Assembly: GCA_964016885.1 (NCBI GenBank)
Contig: OZ024746.1
Location: 57,226,001-57,290,000, forward strand
Direction of reading: 5' to 3'
DNA length: 64,000 nucleotides
From: Eledone cirrhosa
Lineage: Eukaryota
The notes under the pieces were generated by a model, which did not search any database, was not told the DNA's origin, and worked only from the letters and a program-made list of their open reading frames with translations. Positions within the stretch are counted from its first letter, which is position 1. Each line of letters starts with the position of its first letter. Made by a program: the position numbers and the translations under genes. Shown in pieces: positions 1-64,000 of this stretch.

Positions 1-781
1 AATATGTGTAAGGAAGTAGTGGAAGGGAGACACCAAGGAAAACATTGCTAAATTGACGGAGGGGGAACTGAAAGCATGGAGATAAAGAGTGGGTGCAATC
101 TGATAGTACAAAATGGAGAACTTTGTCATGAGGTCTACAAGTCTAATCCTTGCATTAACAGGGAAATAAACTGACATGGCTTGTCTTGTTGATATTCCTT
201 AACACCCGAAGCGATTAATTGAATATATGGGACTTATTTGATTGATCATTATTTGTTGAAACGCTGGTTTACGGTAATAAACAAAAATTAAACACACACA
301 ACACACACTCGCACATAAATATATAACATTATAACAGCCACATTATGAAGAGAGCTAATTGATGAAGTGGTAATAGCTGAATATGTCAACTAGTGCATTA
401 ACCAATGAGGTTGGGACGAGGATGGAGATGTGATGCATGAGAACAAAATTGATATAACGGCTAGTGTGAAGCAACGCCCTTCACAATCTTAAGAAGACAA
501 GTGTCGATGAATATATTGACCGGGTAATGTAGAATTGACAACTGAAATCATGCGGTCGGTATATCACCAAAATGGATCACTGATGTTTATACAGTTGAGA
601 GATATCTAATGAAATCTTATCTGCGTGGTTTACAATTACATAACAGATACCATGGAATACGTATACAAGTTATTATGCAAGAAACAAATTGCGATGAAAT
701 ATTAAATGATTGCCTTCTATTTCATCATATACTATTATTCAGACGTCGCAGGACACGAAAAAATATTTTTAAACACGCGCG

Positions 782-889
<108 letters not shown>

Positions 890-1479
890 CCTGTACTTTA
901 GAGTTTTGGGGATGGTCTCAAAGACAATAGCAACTTAACTTAACTACTGAATACACGAATGACAGACATAAATTGCCCCTGTCCATATTCACTAAACCCA
1001 AGACACTCCAATTCTTTTGGGGGGTGGGACGTGAAAGTACCACTATATTCGGTGACTAATCACGTTATAATCCTCAGCCTATCAAATTAGTCTTCAAACA
1101 GATACCCATTTGAACCATCATTTATATTAAAACTAAAAGAACCATGGCACGCTAACATTTTGGCACGAAATTACCAGAAAGTCCATGCCTAAGTACGTGA
1201 TTTTCCACAGCTACAAACCTATAGCAATTTGAGCCACGTTATAAGTTAGTATAAATAAATTTTAAAGACTGCGATTGCATCTTCAAGTTTGTTTTCCAAT
1301 ATTTATACATGTGTGGGATATATTAAAACTTACTATCGAACACACACACACACATATATAAATATATCGATTGATAGATAGATAGGTGGAGTCTACGGTG
1401 CTGGGACCGAGGAGTCCACTATATGAGTACGCGATACATGGGAAGATGTAGAGTGGTTCTAGGGATTTGACACATCTCT

Positions 1480-1585
<106 letters not shown>

Positions 1586-1601
1586 GTGTGTGTGTGTGTA
1601 A

Positions 1602-2072
<471 letters not shown>

Positions 2073-2295
2073 TATATAAATGATGGTTGCAGACTCTGCT
2101 AAGTGTATTGCGATCGCTTATAACAGATCCTGAACAAGCAATGCTTAAGAAGTTTCCCTCTCTTAGATAGTTGTGACAACTCGAGGCCTTTCATCCCAGG
2201 GGGAAAAGAAAAATAAGTACTCTTTGGATGGCCGTTGTCTCAGTTGAGTTCCTCCACCCTATGCCAGCTCTTGTATTTCATCCCGCAGGGTGTCC

Positions 2296-2370
<75 letters not shown>

Positions 2371-2376
2371 AATATA

Positions 2377-2450
<74 letters not shown>

Positions 2451-2458
2451 TATATATG

Positions 2459-2565
<107 letters not shown>

Positions 2566-3436
2566 ATATATATATATATACATACAAATATGCGTGTGTG
2601 TGTATGTGTGTGCGTGTGTATACTGCTTCATTTTTCTTTTTGTTATTTTCGGCTTTGGTTTGTTTTAGAAATGATTTATGTGTGGTTATACTACATCATG
2701 AATATGAAGGATGAAGCAACATTATGTGGCTGTAATGCGTATTTATGTCTCGTGCCGTGATGTTGTATCGCTATAATATTCAGAAGTAATGTTATTTATT
2801 ACCGGATCTCACTTCAGAAATTTACCTGTGCAGAAATTCTAATATCTTGACTCGATACTTTTATATTGGCTTAACAAGTTTTAAGATAACGTTTCCCGAA
2901 ATACAATGTTTAAATATTGTGGGTAGATAAGTACAAATAGACAATCTAACAGGGGAATCATATGTTGTGAAATGAAGGTTTTATATGTCCAAGTAAACGC
3001 TGAACAGGAACAAACAATACAGAATAATCCCAAGGAGGATCCCAAAACATGTAAATATATATCACCCATAATTCACTACTCGGCTATTTATATCACCTGA
3101 TTTAAATTATCCAATAGATAAAGTTACCCAAGGAAAGAGGAATCACCTTACATACATACATGATATAGTCTATAGTTTCTAGGTTAAGGAAACGGGTAAA
3201 AGGGCATTAATGTATCTATGAAAGAGTAACAGTTGTGGTAGTTATTGACTATTAAACATATATAAATAAATATAATAATTTATGTAGTAATAAACACAGT
3301 AAATCGTGTTACGAGGGTTGAAATATCCTCGTAATTTTAGACACACGATATACTGTTTTTATTTATACTTTGAGCTTGTTAATTACAGGGTATCAATAGA
3401 AGTTATTAACTCTGCCTTTTATTTGTAAATAAATAA

Positions 3437-3520
<84 letters not shown>

Positions 3521-3537
3521 GTATGTATGTATACATT

Positions 3538-3568
<31 letters not shown>

Positions 3569-3601
3569 GAATATATGTGTGGATCTGTGTGTGCGCGCGC
3601 G

Positions 3602-3663
<62 letters not shown>

Positions 3664-5365
3664 TGTTTGTGTAAAAATAGGTTCGTGATATCCAATATAC
3701 GGCTTCATACCACATCAAATATTTCGTTATAGTTTCCTATTTAAAAACAACCAAGATTCACTGCTGAATAATAGATATGCCCCCTAATACAGATATAGTA
3801 AATATCTCAATGCGTATATGTCTGGATATGTAAATCTTTGTGAGATTGTGTCAGTCTGTGTGCATGTGTGACTGGGTGAGTGTTTGGGTGGGATAACCAT
3901 TTCGCAGATAAACGCAAATAGTTCGTAATATTTCACGGATAAATTGACATACTAACTGGAGAATTGGTCAGACAGACAAATTATATTATTTTGTTTGGAA
4001 GCATTATTATCTATATATATACACGATGTGATAGCACATCTCACTAACATCAGAGAAATGAGATTACCAATATAATGTGGAATATAGCACAAACTCATAC
4101 ACACACATGCATATATATATATATATACACTCACACACACACACATACATATACTTACATATATATACACTCATACGCATATATTTATATATATATATAT
4201 AAAAATACATGCATACATACTTACATACATATACATGCACACATATATATGGAATAGAAAATAACTCCGTCGGTTTCACGATGGTGGTTTCAATTATTCG
4301 GAAGAGCCTACTCCTGAGTTTAATTCAACAGGCATATATATCCTTAAAGTGATTCTTATGGGGATTCAGTGGGACATTGTTCAACTAAACTGGGTCTCTG
4401 AATTATATACGCAGTTCATCTGCAGGACTTCGAAACAGTTCCTGTCTACAATATTTCATCCATAATGACTACGGTAAATGTCACTTCCCTAATGTTTGAG
4501 AAGTGGACTTATTTACTATTTAGCCATGCTGTATCGACATATACATATATTTATATTCACTAGGGAAAGTAAAGATGTAGCTGCTCATTCTCAAAACATT
4601 CTCCAGGTTAGCAGCTCTACCTTCAGGGCTCGGGTTCTAAAATATTGCAATCCTGTGGTTACGTAACCGGGATTTGACCTTGATCACTTTAGTTTTCTTT
4701 CTAGGGTTACAGATTAAACATTTCCGCTACACAGAATTTAAGAGAATGCATGGACGTGCTCATATAGTATATCTTTGCACGTGCCCAGATATAGATTCCT
4801 TACCGATGTCTATGGTCATATATATTAAATAATTTTAAGCTAGAGCACATTTGTTCCAGGCACTGAGATTCTTGCTGGATTGTGCAACAGAAAAAATAAA
4901 TCTTCATAATGGTATGTTGTGTGGGGGATACAACAAACAGAAGAGATAGAAGGATCATGATCTACCATTTAAAAAGGGTAAGCTCAATTAAAACTTACGA
5001 AACCATTTTGTTGGGTTTGAGAGTTGATGATGGTGAAGATAGTGTGGGATCTTATCTTGTACAACACCTTCATTTATTTCCTTCTTCCAGTCACTTCTAT
5101 ACGGCAACACACCACTGCTTGTTCTCCTCCTCTCTCAACCTATTCGATAATTAATCTGCCTGTCACAGACCTCGTGGGTTGTCTCCCTGCCGACCACAGG
5201 TCGCTGGTTTCAATCCCCAGAGACATATTTGCCTATCCCTGTCATTGACAGCATTTGGTTATTTTGGCGTTTTATCTAGCGTTGACTTTTTTTCACTTTT
5301 CTATGAATTCAAATGTACCATCGTTTCGTCTCGACCAGAGACGACAAAATTTATTCATGAATAAT

Positions 5366-5466
5366 AATTGTTTCTACTTTAGGCACAAGGCCAGCAATCA
5401 CCCAGTGCATTACTGGTACTTTATTTTATCGACCCCGTAAGGATGGAAGGCAAAGTCAACCTCGGC
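5366..5466 (-). mobile_element. SINE fragment (cephalopod-type SINE family)
   Basis: ttgtttctactttaggcacaaggccagcaat...actggtactttattttatcgaccccgtaaggatg.aaggcaaagtcaacctcgg recurs about 8 times in the window. Confidence 0.8.
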
Positions 5467-5488
5467 TCATACTTGAATAATAATAATA

Positions 5489-5541
<53 letters not shown>

Positions 5542-5736
5542 TAGAAATCTGGGACTTGTTTCCTTCTTCCTCTCTTTCTGCTGCTTAAACCATTTTGTTT
5601 GTTTACCCTAACTCCACTTTATTTACGTGTCCCAACGACTTTTTTTTAGCCGTTGCTCGCACCAACCTGTGGTATATGGCCTTTAATGCGACGAAATGCC
5701 TACGACGGTTGGATGGCCACTGATGAGGACAAACTT

Positions 5737-5815
<79 letters not shown>

Positions 5816-6630
5816 TATTTCATGGTTCCATCTATGTCACAATAACCACGCAAGTTTTGCCGCCAAATCTTAATAACTTTCAACATGCCCTTTACAATAT
5901 GAAATAACTGCACCTTAATTTCGTATGTAATACATTTGACAAAAAGTCTCAGTGCTCACTGTCGAAAACGACGGAGAATTTAACGATGTATTGTCGGTAG
6001 GCTGTCTGAAAATATGTTTCGATGTAGCTTCGTAAAATGTAGATATTATTTTATTATTTATCTTGCAACTGTAAAAGCCAATAGAAATTTTCGGTGTTGA
6101 TTATTAGCTATTCAGGTGCAACACATTTTTCTATATTGGTTAATTCGAAAAAATGTCAGGGTTTTAGAAATTAAAGTTTTGCATCCTAGAATTTATATTT
6201 ATCCATAGAATTTATTTTTGTGTTGTGTGCTCTCTATTTATTACACAATCCCATTTAATCTATACTCAGGCCCCAGCAAATAAAAATTTAACGGCAAAAT
6301 GATTAATGAATGAATTTGAAAATCATTTTTACGTAAAAATTGCAGAAAATGCCGCCAGACATCAACTCAAGTAAATATTTGTGAACGTACACAGATGCAA
6401 AACCTCCACTGTCATAAAAGCATATAACTACACACACACATAAAAACATATATACGTACATGAAACTGTTCTTTTCTCTCAGAGAATTTACTTTAATAGT
6501 GGTGATGTTGAAAATAGCATGTTCTTCCTGATATATTATCTAACAATATTTCAACATAAGTTTAGGTAAAATGATCTCTCACATATTCTCACACTCGTTC
6601 TCTCTCTGTCTCTCTCTCTCACACACTCCC

Positions 6631-6757
<127 letters not shown>

Positions 6758-6873
6758 TACATATATATAGTGAGAGAGAGAGAGAAGTGACACTCCTTAT
6801 CGCATATTTCTATCGTCATCTACGATACTGTAACTTGCTATTATACATATATATATATTTATATATATATATA

Positions 6874-7120
6874 TAAATGTAATCTGAGGTTTTCGAATAT
6901 TAATAATAACAATCGTTTCGTTTGCAATTATGCAAACAAGCCTCAATTTTATAGCCATGTCAGTAGAATGAACACTTCATTCTCGCTCTTCGCATCCCAA
7001 CACAAGAACAAGAATGAAGTGTTCATTCTACTGGCATGGCTATAAAATTGAGGCTTGTTTGCATAATTGCAAACGAACCGAATGTTATTATTAATATTCG
7101 AAAAACTCAGATTACATTTA
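6874..7120. repeat. Long inverted repeat, 110-bp arms (6874-6983 and 7011-7120), 27-bp spacer, abutting (TA)n
   Basis: taaatgtaatctgag...gaacacttcattct is the reverse complement of agaatgaagtgttc...ctcagattacattta, with few mismatches. Confidence 0.9.
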
Positions 7121-7245
7121 TTGTATTTAGCCCATCTATGTATATATCCTATATTACTTAATCCAGGTCATGGTCTGCCTCCATGCTGGAGCACCACGAT
7201 TTTACCTTATGCTAAAATATACCCTCACACATTCACACACACACA

Positions 7246-7320
<75 letters not shown>

Positions 7321-7850
7321 GTATATATACACAAATATATATGTGTGCGCGTTTGTGAACATATACATATATATATATATAATAATGTGGATAGTTGGAT
7401 AGATTGCTCGTCATGTGTTTGTGTACTCACACAAAGCAATATTCACATATGAACTATACATCTGTGCTTACACGTTGAAAATCTATGGAAAGCAATCAAA
7501 CGAAAAACAGCTTCGTTATTTCGACATCAAAGCTGAGATTCGTATGATATGAGGCCTTTCTCCTATCTTCTAGGAATATGCAAAAGACACTGAACTCAGC
7601 GGAATTTAAATAATTAGGAAACGCATCTATAATCTTCAGCTTAATCATATTTCGTATATCCCATTTCAGTGTATACTTATTTTCTATGCACATTCTGTTC
7701 TTTTTCGCGTGCTTTACCATTTTCTGGAGTTATTTGTGTTGTTATTTTATATGTAAATTATTCTAGGTACAATTAGAATATCTGAAAGTTTTAGTGAAAA
7801 TATGCATATAAGCTGGAGAATGACACATAGACAGAGATTGAGCGGCGGGG

Positions 7851-7996
<146 letters not shown>

Positions 7997-8054
7997 GTAT
8001 ATATTTATGTATGTATGTATATATGTATATATATATATATACATGTATATACAC

Positions 8055-8170
<116 letters not shown>

Positions 8171-8220
8171 GTATATATTTATGTATGTATATATGTATAT
8201 ATATATACATGTATATATAC

Positions 8221-8251
<31 letters not shown>

Positions 8252-8875
8252 AATAAGGAAAGATGAGTGACACGGTTTGCTATACAAACAAGGTTTTCAA
8301 TCTCATTGCTGAAAATTGCTTCTCTGAACTGGTAGATCTAGAGATCGCTCCCGCTTATTTTCACGTTATTCGATCACTAATTCAATGTTATAACCAGTCA
8401 ATTCATCGGAGCTTGCGAGAATGAAAAGAATATACAGGCATGGCTACTATATATAGTAGTAATGGCATTCAATCAGAACAATAACAACAATACTAACAAT
8501 GCTAGCAATAAATTATTTGAAATAATCACAACATCAATCTTGGTGGGAAGTATATTATATCTACGATTTCAGCGTGTAAATCTATCTGACATGAGGCAGA
8601 TGTACAAAATTGATATGTCAAAGCTGTCATGGGTCTATTATATCTGGTTTAAAATTAAGCCGGTGGCCTTAAACAATGTAGGTCTTGTGGCCGTAAGAAT
8701 CATTTATTATCTGACAGATGAAGAATTTATCACTGTAGTCAGGATAGTAATATGTGTGTGGTCTATATTAGATGAAAGGTTTGTCTAGCTTTCTCATCAT
8801 CAATAACATACATGCATAAGACAACATTAACAGAGTAGCAATATAATGGGCAAGTTAATATAGAGGTTAAGGAGG

Positions 8876-8914
<39 letters not shown>

Positions 8915-9259
8915 CATACACACAAACATATATATATATATATATACATACACATATATACATACATATAAAGAGAAAACATGCTGAATATAATTATAAC
9001 AGGAGGGAGTTAAAGTTCTGTTGTAGTAGTAGTATTTTGAAATGTTCTTAGATTTAGGTTCATGTGCTGACAGCAGCTGGGAAGAGATATATTTATGGGT
9101 TGATGAGGCACTAACAGACATTAGTGTGGTATAGGACTAAGAAGGCTAGAATGTACTTAATGATTATATTTCTGTGGTGGTTCGCGCAGTGTAGTGGGTA
9201 TCCTAAGTTGAAAGCTAAGTTACGTCGGTTCGATTCATGAAGGTTTAAATCTTGTGAAT

Positions 9260-9881
9260 TTAGTGGCGATCCTGTGTATGCAGAAGATTGATCTTTCTAA
9301 CTTGTTGTTAAGTAGCATTTTTACATTTCTAAGTATATACAGTAATTCTAGATCACATAGCCTACAGTGGGACATACCGGTACTGTAGGTATTTGCGGCC
9401 GACAACCACGACTAGTTGATACTGTAGTTGGTGTTATTGTCCTTAAGTTCCCAGATTTTTCGGCGAAGGTTGTAGAACCCATAAGTGCACGAATTTTCAT
9501 CGAGTGTCTGTGCACATACAATCTTTTTTTAAAAGTACCTGCGGTGGATCCAATGTAATGCCAAGTGGAGTTGTCTGAGTTGACGGTACACATGTACACT
9601 AGACTCGAATCGAGGCATCTATTCGCCAATGGGCAGCTATCCGGTATGTGACAGTTACAGTTTGAAGTGTAGCGGGTAGCGATCTCTAGACCTACCATTT
9701 CAGCAATGAGATTAAACATATTTTTTCTATAGCAAACCGTGTCACTCTTCTTTCTTGATTTATCATTACTCCAAGTGTTTACAACATAGGAATGAGAGCG
9801 TACTCGCAGCATCACTATGGAAACGACTTGTTGAGTCAAACTTAGCCAAGCGTCGATATCATCCACTACTAGGAGTACCAT
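9260..9881 (-). pseudogene. Penelope-like GIY-YIG endonuclease, frameshifted near the C-terminus; no RT visible
   Basis: ORF 9348..9881 contains CNCHIPDSCPLANRCLDSSLVYMCTV...WHYIGSTAGTFKKRLYVH, i.e. a Cys cluster plus LVY...YIG...R...H GIY-YIG core. A CRLCDLE-like motif follows in another frame. Confidence 0.8.
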
Positions 9882-9930
9882 AACTGGACTACACTTAAGT
9901 GGACTAGCTATAACAATAATTTATTACCCC

Positions 9931-9990
<60 letters not shown>

Positions 9991-10794
9991 CTTTTCCCTC
10001 TATATTCATTTCGTCACTAAATCCTTCAGATTTCCTCCTACCTTGAAAACTCCAGAATATTGTTGAAAGAGATGTGGTATCAAACATTAATACACAGTTT
10101 ACTTAAGTACTGATAGAGACTCCTGTTTAGCAAATCAACCGAAAAGAACGTGGAACTAGTCGTGTTAACTAGTCGACCTTCTAATATATTGGAGAAAAAA
10201 AAAACGGAACAAATGTTGACGTTTCAATAATGTGGTCCCTGCTCGGAAATGTTAAATAAATATAGTTTCCCACTTACGTCTATATATGTGGTTTTGCAGA
10301 CAAATAATAAAGAAAGCATTATTTGCTATTTGTTTATAGAAAACTTGCCTCTTATTAAATAATAACGTCAATATCATAGACAACTGAGCTTATGCAACAG
10401 CTTTGAGGATATGTTAGAATATACATTGACATTTCTTATATTCTTCATTTTTGCGAGGTTTTTCTTGAAATAAAAAAGAAATACATTATGAATTAACTTT
10501 TATGTAGATTTGTAAAGGTTGTTTGACGAATACTTATGTTGCTTCGAAATCTAGATGATCTGAATAAGATGTGGACATACACGTAAGGTTAATATGTTTG
10601 CTTTGGAACTCAGTTGTTTTCTGTTCCTTTTCAATATGTGGCAACATAGCAGGAGTCTCTTAATATACACTCAAGTTGAAAATTATTCTAGGAGTGAAAA
10701 TAAGCAAACGCCAATTGGGGATAAGTCTTAAATGTATACATGCACACTCACATTCACTCACATTCACTCACACACACACACACGCATACACACA

Positions 10795-10985
<191 letters not shown>

Positions 10986-11087
10986 ATGTATATATATGAG
11001 TTTCAGAAGATCTCATGAATAGTTAAAGCATCGATCATTTGCTTAAACTTTAATCTGTACTTGTAATAAATATTTGCACTACGGATT

Positions 11088-11125
<38 letters not shown>

Positions 11126-11129
11126 TATA

Positions 11130-11348
11130 TATAAGTTTAGGAATAAACAAAGAGTGCTTAGAAACACATTGTTTTATTAGATAACAGTGTTTCATCCATA
11201 CCCTGTGGCAGGATCCATCAGAGCCTATTGAAAATATTATATCTTGTTAATAGGCTCTGATGATTCCTTCCATAGAGTATGAATGAAACACTGTTAGCTA
11301 ATAAAACAATGTATATCTAAGCACTCTTTGGTTATTCCTAAACTTATA
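11130..11348. mobile_element. Fold-back element with 100-bp arms (11130-11229 and 11249-11348), each carrying a hammerhead motif followed by AATAAA
   Basis: The arms are reverse complements. The + arm reads aggct CTGATGA ...gaat GAAACACTGTT agct AATAAA. Confidence 0.8.
11251..11300 (+). ncRNA. Minimal type I hammerhead ribozyme motif
   Basis: CTGATGA 11257-11263, GAAA 11285-11288, stem III AC-ACT-GT, predicted cleavage after GUU at 11295, stem I GGCT/AGCT. Confidence 0.6.
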
Positions 11349-11485
11349 ACAGCTCTGTAGTATACTAGTTACCTACATGGAGCTAAAACCGCACTACCAT
11401 ACAAAGGGCAATATATCTGCGTGTCTGTGCACATTGATATACTTGTCAACGAAACTATATATATATATGTATATATTATATATAG

Positions 11486-11536
<51 letters not shown>

Positions 11537-11567
11537 TGTATGAGTGTGTTCGTGTGTGTGTGTGTGT

Positions 11568-11641
<74 letters not shown>

Positions 11642-11739
11642 GTGTGTGTGTGTGTGCCCTCTTCGGATTTTAGACTTCACATTTATAATTACTAACTGGG
11701 TAGCACTGTTAATCGATATAACAATCTTGATAATGAAAT

Positions 11740-12500
11740 TCCACTCAGGATTAGAAAAGCAAGTGATGCTTTCACAAAGCTAGAAAGGTGATTTTGGAAT
11801 CGGCGAGACATATGCAAGAAGACCACCGTAAAGGTGTACAAGGCATGTGTGCTCCTTCTCTTCTATATGCCTTCGAGAACTGGGTCGCATACCGACATCA
11901 CCTTAAACCGTTGGAACGTCTCCATCAGATGTGTCTCAGACGGATCCATAGCGTTGACTGGAGAGACCATTGATGTGGAGATTTTGGAAAACTCTCCGTG
12001 TGAAATCATAGCAGTTCTTGTGCTTAATCAAAAACTCCGATGGAGGGGTCAGCTTGTCAGGATGGAGGATTTTAGGATAACAAGACAACCCTTTTATGGA
12101 GAGTTAGACGAAGGAAGACGACCTCCACATGACCCCAAAAAGAGGTTAAGGATTCGCTGGAAGCCTACTTGAAAGCCGCTAACATCTCTGCTGATGCATG
12201 GAAAAGCGTAGCTGCTGAGCGTAGTAAAAGGAGAACGTAGTAAAAGGAGAAAGATTGTACATGAGGGAAAGCGGCTTTTGAATCATCTCAAATCGGATAC
12301 GAGAAAGTAAAAAGGGATGTGAGGAAAGTCATTGCTTTTACAATTCCCGACAGCAAAGTTCCCCTTATAGCGCTGATATGCTGCGTCTTTGCAAGACTGT
12401 GCCTCAGCAAATCTGGATTCATATGTCATTTTCGCAGTCATAAGGTGAGAACAGTGGTTGACTACCGGGCTGATGTCAGAGATGCTACTCATCATACCTG
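11740..12500 (+). mobile_element. RTE-clade LINE, decayed 3' portion
   Basis: Across frames: KVYKACVL / YAFENWVAYRHHLKPLERLHQMCLRRI / KLRWRGQLVRMEDFRITRQPFYGELDEGRRP, the typical RTE post-RT region, then a C-terminal Cys/His remnant. Confidence 0.85.
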
Positions 12501-12699
12501 CCAAGTATGTTGAAAATGTGTAGTTCAGCAGGAAGGCTCAATTGACATGCACAAGTACATGATGACCAAACACAGCCGGCTATTGCCAGTGGATGTTTTT
12601 ATCCAGGTTGCCAACTCCGTGCAAGACATTTTAGATCATTGGCTGGGCTAAAAAGCCACATTCGATCGCAGCACCGTTAATTATTAATATATATATATA

Positions 12700-15600
12700 T
12701 TGGAATAAATGCTCTGAAATAGCGATATATATGTGAATATAGACATAGAATATTCGAAAATATTCTGTATGTTTATAATAAACATTTTGAAGACCTAATC
12801 GCTATAGAATAGAATACGTCACGTATTACAATTAGATTCTCGATAAAAGCAAGGGAAGTAAATCTACGCGTTTCATTCTCGTTAGAAATCGTCAGGACTA
12901 CATATCCAGTGCTTTCATCGAGAATGACACAGCTAGAGACTTATAGAATACTTAGCTGTGTACAGGAACTGGTTTGAAAGAGCGGTTGCCGGTCCGGCAG
13001 AAATTAGAAATTGGAATAAATGCTCTGAAATAGCGATATATATGTGAATATAGACATAGAATATTCGAAAATATTCTGTATGTTTATAATAAACATTTTG
13101 AAGACCTAATCGCTATAGAATAGAATACGTCACGTATTACAATTAGATTCTCGATAAAAGCAAGGGAAGTAAATCTACGCGTTTCATTCTCGTTAGAAAT
13201 CGTCAGGACTACATATCCAGTGCTTTCATCGAGAATGACACAGCTAGAGACTTATAGAATACTTAGCTGTGTACAGGAACTGGTTTGAAAGAGCGGTTGC
13301 CGGTCCGGCAGAAATTAGAAATTGGAATAAATGCTCTGAAATAGCGATATATATGTGAATATAGACATAGAATATTCGAAAATATTCTGTATGTTTATAA
13401 TAAACATTTTGAAGACCTAATCGCTATAGAATAGAATACGTCACGTATTACAATTAGATTCTCGATAAAAGCAAGGGAAGTAAATCTACGCGTTTCATTC
13501 TCGTTAGAAATCGTCAGGACTACATATCCAGTGCTTTCATCGAGAATGACACAGCTAGAGACTTATAGAATACTTAGCTGTGTACAGGAACTGGTTTGAA
13601 AGAGCGGTTGCCGGTCCGGCAGAAATTAGAAATTGGAATAAATGCTCTGAAATAGCGATATATATGTGAATATAGACATAGAATATTCGAAAATATTCTG
13701 TATGTTTATAATAAACATTTTGAAGACCTAATCGCTATAGAATAGAATACGTCACGTATTACAATTAGATTCTCGATAAAAGCAAGGGAAGTAAATCTAC
13801 GCGTTTCATTCTCGTTAGAAATCGTCAGGACTACATATCCAGTGCTTTCATCGAGAATGACACAGCTAGAGACTTATAGAATACTTAGCTGTGTACAGGA
13901 ACTGGTTTGAAAGAGCGGTTGCCGGTCCGGCAGAAATTAGAAATTGGAATAAATGCTCTGAAATAGCGATATATATGTGAATATAGACATAGAATATTCG
14001 AAAATATTCTGTATGTTTATAATAAACATTTTGAAGACCTAATCGCTATAGAATAGAATACGTCACGTATTACAATTAGATTCTCGATAAAAGCAAGGGA
14101 AGTAAATCTACGCGTTTCATTCTCGTTAGAAATCGTCAGGACTACATATCCAGTGCTTTCATCGAGAATGACACAGCTAGAGACTTATAGAATACTTAGC
14201 TGTGTACAGGAACTGGGTTTGAAAGAGCGGTTGCCGGTCCGGCAGAAATTAGAAATTGGAATAAATGCTCTGAAATAGCGATATATATGTGAATATAGAC
14301 ATAGAATATTCGAAAATATTCTGTATGTTTATAATAAACATTTTGAAGACCTAATCGCTATAGAATAGAATACGTCACGTATTACAATTAGATTCTCGAT
14401 AAAAGCAAGGGAAGTAAATCTACGCGTTTCATTCTCGTTAGAAATCGTCAGGACTACATATCCAGTGCTTTCATCGAGAATGACACAGCTAGAGACTTAT
14501 AGAATACTTAGCTGTGTACAGGAACTGGTTTGAAAGAGCGGTTGCCGGTCCGGCAGAAATTAGAAATTGGAATAAATGCTCTGAAATAGCGATATATATG
14601 TGAATATAGACATAGAATATTCGAAAATATTCTGTATGTTTATAATAAACATTTTGAAGACCTAATCGCTATAGAATAGAATACGTCACGTATTACAATT
14701 AGATTCTCGATAAAAGCAAGGGAAGTAAATCTACGCGTTTCATTCTCGTTAGAAATCGTCAGGACTACATATCCAGTGCTTTCATCGAGAATGACACAGC
14801 TAGAGACTTATAGAATACTTAGCTGTGTACAGGAACTGGTTTGAAAGAGCGGTTGCCGGTCCGGCAGAAATTAGAAATTGGAATAAATGCTCTGAAATAG
14901 CGATATATATGTGAATATAGACATAGAATATTCGAAAATATTCTGTATGTTTATAATAAACATTTTGAAGACCTAATCGCTATAGAATAGAATACGTCAC
15001 GTATTACAATTAGATTCTCGATAAAAGCAAGGGAAGTAAATCTACGCGTTTCATTCTCGTTAGAAATCGTCAGGACTACATATCCAGTGCTTTCATCGAG
15101 AATGACACAGCTAGAGACTTATAGAATACTTAGCTGTGTACAGGAACTGGTTTGAAAGAGCGGTTGCCGGTCCGGCAGAAATTAGAAATTGGAATAAATG
15201 CTCTGAAATAGCGATATATATGTGAATATAGACATAGAATATTCGAAAATATTCTGTATGTTTATAATAAACATTTTGAAGACCTAATCGCTATAGAATA
15301 GAATACGTCACGTATTACAATTAGATTCTCGATAAAAGCAAGGGAAGTAAATCTACGCGTTTCATTCTCGTTAGAAATCGTCAGGACTACATATCCAGTG
15401 CTTTCATCGAGAATGACACAGCTAGAGACTTATAGAATACTTAGCTGTGTACAGGAACTGGTTTGAAAGAGCGGTTGCCGGTCCGGCAGAAATTAGAAAT
15501 TGGAATAAATGCTCTGAAATAGCGATATATATGTGAATATAGACATAGAATATTCGAAAATATTCTGTATGTTTATAATAAACATTTTGAAGACCTAATC

Positions 15601-18600
15601 GCTATAGAATAGAATACGTCACGTATTACAATTAGATTCTCGATAAAAGCAAGGGAAGTAAATCTACGCGTTTCATTCTCGTTAGAAATCGTCAGGACTA
15701 CATATCCAGTGCTTTCATCGAGAATGACACAGCTAGAGACTTATAGAATACTTAGCTGTGTACAGGAACTGGTTTGAAAGAGCGGTTGCCGGTCCGGCAG
15801 AAATTAGAAATTGGAATAAATGCTCTGAAATAGCGATATATATGTGAATATAGACATAGAATATTCGAAAATATTCTGTATGTTTATAATAAACATTTTG
15901 AAGACCTAATCGCTATAGAATAGAATACGTCACGTATTACAATTAGATTCTCGATAAAAGCAAGGGAAGTAAATCTACGCGTTTCATTCTCGTTAGAAAT
16001 CGTCAGGACTACATATCCAGTGCTTTCATCGAGAATGACACAGCTAGAGACTTATAGAATACTTAGCTGTGTACAGGAACTGGTTTGAAAGAGCGGTTGC
16101 CGGTCCGGCAGAAATTAGAAATTGGAATAAATGCTCTGAAATAGCGATATATATGTGAATATAGACATAGAATATTCGAAAATATTCTGTATGTTTATAA
16201 TAAACATTTTGAAGACCTAATCGCTATAGAATAGAATACGTCACGTATTACAATTAGATTCTCGATAAAAGCAAGGGAAGTAAATCTACGCGTTTCATTC
16301 TCGTTAGAAATCGTCAGGACTACATATCCAGTGCTTTCATCGAGAATGACACAGCTAGAGACTTATAGAATACTTAGCTGTGTACAGGAACTGGTTTGAA
16401 AGAGCGGTTGCCGGTCCGGCAGAAATTAGAAATTGGAATAAATGCTCTGAAATAGCGATATATATGTGAATATAGACATAGAATATTCGAAAATATTCTG
16501 TATGTTTATAATAAACATTTTGAAGACCTAATCGCTATAGAATAGAATACGTCACGTATTACAATTAGATTCTCGATAAAAGCAAGGGAAGTAAATCTAC
16601 GCGTTTCATTCTCGTTAGAAATCGTCAGGACTACATATCCAGTGCTTTCATCGAGAATGACACAGCTAGAGACTTATAGAATACTTAGCTGTGTACAGGA
16701 ACTGGTTTGAAAGAGCGGTTGCCGGTCCGGCAGAAATTAGAAATTGGAATAAATGCTCTGAAATAGCGATATATATGTGAATATAGACATAGAATATTCG
16801 AAAATATTCTGTATGTTTATAATAAACATTTTGAAGACCTAATCGCTATAGAATAGAATACGTCACGTATTACAATTAGATTCTCGATAAAAGCAAGGGA
16901 AGTAAATCTACGCGTTTCATTCTCGTTAGAAATCGTCAGGACTACATATCCAGTGCTTTCATCGAGAATGACACAGCTAGAGACTTATAGAATACTTAGC
17001 TGTGTACAGGAACTGGTTTGAAAGAGCGGTTGCCGGTCCGGCAGAAATTAGAAATTGGAATAAATGCTCTGAAATAGCGATATATATGTGAATATAGACA
17101 TAGAATATTCGAAAATATTCTGTATGTTTATAATAAACATTTTGAAGACCTAATCGCTATAGAATAGAATACGTCACGTATTACAATTAGATTCTCGATA
17201 AAAGCAAGGGAAGTAAATCTACGCGTTTCATTCTCGTTAGAAATCGTCAGGACTACATATCCAGTGCTTTCATCGAGAATGACACAGCTAGAGACTTATA
17301 GAATACTTAGCTGTGTACAGGAACTGGTTTGAAAGAGCGGTTGCCGGTCCGGCAGAAATTAGAAATTGGAATAAATGCTCTGAAATAGCGATATATATGT
17401 GAATATAGACATAGAATATTCGAAAATATTCTGTATGTTTATAATAAACATTTTGAAGACCTAATCGCTATAGAATAGAATACGTCACGTATTACAATTA
17501 GATTCTCGATAAAAGCAAGGGAAGTAAATCTACGCGTTTCATTCTCGTTAGAAATCGTCAGGACTACATATCCAGTGCTTTCATCGAGAATGACACAGCT
17601 AGAGACTTATAGAATACTTAGCTGTGTACAGGAACTGGTTTGAAAGAGCGGTTGCCGGTCCGGCAGAAATTAGAAATTGGAATAAATGCTCTGAAATAGC
17701 GATATATATGTGAATATAGACATAGAATATTCGAAAATATTCTGTATGTTTATAATAAACATTTTGAAGACCTAATCGCTATAGAATAGAATACGTCACG
17801 TATTACAATTAGATTCTCGATAAAAGCAAGGGAAGTAAATCTACGCGTTTCATTCTCGTTAGAAATCGTCAGGACTACATATCCAGTGCTTTCATCGAGA
17901 ATGACACAGCTAGAGACTTATAGAATACTTAGCTGTGTACAGGAACTGGTTTGAAAGAGCGGTTGCCGGTCCGGCAGAAATTAGAAATTGGAATAAATGC
18001 TCTGAAATAGCGATATATATGTGAATATAGACATAGAATATTCGAAAATATTCTGTATGTTTATAATAAACATTTTGAAGACCTAATCGCTATAGAATAG
18101 AATACGTCACGTATTACAATTAGATTCTCGATAAAAGCAAGGGAAGTAAATCTACGCGTTTCATTCTCGTTAGAAATCGTCAGGACTACATATCCAGTGC
18201 TTTCATCGAGAATGACACAGCTAGAGACTTATAGAATACTTAGCTGTGTACAGGAACTGGTTTGAAAGAGCGGTTGCCGGTCCGGCAGAAATTAGAAATT
18301 GGAATAAATGCTCTGAAATAGCGATATATATGTGAATATAGACATAGAATATTCGAAAATATTCTGTATGTTTATAATAAACATTTTGAAGACCTAATCG
18401 CTATAGAATAGAATACGTCACGTATTACAATTAGATTCTCGATAAAAGCAAGGGAAGTAAATCTACGCGTTTCATTCTCGTTAGAAATCGTCAGGACTAC
18501 ATATCCAGTGCTTTCATCGAGAATGACACAGCTAGAGACTTATAGAATACTTAGCTGTGTACAGGAACTGGTTTGAAAGAGCGGTTGCCGGTCCGGCAGA

Positions 18601-21600
18601 AATTAGAAATTGGAATAAATGCTCTGAAATAGCGATATATATGTGAATATAGACATAGAATATTCGAAAATATTCTGTATGTTTATAATAAACATTTTGA
18701 AGACCTAATCGCTATAGAATAGAATACGTCACGTATTACAATTAGATTCTCGATAAAAGCAAGGGAAGTAAATCTACGCGTTTCATTCTCGTTAGAAATC
18801 GTCAGGACTACATATCCAGTGCTTTCATCGAGAATGACACAGCTAGAGACTTATAGAATACTTAGCTGTGTACAGGAACTGGTTTGAAAGAGCGGTTGCC
18901 GGTCCGGCAGAAATTAGAAATTGGAATAAATGCTCTGAAATAGCGATATATATGTGAATATAGACATAGAATATTCGAAAATATTCTGTATGTTTATAAT
19001 AAACATTTTGAAGACCTAATCGCTATAGAATAGAATACGTCACGTATTACAATTAGATTCTCGATAAAAGCAAGGGAAGTAAATCTACGCGTTTCATTCT
19101 CGTTAGAAATCGTCAGGACTACATATCCAGTGCTTTCATCGAGAATGACACAGCTAGAGACTTATAGAATACTTAGCTGTGTACAGGAACTGGTTTGAAA
19201 GAGCGGTTGCCGGTCCGGCAGAAATTAGAAATTGGAATAAATGCTCTGAAATAGCGATATATATGTGAATATAGACATAGAATATTCGAAAATATTCTGT
19301 ATGTTTATAATAAACATTTTGAAGACCTAATCGCTATAGAATAGAATACGTCACGTATTACAATTAGATTCTCGATAAAAGCAAGGGAAGTAAATCTACG
19401 CGTTTCATTCTCGTTAGAAATCGTCAGGACTACATATCCAGTGCTTTCATCGAGAATGACACAGCTAGAGACTTATAGAATACTTAGCTGTGTACAGGAA
19501 CTGGTTTGAAAGAGCGGTTGCCGGTCCGGCAGAAATTAGAAATTGGAATAAATGCTCTGAAATAGCGATATATATGTGAATATAGACATAGAATATTCGA
19601 AAATATTCTGTATGTTTATAATAAACATTTTGAAGACCTAATCGCTATAGAATAGAATACGTCACGTATTACAATTAGATTCTCGATAAAAGCAAGGGAA
19701 GTAAATCTACGCGTTTCATTCTCGTTAGAAATCGTCAGGACTACATATCGAGAATGACACAGCTAGAGACTTATAGAATACTTAGCTGTGTACAGGAACT
19801 GGTTTGAAAGAGCGGTTGCCGGTCCGGCAGAAATTAGAAATTGGAATAAATGCTCTGAAATAGCGATATATATGTGAATATAGACATAGAATATTCGAAA
19901 ATATTCTGTATGTTTATAATAAACATTTTGAAGACCTAATCGCTATAGAATAGAATACGTCACGTATTACAATTAGATTCTCGATAAAAGCAAGGGAAGT
20001 AAATCTACGCGTTTCATTCTCGTTAGAAATCGTCAGGACTACATATCCAGTGCTTTCATCGAGAATGACACAGCTAGAGACTTATAGAATACTTAGCTGT
20101 GTACAGGAACTGGTTTGAAAGAGCGGTTGCCGGTCCGGCAGAAATTAGAAATTGGAATAAATGCTCTGAAATAGCGATATATATGTGAATATAGACATAG
20201 AATATTCGAAAATATTCTGTATGTTTATAATAAACATTTTGAAGACCTAATCGCTATAGAATAGAATACGTCACGTATTACAATTAGATTCTCGATAAAA
20301 GCAAGGGAAGTAAATCTACGCGTTTCATTCTCGTTAGAAATCGTCAGGACTACATATCCAGTGCTTTCATCGAGAATGACACAGCTAGAGACTTATAGAA
20401 TACTTAGCTGTGTACAGGAACTGGTTTGAAAGAGCGGTTGCCGGTCCGGCAGAAATTAGAAATTGGAATAAATGCTCTGAAATAGCGATATATATGTGAA
20501 TATAGACATAGAATATTCGAAAATATTCTGTATGTTTATAATAAACATTTTGAAGACCTAATCGCTATAGAATAGAATACGTCACGTATTACAATTAGAT
20601 TCTCGATAAAAGCAAGGGAAGTAAATCTACGCGTTTCATTCTCGTTAGAAATCGTCAGGACTACATATCCAGTGCTTTCATCGAGAATGACACAGCTAGA
20701 GACTTATAGAATACTTAGCTGTGTACAGGAACTGGTTTGAAAGAGCGGTTGCCGGTCCGGCAGAAATTAGAAATTGGAATAAATGCTCTGAAATAGCGAT
20801 ATATATGTGAATATAGACATAGAATATTCGAAAATATTCTGTATGTTTATAATAAACATTTTGAAGACCTAATCGCTATAGAATAGAATACGTCACGTAT
20901 TACAATTAGATTCTCGATAAAAGCAAGGGAAGTAAATCTACGCGTTTCATTCTCGTTAGAAATCGTCAGGACTACATATCCAGTGCTTTCATCGAGAATG
21001 ACACAGCTAGAGACTTATAGAATACTTAGCTGTGTACAGGAACTGGTTTGAAAGAGCGGTTGCCGGTCCGGCAGAAATTAGAAATTGGAATAAATGCTCT
21101 GAAATAGCGATATATATGTGAATATAGACATAGAATATTCGAAAATATTCTGTATGTTTATAATAAACATTTTGAAGACCTAATCGCTATAGAATAGAAT
21201 ACGTCACGTATTACAATTAGATTCTCGATAAAAGCAAGGGAAGTAAATCTACGCGTTTCATTCTCGTTAGAAATCGTCAGGACTACATATCCAGTGCTTT
21301 CATCGAGAATGACACAGCTAGAGACTTATAGAATACTTAGCTGTGTACAGGAACTGGTTTGAAAGAGCGGTTGCCGGTCCGGCAGAAATTAGAAATTGGA
21401 ATAAATGCTCTGAAATAGCGATATATATGTGAATATAGACATAGAATATTCGAAAATATTCTGTATGTTTATAATAAACATTTTGAAGACCTAATCGCTA
21501 TAGAATAGAATACGTCACGTATTACAATTAGATTCTCGATAAAAGCAAGGGAAGTAAATCTACGCGTTTCATTCTCGTTAGAAATCGTCAGGACTACATA

Positions 21601-24600
21601 TCCAGTGCTTTCATCGAGAATGACACAGCTAGAGACTTATAGAATACTTAGCTGTGTACAGGAACTGGTTTGAAAGAGCGGTTGCCGGTCCGGCAGAAAT
21701 TAGAAATTGGAATAAATGCTCTGAAATAGCGATATATATGTGAATATAGACATAGAATATTCGAAAATATTCTGTATGTTTATAATAAACATTTTGAAGA
21801 CCTAATCGCTATAGAATAGAATACGTCACGTATTACAATTAGATTCTCGATAAAAGCAAGGGAAGTAAATCTACGCGTTTCATTCTCGTTAGAAATCGTC
21901 AGGACTACATATCCAGTGCTTTCATCGAGAATGACACAGCTAGAGACTTATAGAATACTTAGCTGTGTACAGGAACTGGTTTGAAAGAGCGGTTGCCGGT
22001 CCGGCAGAAATTAGAAATTGGAATAAATGCTCTGAAATAGCGATATATATGTGAATATAGACATAGAATATTCGAAAATATTCTGTATGTTTATAATAAA
22101 CATTTTGAAGACCTAATCGCTATAGAATAGAATACGTCACGTATTACAATTAGATTCTCGATAAAAGCAAGGGAAGTAAATCTACGCGTTTCATTCTCGT
22201 TAGAAATCGTCAGGACTACATATCCAGTGCTTTCATCGAGAATGACACAGCTAGAGACTTATAGAATACTTAGCTGTGTACAGGAACTGGTTTGAAAGAG
22301 CGGTTGCCGGTCCGGCAGAAATTAGAAATTGGAATAAATGCTCTGAAATAGCGATATATATGTGAATATAGACATAGAATATTCGAAAATATTCTGTATG
22401 TTTATAATAAACATTTTGAAGACCTAATCGCTATAGAATAGAATACGTCACGTATTACAATTAGATTCTCGATAAAAGCAAGGGAAGTAAATCTACGCGT
22501 TTCATTCTCGTTAGAAATCGTCAGGACTACATATCCAGTGCTTTCATCGAGAATGACACAGCTAGAGACTTATAGAATACTTAGCTGTGTACAGGAACTG
22601 GTTTGAAAGAGCGGTTGCCGGTCCGGCAGAAATTAGAAATTGGAATAAATGCTCTGAAATAGCGATATATATGTGAATATAGACATAGAATATTCGAAAA
22701 TATTCTGTATGTTTATAATAAACATTTTGAAGACCTAATCGCTATAGAATAGAATACGTCACGTATTACAATTAGATTCTCGATAAAAGCAAGGGAAGTA
22801 AATCTACGCGTTTCATTCTCGTTAGAAATCGTCAGGACTACATATCCAGTGCTTTCATCGAGAATGACACAGCTAGAGACTTATAGAATACTTAGCTGTG
22901 TACAGGAACTGGTTTGAAAGAGCGGTTGCCGGTCCGGCAGAAATTAGAAATTGGAATAAATGCTCTGAAATAGCGATATATATGTGAATATAGACATAGA
23001 ATATTCGAAAATATTCTGTATGTTTATAATAAACATTTTGAAGACCTAATCGCTATAGAATAGAATACGTCACGTATTACAATTAGATTCTCGATAAAAG
23101 CAAGGGAAGTAAATCTACGCGTTTCATTCTCGTTAGAAATCGTCAGGACTACATATCCAGTGCTTTCATCGAGAATGACACAGCTAGAGACTTATAGAAT
23201 ACTTAGCTGTGTACAGGAACTGGGTTTGAAAGAGCGGTTGCCGGTCCGGCAGAAATTAGAAATTGGAATAAATGCTCTGAAATAGCGATATATATGTGAA
23301 TATAGACATAGAATATTCGAAAATATTCTGTATGTTTATAATAAACATTTTGAAGACCTAATCGCTATAGAATAGAATACGTCACGTATTACAATTAGAT
23401 TCTCGATAAAAGCAAGGGAAGTAAATCTACGCGTTTCATTCTCGTTAGAAATCGTCAGGACTACATATCCAGTGCTTTCATCGAGAATGACACAGCTAGA
23501 GACTTATAGAATACTTAGCTGTGTACAGGAACTGGTTTGAAAGAGCGGTTGCCGGTCCGGCAGAAATTAGAAATTGGAATAAATGCTCTGAAATAGCGAT
23601 ATATATGTGAATATAGACATAGAATATTCGAAAATATTCTGTATGTTTATAATAAACATTTTGAAGACCTAATCGCTATAGAATAGAATACGTCACGTAT
23701 TACAATTAGATTCTCGATAAAAGCAAGGGAAGTAAATCTACGCGTTTCATTCTCGTTAGAAATCGTCAGGACTACATATCCAGTGCTTTCATCGAGAATG
23801 ACACAGCTAGAGACTTATAGAATACTTAGCTGTGTACAGGAACTGGTTTGAAAGAGCGGTTGCCGGTCCGGCAGAAATTAGAAATTGGAATAAATGCTCT
23901 GAAATAGCGATATATATGTGAATATAGACATAGAATATTCGAAAATATTCTGTATGTTTATAATAAACATTTTGAAGACCTAATCGCTATAGAATAGAAT
24001 ACGTCACGTATTACAATTAGATTCTCGATAAAAGCAAGGGAAGTAAATCTACGCGTTTCATTCTCGTTAGAAATCGTCAGGACTACATATCCAGTGCTTT
24101 CATCGAGAATGACACAGCTAGAGACTTATAGAATACTTAGCTGTGTACAGGAACTGGTTTGAAAGAGCGGTTGCCGGTCCGGCAGAAATTAGAAATTGGA
24201 ATAAATGCTCTGAAATAGCGATATATATGTGAATATAGACATAGAATATTCGAAAATATTCTGTATGTTTATAATAAACATTTTGAAGACCTAATCGCTA
24301 TAGAATAGAATACGTCACGTATTACAATTAGATTCTCGATAAAAGCAAGGGAAGTAAATCTACGCGTTTCATTCTCGTTAGAAATCGTCAGGACTACATA
24401 TCCAGTGCTTTCATCGAGAATGACACAGCTAGAGACTTATAGAATACTTAGCTGTGTACAGGAACTGGGTTTGAAAGAGCGGTTGCCGGTCCGGCAGAAA
24501 TTAGAAATTGGAATAAATGCTCTGAAATAGCGATATATATGTGAATATAGACATAGAATATTCGAAAATATTCTGTATGTTTATAATAAACATTTTGAAG

Positions 24601-25185
24601 ACCTAATCGCTATAGAATAGAATACGTCACGTATTACAATTAGATTCTCGATAAAAGCAAGGGAAGTAAATCTACGCGTTTCATTCTCGTTAGAAATCGT
24701 CAGGACTACATATCCAGTGCTTTCATCGAGAATGACACAGCTAGAGACTTATAGAATACTTAGCTGTGTACAGGAACTGGTTTGAAAGAGCGGTTGCCGG
24801 TCCGGCAGAAATTAGAAATTGGAATAAATGCTCTGAAATAGCGATATATATGTGAATATAGACATAGAATATTCGAAAATATTCTGTATGTTTATAATAA
24901 ACATTTTGAAGACCTAATCGCTATAGAATAGAATACGTCACGTATTACAATTAGATTCTCGATAAAAGCAAGGGAAGTAAATCTACGCGTTTCATTCTCG
25001 TTAGAAATCGTCAGGACTACATATCCAGTGCTTTCATCGAGAATGACACAGCTAGAGACTTATAGAATACTTAGCTGTGTACAGGAACTGGTTTGAAAGA
25101 GCGGTTGCCGGTCCGGCAGAAATTAGAAATTGGAATAAATGCTCTGAAATAGCGATATATATGTGAATATAGACATAGAATATTC
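12700..25185 (-). repeat. Tandem array of a 311-bp hammerhead-containing monomer (retrozyme-like satellite), 40 full copies plus a partial; ribozyme on the minus strand
   Basis: tggaataaat starts at 12701, 13012, 13323 ... 25131. The span of 12430 equals 40x311 plus three 1-bp insertions minus one 13-bp deletion. Confidence 0.97.
12836..12926 (-). ncRNA. Type I hammerhead ribozyme, first of 40 minus-strand copies (core 12865-12895)
   Basis: Reverse complement: gtagtc CTGACGA tttct-aacg-agaat GAAA CGCGTA gatttac, enclosed by attctcgatgaaagca / tgcttttatcgagaat. Confidence 0.8.
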
Positions 25186-27748
25186 TATAGCGATTAGGTC
25201 TTCAAAATGTTTATTATAAACATACAGAATATTTTCGAATATTCTATGTCTATATTCACATATATATCGCTATTTCAGAGCATTTATTCCAATTTCTAAT
25301 TTCTGCCGGACCGGCAACCGCTCTTTCAAACCAGTTCCTGTACACAGCTAAGTATTCTATAAGTCTCTAGCTGTGTCATTCTCGATGAAAGCACTGGATA
25401 TGTAGTCCTGACGATTTCTAACGAGAATGAAACGCGTAGATTTACTTCCCTTGCTTTTATCGAGAATCTAATTGTAATACGTGACGTATTCTATTCTATA
25501 GCGATTAGGTCTTCAAAATGTTTATTATAAACATACAGAATATTTTCGAATATTCTATGTCTATATTCACATATATATCGCTATTTCAGAGCATTTATTC
25601 CAATTTCTAATTTCTGCCGGACCGGCAACCGCTCTTTCAAACCAGTTCCTGTACACAGCTAAGTATTCTATAAGTCTCTAGCTGTGTCATTCTCGATGAA
25701 AGCACTGGATATGTAGTCCTGACGATTTCTAACGAGAATGAAACGCGTAGATTTACTTCCCTTGCTTTTATCGAGAATCTAATTGTAATACGTGACGTAT
25801 TCTATTCTATAGCGATTAGGTCTTCAAAATGTTTATTATAAACATACAGAATATTTTCGAATATTCTATGTCTATATTCACATATATATCGCTATTTCAG
25901 AGCATTTATTCCAATTTCTAATTTCTGCCGGACCGGCAACCGCTCTTTCAAACCAGTTCCTGTACACAGCTAAGTATTCTATAAGTCTCTAGCTGTGTCA
26001 TTCTCGATGAAAGCACTGGATATGTAGTCCTGACCATTTCTAACGAGAATGAAACGCGTAGATTTACTTCCCTTGCTTTTATCGAGAATCTAATTGTAAT
26101 ACGTGACGTATTCTATTCTATAGCGATTAGGTCTTCAAAATGTTTATTATAAACATACAGAATATTTTCGAATATTCTATGTCTATATTCACATATATAT
26201 CGCTATTTCAGAGCATTTATTCCAATTTCTAATTTCTGCCGGACCGGCAACCACTCTTTCAAACCAGTTCCTGTACACAGCTAAGTATTCTATAAGTCTC
26301 TAGCTGTGTCATTCTCGATGAAAGCACTGGATATGTAGTCCTGACGATTTCTAACGAGAATGAAACGCGTAGATTTACTTCCCTTGCTTTTATCGAGAAT
26401 CTAATTGTAATACGTGACGTATTCTATTCTATAGCGATTAGGTCTTCAAAATGTTTATTATAAACATACAGAATATTTTCGAATATTCTATGTCTATATT
26501 CACATATATATCGCTATTTCAGAGCATTTATTCCAATTTCTAATTTCTGCCGGACCGGCAACCGCTCTTTCAAACCAGTTCCTGTACACAGCTAAGTATT
26601 CTATAAGTCTCTAGCTGTGTCATTCTCGATGAAAGCACTGGATATGTAGTCCTGACGATTTCTAACGAGAATGAAACGCGTAGATTTACTTCCCTTGCTT
26701 TTATCGAGAATCTAATTGTAATACGTGACGTATTCTATTCTATAGCGATTAGGTCTTCAAAATGTTTATTATAAACATACAGAATATTTTCGAATATTCT
26801 ATGTCTATATTCACATATATATCGCTATTTCAGAGCATTTATTCCAATTTCTAATTTCTGCCGGACCGGCAACCGCTCTTTCAAACCAGTTCCTGTACAC
26901 AGCTAAGTATTCTATAAGTCTCTAGCTGTGTCATTCTCGATGAAAGCACTGGATATGTAGTCCTGACGATTTCTAACGAGAATGAAACGCGTAGATTTAC
27001 TTCCCTTGCTTTTATCGAGAATCTAATTGTAATACGTGACGTATTCTATTCTATAGCGATTAGGTCTTCAAAATGTTTATTATAAACATACAGAATATTT
27101 TCGAATATTCTATGTCTATATTCACATATATATCGCTATTTCAGAGCATTTATTCCAATTTCTAATTTCTGCCGGACCGGCAACCGCTCTTTCAAACCCA
27201 GTTCCTGTACACAGCTAAGTATTCTATAAGTCTCTAGCTGTGTCATTCTCGATGAAAGCACTGGATATGTAGTCCTGACGATTTCTAACGAGAATGAAAC
27301 GCGTAGATTTACTTCCCTTGCTTTTATCGAGAATCTAATTGTAATACGTGACGTATTCTATTCTATAGCGATTAGGTCTTCAAAATGTTTATTATAAACA
27401 TACAGAATATTTTCGAATATTCTATGTCTATATTCACATATATATCGCTATTTCAGAGCATTTATTCCAATTTCTAATTTCTGCCGGACCGGCAACCGCT
27501 CTTTCAAACCAGTTCCTGTACACAGCTAAGTATTCTATAAGTCTCTAGCTGTGTCATTCTCGATGAAAGCACTGGATATGTAGTCCTGACGATTTCTAAC
27601 GAGAATGAAACGCGTAGATTTACTTCCCTTGCTTTTATCGAGAATCTAATTGTAATACGTGACGTATTCTATTCTATAGCGATTAGGTCTTCAAAATGTT
27701 TATTATAAACATACAGAATATTTTCGAATATTCTATGTCTATATTCAC

Positions 27749-27756
<8 letters not shown>
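25181..27756 (+). repeat. Inverted block of the same 311-bp monomer (~8.3 copies, 8 hammerhead motifs on +), ending in (TA)n
   Basis: Reverse complement of the left array. Core motifs run from 25408 to 27586 at 311-bp spacing, with one +1 insertion. Confidence 0.97.
25377..25467 (+). ncRNA. Type I hammerhead ribozyme, first plus-strand copy
   Basis: CTGACGA 25408-25414, stem II TTCT/AGAA with AACG loop, GAAA 25429-25432, palindromic ACGCGT, predicted cleavage after GUA at 25438. Confidence 0.8.
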
Positions 27757-27791
<35 letters not shown>

Positions 27792-27849
27792 ATAGTGTGT
27801 GTACATTTTAATAGTTAATATACAATCAAGATACTTCCAATTATCTTAC

Positions 27850-27894
27850 AAAATTCGAATTTCGCTCATTGAAACTAAATACACTTGCGTCGTT

Positions 27895-27983
<89 letters not shown>

Positions 27984-28019
27984 GGCGCAAGTGTATTTAG
28001 TTTCCATGAGCGAAATTCG

Positions 28020-28025
<6 letters not shown>
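27850..28025. repeat. ~46-bp inverted repeats flanking a (TA)n tract
   Basis: aaaattcgaatttcgctcattgaaactaaatacacttgcgtcgttt ... (TA)n ... aaacggcgcaagtgtatttagtttccatgagcgaaattcgaatttt. Confidence 0.85.
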
Positions 28026-28061
<36 letters not shown>

Positions 28062-28067
<6 letters not shown>

Positions 28068-28245
28068 CTCTAAAATATTAATAAATATAGAGATTCACGT
28101 GATCAAATATATGAATGTCTATATTTATTAATATTTTAAAGTAATATTAATAACTCCAGAAAATATTACTGTAGAGTGCTTCGGGTCTTTTGTGAAACAT
28201 TATTCATTGATTAATTCATTGAACCTTGTTAAACTTTTAACTATA
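28062..28245 (+). mobile_element. Fold-back element related to 1602-1873
   Basis: Inverted arms span ~28062-28147, the tail tattcattgattaattcattgaacc is shared, and both sides abut TA runs. Confidence 0.6.
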
Positions 28246-28249
28246 TATA

Positions 28250-29551
28250 TGGCTATATAGCTATAATGGCTATATGGATAAAACTAACGCGGTGAAGACG
28301 GCGAACAAGGGCCGTCAAGCGCGGCGACAGAATGACCGTCTTTCGGAGCGCGGGCGACCACCCGAGACCAAGCCGGCCCCCGAGGCGACCGGATCGCACG
28401 CGGAGGGCGATGTGGTCCAACGCCGAGAGGGAACTAGAGGCATATGGGAGAACACAGTGTCGGCGGAACAACACCCTGGGAACATTGAGAAAGCCATAAC
28501 AATTCGAGGCCCGGACATCAGATGCGTTAGAACTGACAACAGAACTTGTAACTGCAGAGCGGGCCCCCAGTGCCCCCTACAGGGAAAATGCCTGACGAAG
28601 GACCTGATACACAAGTGCGTGTTTACAACCCAAAATTGCGCATCAAACCTACATCGGCGCAACATCCACGACCTTTAAATCGCAGATGTATAATCACACG
28701 TATTCCTTCAGAGACCGTAGCAAAAGGCACTCCACTAGGTTAGCGAACCTGGTGTAGGACCTGAAAGACCAAGGCACTCCGTACGCCCTGGATAGAGTAT
28801 AGTCCGCCATGCGAGGGCATATTCAGTAGATAATCAAACTGAAAGATGACGCGGTCAACCTGAAGTCTGAAATTATCATGTCTTGCAGGCACCAGAGAAG
28901 ATGCACTTTTGTAGCATGGAATCCTCCGGGTGGCACAGGCCAGGGGCATTGGACCGGGCGCGCAGAGACCCGAACGGCCCAACGGGATTAAGGGACCTGA
29001 CGCCATGCTGTGATGACATTGTGCGACACGTGTGGCAAACATAAGTAAACCAGGTTTCGCACCTGACCGAGAACGCATCATTGGGCAGATACATCGCCTA
29101 GGCCGGACCGGCCCATACGTTTTTCACGGTCGTCCGATACCCCAAACAAATAGAACAGCACACCCCAGGCACGGTGCCCTAACGCATGGTGACCGGTCCA
29201 AGCGTCCCCTTGAATGTGTACCCCGTCAATCGTGAATATATACTCTCCACATGTTCCACGTTGGAACAATTATTATTACTGCTGTTATTGTTTTGTTATT
29301 GTTACTTGCTCCAGATACGGACCTAAGTTTGCACCTCATACTACCTGTGTGTGGTATATCACATGGATACACGCATCTTCTTTTGTACCCCCCTCCCCCC
29401 TGTTTTTTATTTACCCCTTTTTTAATGTATTTATTTGTGAAGTTACATAGGGATTTTAATGTATTTTAAAATATTGTAAATTAATTTATTTCATTTTATT
29501 TTATTATCCTATTGTGTTTATATGTGTGTTTTTATGTGTAGACCTGTCCGA

Positions 29552-29599
<48 letters not shown>

Positions 29600-30211
29600 G
29601 TATGTACGTACAGCTGCATATAAGTATGTGTGTGCATGTGGGTGTGTATGTATATACATGTGTGTGTGCGTATGTATGTATATGTGGGTCTCTATAGGTA
29701 TGTATATTTGTGTGTGTATGTATATGTATGTGTACATCTCACAGGAATGTGGACGCATGGATTATATATACATTGTATTATTATTGTTATTATTATTTTA
29801 TCATATATCCATTGTATATATCCATATATGTATGTATGAATATGTGTGCATGTATATATAGAAAAATGTATTGTATACTATGTTGATATTTTATGTTATG
29901 TTATTTTACTGTTATCTTATGGTATACTGTGTTTTTTATTATATATTGTATTTTTATTTTACGGTTTTGTTTATATATGAATATGCGTAAACATGTGTGT
30001 GTAAGCAAATATGCATATGTGCATGTGTCTGTACGTGGCCGTCCGTGTGCGTATGTATATATATGTAGATGTATATATGTCTGCATGCATATTTTTATAT
30101 ACGCGTATATATGTGGCTGTGCGTATGCATGTAGAGTTTTATATATATATGTATATTTTTGTAAGTGTATGTGGGTATGTAGTTATGTGTAAGTATATGT
30201 AGTTTGTATGG

Positions 30212-30288
<77 letters not shown>

Positions 30289-31203
30289 AGTTTATGCCTA
30301 GGTATGTGTGTGCGCGTATGTGTGTGTATATGTGTATGTTTGCGTGGTGGGGTTTTCATATTTGGACATATGTGCGTATAAGTTCCTATGTGCATGTGCG
30401 TGTGTACATGTGTATGTATGTGTGCGTATACATATATGTATATGTGTATACGTGTGTATACGCGTGCGTCTGCATGCGTGTGTATGTATGTGTGTGGGCG
30501 CGTACGTACGCCCTTATAGGACAGAGTGTGTCTATGTGTTTGCATTCGGGTGTATATAAACGTGTGTGTATACAGACGTGTCTGTCTGCGCGTGTGAACG
30601 CGTTTGCTTGCATGTGAGACCAGATGTATGGCGCGGTTCAGGCAGGCGCTAATAGGGTTGTGGCGGTCCGTATCTAGAAGTGGGTGTGCCTGGGTTTGTG
30701 GAGGAGAGGGAGAGTGTGTGCGTGTGTATAAGTACATGGGAGTATGTGTGTCTATGCATGTATGCGTACATTTGTGTATGCACGCATGTGTCTGTGCCTG
30801 CCCGTGTGTGTGTATATGTATGGGTGTGTATGTGCGGGTACATAGTCTGGAGGGTGAAGAGACGTTTCAGATACCGAACCCAGCATGATTCCATTGATGT
30901 GTGTCGGAGGGAAAATAGCTGATGACCTGTGTAGCAGTAAATAGTAACCATAACTTAAGATGACGTGGAATGGGAACAGCCAATGGCATGACAGGAGAGG
31001 AACATGTTTTTTTGAAGGTGTTCTTTTGACGATACCACCCCAGTGAGAAAATTTGCTCCGGACGAACTACCCGTGTCCGTGGGAACCTGCAGCCGTAAAA
31101 TCACCCTGATCCATGCAGTGATCATGTCTCGAGCTATCTGCCGGCGAAACAATTGTAACACTTAATAAAGTGGGTTTAGATGCATGACTGATTTTTCGGT
31201 CTC

Positions 31204-31206
<3 letters not shown>
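28250..31206 (+). mobile_element. Penelope-like element, apparently endonuclease-only, with long low-complexity 3' region ending AATAAA...(TA)n
   Basis: GIY-YIG remnant at 28274-28900, AATAAA at ~31164, and the sequence runs into (TA)n at ~31206. Continuity across 29300-30850 is inferred. Confidence 0.6.
28274..28900 (+). pseudogene. GIY-YIG endonuclease (PLE type), frameshift and stops
   Basis: TCNCRAGPQCPLQGKCLTKDLIHKCV, then after a frameshift YIGATSTTFKSQMYNHTYSFRDRSKRHSTRLANLV*DLKDQG. Same motif layout as 9260-9881. Confidence 0.85.
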
Positions 31207-31289
<83 letters not shown>

Positions 31290-31308
31290 TATATATATAC
31301 ATATATAT

Positions 31309-31445
31309 ACAGAAATATCCATCGAAACGGCTTGAGCTCTGACGTCGGGGTCATACTTTTTTCCTATTTCCAACACTACAACCCTATGTATTGAGTACTC
31401 TGGTGTGTTATGGTCCATCTGGTTCTGTACCACAATTCCTTTGTT
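31309..31445 (+). mobile_element. Short TA-flanked repeat family X (probable PLE 3' end)
   Basis: cgaaacggcttgagctctg.cgtcggggtcatact...tattgagtactctggtg.gttatggtcca.ctggtt...accaca is shared with 38103-38277 and 60918-61108. Confidence 0.7.
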
Positions 31446-31466
31446 ATATATATATATATATATATA

Positions 31467-32143
31467 ACACAAAATATCTGGTAGAGAATGTTGAGTAGCT
31501 AGAGGGGATCACTAACGTAGGCGGGAAGCCGCTAGAATTGGTTGAGGACTTCCTGTATTTGGGAGCAAAGATTGGGAATACGGAATATGATGTGGTTGAG
31601 AGGAAGAGCAAAGCCTGGGCGGCGTGCCACAGCTTGAGATCGGTGTGGAAGTCAAACCTTCGTGAAGACCTAAAAATCCGCCTCTTCATTGTTGTAGTGG
31701 AGTATGTGCTACTGTACGGGTCTGAGACTTGGACACTGACCAAGAAACTCACTCAGATGGTGGATGGGTGCTACACGAGAATGCTGAGGATGGGTGTGAA
31801 CATTAATCAGTATACACTGAGGATGAAAATCTCAGAGCTCACAAATGTCAGCTCAAAAGGGAGCCTCACAAATGTCAGCTCAAATGGGAGCCTCACAAAT
31901 GTCAGCTCAAAAGTGACACAGAGCTGGACATGCTCACCGACATACAGAGTTGACATTGCACTCAGTGCTCCCGTGGGAGTCCCTACATGGACACATTGGA
32001 AGACGAAGACCAAGGTTAACGTGTATTGATGCCCTAAGGACAGACACTGGTGTGTTGGAGACGCAGGACATGGCAGCGATAATGAGGGACAGAGACCGCT
32101 GGAGAGAACTCGTCCATGGATCTCGGGAATTTTATCCGCTCTA
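31467..32143 (+). mobile_element. RTE-type LINE 3' fragment with an internal 27-bp triplication
   Basis: VEDFLYLGAKI...LKIRLFIVVVEYVLLYGSETWTLTKK...DGCYTRMLRM, then GRRRPRLTCID...RDRDRWRELV. The unit gagcctcacaaatgtcagctcaaa is repeated at ~31835-31912. Confidence 0.88.
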
Positions 32144-34400
32144 GATATATAGATATATATACCTATGTTTCTTCCTTGGTTATCCAGAACCTGAGTGCTT
32201 TGACAAAAATCGACAGTGGAGAAAATAAGAAACATAAGAAACATAACTGCTAATGTCGGTTAAATGCCTATATGTGAGTGACACAGAATAGCTTCTCTTA
32301 ATTGACTAAACGAATGACAAGAGATGAATAGTCATCTTGAAATGAATTTAATTATCCTTCGTATATTATTTAAATAGCATTTGGCTGTACCGATAATAAA
32401 ACAGAAATTTAAAATAGGGTAAATGTTATCGCAGCTAGATTGAGAAGAAGAACAAATTCCAGACTCCTGAAAAACTCCGTGTATAAGGGTTTTCTAATTC
32501 ATAATAGCCAATAGACTGTGTATAACTGTACGTCCGTATGATAAAGTTATCGAGGTATTATGACAAAGAGATTGAAGCTGACACCACAGTTGTCTTATTC
32601 CAATGTCATACGTAATCTTGAAACATATAGTTTAGACATATCCACTACCACATCATGACCTGTACCAACACCGTCTATGAGTTCTCTCCCTAGCTTACTT
32701 TGCATCACCTGAACCTATTTAAATGACGTATCGGCTATGTTAAATTGTATCCCTGAATCTATATATTACTTGATGGGACACACGAAAATAATCTTGAACA
32801 TCACATATAGAAGCAACACACCATCTATGAGAAAGGCATGCTCGCTTCTAGCGGTTTTATCATGTACTAATACTAATACTGGTACTAGTACTACTGATGG
32901 TTGTAATGATAATGATGATAATGGTGTTGATAGTGGTGATGATGATAAGGAGGATGATGAAGATGATGATGATGATGATGATAGTTGTATTTTCTCACCA
33001 TTTCAATGCATTGTGGTTTACAAGCTTTTAAGTAGAGCGTGTGTGTCTTTTATTTGTTTTGATATAACTGATATTATAATACAAACCTTGCATAAAAATG
33101 CCATGATTGGTAACAGCCCCAACAATATCTTTGTGATAGATGAGACTTAAAACCTGCTTTAAAATAGTTATGTCCCTTTTAGCACATTACTCTTCATCGT
33201 CGTCTGTGTGTTCTGCTATCAACAGCTACATCTAAGCACTGCTTCTATCTCTTTAATTCATGTTTCAAACATTATATAATGTTATATCGATCATAGTTTG
33301 AAATTTTGGTGCGTATTCGTCGTTTGTATTCACACAGCAGCATTACAAATGACTCTTAAACTGCACGATTCCCATCTTCAGATTTTCAACTTGACTCACT
33401 ATAAATCTTGAATGTATTAAAATTAATATCAAGCATACTGAATTCATGGGTGTTAACTCCCATACTTTCAACCCTTACATGTCTTTATTAGAACGCCATG
33501 TTCCTCTTTAGAATATCTAACCACAATTTACACCCATGTGTTTGCACTAACCAGTAATCGAAGCCACATCAAAGCGAAGTGTAATCACGTTAGTTATTCC
33601 CGCCCAGCCACTGGAAAGATGCCTTCAGCTGCATACAGCTCAGTCTGTCCACACCTCTCAAGATGTTCATCAAATAAATCGAACGATATAAAATAACAAA
33701 ACGAACGCCTGTTATAATAATATTCGATACATATTAAATGATTACCGGGAGTTAATATAACATTACTATTTTCACGAAATTCATCTCGTATATTATATAT
33801 CTCCACTGATCACAGCCAGATGCCTATAATAAAACGGAATGTTTTCCGAAATACGAAATCAAGCCAATTTATCATTCAGCTGTACGTTTAAACTAACCCT
33901 GCAATCTTTGAAATAACTGCCGATATTCCTATTGCAATTCGTTTCAAGAATGGTTGGGTCGGGTTGACATGGGTTGGGTGCTGGTAGTTGTGCTTGTATA
34001 CGAATAGCAGCAAAACTCTAACACACTACACATGGCATAGCCAAACTGATTGCTAGAGCGTTAATTCAATATACACGGTTAAATCGGAGCAGTTTAAACA
34101 TAAAAGACCTAATCATTTATTTGTAGTCAAAGTCTAATATCTCTAACAAGCATGACGTTGAAATGCTTGCGTGATTTGATGAGAAGAATTTCCTTGAAGT
34201 CTAGCTTTAATTCAAGCTATAAGCAAGGAGACCGCTTTGATGAGTTGAAAAGCGGTGCAAAAGGAGATATAGAATTTTCAATGGGTTGAAGCACAGATTT
34301 GTGTAAATACCTGATACAATTTAGAAGAATAATAAAATCGTATGGTTTGAATAAAGAATATTCAATGTTTGGCTTAGGGATATACACACACATACATGCA

Positions 34401-34465
<65 letters not shown>

Positions 34466-34784
34466 ACCCGTTAAGGAAGCTGTATTTAATAAGGTAAATT
34501 TACGGTGTTCTCTAGAACTACCTGGTATTTCTATTTGGTGATTTCACGTCAATAGGAAAACTTGTGGTAGAAATATTTAACACTGCACGGCTATAGGTTT
34601 GAATAACTTCGAGGCTTCATTTCTATTTCCAGTAATGTACATCTGCTACGGAATGGGCTCAATACATAATAGCGAACACGGAAACAGTAAAAAATATTGT
34701 ACAAGTTACTGTCTTAATTGGGCTATTAGATATGTACATAAATATAAATGTGGTGCGTGACTGTTGTTAATATAGTTATTGGTG

Positions 34785-34824
34785 ATGCTGCTGCTACTGC
34801 TGCTGCTACCACTATTACTACTAT

Positions 34825-34880
<56 letters not shown>

Positions 34881-34905
34881 TTATTATTACTACTACTACT
34901 GATGC
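34785..34905. repeat. (TAC)n/(TGC)n trinucleotide microsatellite
   Basis: Direct reading. Confidence 0.95.
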
Positions 34906-35882
34906 TGCATCACAATTTGCACTTCCGGCTTCTTGAGGTTTCTGCAACACTGTGAGTTTGCATTATTTCCATTTTACTTTTTAAAAGGCGAAATACTACA
35001 CCAGCTTATCTAATGTTTCATTCTCCTGTTTAGTAACCACACAGTTCCATTCGTTTCGTATCCTGTTTTCTAATTACCGCTGTGACCCTAACAGCTTTGT
35101 TCGATCTGTTTTCCTTCCACACTTTCGCATCGACTCTCCCTTTCTCTCTTCTCTTCTCATCATCACTATCGTTTCTCTCTCACTCCCTCTCTCTAGTCAT
35201 CGGTTCAGTTTTGATTGTTCACAGGTTTATACGTGTCGTAGACATTTCTCTGTTCGCAATCTTTTGCGACACGTTTTTACCACCGTCGTAAAAAAAACCC
35301 CTTCTGGATTATCTCCCTTTCCATTCCTCCCTTCCACCTCCGGTGGCTTGTGTCTCTCTCTCACACTCTCTTGTCTACGAGATAGTCAACACGATTAATA
35401 CCGTCTTCGATTCGTAGCTGACCACCAGGCTTAAGTCTTTGAGGCCGGCTACAACTTACTTTCCCTAATTTTCCACGGTTAGACATTTGCATGTTTCTTT
35501 CTCCTGTGTCTTCCCATGATGGAATCTGTTTACCTGTTTCTCCTATTTTTTCTCCTTTTTTCTTCCTTTTTCCCTTCTCTCTTTCTTCCTCTCTCCTCGC
35601 CACGGCACCGCCACCACCAGCAGTATCAACAGCAAAATCAACAACTAACAACAACTCAAACCGCAGCAACAGTAGCAGTGACAACAACAACAGCAGTAGC
35701 AACAGGGGCATCAGTTTCAGTGACATCAACAAAGATGTGAATTCAGCTAGTCAACCAACAAGCATTTTAAGCACTGTTTTGTCCAGCCAAACAACCAATC
35801 AAATAATGAACCACGCGTTTAGGAGGAAACATCTCACACTCCCAGCCGTTCCCTCCACTCTGTCGGCAAAATTGGAGAATAA

Positions 35883-35945
35883 ATGGTTATTAAACGGGAA
35901 GAATTAATGGACGCTAAAAAGATGGTAGAAACGAGGTGTTACAGG
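35883..35945 (+). CDS. Candidate first coding exon of an unidentified host gene (MVIKREELMDAKKMVETRCYR, phase-0 donor)
   Basis: ATG at 35883, open for 21 codons to AGG|GTGAGC. It follows ~900 bp of non-TE, CT-rich and CAA/CAG-rich 5'UTR-like sequence. No homology recognised. Confidence 0.3.
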
Positions 35946-36299
35946 GTGAGCCTCAAACTACCTTCCGACATTATAGAAAATTAGGTTCGTTGAACGGTGA
36001 TATACCGTAAAACTGGAGCTATATAATTTTGGGTTAAGTGACCACCGAGATCCAAATCTATAAAAACGCATATTTTTCAAAGCAAAAGATTTTTGACGGT
36101 GGATAAAGAAAAAATCTGCTGCACACGGTCAAATGTCATCACCACTGAGAAGTCTCAATTCTTTTGCGCTGTATTGTATATCTGTTGCTGCCCATGATAT
36201 GCTCGCTCTTGCCGTGTAGAATGTTGCTGGAGATTCTCATACTACAAGTTTTACATTTTGCCGTACTTATCCCATCTACGATTACATCAATCACAAAGG

Positions 36300-36500
36300 G
36301 CAAGTGCTACTTCGCATGAACTCGGAACGTCTTCTACTGTCTGTCTTCCCAGGTAGAGGGGGAATGCAGGGTTATCACTTGGCTCCTCTTCACGAGATTC
36401 GTATTCGAGTGCAGCCTCGTGAGTTGGAATGGCTCTTCCAGCGCATCTCCCTTACCACCCTCCTGGGAAACGCCTTCTCCATTCTGTTCGCCGGGGCTGT
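36300..36500 (+). mobile_element. CRE-clade (RLE endonuclease) non-LTR retrotransposon C-terminal remnant
   Basis: ELEWLFQRISLTTLLGNAFSILFAG resembles the CRE C-terminal motif E..FL.QRIS.A..RGNA.SI. Confidence 0.5.
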
Positions 36501-36947
36501 GGGGAGGCCAGCACGTGGGACCCCATTTGCTCACCATACAGACAGATGGAGGAGGGTGAGGTAGATGGAGGAGATGGTAGTGGGAGTTCGGCTCTCCCAC
36601 GTTGGGACCATATCCTTGTGGTTGTGTCCATCAAGCCCCAGTGCAGTAATGTAAAGATAATGTAAAGATAATCTATCAAATCACCGAATTGAACAATTGT
36701 AGCTGATTTTAGATAAGCTTATTGGAGCTTTGCATTTTTAGAAAATTCTGTACAGGTGTGAAATCTATTCTATGCACGGTAATTATGCGAATTATACATT
36801 ATGTAGTTTGTTTCAAGCGTTGCAGAAAATATAGAAAACAATGTGATTTTTGAGACCCACGGCAATGTTAATATCAAAATAATTGTTTCAAATAAATATA
36901 ACTTTTCATGCTTATCTTCAACTTTGTTATTGTAATGTTTAATACAT

Positions 36948-37135
36948 AATTGTTTCTACTTTAGGCACAAGGCCAGCAATTGCCTAGTGAATTACTGGTA
37001 CTTTATTTTATCGACCCCGTAAGGATGAAAGGCAAAGTCAACCTCGGTGGGATTTGAACTCAGATCGTAAAGGGACGTAACTATGCTGGAAAGCATGGCG
37101 TCCGACCCTCTACCGATACTGCCAATCCACCGCCA
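36948..37135 (-). mobile_element. SINE (same family as 5366)
   Basis: Near full-length. The head contains a B-box-like gagttcaaatccc on the minus strand. Confidence 0.85.
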
Positions 37136-38004
37136 ATGTAATGTTTAATACTTACTGTCTTATTTTCATATTTTTGTCTATAAAATATGTATTTTAAATT
37201 AAGTAGTTTAATATTTCATTACATTAGCAGCTTGTGAGACGAGATGTGTATACCCTGATGTTTTCATAATCAGAAACTAGACTAGTGTGTACACGGCCGT
37301 TCCAGACCACCGAAGAATATTTGGTCCAATAAGGTAGTCTATTTGTACAACCGCATTAAATCTATTTCTATTAAAAAAGGGTTCTCGCCCCACGTATATA
37401 TTTATTAATAGAACTCATCTATCGGGATGACAATTTTATATAAAATCTCCTAATCATTTAGACACATAATCCACGCTTTTGGCGGGAGCGGAAATATTTG
37501 TTTTCTAATCTCCCGCCACCACGTAAATTTGTAAATCGGGGGACGGAGTTATATCAGATTCCAGTTGCTAATCACTTTAGTGTGCCGGCCGTCGCAAACA
37601 GTCTTAGCTGGCATGGAATGGAGTTGAATTATGTCGATCGATTGGTTATTGATTAGGCGGTAAATGCTGATGAATCCACATACACCGATTATGCATTGTT
37701 GCATAATATATGCAGATAGGGTGCACTGCACCCTATTGCTGCATTAAGTGTGACCGAAACTTGAGTCCGGGAACCAATATAAGCACCCGTTTACGTGTGT
37801 TGTATTGAAGCGAATAACTATGTGTATAATCTGAAATGTATTCTATATTATCTAGTGAGTACGCTGAAATACAACTGGTCCTGGCATTGTTAAATATGCT
37901 GGGTACGTCAACTCCTTATATATATATGACAAGATTCAGGACCCCGACAGCTGAGCTCCGGCCGTTTCGACACCTAGATACGAGCTGAATCGCCGGTCCG
38001 TATA

Positions 38005-38303
<299 letters not shown>

Positions 38304-38312
<9 letters not shown>

Positions 38313-39156
38313 GAAACACACAGATACATGCGGACACACACATATATACATGAATGCATCCGCACCCAACTGTGAGTTAAGGGTGCCTACTTCACCGATG
38401 TTGCTCAATGAATGACTGGGACAGACCAATTCAGTTTGAACCAGACTGAACCAGTATCAGAGTTAAAAATACATTATGAAGAGAGAAGAAACATTTAGAT
38501 ATAATTAGTAATAAAATGTATCATACCTAAACTGTTCCTAAATTCCTCGACTACGTAGTTTCGTGGCATAAACAAAAACAATATATCAAAGATATAGAGT
38601 CCTTGCGAGGTCTGCCGACTTATCAAGAGGATACCTCATTTTACTAGTCTCAAGAACGCGTCTACACGACGTGAGAAAGAATCCCAAAAGGCGGAGGGGG
38701 AGATAGTCACGCGATATAACGGTCGAGAAACAGAGCTAAGCCTCTTATAACCACGAAGAAAATACCACGGAGGCGGAGGGGGTATTCATATCGAGGCCGC
38801 AGAAGAGGTAGTGAAGAAGGCGAGAAGTATGAGTAATGGAAGCTTTCCAGTTGTCCCCACACTTCAAAGATTGCTCGACCAGAGGGAGTTATTAATATAT
38901 TTAGAAACACACAGATACATGCGGACACACACATATATACATGAATGCATCCGCACCCAACTGTGAGTGTAGACGCGTTCTTGAGACTAGTAAAATGAGG
39001 TATCCTCTTGATAAGTCGGCAGACCTCGCAAGGACTCTATATCTTTGATATATTGTTTTTGTTTATGCCACGAAACTACGTAGTCGAGGAATTTAGGAAC
39101 AGTTTAGGTATGATACATTTTATTACTAATTATATCTAAATGTTTCTTCTCTCTTC

Positions 39157-39161
<5 letters not shown>
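38304..39161. mobile_element. Retrozyme-like element: 591-bp unit present ~1.1 times (38304-38968) plus 195-bp inverted copy (38967-39161), both ends in (TA)n
   Basis: 38311-38377 equals 38902-38968 (period 591). 38473-38667 is the reverse complement of 38967-39161. Confidence 0.85.
39003..39090 (+). ncRNA. Type I hammerhead with U3-A8 core variant (identical copy on minus strand at 38544-38631)
   Basis: TCCTC TTGATAA gt(c)ggca...tgccac GAAA CTACGTAG TC GAGGA: perfect 5-bp stem I, stem II, palindromic stem III, GUC site at 39083-39085. Confidence 0.75.
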
Positions 39162-39200
<39 letters not shown>

Positions 39201-39245
39201 CAGCGATTCTTTGCTTAAACTTTAATCTGTTATCTTAATAAATAT

Positions 39246-39374
<129 letters not shown>

Positions 39375-40701
39375 TACATATATATATATACATTTATTGA
39401 TATCAACCTATTTATAGTGGAGCCGATAACGTTGTTAAAGCTCTTTGTATCAATGAAGATATAAATATATACATATGTGTATTTATATATGCACATACCC
39501 ACCCACAGAGAAGCATATATGTGTTAGTGTTTATCTGTGTATGTGTGTGGTTGTGTGCAAGGTGTGTTTGTGTGAGTGAGTATGTACTTGCTGTATATTA
39601 GTAACGAAAACATTTCAGAAAAAAAATATTGCTGTTCTGATGCCTATACGCCATAATATAAATCACATGAAAATGTTGAGGAGGTGGTGATTTAGCAGAC
39701 TTCACGCTAACTAATCGGAGATTTTTGAGATAGAAAAATACATTATAAACGGTAGAATCAATGACAAGCGTCAGTATGTATATAATTAAAAAAATAATCT
39801 ACATAAATATGTCACACTTGCCTGCAACTAAATGAATAATATACATTAGCGGCAGTGTTTATTCGCGTGTTGTAAACTGGTGTCCGTTTTATATATGAGC
39901 AATAATTCATGAATGATGCTACTGAGAAAAACCAATCTTTATTTATGAATGACGTAAGATAATTTAAAAGGAAAATGTAAAGACATAGGGCGAAGGTAAC
40001 TATGCGTGTTGATTTCGGTTCAGTCCCTATGCATTGGGAAATTGTCGGCTCATAGTCTCCGTATGACCAGTAACTTGGGGATGAAATATACTTCGTTCTA
40101 ACAGCAAAAATAAATACGGGTGTATTACATAACGCGCCCTATATTTCCTCACGATAATGGGTTGGGTTTTTAGTTATGCTTCTAGCACAAATAACATATA
40201 CAACCGAAACAACTAGATTGTCATCGAGGTCGACAACAAATATAGAAATGACCCATAACTCAGGCAATAACACCAGTAAAACTGCATTCTCTACACGAAA
40301 AAAAAAAATACCCTGAACTCCTCGATGTTCAATGATAACAGACATATTGATTTACTATTGGCACCCGAGAATACTGCTGATAATGAAGATATACATTTGA
40401 TTGAAGTTTACACAATATATAAATAGTATTTATTCTATACATATATCTCCATAAAATTTAGAAAAAAGATTTGCAAGATGAGGAAGGATTTGAAATAATA
40501 ACGTTAAAAAAGGAATGCAAACGTTGCAATGTATTTAATCTATTGAGTGATTCTTTACAGCTCTTGTCGCACTTGGCATCAATATACGATTTAACATATA
40601 TTAAAATCAAACGAATTTGTCCAGACGAAATTAAGTAATATACGAATTATGAATTTGCGATAAAAATATTGTTTATAATATATATATATATATATATATG
40701 T

Positions 40702-40773
<72 letters not shown>

Positions 40774-40787
40774 TTTATATATATATA

Positions 40788-40878
<91 letters not shown>

Positions 40879-41135
40879 ATATATATATATATATATACGC
40901 ACATATATATATATGCGTGTGTGTGTGACTGTTTGCGTGCGTGCGTTTGGCTTTGAGCAATGTACCGTGTTTTCAATGATTTAACTGGTCTTCTGATGTT
41001 ATGTTAAGGAAAATATCTTGACATTTTACCAATAACAGCGAATTCTTGCCCAGCGAAGCTTCTAAAAAAACCACTGAAACATACAATGTTACCTGACGTA
41101 CGTTTCAAAATTGATTTAGTTTGCTTGTTTTGCAG

Positions 41136-41226
<91 letters not shown>

Positions 41227-41285
41227 GTATATATATTTATATATGTATATATATATATATGTATATTTATATGTATACATAAAAA

Positions 41286-41389
<104 letters not shown>

Positions 41390-41555
41390 ATATGCATGTA
41401 TGTGTGCGGAAGATATGATGTACTGTTAATATTTCAGAAGACATAAGAATGTTCAAAAGAATAGCAATTCTCCTCTTATGTTACATGGGTAATATTGCTT
41501 TCTTTTGAAGAGAAATGATGACGGGATATATATATATATACATATATATACGTAT

Positions 41556-41878
<323 letters not shown>

Positions 41879-41970
41879 TCTACCTGGAGTTGCGATGATA
41901 GATAGTATTAGCAATTGGAAAGACCAACGGAAACATTGTTCCCTCGGTCCGATTTGACGAATGTCGATCG

Positions 41971-42021
<51 letters not shown>

Positions 42022-42254
42022 AGAAGGTAGTTCAGCATAATCGAAGTTCTGGTTGCGGGGAAGTGCAGCCAAAAGCACTCAATAAAGAATTTTACCTCAG
42101 AATTTAAACACCTATGCAAATTGAAGCCAGCGACCGAAATGCGAGCCGCTAGGACCAGAACAACGAAAAATCCGACTCAGGGAAATGTTTGACAGTTACC
42201 TGGACCACCGTGAATTTATTACATAATATTATATAACGCCATACTTTCCCACAT

Positions 42255-42392
42255 AGTTACGTCTATTTACGGTCTGAGTTCAAAGCTCGCCGAAGTTAAT
42301 TTTGCCTTTCATCCTTACGGGGTCGATACAATAAAGTACCAGTAATGCACTGGGTACTTGCTGGCCTTGTGCCAAAAGTAGATACAATTATA
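42255..42392 (+). mobile_element. SINE (same family as 5366)
   Basis: gagttcaaa...tttgcctttcatccttacggggtcgata.aataaagtaccagt...ctggccttgtgcc. Confidence 0.8.
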
Positions 42393-45300
42393 TAACATCT
42401 CCACTAGGTTTCTGTAAATCCGAAATCAACAAAATCTATTTGCAGGGGCCTGCAAGTTAATTGGAAGATATAAGAGTGGAATTTACTTGGTCAACAAGTT
42501 CTCTTTCTGCCGCCGCCGGCTGCAAGGACTAGTAGTAAACACTGTTAGTAGTCAAGTGGTTTCTCCGAAGGTGGTCAAATTTAAAATTTGAACAAAAGAT
42601 TTAAATCCTTTACACAAACCGAATAAAAGCTCTCAACTAGATGTTATTAAACAAATATAAACAAGGATATATAGATATATAGATATATAGATATATAGAC
42701 ATAGATATATAGATATATGAGGCAAATTCTGATATTTGGAAGTTCAGCCTTCTCTTGCAATCTGTACCTGCTTGCAGTAAATTATTTGTGTCAAACGAAA
42801 TGCAATCTAATGTCACACACATGTGGTGACGCATGGCTTATTTGTTTGGTTGTTCGTCCCCCGACCGTAAGCTTGTGGTGTCGATTATCGATGACATGTT
42901 GTGACTTTAGGAAAAGTACATTATTCAACGTTTCTCCACTCCACTATGCTGGCAAATAGGAATCGTAACTGTGATTCATACTCTCTTCTGCTTTATCATA
43001 CACTATCGATCTTTCCACTTAATATATTTAATCTATATCTCTCTGGGGTATGTTCAGACAGACACACATTAAATGCACGATCAGACAGATCTGTTGTTCT
43101 AAATATGGAACACTGATAGTCGGGACCGATGGAGTTCTAGCAATTACATCTAGATTTCTCTGTCATGTAACATGTATTAATGTCTTTGATACTAACCACA
43201 TGAAACTGCCACTCATTCCCTACAGAGAGTCAGCGATACTATCATGTTTACTTGCAGTCAATCGCAGGTTCAAACCTCAAAAAAACGTATTACGTATCTT
43301 TAAAAGATCCCAATTTCATACACACGTGTACAATTAAATTAAATGGATTGTCGATTTGGAAAAAATCCCAAACTGAGAAGTTAGTATGGCGTTATGAAAT
43401 GTAATATGATTTAGATTTGGTGAATTTAGATTGTGCATGATCAAGGAAGGTAGAGTAAAAAACTAAGCTTTTCGGTTTGCTGTAATGAAAGTAATATTGA
43501 GAAAATTTGGTGCTTAATTGAAAATAAAATTTACGTATTATATACTTTGCATATGACTCTAAATGCTCAAAACCACTGATCATAATTCGATGTAAGCATC
43601 GTTGTTTCCCCCCAAACACCAGCTTAATAACGAGAAAGTGAGTTATATTACTGCCCCCTTCAATTACTTTGAATCAAAATGATTTATAAATCATAAGCAT
43701 TGTATAGAATTATAAATATGGTAATAACATATTTAAACCGTATATGTTCACTCATTTCATATTTGGAGGCTAAACAATTACTGCAACAACTAGTTCCCTC
43801 TTCTACTCTCGAATATGTCACATTTTTCTTTAACAACCTACTTGTAGTATCTACGAAATATTCAGTTATAGATTAAACTAGTGTAACTTCAACTACACTT
43901 TTCCTAACAAGTCATGTCTAAATTTATAAACAAGTTGAATTAGTAATAACGTTATGATAGAAATGTAAGCAGTAGAGGGAGTAGTAGCAACAGTAGTTAT
44001 AGTATATTTCAACCAGCTGATAATATTGGCTCTTGCAAAATTGGTAAAGCTGCGAAGCAAAGATGTAACCAGCAATGTTATACCGTTCTGATTTCTATGA
44101 TAACTGAAATAAATGTTTATTTGTGTGGAAATATTTTGACTATTGTAAGAATGACATAAAAAATGAATAAATGAAAGAAAAAAAATCTTGCTATCAGTGT
44201 TACTTCATGCGTTCAGCCACAGATATGATTCTCTAAACATAAACATAGGGTGGCAAATCTCGTGATAACGTGTTATATGAAGTTATATCATTTAAGTATA
44301 TTTTTTGGCGAAACAAAAATATATATGGGAATAAAGGGAAAGTAAGATAGAAAAAATGAATACCTATGAGAATCACCAATTTGAAACGCAGTAATACAAG
44401 TTAAAAGTTTATTATGTTAGATTGGTACAAGAAATCATATCAAGAGGAATAACGTGTATTAATGCATCGTTATTTAGTCCGTATTTATATTTCATTTTTC
44501 ATTTGTACATGATCAACTATACACCTCACAGGAACATCTTAAATATATCTTACTGAGCTACAAACATAGCAAAAACTATGTATCCAACCGCACACGCAAA
44601 CCAACACACACGCAAACCCACACACAATCACCCGCCATATATATATATATATATATATACATTCATACATATAAATATATTCATGTATATAAATATATAC
44701 ATGTATATGAGAGTGAGCGTATCAGTTTATCTATTTACGCTATTATAACTCGCAAAAATCTTGTAGCCTTTAGTTCTAGTCGTTTCCGTCAATTTTCTTC
44801 ATCAGTCACCCTTCTCTCTTTGCCAACTCCAGATTCTTCTTCTATTGGGCTCCTACCTCCTTCTATCGTTTCCTCGCTCTCTCCTAACATACACTCTTCC
44901 GTCATACCCAATCTCAAACAGCCAGCTCCATTTCATACTCAAAGGCTTCGCCCGTTTGCTTCCAATCCACCTTGTCTCTCTTCCTCTTCACATTTACTCG
45001 CTAGTAAAGTCACGTCACATTTCTGAGCCGATGACTCCTCCACCGAATACCCCGGGATTTCCTGCTCTATGTCCACACTATCTCTAACTCCACCGCTACA
45101 ATTGTGCACATCCTTATTTCCTCTCCTACCATCTCTTGTACAACCCCTTCAAACTCCCAAATATCTTTCATCGACCGTAATCTCCAAACAGCCTACGTTC
45201 TTTTTTCTCCAATTGACACAGCCTCCACGCCTAATCCATTACACACTTCACTATGCACATCACACGTCACTGCTTAATTTCCTTACTTCCGGCAAGAAAC

Positions 45301-45569
45301 ACAGACCTGACTCACTGCGCTCTCCGTCTGCTGTACCCACACACATCCGCCTCAATTACAGTTTTGATCCTACTTTATTTCCAAATCTACCATCGCCCCC
45401 AGCCCCACATTTGTCTCCAATACTGACCTCGTACACCCCACACCTAACTATCACAGTCCCACTGCACCCACCAATACTTTCACTCCCTCATGCACACCCT
45501 ACACTGCTTTTACCCCAGCCGAATGACTACCACATTCTAAGCAGCAATTCGACAAAATGGTTAATTAAG

Positions 45570-46515
45570 CACACATCTCCGTCGCCTTCGACCCCTCCCA
45601 CCACTCCCTCGTCACCTCCGCCTTCTTCAAACCCACGGACTCCCACTGTTACCTCGACTTCACCTCTTCCCACCCCACCCACACTAAACTCTCCATTCCC
45701 TACTCCCAACTTCTCAGGATCCGCCGGCTCTGTAGCCGAGATGCTGACTTCGAGTCCCAGGCCCTTTCCCTAGTCAGCCATTTCATCCGCAGAGGTTACC
45801 CCCCCCCCCCTCTCTCGTCTACACCGCTCTCACCCGCGCCCGTGCTATCCCCCGCTCCACCACCCTCACTCCACGCCACTGCACATCCACCCACCGTCTC
45901 CCCTTCCCCATCACCTACCACCACTCCACACTACCCCTCCAACGCACCATCCGCCGCCTCTTCCGACGCCTCCAGTCCGACCCCTCCACCTCCCACATCT
46001 TCCCAACCCCACCACTCCCCTCCTTCAAACGCGCACGTAATCTCCGCACCCTCCTCGTCCACAGCTCCCTACCCCCCAACCCATGCTCCGTTCCCCCCCG
46101 GTTCCTTCCGCTGTTCTAGGCCCCGCTGCAACACCTGTCCCCACATCACCAACACCACCACCTCCCAGGGTCCCAACGGCTACTCTCTCTCGGTCTGGCA
46201 TGCCTTCCGCTGCACCGCCTCCAACCTAGTCTACGGACTTCGTTGCACGGAGTGCAGCGCGACTTATGTCGGACAGACGGGACGTCGCCTGGCGGACCGA
46301 GTCACGGAGCACCTCCGGGATATTCGTCTCGGGGGCAGTTCCCCCATCGCCCGCCACTTTGGTGGCCGTGGACACTCCGCACGCCATCTCACAGTCTGTG
46401 GGCTACTCCAGTGCCACGGAACACCCGCCCATCGCCTTACGGTCAAACAACGCACTATCTTCATCTTACAGACCCACACTCCGCCCGGCCTGAACTCCCC
46501 ACCCTTATTCCTTTA
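45570..46515 (+). pseudogene. PLE RT C-terminal thumb and GIY-YIG endonuclease (frameshifted)
   Basis: FFKPTDSHCYLDFTSSHPTHTKLSIPYSQLLRIRRLCS...FIRRGYP, then RCSRPRCNTCPHI...CTASNLVYGLRCTECSATYVGQTGRRLADRVTEH...PPGLN. Confidence 0.92.
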
Positions 46516-47844
46516 GCGTTCGACCGCCCCCCTCCCCCCACACTTATCCCCCACTAACACCACTAACACACCCCTCCTTTTCACCGCCCACCCCACACTA
46601 ACAATACTAACACCTCCACTCCACCCTTCATCTGACCACCCTTCCCCAACTAACATACTAACATCCCTTCCCTCCCCTCTTCTCCTCCTCCCCCTCCTTA
46701 TCACACGCACCCACTTACACCACCCACCCCACACGCAACTAACATCACTAACACCCTCCAACCCCACGCACACGTACCCACACACCCTCGTACACCACCA
46801 ACTCTACACACCCTACCCCCACTAACCCCCACTCACACCTGCATTCCACCCCTCCCACCTCCCGTATACTAACACCCACTAACACCTCTTCACCAAACTA
46901 CACACACACCAGTACACCATACTCCCTCCATAGAACCACACACACCCTCTCTCCCCGCTCCACACTCACTCATCCCACTAACACCCCTACTAATACACAC
47001 ACACACACACACACCCTCCTCACTCCCACTCTCACACCTACCCATCCTCGCCTCCCTACCATTCCGCCGACTGCTGCTATGCCCTTCCGACCACCTCTCA
47101 GCACCAACTGACCACAGCACTCCCACTGCTGACCGCTTCCTGTTGCGCGCGCACCAAACATCTCTACTCTTCCAACCACCGCTTCTTGGATTACCCACAC
47201 GCGAAATTGACTTCTAACCAAAATCTCCAAACATCCGTGGAACTTACCAACTTTTCAACCATCCTCTTACACCATCACCTATATAACACACACACATACC
47301 CCAACAACATTTTTGTTTATCCACACGCCACCCACACACACAACACGCTTAAACCACACACACGTGCTTCCCACCACATATTTACACCCTCAGCCTCCTG
47401 ATTCCTCTTCCCCCACCCCCCTATCCACACACGCACAGACACTCCGACCCACAAAAACACCCCCCAAACACACCTTCCTGAACATGCAACCCCGTTCTTC
47501 CCCCAACCCTCACTTTCACATAGACACACACACACGCACACCTAACCACACACACCACCTTCAGCCCTCCCCGCTCGGACACCCCGTCTCCCTCTCCCCA
47601 CTCCACCCGCCACCACCCCTACTCACCCCACACCCTTCCACCACCCTTTTAATTTCAGTTTATTTTGATCATGCCTTTATTTTTAAATTTTCTCATTCCA
47701 TTCCTTGTATTTTGATCATGCTTTTTTTTTATTTATTATATTTTTTGTCTTTATTTGTTAATTTTTCATTCGCACCGTTTCCTTTCGCTATATGTCTCTC
47801 CACCACTCCCCTACGCACCTTTTGAACTCTGTTGCCACACACTT

Positions 47845-47882
47845 CTCACCCGAAGAAGGGCTTATGCCCGAAACGTCGTCCC
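47845..47882 (+). ncRNA. Minimal PLE-type hammerhead motif
   Basis: CCGAAGA A GGGC-TTAT-GCCC GAAA CGTC: perfect stem II, minimal stem III, U4C change, weak stem I. Confidence 0.65.
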
Positions 47883-47964
47883 CCACCTGCCCCCCACTCT
47901 CCTGAGCGTGAATTTAATAAACATTTATCGTACTGCCTCTCTTTTCTGTCCCTGTTCAATTTTC

Positions 47965-48003
<39 letters not shown>

Positions 48004-48099
48004 TTGGGGAGAGTCATATTTGTGTAATATTGCCAGAATTAATAACAGAACACACTCACTGTCAATAGTTATACGCCCCATAATCAAGATGTCCCCAGA

Positions 48100-49810
48100 T
48101 GTATCTGACAGTACAGAGGACCGCCTCAGCAGAATCAGTGAGTGCCATAAAAACAGGGACCTATCCAACTGCATAATAGGCAGCATGGATGTAGGAATCA
48201 CTGTACCCATCCATTAACACTGATTTGCTGTGGAAAAATATGTGCAGATGATCATTGCGAGTGAGGTGGAGTTCTGCGACGTCGACACAGACGAAGTGGG
48301 CCTCCTACTTAGACTTACCTACGACACTGACTACCTAGACAGCCATGACCTTAGACGTTTCTGCCCCAGTAGACCCACAAGAGGTATACACTCACCATAA
48401 CCTCAATGGCTAAAATGACTCCCATGGGAAGGTGGATTGGGTGGACCAAACTATACGGACCTCCCAAAGCAATGATCAGGTAATAAAAATGGTCGCACGT
48501 GCAATAGGGGATAGTATGAAAAGTTCCCTAAAGGGCCACATATTCAAATTCAACAAGAAGATCTAAACCCAAAATGAGGGAGAGGCCATTGGCGTCAGCA
48601 TAGCTGGTAACGTTGCCAACGTTTTTATGGTATGGTGGGAAAGGAGACTTAAACATCTCCTTGATGAACGCTCCATAGACCTCATCATGTACTCTCGTTA
48701 CGTAGACGATATCAATATATTTATAAGAACATCCCCAAAAGAGAGCACTAACCAGTTTGTTAGAACGTAGCACAATGGAAAGCATCCAGCAGATAGATAA
48801 TTCGATACACCAGAGTATAACTGTAACTATCGACTACGCTTCCAAACACCCTAACAATAGACTATCTGTATTAGACACGAACTCTGAATTAACACTATAG
48901 ACGAGAGAACCCAAATTCTCCACTCACATTATGCTAAACCCATGGCCTCTAAACAGCTGATACTCAAAAACTCAGCAATGTCCAGTAGTGCTAAGTTTAA
49001 TAATCTGATCGCAGACTTGGTACGAGTGATGTAGATTGTGTCCCGCATGTGCGACCCAACAGAAATGGAAAGACACATCCAACACTTCATCAACCGCATG
49101 CAGTTCTCTGGCTACAATCAAAGAGACAGAATCAGAGTATAAGAAGGAGCCACGGAGAAGTATAAGACCCTCATAGAACTGGACATGAAAGGAATTTGCC
49201 CATTATACAGGAGCAAATCATGGAATAGCTTAGATAGGGCTAGACATAAGATAGGGAAAGACACCTCATGGTACGACAACCAGAGATACCAGAGTGTCAT
49301 GTTTGTGGACGCTACCCCTGGAGGGAAATTAGCTAACCAGTGTAGAAAAGCCCTGAGAAAGACCCACTTAAAGATTAAGGTGGTAGAAAAGCCAGGAATC
49401 ACGATGAAATCCCTGATCAGCAAAACCTACCATTTTAAGAAAACCCACTGTACTAATAGGAAATATATCATATGTAAGGTAAACCCCCGGATAAACTGTA
49501 AAACTAGAAACGTAGTCTATAGCATAAGATGTACAGAGGGTACTTGCAGAAACATGACAATAACATACATAGGCGAGACAGCTCGTAGAATAGGTGAAAG
49601 GATAGACCAACACTGGGGGGGGAACTAAAAGGGCGAAAAAACGGTTCAGTACTATACGAACATGCCAGGCAACAACACAACGGTAACATATACTACATAG
49701 AAATTAGAATATCTAAACATAGAAATGACCCAGCAGATAGGCAAATCAGAGAGACCAGTAAAATAGAACTTAAAAGGCCAAGGCTAAACAGAAAAATTGA
49801 ATGGAATAAC
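48100..49810 (+). pseudogene. PLE reverse transcriptase + GIY-YIG endonuclease, multiple stops and frameshifts
   Basis: IGVSIAGNVANVFMVWW, MYSRYVDDI (~48688-48713), HYAKPMAS, MQFSGY, SVMFVDATPGG, CKTRNVVYSIRC...TYIGETARRIGERIDQH. Confidence 0.9.
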
Positions 49811-50109
49811 AACACCCAAACAAACAACACTGACCTAAGAGAAGTATAAATAAATAAATAAATAAATAAATAAATACATACACAAGCACAATAACAACAA
49901 ACACATATAAACACACACTAGTAAAGATAGAATACATTAACCAATACACAGTCACCCAATCACGAACACACATCAAACAAAACACTATACACACACGCAA
50001 ACGCATGCGCAAAGAAGACAAACAAAAATAAATAAATAAAATAATAAATAAATATATAAACAGACTAAATAAAGATGACGTAGAAAATACAATGCAACGG
50101 GAGGAAACA

Positions 50110-50162
50110 ATAGCACCACTGACGATGTTGCAGATGTGCAACGAAAGAACTTTGATAGACTA
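50110..50162 (+). ncRNA. Hammerhead motif in the PLE 3' terminal region (stem I decayed)
   Basis: CTGACGA T GTTGCA-GATG-TGCAAC GAAA GAACTT at 50119-50152. Confidence 0.6.
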
Positions 50163-50399
50163 TATATATGTTTGTGTCGATATAGTATCTGTATTTGTGA
50201 CCGTTGGTCACTGAATGGCAACACTGAGGACCGAATAAATTAAATTAACCGATATAAAAGACACAGAAGCGAAAAGCAAAAACCAACCAAACAGTGAGTG
50301 TGTTCTGTTATTAATTCTAGCAATATTACACAAATATGATCCTCCCCAAGAATAACAATATTTGTTTCGACACACGATTTCATATCAAAAACCTCGCAA

Positions 50400-50435
<36 letters not shown>

Positions 50436-51162
50436 CCTGGACAACATCATAGCTAAGTAAACTCAGAACTTCTAAAAGCCAAGAATGAATTAAAGGCAAG
50501 ATAAATTTAAAAGATTCTAATTATATGTTTATTTTAATGTATAATCTACGAAATTAGATATTCAATTATTTTCATAAAGTTATTATGCTTTTTTTATATT
50601 GCTCTAAGCATCTGTTTATCGATTGCTTTTCTCGGTTCCGGCTACAAAAATACTGATAAAAGTTTTAGTAGCATTTATATTTATAGATATATGTATGGTT
50701 TAAAGCTGTAGATGGCAACACAATTTCAGGTGTTATTCTGCGCTGGATAAGAGATTCGGCTCGATTTAAGTTTACATACTTTGGTATTTCTGGGAATATT
50801 AATATTTAGTACCCGGCTGGTAAAGGTTCGGCATCTATTTACGAAATATACACTGTTTCCTGCGTATACTAATTTATCTGTGTAAAATGTATGTACACAC
50901 ACACACACTCAAACACACGAACACACACACATATATATATATATTTATAAATGTTTATATATACATATGCATACACACACACATTTTAAAATCTCTATTC
51001 CTCGCTCTCTTTCTTTCTCTCACTCTTTCGCTCTCTATTTCCCTCTCCCTCTCTCTCTCTCTCTATAAATATATATATATATACATGTATATTAATATAT
51101 ATGTAGGAATATACACGTGTGTAAATGTGCGTGTGCATATATATATGTATATATATGCATAA

Positions 51163-51600
51163 ATATTTCGTATCTTCAAAGAAATACAGTTTTAGGAAGC
51201 CGTAGCTATGCAAACACCGGGGGGGGGGGGGGGCTACCGCCCTCTGGTGATGTCCAGCAGAAGCAAGGGAGACAACCGTCTATGCATTTCACGCTTAACT
51301 GGTCTTCGTCGAGACGGTCCCTCCCACCGCTTGCGACAGCTGGACGAGAAGACAGCTGAGAATATATACTTTTCTCGTCTGTGTAAATGAAGTGATTAAT
51401 CTCATTTGCATATGAAGCTGCATAAGTTGGCTCAACTTATAATTAAAAAAAAATAGGATTTCGCTTCAAGCATAGCTTTATACAATATGTATACATATTT
51501 CGTATCTCCAAAGAAATACAGTTTTAGGAATCCGTAACAATGCAAACAGCTTGGGCTAACGCTCTCTGGTGATGTCCAGCAGAAGCAAGGGGGACAACCG
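51163..51600 (+). repeat. Diverged ~332-bp tandem (about 1.3 units) with a decayed hammerhead-like core
   Basis: gtatct.caaagaaatacagttttagga...ctggtgatgtccagcagaagcaaggg.gacaaccgt starts at 51170 and again at 51502. Confidence 0.7.
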
Positions 51601-51865
51601 TTTAGAGCACTCTAAGAAATGGAAAAAAAGATTAGTATTGATGTGAAGGTGGAAAATTATGTCAAGTACGATACAGACTCAACGTAGTTCTACAATTAGT
51701 AAGTTGGACGAATGTATTCATCCGACCTGAAATAATATGGCATCAGGAATTAAAACTTTCGGATAAGAATATGCAAATTATTGTATAGGTGTAATTGCAC
51801 AGGATATTTAAATAATAAATTCATGAACTATGAAGGAAATTACTACGCACACACACACACATGCA

Positions 51866-51915
<50 letters not shown>

Positions 51916-51918
<3 letters not shown>

Positions 51919-52515
51919 TGGCTGCCAACTCGTTTTCGAGTATGGCCACTACTTTCTATCCATGTAGGAGAACCCCACCGATGCGCTGAACGAGTGTCAC
52001 TTTTTAGTCCAGCCAGCGACTTGAAAACTCTGGTACAAACACTACACCCGTGACTCATAGTGCTGGGCCCATGGTACCATGTGACGACAAGTGCAGAGAG
52101 ATCTCCAGATATAAAGCAATGCCTGTGCCGTGAAGCTTTTATAGTGAGCAAAGGCACTGCACAAAGCCAGTCCCACTCTCTTAACCAAGATGATATTTAC
52201 CAAAAAGAAGAACAAGTCAACATCATTGGATACCATCAGAGTTGCAGGTGTTATATCAGAGTTTTCCTTCTCCTAGAATTCTGCCTTGACAAAGGCGAAG
52301 GGGTCATCTCTCCCGGTGATTTTGGATGGCCATTGACTCTTAAGAGCTCCTTTGCCCTTTGACAGGTTTTGTTTTTAGTCCTGCAGGATGTCCAAAGTCA
52401 CCCTCCTCACCAAGAAACCTTGGTGGGGTTGCCAGTTTAGTCGCCAACGACCCGACCATGAGACAGGTTGTACTGGGATACATGTTACCAGTAGCACCAA
52501 CTGGTGAACTGACAT
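51916..52515 (-). mobile_element. Short RTE derivative: putative 5'UTR joined to the C2H2 zinc-finger 3' end
   Basis: Minus strand gives HGCSVCTRVFKSLAGLKSDTRSAH and a 3' stem-loop ctcg-aaaa-cgag. The segment 52320-52395 resembles 2222-2298. Confidence 0.5.
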
Positions 52516-52587
<72 letters not shown>

Positions 52588-52631
52588 GTATATACATATA
52601 TACATGGATATATATGTACATATATATATAT

Positions 52632-52687
<56 letters not shown>

Positions 52688-52989
52688 GATATTAAATAAA
52701 TGTATATATATATACACACACACATAACACAGACACATATATATATATACATATATATATATGTATATACATATATATGTATATGTATGTGTGTGTGTTT
52801 GTGTGTATGTATGTGTTTGTGTGTATGCGTGTATATATATATAACTCTATAGTACCTACGCCCAAGCATTATAAATTTAGATAATTAATTTTATCTATAA
52901 GAATGATAAAACAAAGACTAATCACGCTATCTAAATATTAAGAATATTTATCATGTTAAAGATATAAAGACGATGGACACAAATGACTA

Positions 52990-53400
52990 GGCGATAAAGA
53001 AAGATTTATGACACAATGGTGATTGCTTTTCTTCCACCATACCTTCCATCTCCGGCTTGATTTCTTTTCCTCGTTCTATTCCATTATTGTTGAGTAATAT
53101 TCTTAAAGATCAAGTTTTATATAGAATGTCGTAAAATATATCGAACTAGAATGGGAGAAGTGCATCTCTGTCTAGCTAAGAGGATGAATTAAAGTTTCCT
53201 GTGATATTTCACTTGTAAAGGAAATCGTCTCTGTTATAATTTTCTGTCAAAGTTTTCAATTTTCCCATCAACTTCTCTTATCTTTTTGCCAGTTCTTACG
53301 CTGCGAGTATGTCAAGATATATTCCATTTCAATATTACCATTTAACACGAAAGTTTTCGGACAACATGGCATTTGCCGTTCTAATCAGAGGAATATTTTA
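52990..53400 (-). mobile_element. Highly decayed RTE-like 3' fragment
   Basis: Minus strand MEGMVEEKQ resembles the RTE EG.VEGKR motif. Otherwise degenerate. Confidence 0.35.
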
Positions 53401-53564
53401 AAATAAAATATAAAATGATCCTATGATATACGTTTAACTATTGCTGTTCTTCTATCTACTGTACTTCATTTACTCTCTTCATTTACTCACTGTAAATCAC
53501 GCTTTGTAATATTTTTATTCATTCATTCATCACTTAGAGCCAATTAAAGAAACTAATGTTATTT

Positions 53565-53963
53565 GGGTTGGCAGTATCAGATAATATTCTTTACGGCATC
53601 GTGTTACAGCATATTACGTTCTTAGTTCAAATCCAGCCGAGGTTAGATTTGCTTTTCATCCTTACGGGGTCGATAAGATAAAGCACCAGCTTACCTCTGA
53701 GTTCGATTTAATCGACGTACCCCTCCCTCACAATTGCTGACCTTGTGCCTAATGTGGAGACAATTATTATTATTATGGCCAACCTAGTACCGGTAGAGAG
53801 TCGGAGGCAATGCTTTTCAGCATAGAGCTACGGCTCTTTACGGTCTCAATTCAAATCCCGCCTATGTTAACTTTGCCTTTCATCCTTACGGGGTTGATAA
53901 AATAAAGCACCAGTAATGCACTGGGATAATTGCTGGTCTTGTGCCAAAAGTAGAAACAATTAT
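53565..53963 (+). mobile_element. Two tandem SINE copies (~53565-53765 and ~53780-53963)
   Basis: Both contain ttcaaatcc...tttgc.tttcatccttacggggt.gataa.ataaagcaccag and end in acaattatta. Confidence 0.85.
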
Positions 53964-54240
53964 TAAAGACAACCTAAATGATGCCATGCTTAGTATTGGG
54001 TCCAGTATTAACAACGATATTTTATCCTTTTTATGCCTAGACTAAATTTTTATTTAAGTTTTAAGCTTGATAACATTTTATTTAAGCCTATCTGCCTCCT
54101 GTATGTACATTATTTGTGTCGAAAGACAACCTCAGATGGAAGGCGGTGCTGTCTGCGAGCGAACGTTTTATTTTTCAAATACGTTTACACTTTTATCGCA
54201 ATCATGGAGGATATGAGATCACGACCGAAGAAAGAGTATT

Positions 54241-54303
<63 letters not shown>

Positions 54304-54599
54304 CGAGAGAGAGAGAGAGAGAGGGAGAGAGAGAGAAGGAGTGTGGATGTTAGTCAGTCAACAAACATATGTCGGAGAAGTTAAAAAGAAAATAAACCGT
54401 ATTTATACGGTGGAAATTCAAAGAAAGAAACGTGTTAATTATGATAACAATAATAAAAATAAGAGTAACAACAGCAACAAAAAAGAGAGTATATTTGCAG
54501 CCACAGCTGCAAAGGCTCAAACATTTTACACAATAGATATTTCCGACAAGAAAGAACGTTTGGACCAGTCAACAAAAATCATAACAAGAGAAAAAACAT

Positions 54600-56050
54600 G
54601 GACCAACCCAAACGTTGGGTACTAGCAGCAACAGATAAAACAACTCTCAAGTATAAATGTATTTTTGTGTAGTCTCGCAAAGACGAGATGCCCCCCACCA
54701 ACTACATATGAAGTCAGTACTGAAGTGTACCTTAGATGCACGCCGGGATTGTGTGGGAATAACTGATAAGAGGTAGTGAGCAAAAGGCCCGCGTACCTGA
54801 TCAGCCAGTTCCAACTACCTGACAGATACCGACTAGAATTACCCAATGCTCCAGTCTGGACATCGCCCAATCACATAGTGTCATCTAGATCGTATGTAGA
54901 TACGATTTTCATTAGGTCGCGAATAAAAAGAAACAATAGAGATAATTTCAGGACCCTAACCTTGCTAAATACGGATTTTTGAAATTTGTTTCAGGTTTTA
55001 GTGAAACAACCTCCACATTATGCGATATATCATAGGAAGGGTGGCTAAGGAGCTTGGCATGGTTGGGGATCTGATGAACTTTGATCATCGAAACACTTAG
55101 GAAAGAGTCGACCATCGGAACGTGACGGTTATCATAGCAGTGGGTTGCTTCAATGCACATGAACATTTGTTCACAGCTCAGAGTGAACAGCAACCTCTCG
55201 AAACCATTCAATATCATGCACTCGGTCTGCCAACGATGTTCTCTCTCGGTACTGTTGTACGTTTTGTCTCTCGAACCTCAAATTTACAAACTGGAGAAGT
55301 TGAATTACACCCCAGGCGAACTAGAATGTGGATGACCCGTGTCAGCACACGCCTACGAAGTCACCTTGTGTAGTCGAAAAACAAAAATATAGAGATGATC
55401 GGTACCACTCTCGAGGAATATGAAGCGATAACAGGAGAAAAAAATGTATGCAGGAATATCGGTGGGTCCGTGGCGAAGGACGTGGAGAGGTACATCCATC
55501 TCGTTGAAATTGGTCGCCAGGCATTTGACGGAATGACCAGTTCAATTGTTCGGGTTATAGTTTGGTTCAGAATTGCAAACAACAAGAATGAGGTAACAAA
55601 CATGGAGCCTCTGTCACACAAATATGGTCTAAGAAGAAGCTATCATTGAAAGTTTGGGCAGAGGTGTCAAACGCGTATATCGCCTCCCTCATCTTCTACC
55701 GATTGTCCGTCGCGCCTTGTAAAATGACAACGTTGTGCCGGGTAAAATGACAACGTTCCTGGGAAATACGTGTGCATCGACGCAAATGAACTAGCTACAC
55801 ATTTCCAGTGTTTTTCGGCCCAGGGCCCATTGATATCTTCCAGAAATCCTCGTGCTGATGGTAATACCGTGGAACGTTACCATGCAGCCGAGCCTGTTCG
55901 AGATGCAAGCAAGGAAACGAAACAACCTTGCACACACACACACACACCGAGTGTCAGAGTATTGCTGGCTGTATGTCAACAACCTGCTGTAATTATCGGA
56001 CGGATCCGACTATCCATTCAGTCCGTTGCGAAGATCCCCTCACCGTCCTC
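54600..56050 (+). mobile_element. Decayed, internally deleted L1/Tx1-clade ORF2 (APE + RT remnants)
   Basis: DRYRLELPNAPVWT...SRSYVDTIFIR (APE), DNFRTLTLLNTDF (RT motif 1), SVCQRCSLSVLLYVLSLEP (QG.PLSP motif), SAHAYEVT (decayed YADD), YEAITG. Confidence 0.75.
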
Positions 56051-57014
56051 ATTTAGAAAGAAGAGAAACGCAAGTTTGTTTCTGGCTTTTGGCCATTATG
56101 AAACAGTGCCTGTGTTGTTGAAAGTGTTGAAGATCATTCCTCTTCGGCGAAGCCCTAATTAACTTTTTCAGGTTTCAGGTTTCAGGTTTCAGGTTTCACT
56201 CGAATAGAAGAAACGATGGAGGAGAGGGTAACATTGCTTTCCGACCAGTGTGTCGAAAGATCATCGAGAGAAGTGAGCAGTGTCAGATTGTGATGGGCCT
56301 GGTCTGAATATACATCTGTAAATTGGAGTAAGACAAGTGAGAAAGGGAACTTGCTCTACCCGTCGAGTCTTTCGTTGATTTGCGTGGCTTTCTCTTCGAC
56401 TGGCCATCTAAGATATGGCAAGCTTGGGGGAATATGCTATGTTTTATTTTTAAATGTTTATGCATTTATTCTTTGGTATATTTTTCTTCACATATTGTAC
56501 CTTCCTTTGCTTTCTTCACTATCCATGGACTGAAAGCCATGTATGGCTATGAAGTTAACCATAATTAGTCCTATTAATGTTGTTGCTCTTAAGTTTCTTG
56601 TTGTTGTTATTCCCTCAGTCGTCAATAGCCTAAAGTACAATCCAAAAGTATTTGCCGTGCACCGAATTAGAAACGATTATTATTATTATTATCATTTGTT
56701 TTGTTTAATATTATAAAACAAAACCGGAGAAAAAATTGGATGAAGAAAGAGGAACGTGAGAGAATACATGAAGTATAATAAAATGGATAAAAATGAAGAA
56801 AATTATTACTGAATGTTTAAATCATCTGACGCCAATCTGACTTGAATACGACCATCCATATTATATTTAGATATACAGAATAATGTATTTATGAGCGGAA
56901 GGTTATTTTAAAAGGACAGCAGTGAAGGCAGAAACCATATCTTTTTTATTGACGTTAATAGTCTCTCCTTGTAATACAAGCATCAGGTCAAATACTTTTT
57001 TTCTTTTTTATTTA

Positions 57015-57055
<41 letters not shown>

Positions 57056-57071
57056 TCAAATTTATTATTAT

Positions 57072-57109
<38 letters not shown>

Positions 57110-57767
57110 ACATATGCATATATTATTCTGTGTGAGGATTATCTAGTTGTATGTGTGCGTGTGTGTGTGCACGCGCGCGCGCGTATGTGTACGTGTATGT
57201 GCGTGCGTATGTTTGCGTTTGTTTTCTTGTGAGTGTTTGTTTTCTCGTGAGCTTACGTGCATGGCTATCAAGTGGGTCTGGCTGTACACTGTGTATATGT
57301 CTCTGTGTGATGTTTCGTCTTGATATTTCACCATTTCTAAAATATATAAAGGAAAATGGGAAAATGTTCGTATCTTCTTTCTAGTGAACATTTTGAAAAA
57401 TATGAATTGTTTCAATGAAACACGAAATGGGAGATATGCTGTCAAAATGAAACAAATGGGAATTTCAATGAATAATGATATACTGATAACGATGTTTCAT
57501 TTTGTTTCTGCCTTTTACAACAAACAAGGGTATTTTATTTTAAAATTATTAATACGATTATTATTATAGTGTTTTTCCTTTTCCTTCAGTTTGCTTTCCA
57601 TTTCTGGCAGAATGTTACCTAGAGCAGAGAATCTCACTGCATACTTTGTTAAGCCACAAAAACAAACACACTAGATTGATAATGTCACACACTTTACACA
57701 GTTAACAGTATATCATTTCCTTTATACATATGCAGATTATCTGTTTAAAATCATATTTACAAAAGAA

Positions 57768-58275
57768 TAATTGTTTTTACTTTTCGCATAAGGCCAGCAA
57801 TTACGCAATGCCATTACTGGTACTTTATTTTATCTACAAAGTAAGGATGAAAGGCAAAGTTAACCTCGGCGGAATTGGAACTCAGAATGGCAAGGGCCAT
57901 GACTCGATGCGTCAAAGCATGGTGTCCGACCCTCTACCGATACTGCCAACCCACTAACATTACAAAATCATATTTACAAAATAATAATATTCAGACATAT
58001 AACATTGCTCAGTTATTTACATCTTACATAATTATGAAATATAATTTAATAAAGTTAAGGAAAAAAATTATATATCCTTAGTGCTCTTCTCAATACCTGT
58101 GCGATAACAGTAAAACCACTTCTTTGAACTTCTTTTAATAATTGTTTCTACTTTTGACACAAGGCAAGCAATTATCCCAGTGTATTACTGGTACTTTATT
58201 TTATCAACTCCGTAATGATGAAAGCAAAGTTAACCTCAGCGGGATTTGAACTCAGACCATAAAGGGCCGTAACTT
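57768..58275 (-). mobile_element. Two SINE copies (~57768-57955 and ~58138-58275)
   Basis: Same family consensus as 36948-37135. Confidence 0.8.
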
Positions 58276-58559
58276 ATTTTAATAATGGTAGGCAATAACA
58301 TTCTAAAATAATGTTCTGTCTCTTTTCTATTATTTCTAGTGTTCTTACAATCATAAGTATAATGGCCACCTTGAGATGCCACAATGTCAGACTGCATGTC
58401 TTTATATTTTCTGAGTTATTTTACCGCAATAACATAATTACATGGGATGCTTATATGAATCAATAAAAAAACATTTTTTTTTTTAATTTGGTGTTTTAAA
58501 ATAATATGTGTCCTATTAGCGTTAATGGTTCTGGTGGAAGTCCCAAAGAATACCTACAT

Positions 58560-59660
58560 TTTCCCCCTGGGTTACAGTCTCAGCAGCTTTGATTTTATAA
58601 TGCTGAGATATTAACTATTGCAGATATTGACCAACTCTGGCATGCCTTGAGTTGTACTCTACCATTGATAAAATTTTACATCCAGAGATAAAGCTGTCCA
58701 CTGTTTCATTCGCATCATTGCAGAATGAGCAAATTGCCCAACTCCCTATCTCATCATATTGGCCTGATAGTTCCGAGTTAATAAGAATTGATCTTAGACA
58801 GCAAGATAAAGCCTTCACTATGTGCCTTTACCATTGACTTACGTAGCCACTGATGGGTGATGGGTCTTCTTCTGGTTAACATCAGCTTGTTTACTACGGC
58901 CCCATATTTGCCATGCAGTGGTTTCTGAACTCAATGTTAACTCTCTCTGCTCTTTTTTCTTAGCCATTATATTTACTTTGCAACAACAGTCGTCACACTT
59001 CCCTAGATCTCTCCAACAACGATACCACTCATGAGATCAATAGCATATATTTTGCTCTCTTTCAAGATCGAATGAATCTTCTTTTGCCTATCATGGTTTT
59101 CGAGGAGTTTCCGTATTTAGTCGTTTGTTGCTCCGAGATATTTGGCCAGTAAAATTGTCGAGCTTTTGTAATAAAGATCACACTGGTCCAAGCCCCTGTC
59201 TCCTTCAGTTCCGGGAATGTAAATCATATATCTTTCATTTTTTGGGGGTGGGGGTGGGGGTGCATCTTATCACAAGTCAACAATGTCCGAATTTGTCCGT
59301 CTATTGGTTTATTTATTAGCAAGTAATACCGCTTGCTACCCAGTTAGGCGTTTTTTTTCAGAATCTTTCTCAATTTCATTCAACATCTTGACTAAATTTT
59401 GTGTGCGCACGAACGTGATAAAACCAGAAATTTGGCACCCTGTATTTACCACGATATTTGTAATTATGATCCTTTGTGCGAGTCATCTTTATGTCTGCTA
59501 TAGAGACGTCTGCTCATGTTTGTTCTTGCATTTTTTTAAGGAATATTTTGTTCGTCTAATCCAATCTAATTTTTCATAGAATGTCTTCTCTTCACGTTCT
59601 CCAAATGTTTCCGAATTCATCCAGATTACATCATATGCTTTCGATGCCCTCTCTATAAAC
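58560..59660 (-). mobile_element. R4/Dong-like (RLE) non-LTR retrotransposon, decayed
   Basis: Minus strand QKPLHGKYG and CSFCNDANETVDSFISGCKILSMVEYNSRHARVGQYL, i.e. a CCHC-type finger plus Y..RH motif. Confidence 0.7.
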
Positions 59661-59904
59661 TAACAACTAGTTTTTCGAAACAGACTCGCTTAAGATTGCT
59701 GCAGATTGTAAAATCACTTGTGTATATACTTGTTTGAAACGCACAAGCCGATATTACATCGAATGCCAGTTCTTTAACAAATACATAAATAATTTCGGTG
59801 CTGTTTTTATACCTTAGCCAAATCCAGTCTTTATTGGGAAGACACCTCATTAAATGCACTCATGCCGAAACCGCATTATCATTTGTTCAGATTGATTTTC
59901 ATGA

Positions 59905-60093
59905 GCAGTGGGTTGGCAGCATCGGTAGAGCGTCAGACAATATGCTTGGCAGCATAGAGGTTAGGCCCTTTACCTTCTGAGTTAAAATGTATCCAAGGTT
60001 ACCTTTGCCTTTCATCCTTACGTGGTCGATAAAATAAAGCATCAGTAATCCATAGAGGTAATTGCTGGCCTTGTACAAAAAATAGAAACAATT
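59905..60093 (+). mobile_element. SINE (same family as 5366)
   Basis: ctttgcctttcatccttacgtggtcgataaaataaag...attgctggccttgt...tagaaacaatta. Confidence 0.8.
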
Positions 60094-60839
60094 ATCGTGT
60101 ATTAAGACATTGCATCCGAGATTGTATCAACATATGTGATGATCTTCGCGTAGTTTATGATTACGTAGAGGATTTCATTGTAATCTCTTTTTGATAGAAG
60201 ACACTAAGTTATCCCCATTGGTCGTCTGTCGCTACTAACGTTAAACAGTTTCACATACATAAATTGGCAATAAAATTTCAATTATCAATTATACGGATTT
60301 CATGTTTATTTGATTACGGTAATATTTCTGTGAATAAATGACTCACAAACAAAACAAATCATCATAAAACATTATAATATGTATATAAACATATCTTGAA
60401 GAAGTGTTTTATTGGATTGAAATTGTTTTGTCGGAGTTAATTCATTGCAAAACAGTTAGAGGTAAATCCAATGGAACTCAAATTGACATAAAATTCAATA
60501 TTATGACGCTTGAATAAGATATAGAGCGCAATAGTTTCATATAAATATTTATATTGTCACTATTGCGGAATATATACATCAAATAATTATATCTATAATT
60601 TGTGTAAACATTTCCGACACTTCATTTATACAGTTGTAGGGGACATTATAGACAAGATAGAAATCGAAATCCTAAAGAATTTGTGCAAATGGAATTAGGG
60701 ACCGTTATAAATAATGAAAATATCACGTAAAAATAAAACATTTTACAACAGAAAGAAATATATGTAAAAAGTCATAACGTAACAAACGCAACCTTATAAA
60801 CAATGAGAACAGCATATCTACATATATTATTAACTTTAC

Positions 60840-60888
<49 letters not shown>

Positions 60889-60917
60889 CATACATATATG
60901 TATATATATATATACAT

Positions 60918-61108
60918 CAGGAAAAGTATCACCCCAACGGCAGAGCTGAAGCCGTTTCGATGACTATTTCTGTCCAGAAACAGCCGTCGAAACGGCCTGA
61001 GCTCTGCCGTCGGGGTCATACTTTATCTTATTACCAACTTTACTACCCTAAGTATTGAGTACTCTGGTGCGTTATGGTCCATCTGGTTTCTTACCACAAC
61101 TCGTTCGT
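60918..61108 (+). mobile_element. Repeat family X copy with fold-back 5' arm
   Basis: aaagtat.acccc.acggcagagct..agccgtttcga mirrors tcgaaacggcctgagctctgccgtcggggtcatacttt. Flanked by TA runs. Confidence 0.7.
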
Positions 61109-61595
61109 TATATATATATATATCACGATAAATTAACGGAGCCATAGACTCTCGTTATTCCCTATCGTGATATGTCGCTCCTTATAACAGACTTTCCTCT
61201 CTCTCTGTTTGGTTGAGCACATTTCTTTGAGTGGTCTTTGGGCTGCCTTTTCTAGCAGCTGGTGCCTCAGATACAACTGGTTCACTGTCCTACACACGCT
61301 GTCACATCTCTCTGCCGCGTGTAGCTGGACGGTCGCTTTAGATTCTCTTAGAGTTGTCTGGAATGTATAGTCTTGCACGCGCTGATGACCCATATGTTAT
61401 TCCATTTCAGTCAACAATTTCCTGGCGAAACAGATCTCTTTGGATTTGTACACGTGTGTTATATAGTTATAGTGTGCATATATAAATTTTTATTTATATT
61501 TTTAATTATTGTGTGTCTACCCTACCTTTCATAGATTATAGATTCCATACACTTGTGGTTTTCATGTATTATATATATACATACATACATACATA

Positions 61596-61652
<57 letters not shown>

Positions 61653-62849
61653 AAAAGGTAAACAAAAATAACAACAATCGGTACAGTATATGGAAGAAAT
61701 ATATTAGGTTAACGATTGAAATAGCAGGAGAGAGAGTGCCTAGTTTCGGAGGGTGGAATTGGAAAAAAAGTATTTAGATAAAAATAACAGGTAGATTCAT
61801 GTTGACTTCTCTTGAAAAACTGTTAATGCCGGCGTTTTGTGAATGATTTGATTTTTAGAAAAGTGGATGATGAAGCGCGTCTACCTCAAATGGAAATAAA
61901 CTTTTTGTATAAAGACCTATGCTTGAGGACCTACCATTACCGATGCAGATTAGTTGCAGATCATTGTACCTACAAGAAACTGAACATTTGTTTTTTTATG
62001 AAATACTGGTAAAAGTATAAGGTCACAAATTTAATTGATGTTGTATTCCATTCAATCCATGTAAGTACTCAGCCGTTGCTTTAGTTTAACAAACCAAAGG
62101 TTAGGCAAGTGTAGTTGAATTTAGTGAAAGTTGAAATGCCAGCATAATGAATCGCGAACAATTTGGAAGCCATTTTGCATGATGCTCGAATAATCCAGCC
62201 AAGCCTCTAATAGTATGTATAGAAAAATCTAGGTCCGAGGAAGTTTTCAACTACATAAAACTAGTGCAACCAGAAATTGTTTAAATTATTTTGATAATTC
62301 GTCTGCAGAATGCAATGCACTTTATTGTAAAGAACAGAACATTTCTATTACCATACCATGCGCCTTCTTCATGATATACGATAGCATAACATATTTAGGA
62401 TTCCATGTTTTTTTTTCACTACAGTAAAGCATTATAAAGAGATACAACCTGCTACTTGCTAGGCTGTTAAAGAGAGAACTCTGTAAACGATTCATGAGAA
62501 AAGGAAAAGAAGCGAAAGCAACGAAGATGAGAAAAATGGAAATAGGGCTACATTATTATCAATATCAATATGTAAGGGCCTAGAGTTATATAAAAACATG
62601 ATACCGAAAATACGTGTAAAGATAAGGTTTTATAAAGTGAAATTTATTGCTGAGTTACGTTTTACTGTTTTGGTTCATATTGGCATTTTTTTTATATTTA
62701 CGAGTAGATAATGTATAGGCACGCACGCTTAGTAAGACACACGCTCATTTAAACAAACAAATAAACTAACATATATACATATATGCATACATACACAGAT
62801 GTATACACTCATACATGTATACATGCATAAATAAATAAATATATATATA

Positions 62850-63168
<319 letters not shown>

Positions 63169-63400
63169 AATTTCTATTTATTTGCCACGAGGGCATAAAA
63201 GAAGGGGACATTTACACAGTGGGGGAGTTTACATAAATCGAGTAAAGAAAAAAGGAATAACAATAATAATATAACAATAAAAAGTCCTCAAAAGGGAGGG
63301 GGCGTGTTGGGGATTGCACATACCCCCGAAAAGTGTGCAACTCTTTTCGCGGGGGAAGCCCAGAGAGGAGGCGCTCCCCCTTTCCTCTTCACTTCTTCAC

Positions 63401-64000
63401 CTACAGAACAATGTAGAGAGAAGGCCCATTTACACGGGCCATTCTCGCTTCTTTCACCCACCTTTCATAAAACTGTCTGGGACCAAGCACTTCTCTCTCC
63501 ATCCTGATTCTTCTTCCGAAGTGGTATCGGAAGAAGTAAACCAGGTGATGGCCGGAGAGAAAGTCACCCGACCTCAGACCTTTCAGGCGCGTCCACCACA
63601 CAACCTCTTTCATCATGGCTATTACGCACAGAAAGACCGCCTCTGCTTCATTTCTGAAGGGAGGAGGCGGCTTGATGTTCACCACAGACTCGGCGGTTAA
63701 TCGAATCGGCGCCACACGCGACAGCAGTCGTTCGACGTAGCCCCACAGATCGGCAACGCCCGGGCAGTGTACCAGTGCATGCGCAACGGTTTCCTCGTCG
63801 CGCACGCATCTGGGACAGATCTTTTTCGCGGGATCCCTGCCCGGGCGCCCGTGTCTGTAGAGCTTTTCTCGAACGGGCAGAGCCCCCCGGTAACACTGCC
63901 AGGCTAGGGACCTCTGGAAGTTGTCCATGGGTCCCGGGCCGAAAGTTCTACCGAACAGGCTGGCCAGTTCGTCCTCCTCCATGCCTAGCGACTCTCCAAG
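63401..64000 (-). CDS. L1/Tx1-clade LINE ORF2 C-terminus (CCHC zinc knuckle); open to the window edge, 3'UTR to ~63170
   Basis: LAWQCYRGALPVREKLYRHG...CPRCVRDEETVAHALVHCP..ADLW matches the zf-RVT-type C-terminus. No stops, high GC. Confidence 0.88.
   Translation of the reverse strand, partial: LGESLGMEEDELASLFGRTFGPGPMDNFQRSLAWQCYRGALPVREKLYRHGRPGRDPAKKICPRCVRDEETVAHALVHCPGVADLWGYVERLLSRVAPIRLTAESVVNIKPPPPFRNEAEAVFLCVIAMMKEVVWWTRLKGLRSGDFLSGHHLVYFFRYHFGRRIRMEREVLGPRQFYERWVKEARMARVNGPSLYIVL

Follow-up and report, generated by a model that had tools for sequence, protein, structure and literature searches.

How does an array built from a single short repeat come to turn round on itself, so that its two arms run outward from one internal joint into the same simple sequence at either end? 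Such an array occupies positions 12699-27756 of a 64,000-nucleotide stretch of the Eledone cirrhosa genome (GenBank assembly GCA_964016885.1, contig OZ024746.1, forward-strand positions 57,226,001 to 57,290,000), referred to here in its entirety as the window. We consider it probable that the block is one insertion of a hammerhead repeat (a non-LTR retrozyme), whose arms were reverse-transcribed from both ends of a (TA)n cut by a Penelope-like reverse transcriptase (RT)/GIY-YIG enzyme. The enzyme would most likely have acted as a dimer, beginning at a pair of fixed positions ~30 nt from each other on a single RNA, probably a circle.

Matching the repeat along the window resolves the block into a 311-bp unit and nothing else, with 40.2 copies whose RNA-sense strand reads to the left and 8.3 copies whose RNA-sense strand reads to the right. 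The head-to-tail units of the left arm (12699-25185, minus strand) include 39 full copies, 35 of them identical to the reference unit; the right arm (25181-27756, plus strand) includes seven, four of them identical. With unit positions (q) counted from the predicted cleavage site, the outer end of the left arm lies at q166, the ‘long’ start site, and that of the right arm at the ‘short’ start site, which is q140 by maximal match and q131-133 if the AT overlap is discounted. The left outer end alone therefore carries unit positions q141-166 (12699-12724, minus strand), a ‘tail’ in the sense of PMC8557442. Beyond the left arm stands a 14-bp (AT)7 target remnant (12687-12700) whose last 2 nt are common to the unit, and beyond the right arm an (AT)11 remnant (27749-27770) whose first 8 nt are common to it and which is followed by (TG)n. 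The left arm has 40 hammerhead cores, all on the minus strand, and the right arm seven exact ones on the plus strand, with none on the unit’s other strand, so the sense strands face outward. Of the 40 predicted type I motifs in the left arm, the one closest to the joint lies at 24977-25020 (minus strand), and a right-arm counterpart lies at 25402-25445 (plus strand), with cleavage predicted from its sequence after 25438. Core strands and flanks together confirm what a preliminary description of this DNA had reported, namely outward ribozyme-sense strands and AT runs at both ends.

The arms meet through five shared bases, TATTC (25181-25185), at inner ends q110 and q54, within a 14-bp palindrome (25175-25188); unit matching and a palindrome scan reproduce the overlap, the palindrome and their coordinates exactly as first described. 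Five or more shared bases are expected in fewer than 1% of random joins. The left arm halts on the first loop base of the unit’s own internal hairpin, a structure that the preceding unit has at 24862 and the first right-arm copy at 25220-25249 (plus strand). No other even palindrome with arms of at least 4 is centred within 25170-25200; because the unit by itself supplies 8 of the 14 bases, and contains four copies of the 8-mer needed to complete them, the palindrome is a by-product of the join at 25181-25185.

The unit itself (311 bp, ~35% GC, tandem and putatively non-coding) falls within the range that defines non-LTR retrozymes (150-450 bp, GC <50%), and the 15-kb block, consisting of this unit only, has no open reading frame with the RT and GIY-YIG domains of an autonomous Penelope-like element (PLE). 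Each unit bears a type I hammerhead motif, giving 47 exact cores in the window. As read from the sequence, the motif comprises stem I, CUGA-N-GA, stem II with one extra base, GAAA, a stem III of 1-2 bp, a palindromic loop and the cleavage triplet, a layout that agrees with the metazoan type I motifs described as working as dimers in PMC4209133. Core, GAAA and cleavage triplet are invariant in 78 of 78 locus units, with changes at N7, in loop 2 and in stem I, a distribution that suggests selection on the RNA. Searched at gathering and E-value thresholds, Rfam returned no hammerhead match for the unit; its matches to miRNA families were set aside as fold-back noise. The minimum-free-energy fold of the isolated motif is not a hammerhead, as is expected of short-stem-III hammerheads, which are described as acting as dimers (PMC4209133). 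In predicted folds the unit performs better than its shuffles, with z -3.2 as a linear and z -4.3 as a circular molecule.

The window block is one of more than 1000 young, near-identical insertions. Exact transitions from unit into (AT)n number 1001 at q166 (long) and 464 at q140 (short) genome-wide, with none for the backwards controls, so copies are dispersed as those of a mobile element are; a whole-unit search of the 3.0-Gb genome gave at least 490 matches from the 37 of 162 candidates that were scored. The regions fetched for closer comparison were 18 found by the whole-unit query, 60 covering the 61 long ends that come first on contig C1, and 20 around short ends lacking an exact long partner. 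In the long-end set from C1, 57 of 61 insertions are two-armed with sense outward, and thus have the inverted 5'-truncated copy beside a tandem that is typical of PLEs; three are single-armed and one is unresolved. Among insertions found by the internal query, 17 of the 19 that could be resolved are two-armed, and for the 28 exact short ends within the stretch of C1 that holds the 61 long ends a hand count gave 22 two-armed, one with a tiny second arm and five single-armed. The single-armed copies of both C1 sets count against the explanation that we prefer. The median arm is 3-5 units long, with partial units at both of its ends. Contigs from public sequencing runs likewise contain the unit at very high depth, many joints between its two orientations, and (AT)n ends at the same sites. 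The survey of other genomic copies that the preliminary description had called for thus finds the same two-armed, TA-anchored layout and no isolated chimera; its view of the block as one insertion event with a Penelope-type footprint and (TA)n at both ends gains from the recurrence of that architecture at other loci.

Several observations from the survey stand apart. The insertion at locus L049 (4827-9551) is inverted two times over, each time through the same 5-bp join. One public run, X7, yielded a single low-depth contig with the unit; its 340 nt are what a closed 310-nt cycle would be expected to give. More than half of the unit’s words were found in 20 runs of 18 coded organisms, a spread that trace DNA from a repeat of high copy number could simply explain. 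Among the runs listed as carrying the unit, none is an RNA run.

It is the outer ends that are most regular. In 73 of 76 scored insertions one end is short (q129-140) and the other long (q156-173), with neither a long/long nor a short/short pair among the 76, and where insertions had been picked by their long end alone the partner was short in 50 of 50. Six loci were lost from the scoring of ends and joints at the anchor step, all of which read long/short on direct inspection; L049, as a double inversion, and L081, as a duplicate, were left out, and 2 of 78 ran beyond the limits of the fetched region. A tail at one end only, for which 30-40 bp is given in PLEs, is thus present in 73 of 76 insertions, with an offset of ~26-35 nt by maximal match. 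Of 152 outer ends, 143 adjoin (TA)4 or more, the target sequence expected of PLEs, a count in which part of the sample had been picked by AT-containing patterns and the partner ends and internal-query set had not; target-site duplications are unreadable within (TA)n. The earlier suggestion of priming by TA microhomology holds to the extent that (TA)n is found at the ends, but TA alone does not set them, since the commonest end, q166 (62 of 152), has only 2 nt in common with the target.

By analogy, this long/short pairing is the Penelope ‘inverted copy plus tail’ footprint. PLE insertions are described as having an inverted 5' copy, a tail of 30-40 bp at one end and a (TA)n target (PMC8557442), and the one-ended tail with an inverted copy is also reported in PMC3846280. 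In vitro, a purified PLE protein for which a dimeric form is predicted nicks each of the two DNA strands and extends it, and its internal start sites on the RNA are two neighbouring positions with the tail between them (PMC11167929). One locus departs from the usual positions: at L043 (4494-5788) the ends are q199 and q229, both shifted by ~65 nt yet 30 nt apart, a spacing such as a fixed distance between two active sites would give.

What turns the array around at its centre was at first thought to be a template switch at the hairpin apex, and a single cDNA that folds back on itself, by self-priming, or changes template at a hairpin or palindrome does have points in its favour: the window joint falls at the hairpin tip with its 14-bp palindrome, an identical join exists at L104, palindromes at inverted rotifer PLE joints have been read as self-priming (PMC3846280), and such an event would likewise give both arms one haplotype. 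Across 78 joints, however, the 156 inner ends are spread over the whole unit: 4 coincide with the apex, where 5.0 would be expected, and 13 fall inside the hairpin, against an expectation of 15.5. The distance separating the inner ends of a joint is uniformly distributed (KS p=0.87, n=73) and lies within 10 nt in 5 of 78 joints against 5.3 expected. Palindromes of at least 12 bp occur at 2 of 87 joints, those of the window and L104, which are the same 5-bp join in different haplotypes and with the roles of long and short arm swapped. Where one arm exceeds the other by more than one unit, it is the short-end arm in 18 and the long-end arm in 37 of 73 loci; a fold-back copy cannot outlast its template, yet either arm can be the longer, which disfavours a fold-back template switch. 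Both outer ends, moreover, lie at fixed sites, often with a match of 1-2 nt, and the flanks are not inverted copies of one another. As a general rule fold-back is largely refuted, and we regard it as an improbable account of these insertions; the hairpin tip at the 25181-25185 joint is incidental. Two or more bases are shared in 35 of 58 insertion-free joints against 17.9% at random (p=8e-13), and 20 of 78 joints carry insertions, of which five of the seven that reach at least 8 nt are templated from the unit. Microhomology and short insertions are the marks of microhomology-mediated end joining, and the joints are better explained by two cDNAs that were primed independently and then united by microhomology than by a single template-switching cDNA. 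That the joints are assembly joins or fold-back read artefacts is scarcely credible: among the listed contigs of public runs none bridges the exact window joint, which is no evidence of absence because contigs are short in such repeats, and against an artefact stand the strict long/short pairing, locus-specific haplotypes and templated patches at ~80 loci, together with the many other joints between two orientations in those same contigs. The assembly, searched for a second haplotype or an empty allele of the right flank, contains neither.

The nature of the template is recorded in sequence variants. Among the 70 loci in which each arm spans a full unit, 66 have identical fixed variants in their two arms. 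The loci represent 33 haplotypes, pairs drawn from different loci agree in 5.5% of cases, and 10,000 permutations reach at most 13 of 70, from which it appears that both arms usually come from one template. Since each insertion has a distinct variant set fixed across all its units, a single-unit bottleneck is indicated, as a monomer circle gives, and the multi-locus survey in this respect supports the multimeric or circular RNA that had been suggested from the window. The same two-ended priming by a PLE could instead have used a linear template, either a long multimeric transcript of a master array that stayed uncleaved or single linear units linked through end-to-end jumps, an alternative that we think unlikely, if a serious one. 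At L079 and L096 both arms carry the same minor variant or haplotype switch at equal unit index, as a linear multimer would give, which counts against a pure circle model, and in vitro a PLE acted mainly on RNA that had not been cleaved, and insertion persisted when the hammerhead was mutated (PMC11167929). Against this, the 33 haplotypes, each fixed over the units of both arms, would need repeated single-unit bottlenecks, and a 12.5-kb RNA with 40 intact hammerheads would have to remain uncut; equal-index sharing, moreover, is found in 5 of 55 testable minor-variant cases (35 loci), although the 50 unshared cases are also what later mutation would give. At L070 one arm alone changes template, so two RNAs can take part in one insertion. 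A model in which the first insertions were short and two-armed, and slippage or unequal crossover lengthened the arrays afterwards, is preferred in bioRxiv 10.64898/2026.07.22.740005, and some later local expansion is indeed indicated by three long arms (L060, L061 and L116), in which variants are repeated at scattered or 7-unit intervals; this process probably adds to the longest arms, so the 40 units in the window need not be one RT run and 40 turns are an upper bound. Singleton minor variants outnumber repeated ones by 111 to 12, however, and at dispersed, near-identical young loci both arms flanking the joint already hold several units and begin and end in partial ones, so that as a general explanation later growth is very improbable.

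The insertion of a retrozyme from both ends of a cut, as we prefer to read it, would proceed in five steps. Arrays would be transcribed, and hammerheads would excise unit-length RNA that closes into a circle. A Penelope-like protein would bind this RNA and nick both (TA)n strands. One end of the cut DNA would then serve as primer at the short site (q129-140) and the opposite end at the long one (q160-173), a pattern that is observed at the insertions and is attributed here to a putative Penelope-like enzyme. Each RT would circle the template for a variable number of turns. Finally, the cDNA 3' ends would meet anywhere in the unit and, as the joints record, be united by 0-5 nt of microhomology or by short templated patches into a head-to-head joint. 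The window joint is such a join that happens to fall at the hairpin tip. A bolder version, to which we hold only tentatively, is that the Penelope-type RT dimer is a machine for double rolling-circle reverse transcription: its subunits, ~30 nt apart on one 310-nt ribozyme circle and each primed by one end of a cut microsatellite, would make up to 40 turns (12.5 kb), retrozyme ‘satellites’ would be written in one step, and twin priming from two fixed sites would be the normal Penelope pathway, explaining the inverted copy and one-sided tail of PLEs generally.

A candidate for the enzyme exists in the same genome. A young Penelope-like family has intact frames of 758 aa with RT and C-terminal GIY-YIG domains in 10 of 10 copies fetched, 98-99% identical to one another, and a hammerhead core nearly identical to that of the unit, with 10,180 occurrences. 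Its core region is 89% similar to the retrozyme’s over 28 nt, and that of a related non-coding neighbour 73% over 81 nt. Ten of ten regions picked as neighbouring core pairs show the outward long/short footprint. Its tail, however, is ~70 nt as read by eye against 26-35 nt in the retrozyme, and comparison of the sequences around the start sites of the two detected nothing shared; the true partner may therefore be another family. What the Penelope-like family appears to show is kinship and a shared mechanism, not partnership with the retrozyme. In Pfam the intact 758-aa frame gave a weak GIY-YIG match (E=0.022), and a homologue search gave 692 unnamed relatives of ~700 aa, one of them listed with the RT family PF00078, so its status as a PLE rests on motifs and architecture; a PDB search returned nothing relevant. 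This young family was seen at L161-L170 and L151-L160, as intact frames together with non-coding derivatives. Within the window itself, 28066-29557 contains a decayed Penelope-like fragment of an older high-copy family, with a GIY-YIG-like remnant between TA tracts; Pfam named neither this fragment nor two relatives. As a partner, this neighbour was set aside, being old and having no visible link to the unit.

In most of its features the unit resembles the metazoan non-LTR retrozymes, which are described as low-GC, non-coding tandem units of ~310 nt with one type I hammerhead each, forming dimers to 40-mers, co-occurring with PLEs and predicted to form strongly self-paired circles (PMC7229834; bioRxiv 10.64898/2026.07.22.740005). 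The same two sources describe retrozymes as direct tandems, whereas here they are mostly two-armed, head-to-head and TA-targeted with paired fixed ends, and report cleavage and circles for coral, mussel and axolotl retrozymes, whereas for this family both are predicted. EN+ PLEs with an inverted pLTR and tail share with it partial tandems, an inverted 5' copy, a one-ended tail, (TA)n targets and a hammerhead upstream of two internal start sites (PMC8557442, PMC3846280; for PAc in vitro, PMC11167929). Unlike these as described, the retrozyme has no open reading frame, both its arms are long multi-unit concatemers and its joints are not palindromic as a rule; its hammerhead has a full stem I and a short stem III, and that of EN+ PLEs takes the minimal form. 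LINE-1 twin or dual priming offers a further likeness, in that two cDNAs primed from two target ends lie sense outward and meet in a joint with microhomology or end joining, but in LINE-1 a minority of insertions are described as arising in this way, the second site being internal and random and the arms not overlapping (PMC2837659). In the retrozyme, two-ended priming is the rule, both sites are fixed ~30 nt apart, and the arms cover the same sequence many times. A literature search located no paper on two-armed, paired-end retrozyme insertions or on twin priming as the rule for PLEs, although subscription papers and supplements, including the model figure of PMC7229834, may bear on both.

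The origin of the tandem and inverted structures of PLEs is stated as undefined in PMC8557442. That retrozymes are non-autonomous PLEs whose circles serve as templates for tandem cDNA, and so are mobilised by PLEs, is likewise proposed and not shown in the accounts consulted (PMC4209133, PMC7229834, bioRxiv 10.64898/2026.07.22.740005). More than a thousand young insertions amount to a fossil record of the reaction, preserving the RNA sites that prime, their use once each on opposite DNA ends, the usually single template and the joining of inner ends. The family also supplies a small, defined substrate, consisting of a 310-nt RNA and (TA)n DNA, with intact RT frames in the same genome, and thus makes the open question of how PLEs insert directly testable.

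The surroundings of the block hold some minor features of their own. On its right, at 27847-28028, 46 bp of unique flank sequence are duplicated in inverted orientation across (TA)43 with 2 mismatches, these being the only two matches in the genome; the arrangement looks like fold-back or templated repair at a microsatellite. In the left flank, 11800-12450 contains what we take, by eye, to be a decayed LINE-type RT fragment. Further to the right, a 3-kb stretch at 45001-48000 is GC-rich and strongly C-skewed (GC up to 0.59, skew ~-0.6), unlike the sequence around it.

What the first reader, a model, noticed from the sequence alone, without database searches (positions are those of the whole stretch)
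38304..39161. 591-bp unit copied ~1.1 times plus an inverted arm: footprint of a circular or multimeric RNA template
Seen: the unit restarts after 591 bp, its ends do not coincide with the ribozyme cleavage site, and a 2-bp (GT) junction leads into a 195-bp inverted copy. The left end begins at an internal ATATAT that merges with (TA)n. The repeated segments look identical, so the insertion is young. This is a miniature of the 311-bp array with no evident sequence similarity to it. Inference: a second retrozyme family using the same insertion machinery.
Basis: partly seen in the sequence, partly recalled or inferred. Interest (0 to 1): 0.7.

Follow-up and report, generated by a model that had tools for sequence, protein, structure and literature searches.

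The report
Two-armed retrozyme with fossil RNA edits
This is one of thousands of young copies of a protein-free jumping repeat with a predicted self-cutting RNA motif; its back-to-back insertions pair two different fixed ends and carry A-to-G changes shared by every unit, which suggests that a Penelope-type enzyme likely copies one edited RNA circle from both strands of a TA repeat, a route proposed in print but not shown in the papers I found.

Summary
The anatomy is confirmed, except that the GT is a 2-bp overlap, not an insert. The 591-bp non-coding unit carries a minimal type I hammerhead fold with a U3-A8 core; one 23-mer of it occurs 7,458 times in the genome. It is an animal non-LTR retrozyme, not a PLE terminal repeat. 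The predicted varied permutation holds for 5' ends only: 119 of 129 arms end at +80 or +245 past the cleavage site, in (TA)n. All 48 two-armed junctions are back-to-back; 40 pair one end of each type, none pairs two alike. Older subfamilies, the 311-bp family and a coding Neptune-like PLE with matching end motifs obey the same rule. Variants shared by all units of a locus are 24 of 49 A>G on the ribozyme strand, against 7 of 101 single-unit changes, pointing to one edited monomer, likely a circle, copied repeatedly. No RNA was seen. The scan noted this family, the two-end rule and (in other families) the editing mark before, on other DNA of this genome.

The parts
38277..38309 (.). (TA)n target, left
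38304..38968 (-). Left arm, 665 bp = 1.13 units, ribozyme-sense on minus; 5' end at monomer position 172, 3' end at fixed site B (+245 from the cut site)
38304..38894 (-). One 591-bp monomer: 41.8% GC, longest stop-free stretch 86 codons, circular fold z = -5.4 on this strand and -1.3 on the other (30 shuffles)
38895..38968 (-). 74-bp terminal redundancy, identical to 38304-38377
38544..38631 (-). Predicted minimal type I hammerhead: 5-bp stem I, U3-A8 core, bulged stem II with a long hairpin extension, palindromic stem III; predicted cut between 38549 and 38548
38469..38480 (-). Internal copy of fixed end site A (+80), read through in this arm
38304..38315 (-). Fixed end site B (+245), used as the left end
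38967..38968 (.). 2-bp microhomology joining the 5' ends of the two arms
38967..39165 (+). Right (inverted) arm, 0.34 unit, monomer position 473 to site A; exact match 38967-39161; hammerhead at 39003-39090
39160..39198 (.). (AT)n target, right
12699..27756 (.). Unrelated 311-bp hammerhead array (40.2 + 8.3 units) with the same two-armed, two-end footprint (+166 and +140); comparison only

Best explanation
This is a single two-armed insertion of an abundant non-coding hammerhead repeat (non-LTR retrozyme) into a (TA)n tract, likely made by a Penelope-like (Neptune-type) RT-endonuclease that would prime on one circular 591-nt RNA at two fixed sites, one for each DNA strand. Shown: copy number, fixed 3' ends, one-of-each pairing, back-to-back polarity, variable 5' ends, short microhomology joints, one haplotype per locus, A>G excess among locus-wide variants, and a coding PLE with the same footprint. 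Inferred: tandem source loci are transcribed; hammerheads cut (probably as dimers, given the palindromic stem III); the monomer is ligated and sometimes A-to-I edited; both 3' ends of the self-complementary (TA)n target anneal to sites A (+80) and B (+245); each RT rolls round the circle and stops at random; the two cDNA ends are joined by microhomology. This locus has one hammerhead per strand, so it would be a dead-end product, not a source of circles.
For: Ends: 119 of 129 arms in 77 loci end at A or B and 119 of 129 run into an AT tract; 5' ends take 110 distinct values, uniform over six bins (P=0.58). Pairing: 48 of 48 junctions divergent; 40 A/B (one locus is a duplication counted twice), 0 A/A, 0 B/B, 8 with one or both ends outside the A/B windows; 3 more A/B in 9 further loci. 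Replication: 8 A/B of 16 and 15 of 20 junctions in subfamilies about 77% and 87% identical, no like pairs; 311 family 8 of 10 two-armed loci; coding PLE 18 of 23 junctions, ends +82 and +150, no like pairs. That PLE has RT plus C-terminal GIY-YIG, 13,904 exact copies of a hammerhead 21-mer, a U3-A8 core, and end motifs matching sites A and B. Template continuity: 114 of 129 arms cross the cut site, 57 twice or more (samples were chosen to include it); 201 of 219 spans have exact length. One template: within-locus difference 0.26% vs 1.05% between loci. Editing: locus-wide distinct variants A>G 24, T>C 7 of 49 (P=1e-5); single-unit events A>G 7 of 101 (Fisher 9e-9); 5' G neighbour 1 of 24 (P=0.016); holds in both samples, at >=3 copies and across both arms; 87% subfamily 9 of 33 vs 12 of 185 (Fisher 0.001). 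The TA junctions at both sites appear as loose contig ends in another run.
Against: No RNA, circle or cleavage was observed. The partner is not pinned down: no extended homology to any PLE fetched, and at least two other coding families have U3-A8 cores. 13 of 48 junctions are near-symmetric (7.2 expected, P=0.02), as fold-back would give; in this locus the short arm lies wholly within the long arm's range. 10 of 127 5' ends lie at +10 to +20 (scan P=0.038), as a cut linear 5' end might give. Strand asymmetry alone is not significant in the 87% subfamily (9 vs 6, P=0.09), and A>G sites are not enriched in predicted pairs (14 of 24 vs 80 of 132). A/G wobble changes are common in conserved helices, so selection may add to the A>G excess; against that, C>T 5 and G>A 6 show no matching bias. 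Only 1 of 46 pairs shows a two-sided change, so covariation support is weak. 15 variant sites are shared by only some units (8 are in two loci holding two insertions).
Confidence: 0.62

Rival explanations
1. One cDNA is made, folds back or self-primes on an antisense template to give a head-to-head palindrome, and the endonuclease resolves it at two target-like motifs; later central deletions blur the symmetry.
For: Proposed for Penelope (PMC3846280, passages; tail as endonuclease resolution in PMC8557442, passages). 13 of 48 junctions within 45 nt of symmetry, 3 exact. Short PLE insertions have both arms starting near -70 (26 of 46 5' ends at -76 to -58).
Against: In 15 of 40 A/B pairs neither arm fits inside the other (one duplicate included); 35 of 48 junctions are asymmetric; it does not by itself explain why two like ends never occur. 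It is compatible with a circular first template.
Confidence: 0.2
2. The template is an uncut linear multimer transcribed from homogeneous tandem loci, primed at the same two sites.
For: Dimer-type hammerheads cut poorly in vitro (PMC4209133, passages); multimeric RNAs exist in axolotl (PMC7229834, passages); 10 of 127 5' ends at +10 to +20.
Against: Editing of a multimer would mark units separately, but A>G is enriched only in the all-unit class (24 of 49 vs 7 of 101); sample-private A>G are shared by 7-8 of 7-8 units in L121 and 10-12 units in L108, both arms.
Confidence: 0.13
3. A monomer or solo PLE terminal repeat inserted and was then amplified in place by unequal crossing-over or local inversion.
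For: Satellite-birth model in bioRxiv 10.64898/2026.07.22.740005; a few partly shared variants fit later local duplication or conversion.
Against: Same fixed outward ends and back-to-back polarity at dozens of unlinked loci in four families; no convergent junction in 77 loci; no copy reads into a PLE frame start in 144 loci.
Confidence: 0.05

Closest known systems
Metazoan non-LTR retrozymes (PMC7229834, passages and Discussion read; review PMC7761336, passages; bioRxiv 10.64898/2026.07.22.740005, parts 1-3 of 5 read)
   Same: Non-coding, under 45% GC, dispersed short tandems with one type I hammerhead per unit; PLE mobilisation through a circle with more-than-unit cDNA is their stated hypothesis.
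   Different: 591 bp exceeds the 150-450 bp of PMC7229834 but lies within 51-972 bp of the preprint. 'Inverted' does not occur in PMC7229834, and the review says that the repeats show no motif that points to a partner. Two fixed, always paired ends, (TA)n targeting and locus-wide A>G marks were not in the text I read. Preprint supplements are closed and could bear on this.
EN+ Penelope-like elements, Neptune/Nematis type, and non-autonomous Chlamys such as MRC1 (PMC8557442, PMC3846280, PMC4209133; passages read)
   Same: 5' truncation, partial tandems, an adjacent inverted 5'-truncated copy, a tail at one end only, AT-microsatellite bias, minimal hammerheads with palindromic stem III; circle-templated more-than-unit copying was suggested in PMC4209133.
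   Different: No ORF. The offset between the two ends is 165 nt here (about 68 in the local PLE, about 26-30 in the 311 family) against the published 30-40 bp, and it behaves as a strict one-of-each rule rather than an optional tail.
U3-A8 hammerhead core variant (PMC3088659, section 8 read)
   Same: C3-G8 covaries to U3-A8; reported as natural and active in vitro.
   Different: Here in a dimer-type animal ribozyme with a long stem II extension; activity untested.
L1 twin priming (recalled, not read here)
   Same: Two primers on one RNA give an inverted 5' segment joined by microhomology.
   Different: In L1 the second site is variable and the arms are non-overlapping parts of a linear RNA; here both sites are fixed and the arms overlap and exceed unit length.

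Membership tests
Metazoan non-LTR retrozyme | Tandem units each with a type I hammerhead | tested here: met
   Arrays up to 6.9 units; core and stem III kept in 115 of 125, 38 of 51 and 24 of 37 anchored copies of three subfamilies. This locus has one hammerhead per strand.
Metazoan non-LTR retrozyme | Non-coding, low GC, no long terminal repeats | tested here: met
   41.8% GC, longest stop-free stretch 86 codons; arms are permuted pieces of one monomer. PBS and PPT were not searched.
Metazoan non-LTR retrozyme | Dispersed high copy number | tested here: met
   7,458 exact 23-mers, control 0; loci on at least 12 contigs.
Metazoan non-LTR retrozyme | Self-cleavage of the transcript | not testable with these tools
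   Fold and conservation only.
Metazoan non-LTR retrozyme | Expressed as monomeric circular RNA | not testable with these tools
   Indirect only: strand-specific fold and A>G pattern.
Autonomous EN+ PLE (unit as pLTR) | RT and GIY-YIG ORF between pLTRs | tested here: not met
   6 of 144 loci have PLE protein hits, none with the unit reading into a frame start; two are separated by (TA)n, one abuts a mid-RT fragment, three lie far off.
Non-autonomous PLE-mobilised element | PLE insertion footprint: inverted 5'-truncated copy, tail at one end, microsatellite target | tested here: met
Non-autonomous PLE-mobilised element | 3'-end sequence similarity to a named autonomous family | tested here: inconclusive
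   Short end motifs, the +80/+82 spacing and the U3-A8 core match the L157 family, but blastn finds no extended homology.

The most novel reading that the evidence does not exclude
The tail and inverted copy of Penelope-like elements are the footprint of obligate two-site priming: one RT-endonuclease complex holds a single circular RNA at two distinct motifs and extends both target strands round the circle, and retrozymes hijack it with just these two motifs; ADAR edits made on the circle are written into every unit, so the genome records both the circular template and RNA editing as a heritable mutation source.
Probability: 0.45. Interest if true: 0.75.

Novelty: new member of a known kind. 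Interest (0 to 1): 0.55.

Why it matters
How PLEs make their tandem and inverted insertions is called undefined in PMC8557442, and the circle-to-genome step of animal retrozymes is stated as a hypothesis in PMC7229834 and PMC7761336. This family gives a small non-coding substrate with two mapped end sites, a strict pairing rule shared with a coding PLE, and a built-in molecular barcode (locus-wide A>G) that separates circle from linear multimer. That makes both questions directly testable. The element itself is of a known kind.

Tried and rejected
Rfam: no ribozyme family among the 150 listed of 172 matches. RNA evidence: no RNA holder listed. Two runs of unrecorded kind each hold one unbranched 620/621-nt contig that closes on itself; trace genomic DNA after k-mer filtering gives the same, so not used. 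Chimeric co-insertion with a PLE arm at L083: rejected, the 591 arm abuts the end of a separate two-armed PLE piece. pLTR of a coding PLE: rejected. L174 PLE family (same core heptamer) as direct parent: no homology beyond the ribozyme, main end near +200. Equal-length coupled arms (5' offset near 165): 4 of 41 pairs at 170-183, no clear peak. Shared hairpins at the two ends (lead from e1-8809842): local folds showed no common hairpin across 591, 311 and PLE ends, a coarse test. The short end motif is not enriched in the window (11 vs 22.8 expected), so it is not a detector by itself. Long-read fold-back artefact: rejected, since flanks and ends of the arms differ and both TA junctions occur in another run. 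Loci L079 and L066 (two insertions each) and loci under 97% identity were dropped from the main spectrum count (66 loci kept); with a 90% cut (80 loci) it is 27 of 62 vs 13 of 129. Paper searches for prior reports (listings only, apart from the papers named as read) showed no title or abstract on fixed paired ends or editing marks in retrozymes; subscription journals are not covered. PMC5785218 was not held.

Full report
Observation. The window holds an exact 74-bp direct repeat at period 591 (38304-38377 and 38895-38968) and an exact 195-bp inverted copy (38967-39161 of 38473-38667). The GT at 38967-38968 is shared by both arms. Both outer ends merge with TA tracts. A motif scan finds a type I hammerhead on the minus strand, with core at 38626 and predicted cut after 38549, and its mirror in the inverted arm. 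The core is the U3-A8 covariant of C3-G8, reported as natural and active in vitro in PMC3088659 (section 8). Stem III is a short palindrome, the form said to need dimers in PMC4209133 (passages). Rfam listed no ribozyme family (150 of 172 rows shown).

Family. A DNA search found 645 candidates, 40 scored, 99-100% identical, in tandems at 591-bp spacing. A 23-mer across the cut site occurs 7,458 times, control 0. The monomer is 41.8% GC with no stop-free stretch above 86 codons; folded as a circle it is far more stable than 30 shuffles on the ribozyme strand (z -5.4) but not on the other (z -1.3). Two older subfamilies at about 87% and 77% identity keep the core and stems; 96.2% of cells pair in 46 named pairs over 22 sequences, but only one pair changes on both sides, so the covariation test is weak.

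Ends. I mapped 129 arms in 77 loci (37 from the best DNA hits including the window, 40 from the first pattern hits on contig C1) on a monomer numbered from the cut site. 119 of 129 3' ends lie at +80 (site A) or +245 (site B), and 119 of 129 run into an AT tract. 5' ends take 110 values and are uniform over six bins (P=0.58). All 48 two-armed junctions are 5'-to-5'; 40 pair A with B (one locus is a duplication), none pairs like with like, and 8 have one or both ends outside the A/B windows. 34 of 48 junctions overlap by 1 or more bases, 7 are flush, 7 have extra bases (alignment ends may inflate overlaps). Nine further loci add 3 A/B pairs. The older subfamilies give 8 A/B of 16 and 15 of 20 junctions, no like pairs. 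The window's own locus is a B arm plus an A arm.

Same machinery? The 311-bp family (177 exact 23-mers) has a minimal hammerhead, no similarity to the 591 unit, and ends at +140 and about +166 paired in 8 of 10 two-armed loci. The genome has many GIY-YIG frames (10,596 candidates, 150 scored). Of 20 fetched, one family (L157; 938-residue frame, RT plus C-terminal GIY-YIG with a Cys linker of the Neptune/Nematis kind described in PMC8557442) has a U3-A8 hammerhead present 13,904 times and fixed ends at +82 and +150, paired in 18 of 23 junctions with no like pair. Its first end is a pyrimidine run whose last nine bases equal site A of the oldest 591 subfamily, and its second end differs from site B by one base. 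There is no extended homology, and other U3-A8 families exist, so the clade is indicated but not the family. The unit is not a pLTR: none of 144 loci reads into a frame start.

Template. 114 of 129 arms cross the cut site and 57 cross it twice or more (both samples were chosen to include it), and 201 of 219 spans are exact in length, so the template was continuous there: a circle or an uncut multimer. Units of a locus differ by 0.26%, loci by 1.05%; in 68 loci, 141 variant sites are shared by all copies of a locus, 112 are single, 15 partial. The spectrum separates the two templates. In 66 loci, locus-wide distinct variants are A>G 24 and T>C 7 of 49 on the ribozyme strand (P=1e-5), while single-unit events are A>G 7 of 101 (Fisher 9e-9). 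G is rare 5' of these A's (1 of 24, P=0.016), which fits the ADAR neighbour preference as I recall it. The contrast holds in each sample, at 3 or more copies, and at positions covered by both arms, and in the 87% subfamily (9 of 33 vs 12 of 185, Fisher 0.001; strand test alone P=0.09). Editing of a linear multimer would mark units one by one; marks found only in the all-unit class imply that one monomer served every unit and both arms. A covalent circle is the simplest such template; repeated exact jumps on one linear monomer are not excluded. Selection for G-U pairs could add to the excess, but C>T and G>A are balanced (5 and 6).

Mechanism. Most likely (0.62): a Neptune-type RT-endonuclease opens the self-complementary (TA)n target, the two 3' ends prime at sites A and B of one circle, both cDNAs roll and stop at random, and they are joined by microhomology. 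Ends, pairing, polarity and haplotypes are shown; transcription, cleavage, circularisation, editing and the enzyme are inferred. The fold-back model of PMC3846280 has some support (13 of 48 near-symmetric junctions, P=0.02), but in 15 of 40 pairs neither arm fits within the other. A cut linear multimer has weak support from 10 of 127 5' ends at +10 to +20 (scan P=0.038).

Known and new. Non-LTR retrozymes, their circles and the PLE link are in print; inverted copies, a 30-40 bp one-ended tail and TA bias are known PLE traits. In the text I read and in searches I found no report of strict one-of-each ends, a 165-nt offset, or locus-wide editing marks in retrozymes; preprint supplements and subscription papers were not visible. 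Earlier notes of this scan describe other copies of this family with the two-end rule and editing marks in other families of this genome; my end counts and the editing idea were written down before those look-ups, and the notes are not counted as support.

Verdict. Real, young, multi-copy; a new member of a known kind, with unusually direct genomic evidence on an open mechanism. Interest 0.55.

Noticed in passing
L181, L183, L189, L191, L195, L204, L037:70-428, L052:1386-1751 and others: Many short two-armed pieces of the coding PLE start both arms about 60-75 nt upstream of its cut site (26 of 46 5' ends). This may be run-off at the 5' end of an uncut transcript, which would place both priming sites in the 5' leader.
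   Followed up: partly
window 12699-27756: 311-bp array of 40.2 + 8.3 units at 99.9% identity, with a canonical C3-G8 minimal hammerhead with a U-U at the base of stem II; ends +166 and +140. One insertion of about 15 kb if copied in a single event.
   Followed up: partly
L108 (G000:C1:326714700-326720900): 311-family locus with two A>G changes in all 10-12 covering units of both arms and in no other of 12 loci.
   Followed up: partly
L121 (G000:C1:50593400-50602600): 591-family locus with 10 variants shared by all 7-8 covering units, most of them A>G, and a roughly 60-bp filler of short repeated element pieces at the junction.
   Followed up: partly
window 37926-38000, 38105-38276, 39199-39237: The flanks are themselves short repeats bounded by TA tracts, matched in 31, 49 and 31 fetched loci (overlapping loci not merged); some look like small two-armed insertions of other families. 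The locus is a nest of TA-targeted elements.
   Followed up: no
L107: A 311-family two-armed locus uses two other ends (+199, +234), still unlike each other and about 35 nt apart.
   Followed up: no
L160, L163, L164, L171, L174, L175: Several further coding PLE families with their own minimal hammerheads, some C3-G8 and some U3-A8.
   Followed up: partly
runs X1 and X6: Runs with two other organism codes each hold the monomer as one self-closing contig at depth about 8; kind of run not on record.
   Followed up: partly
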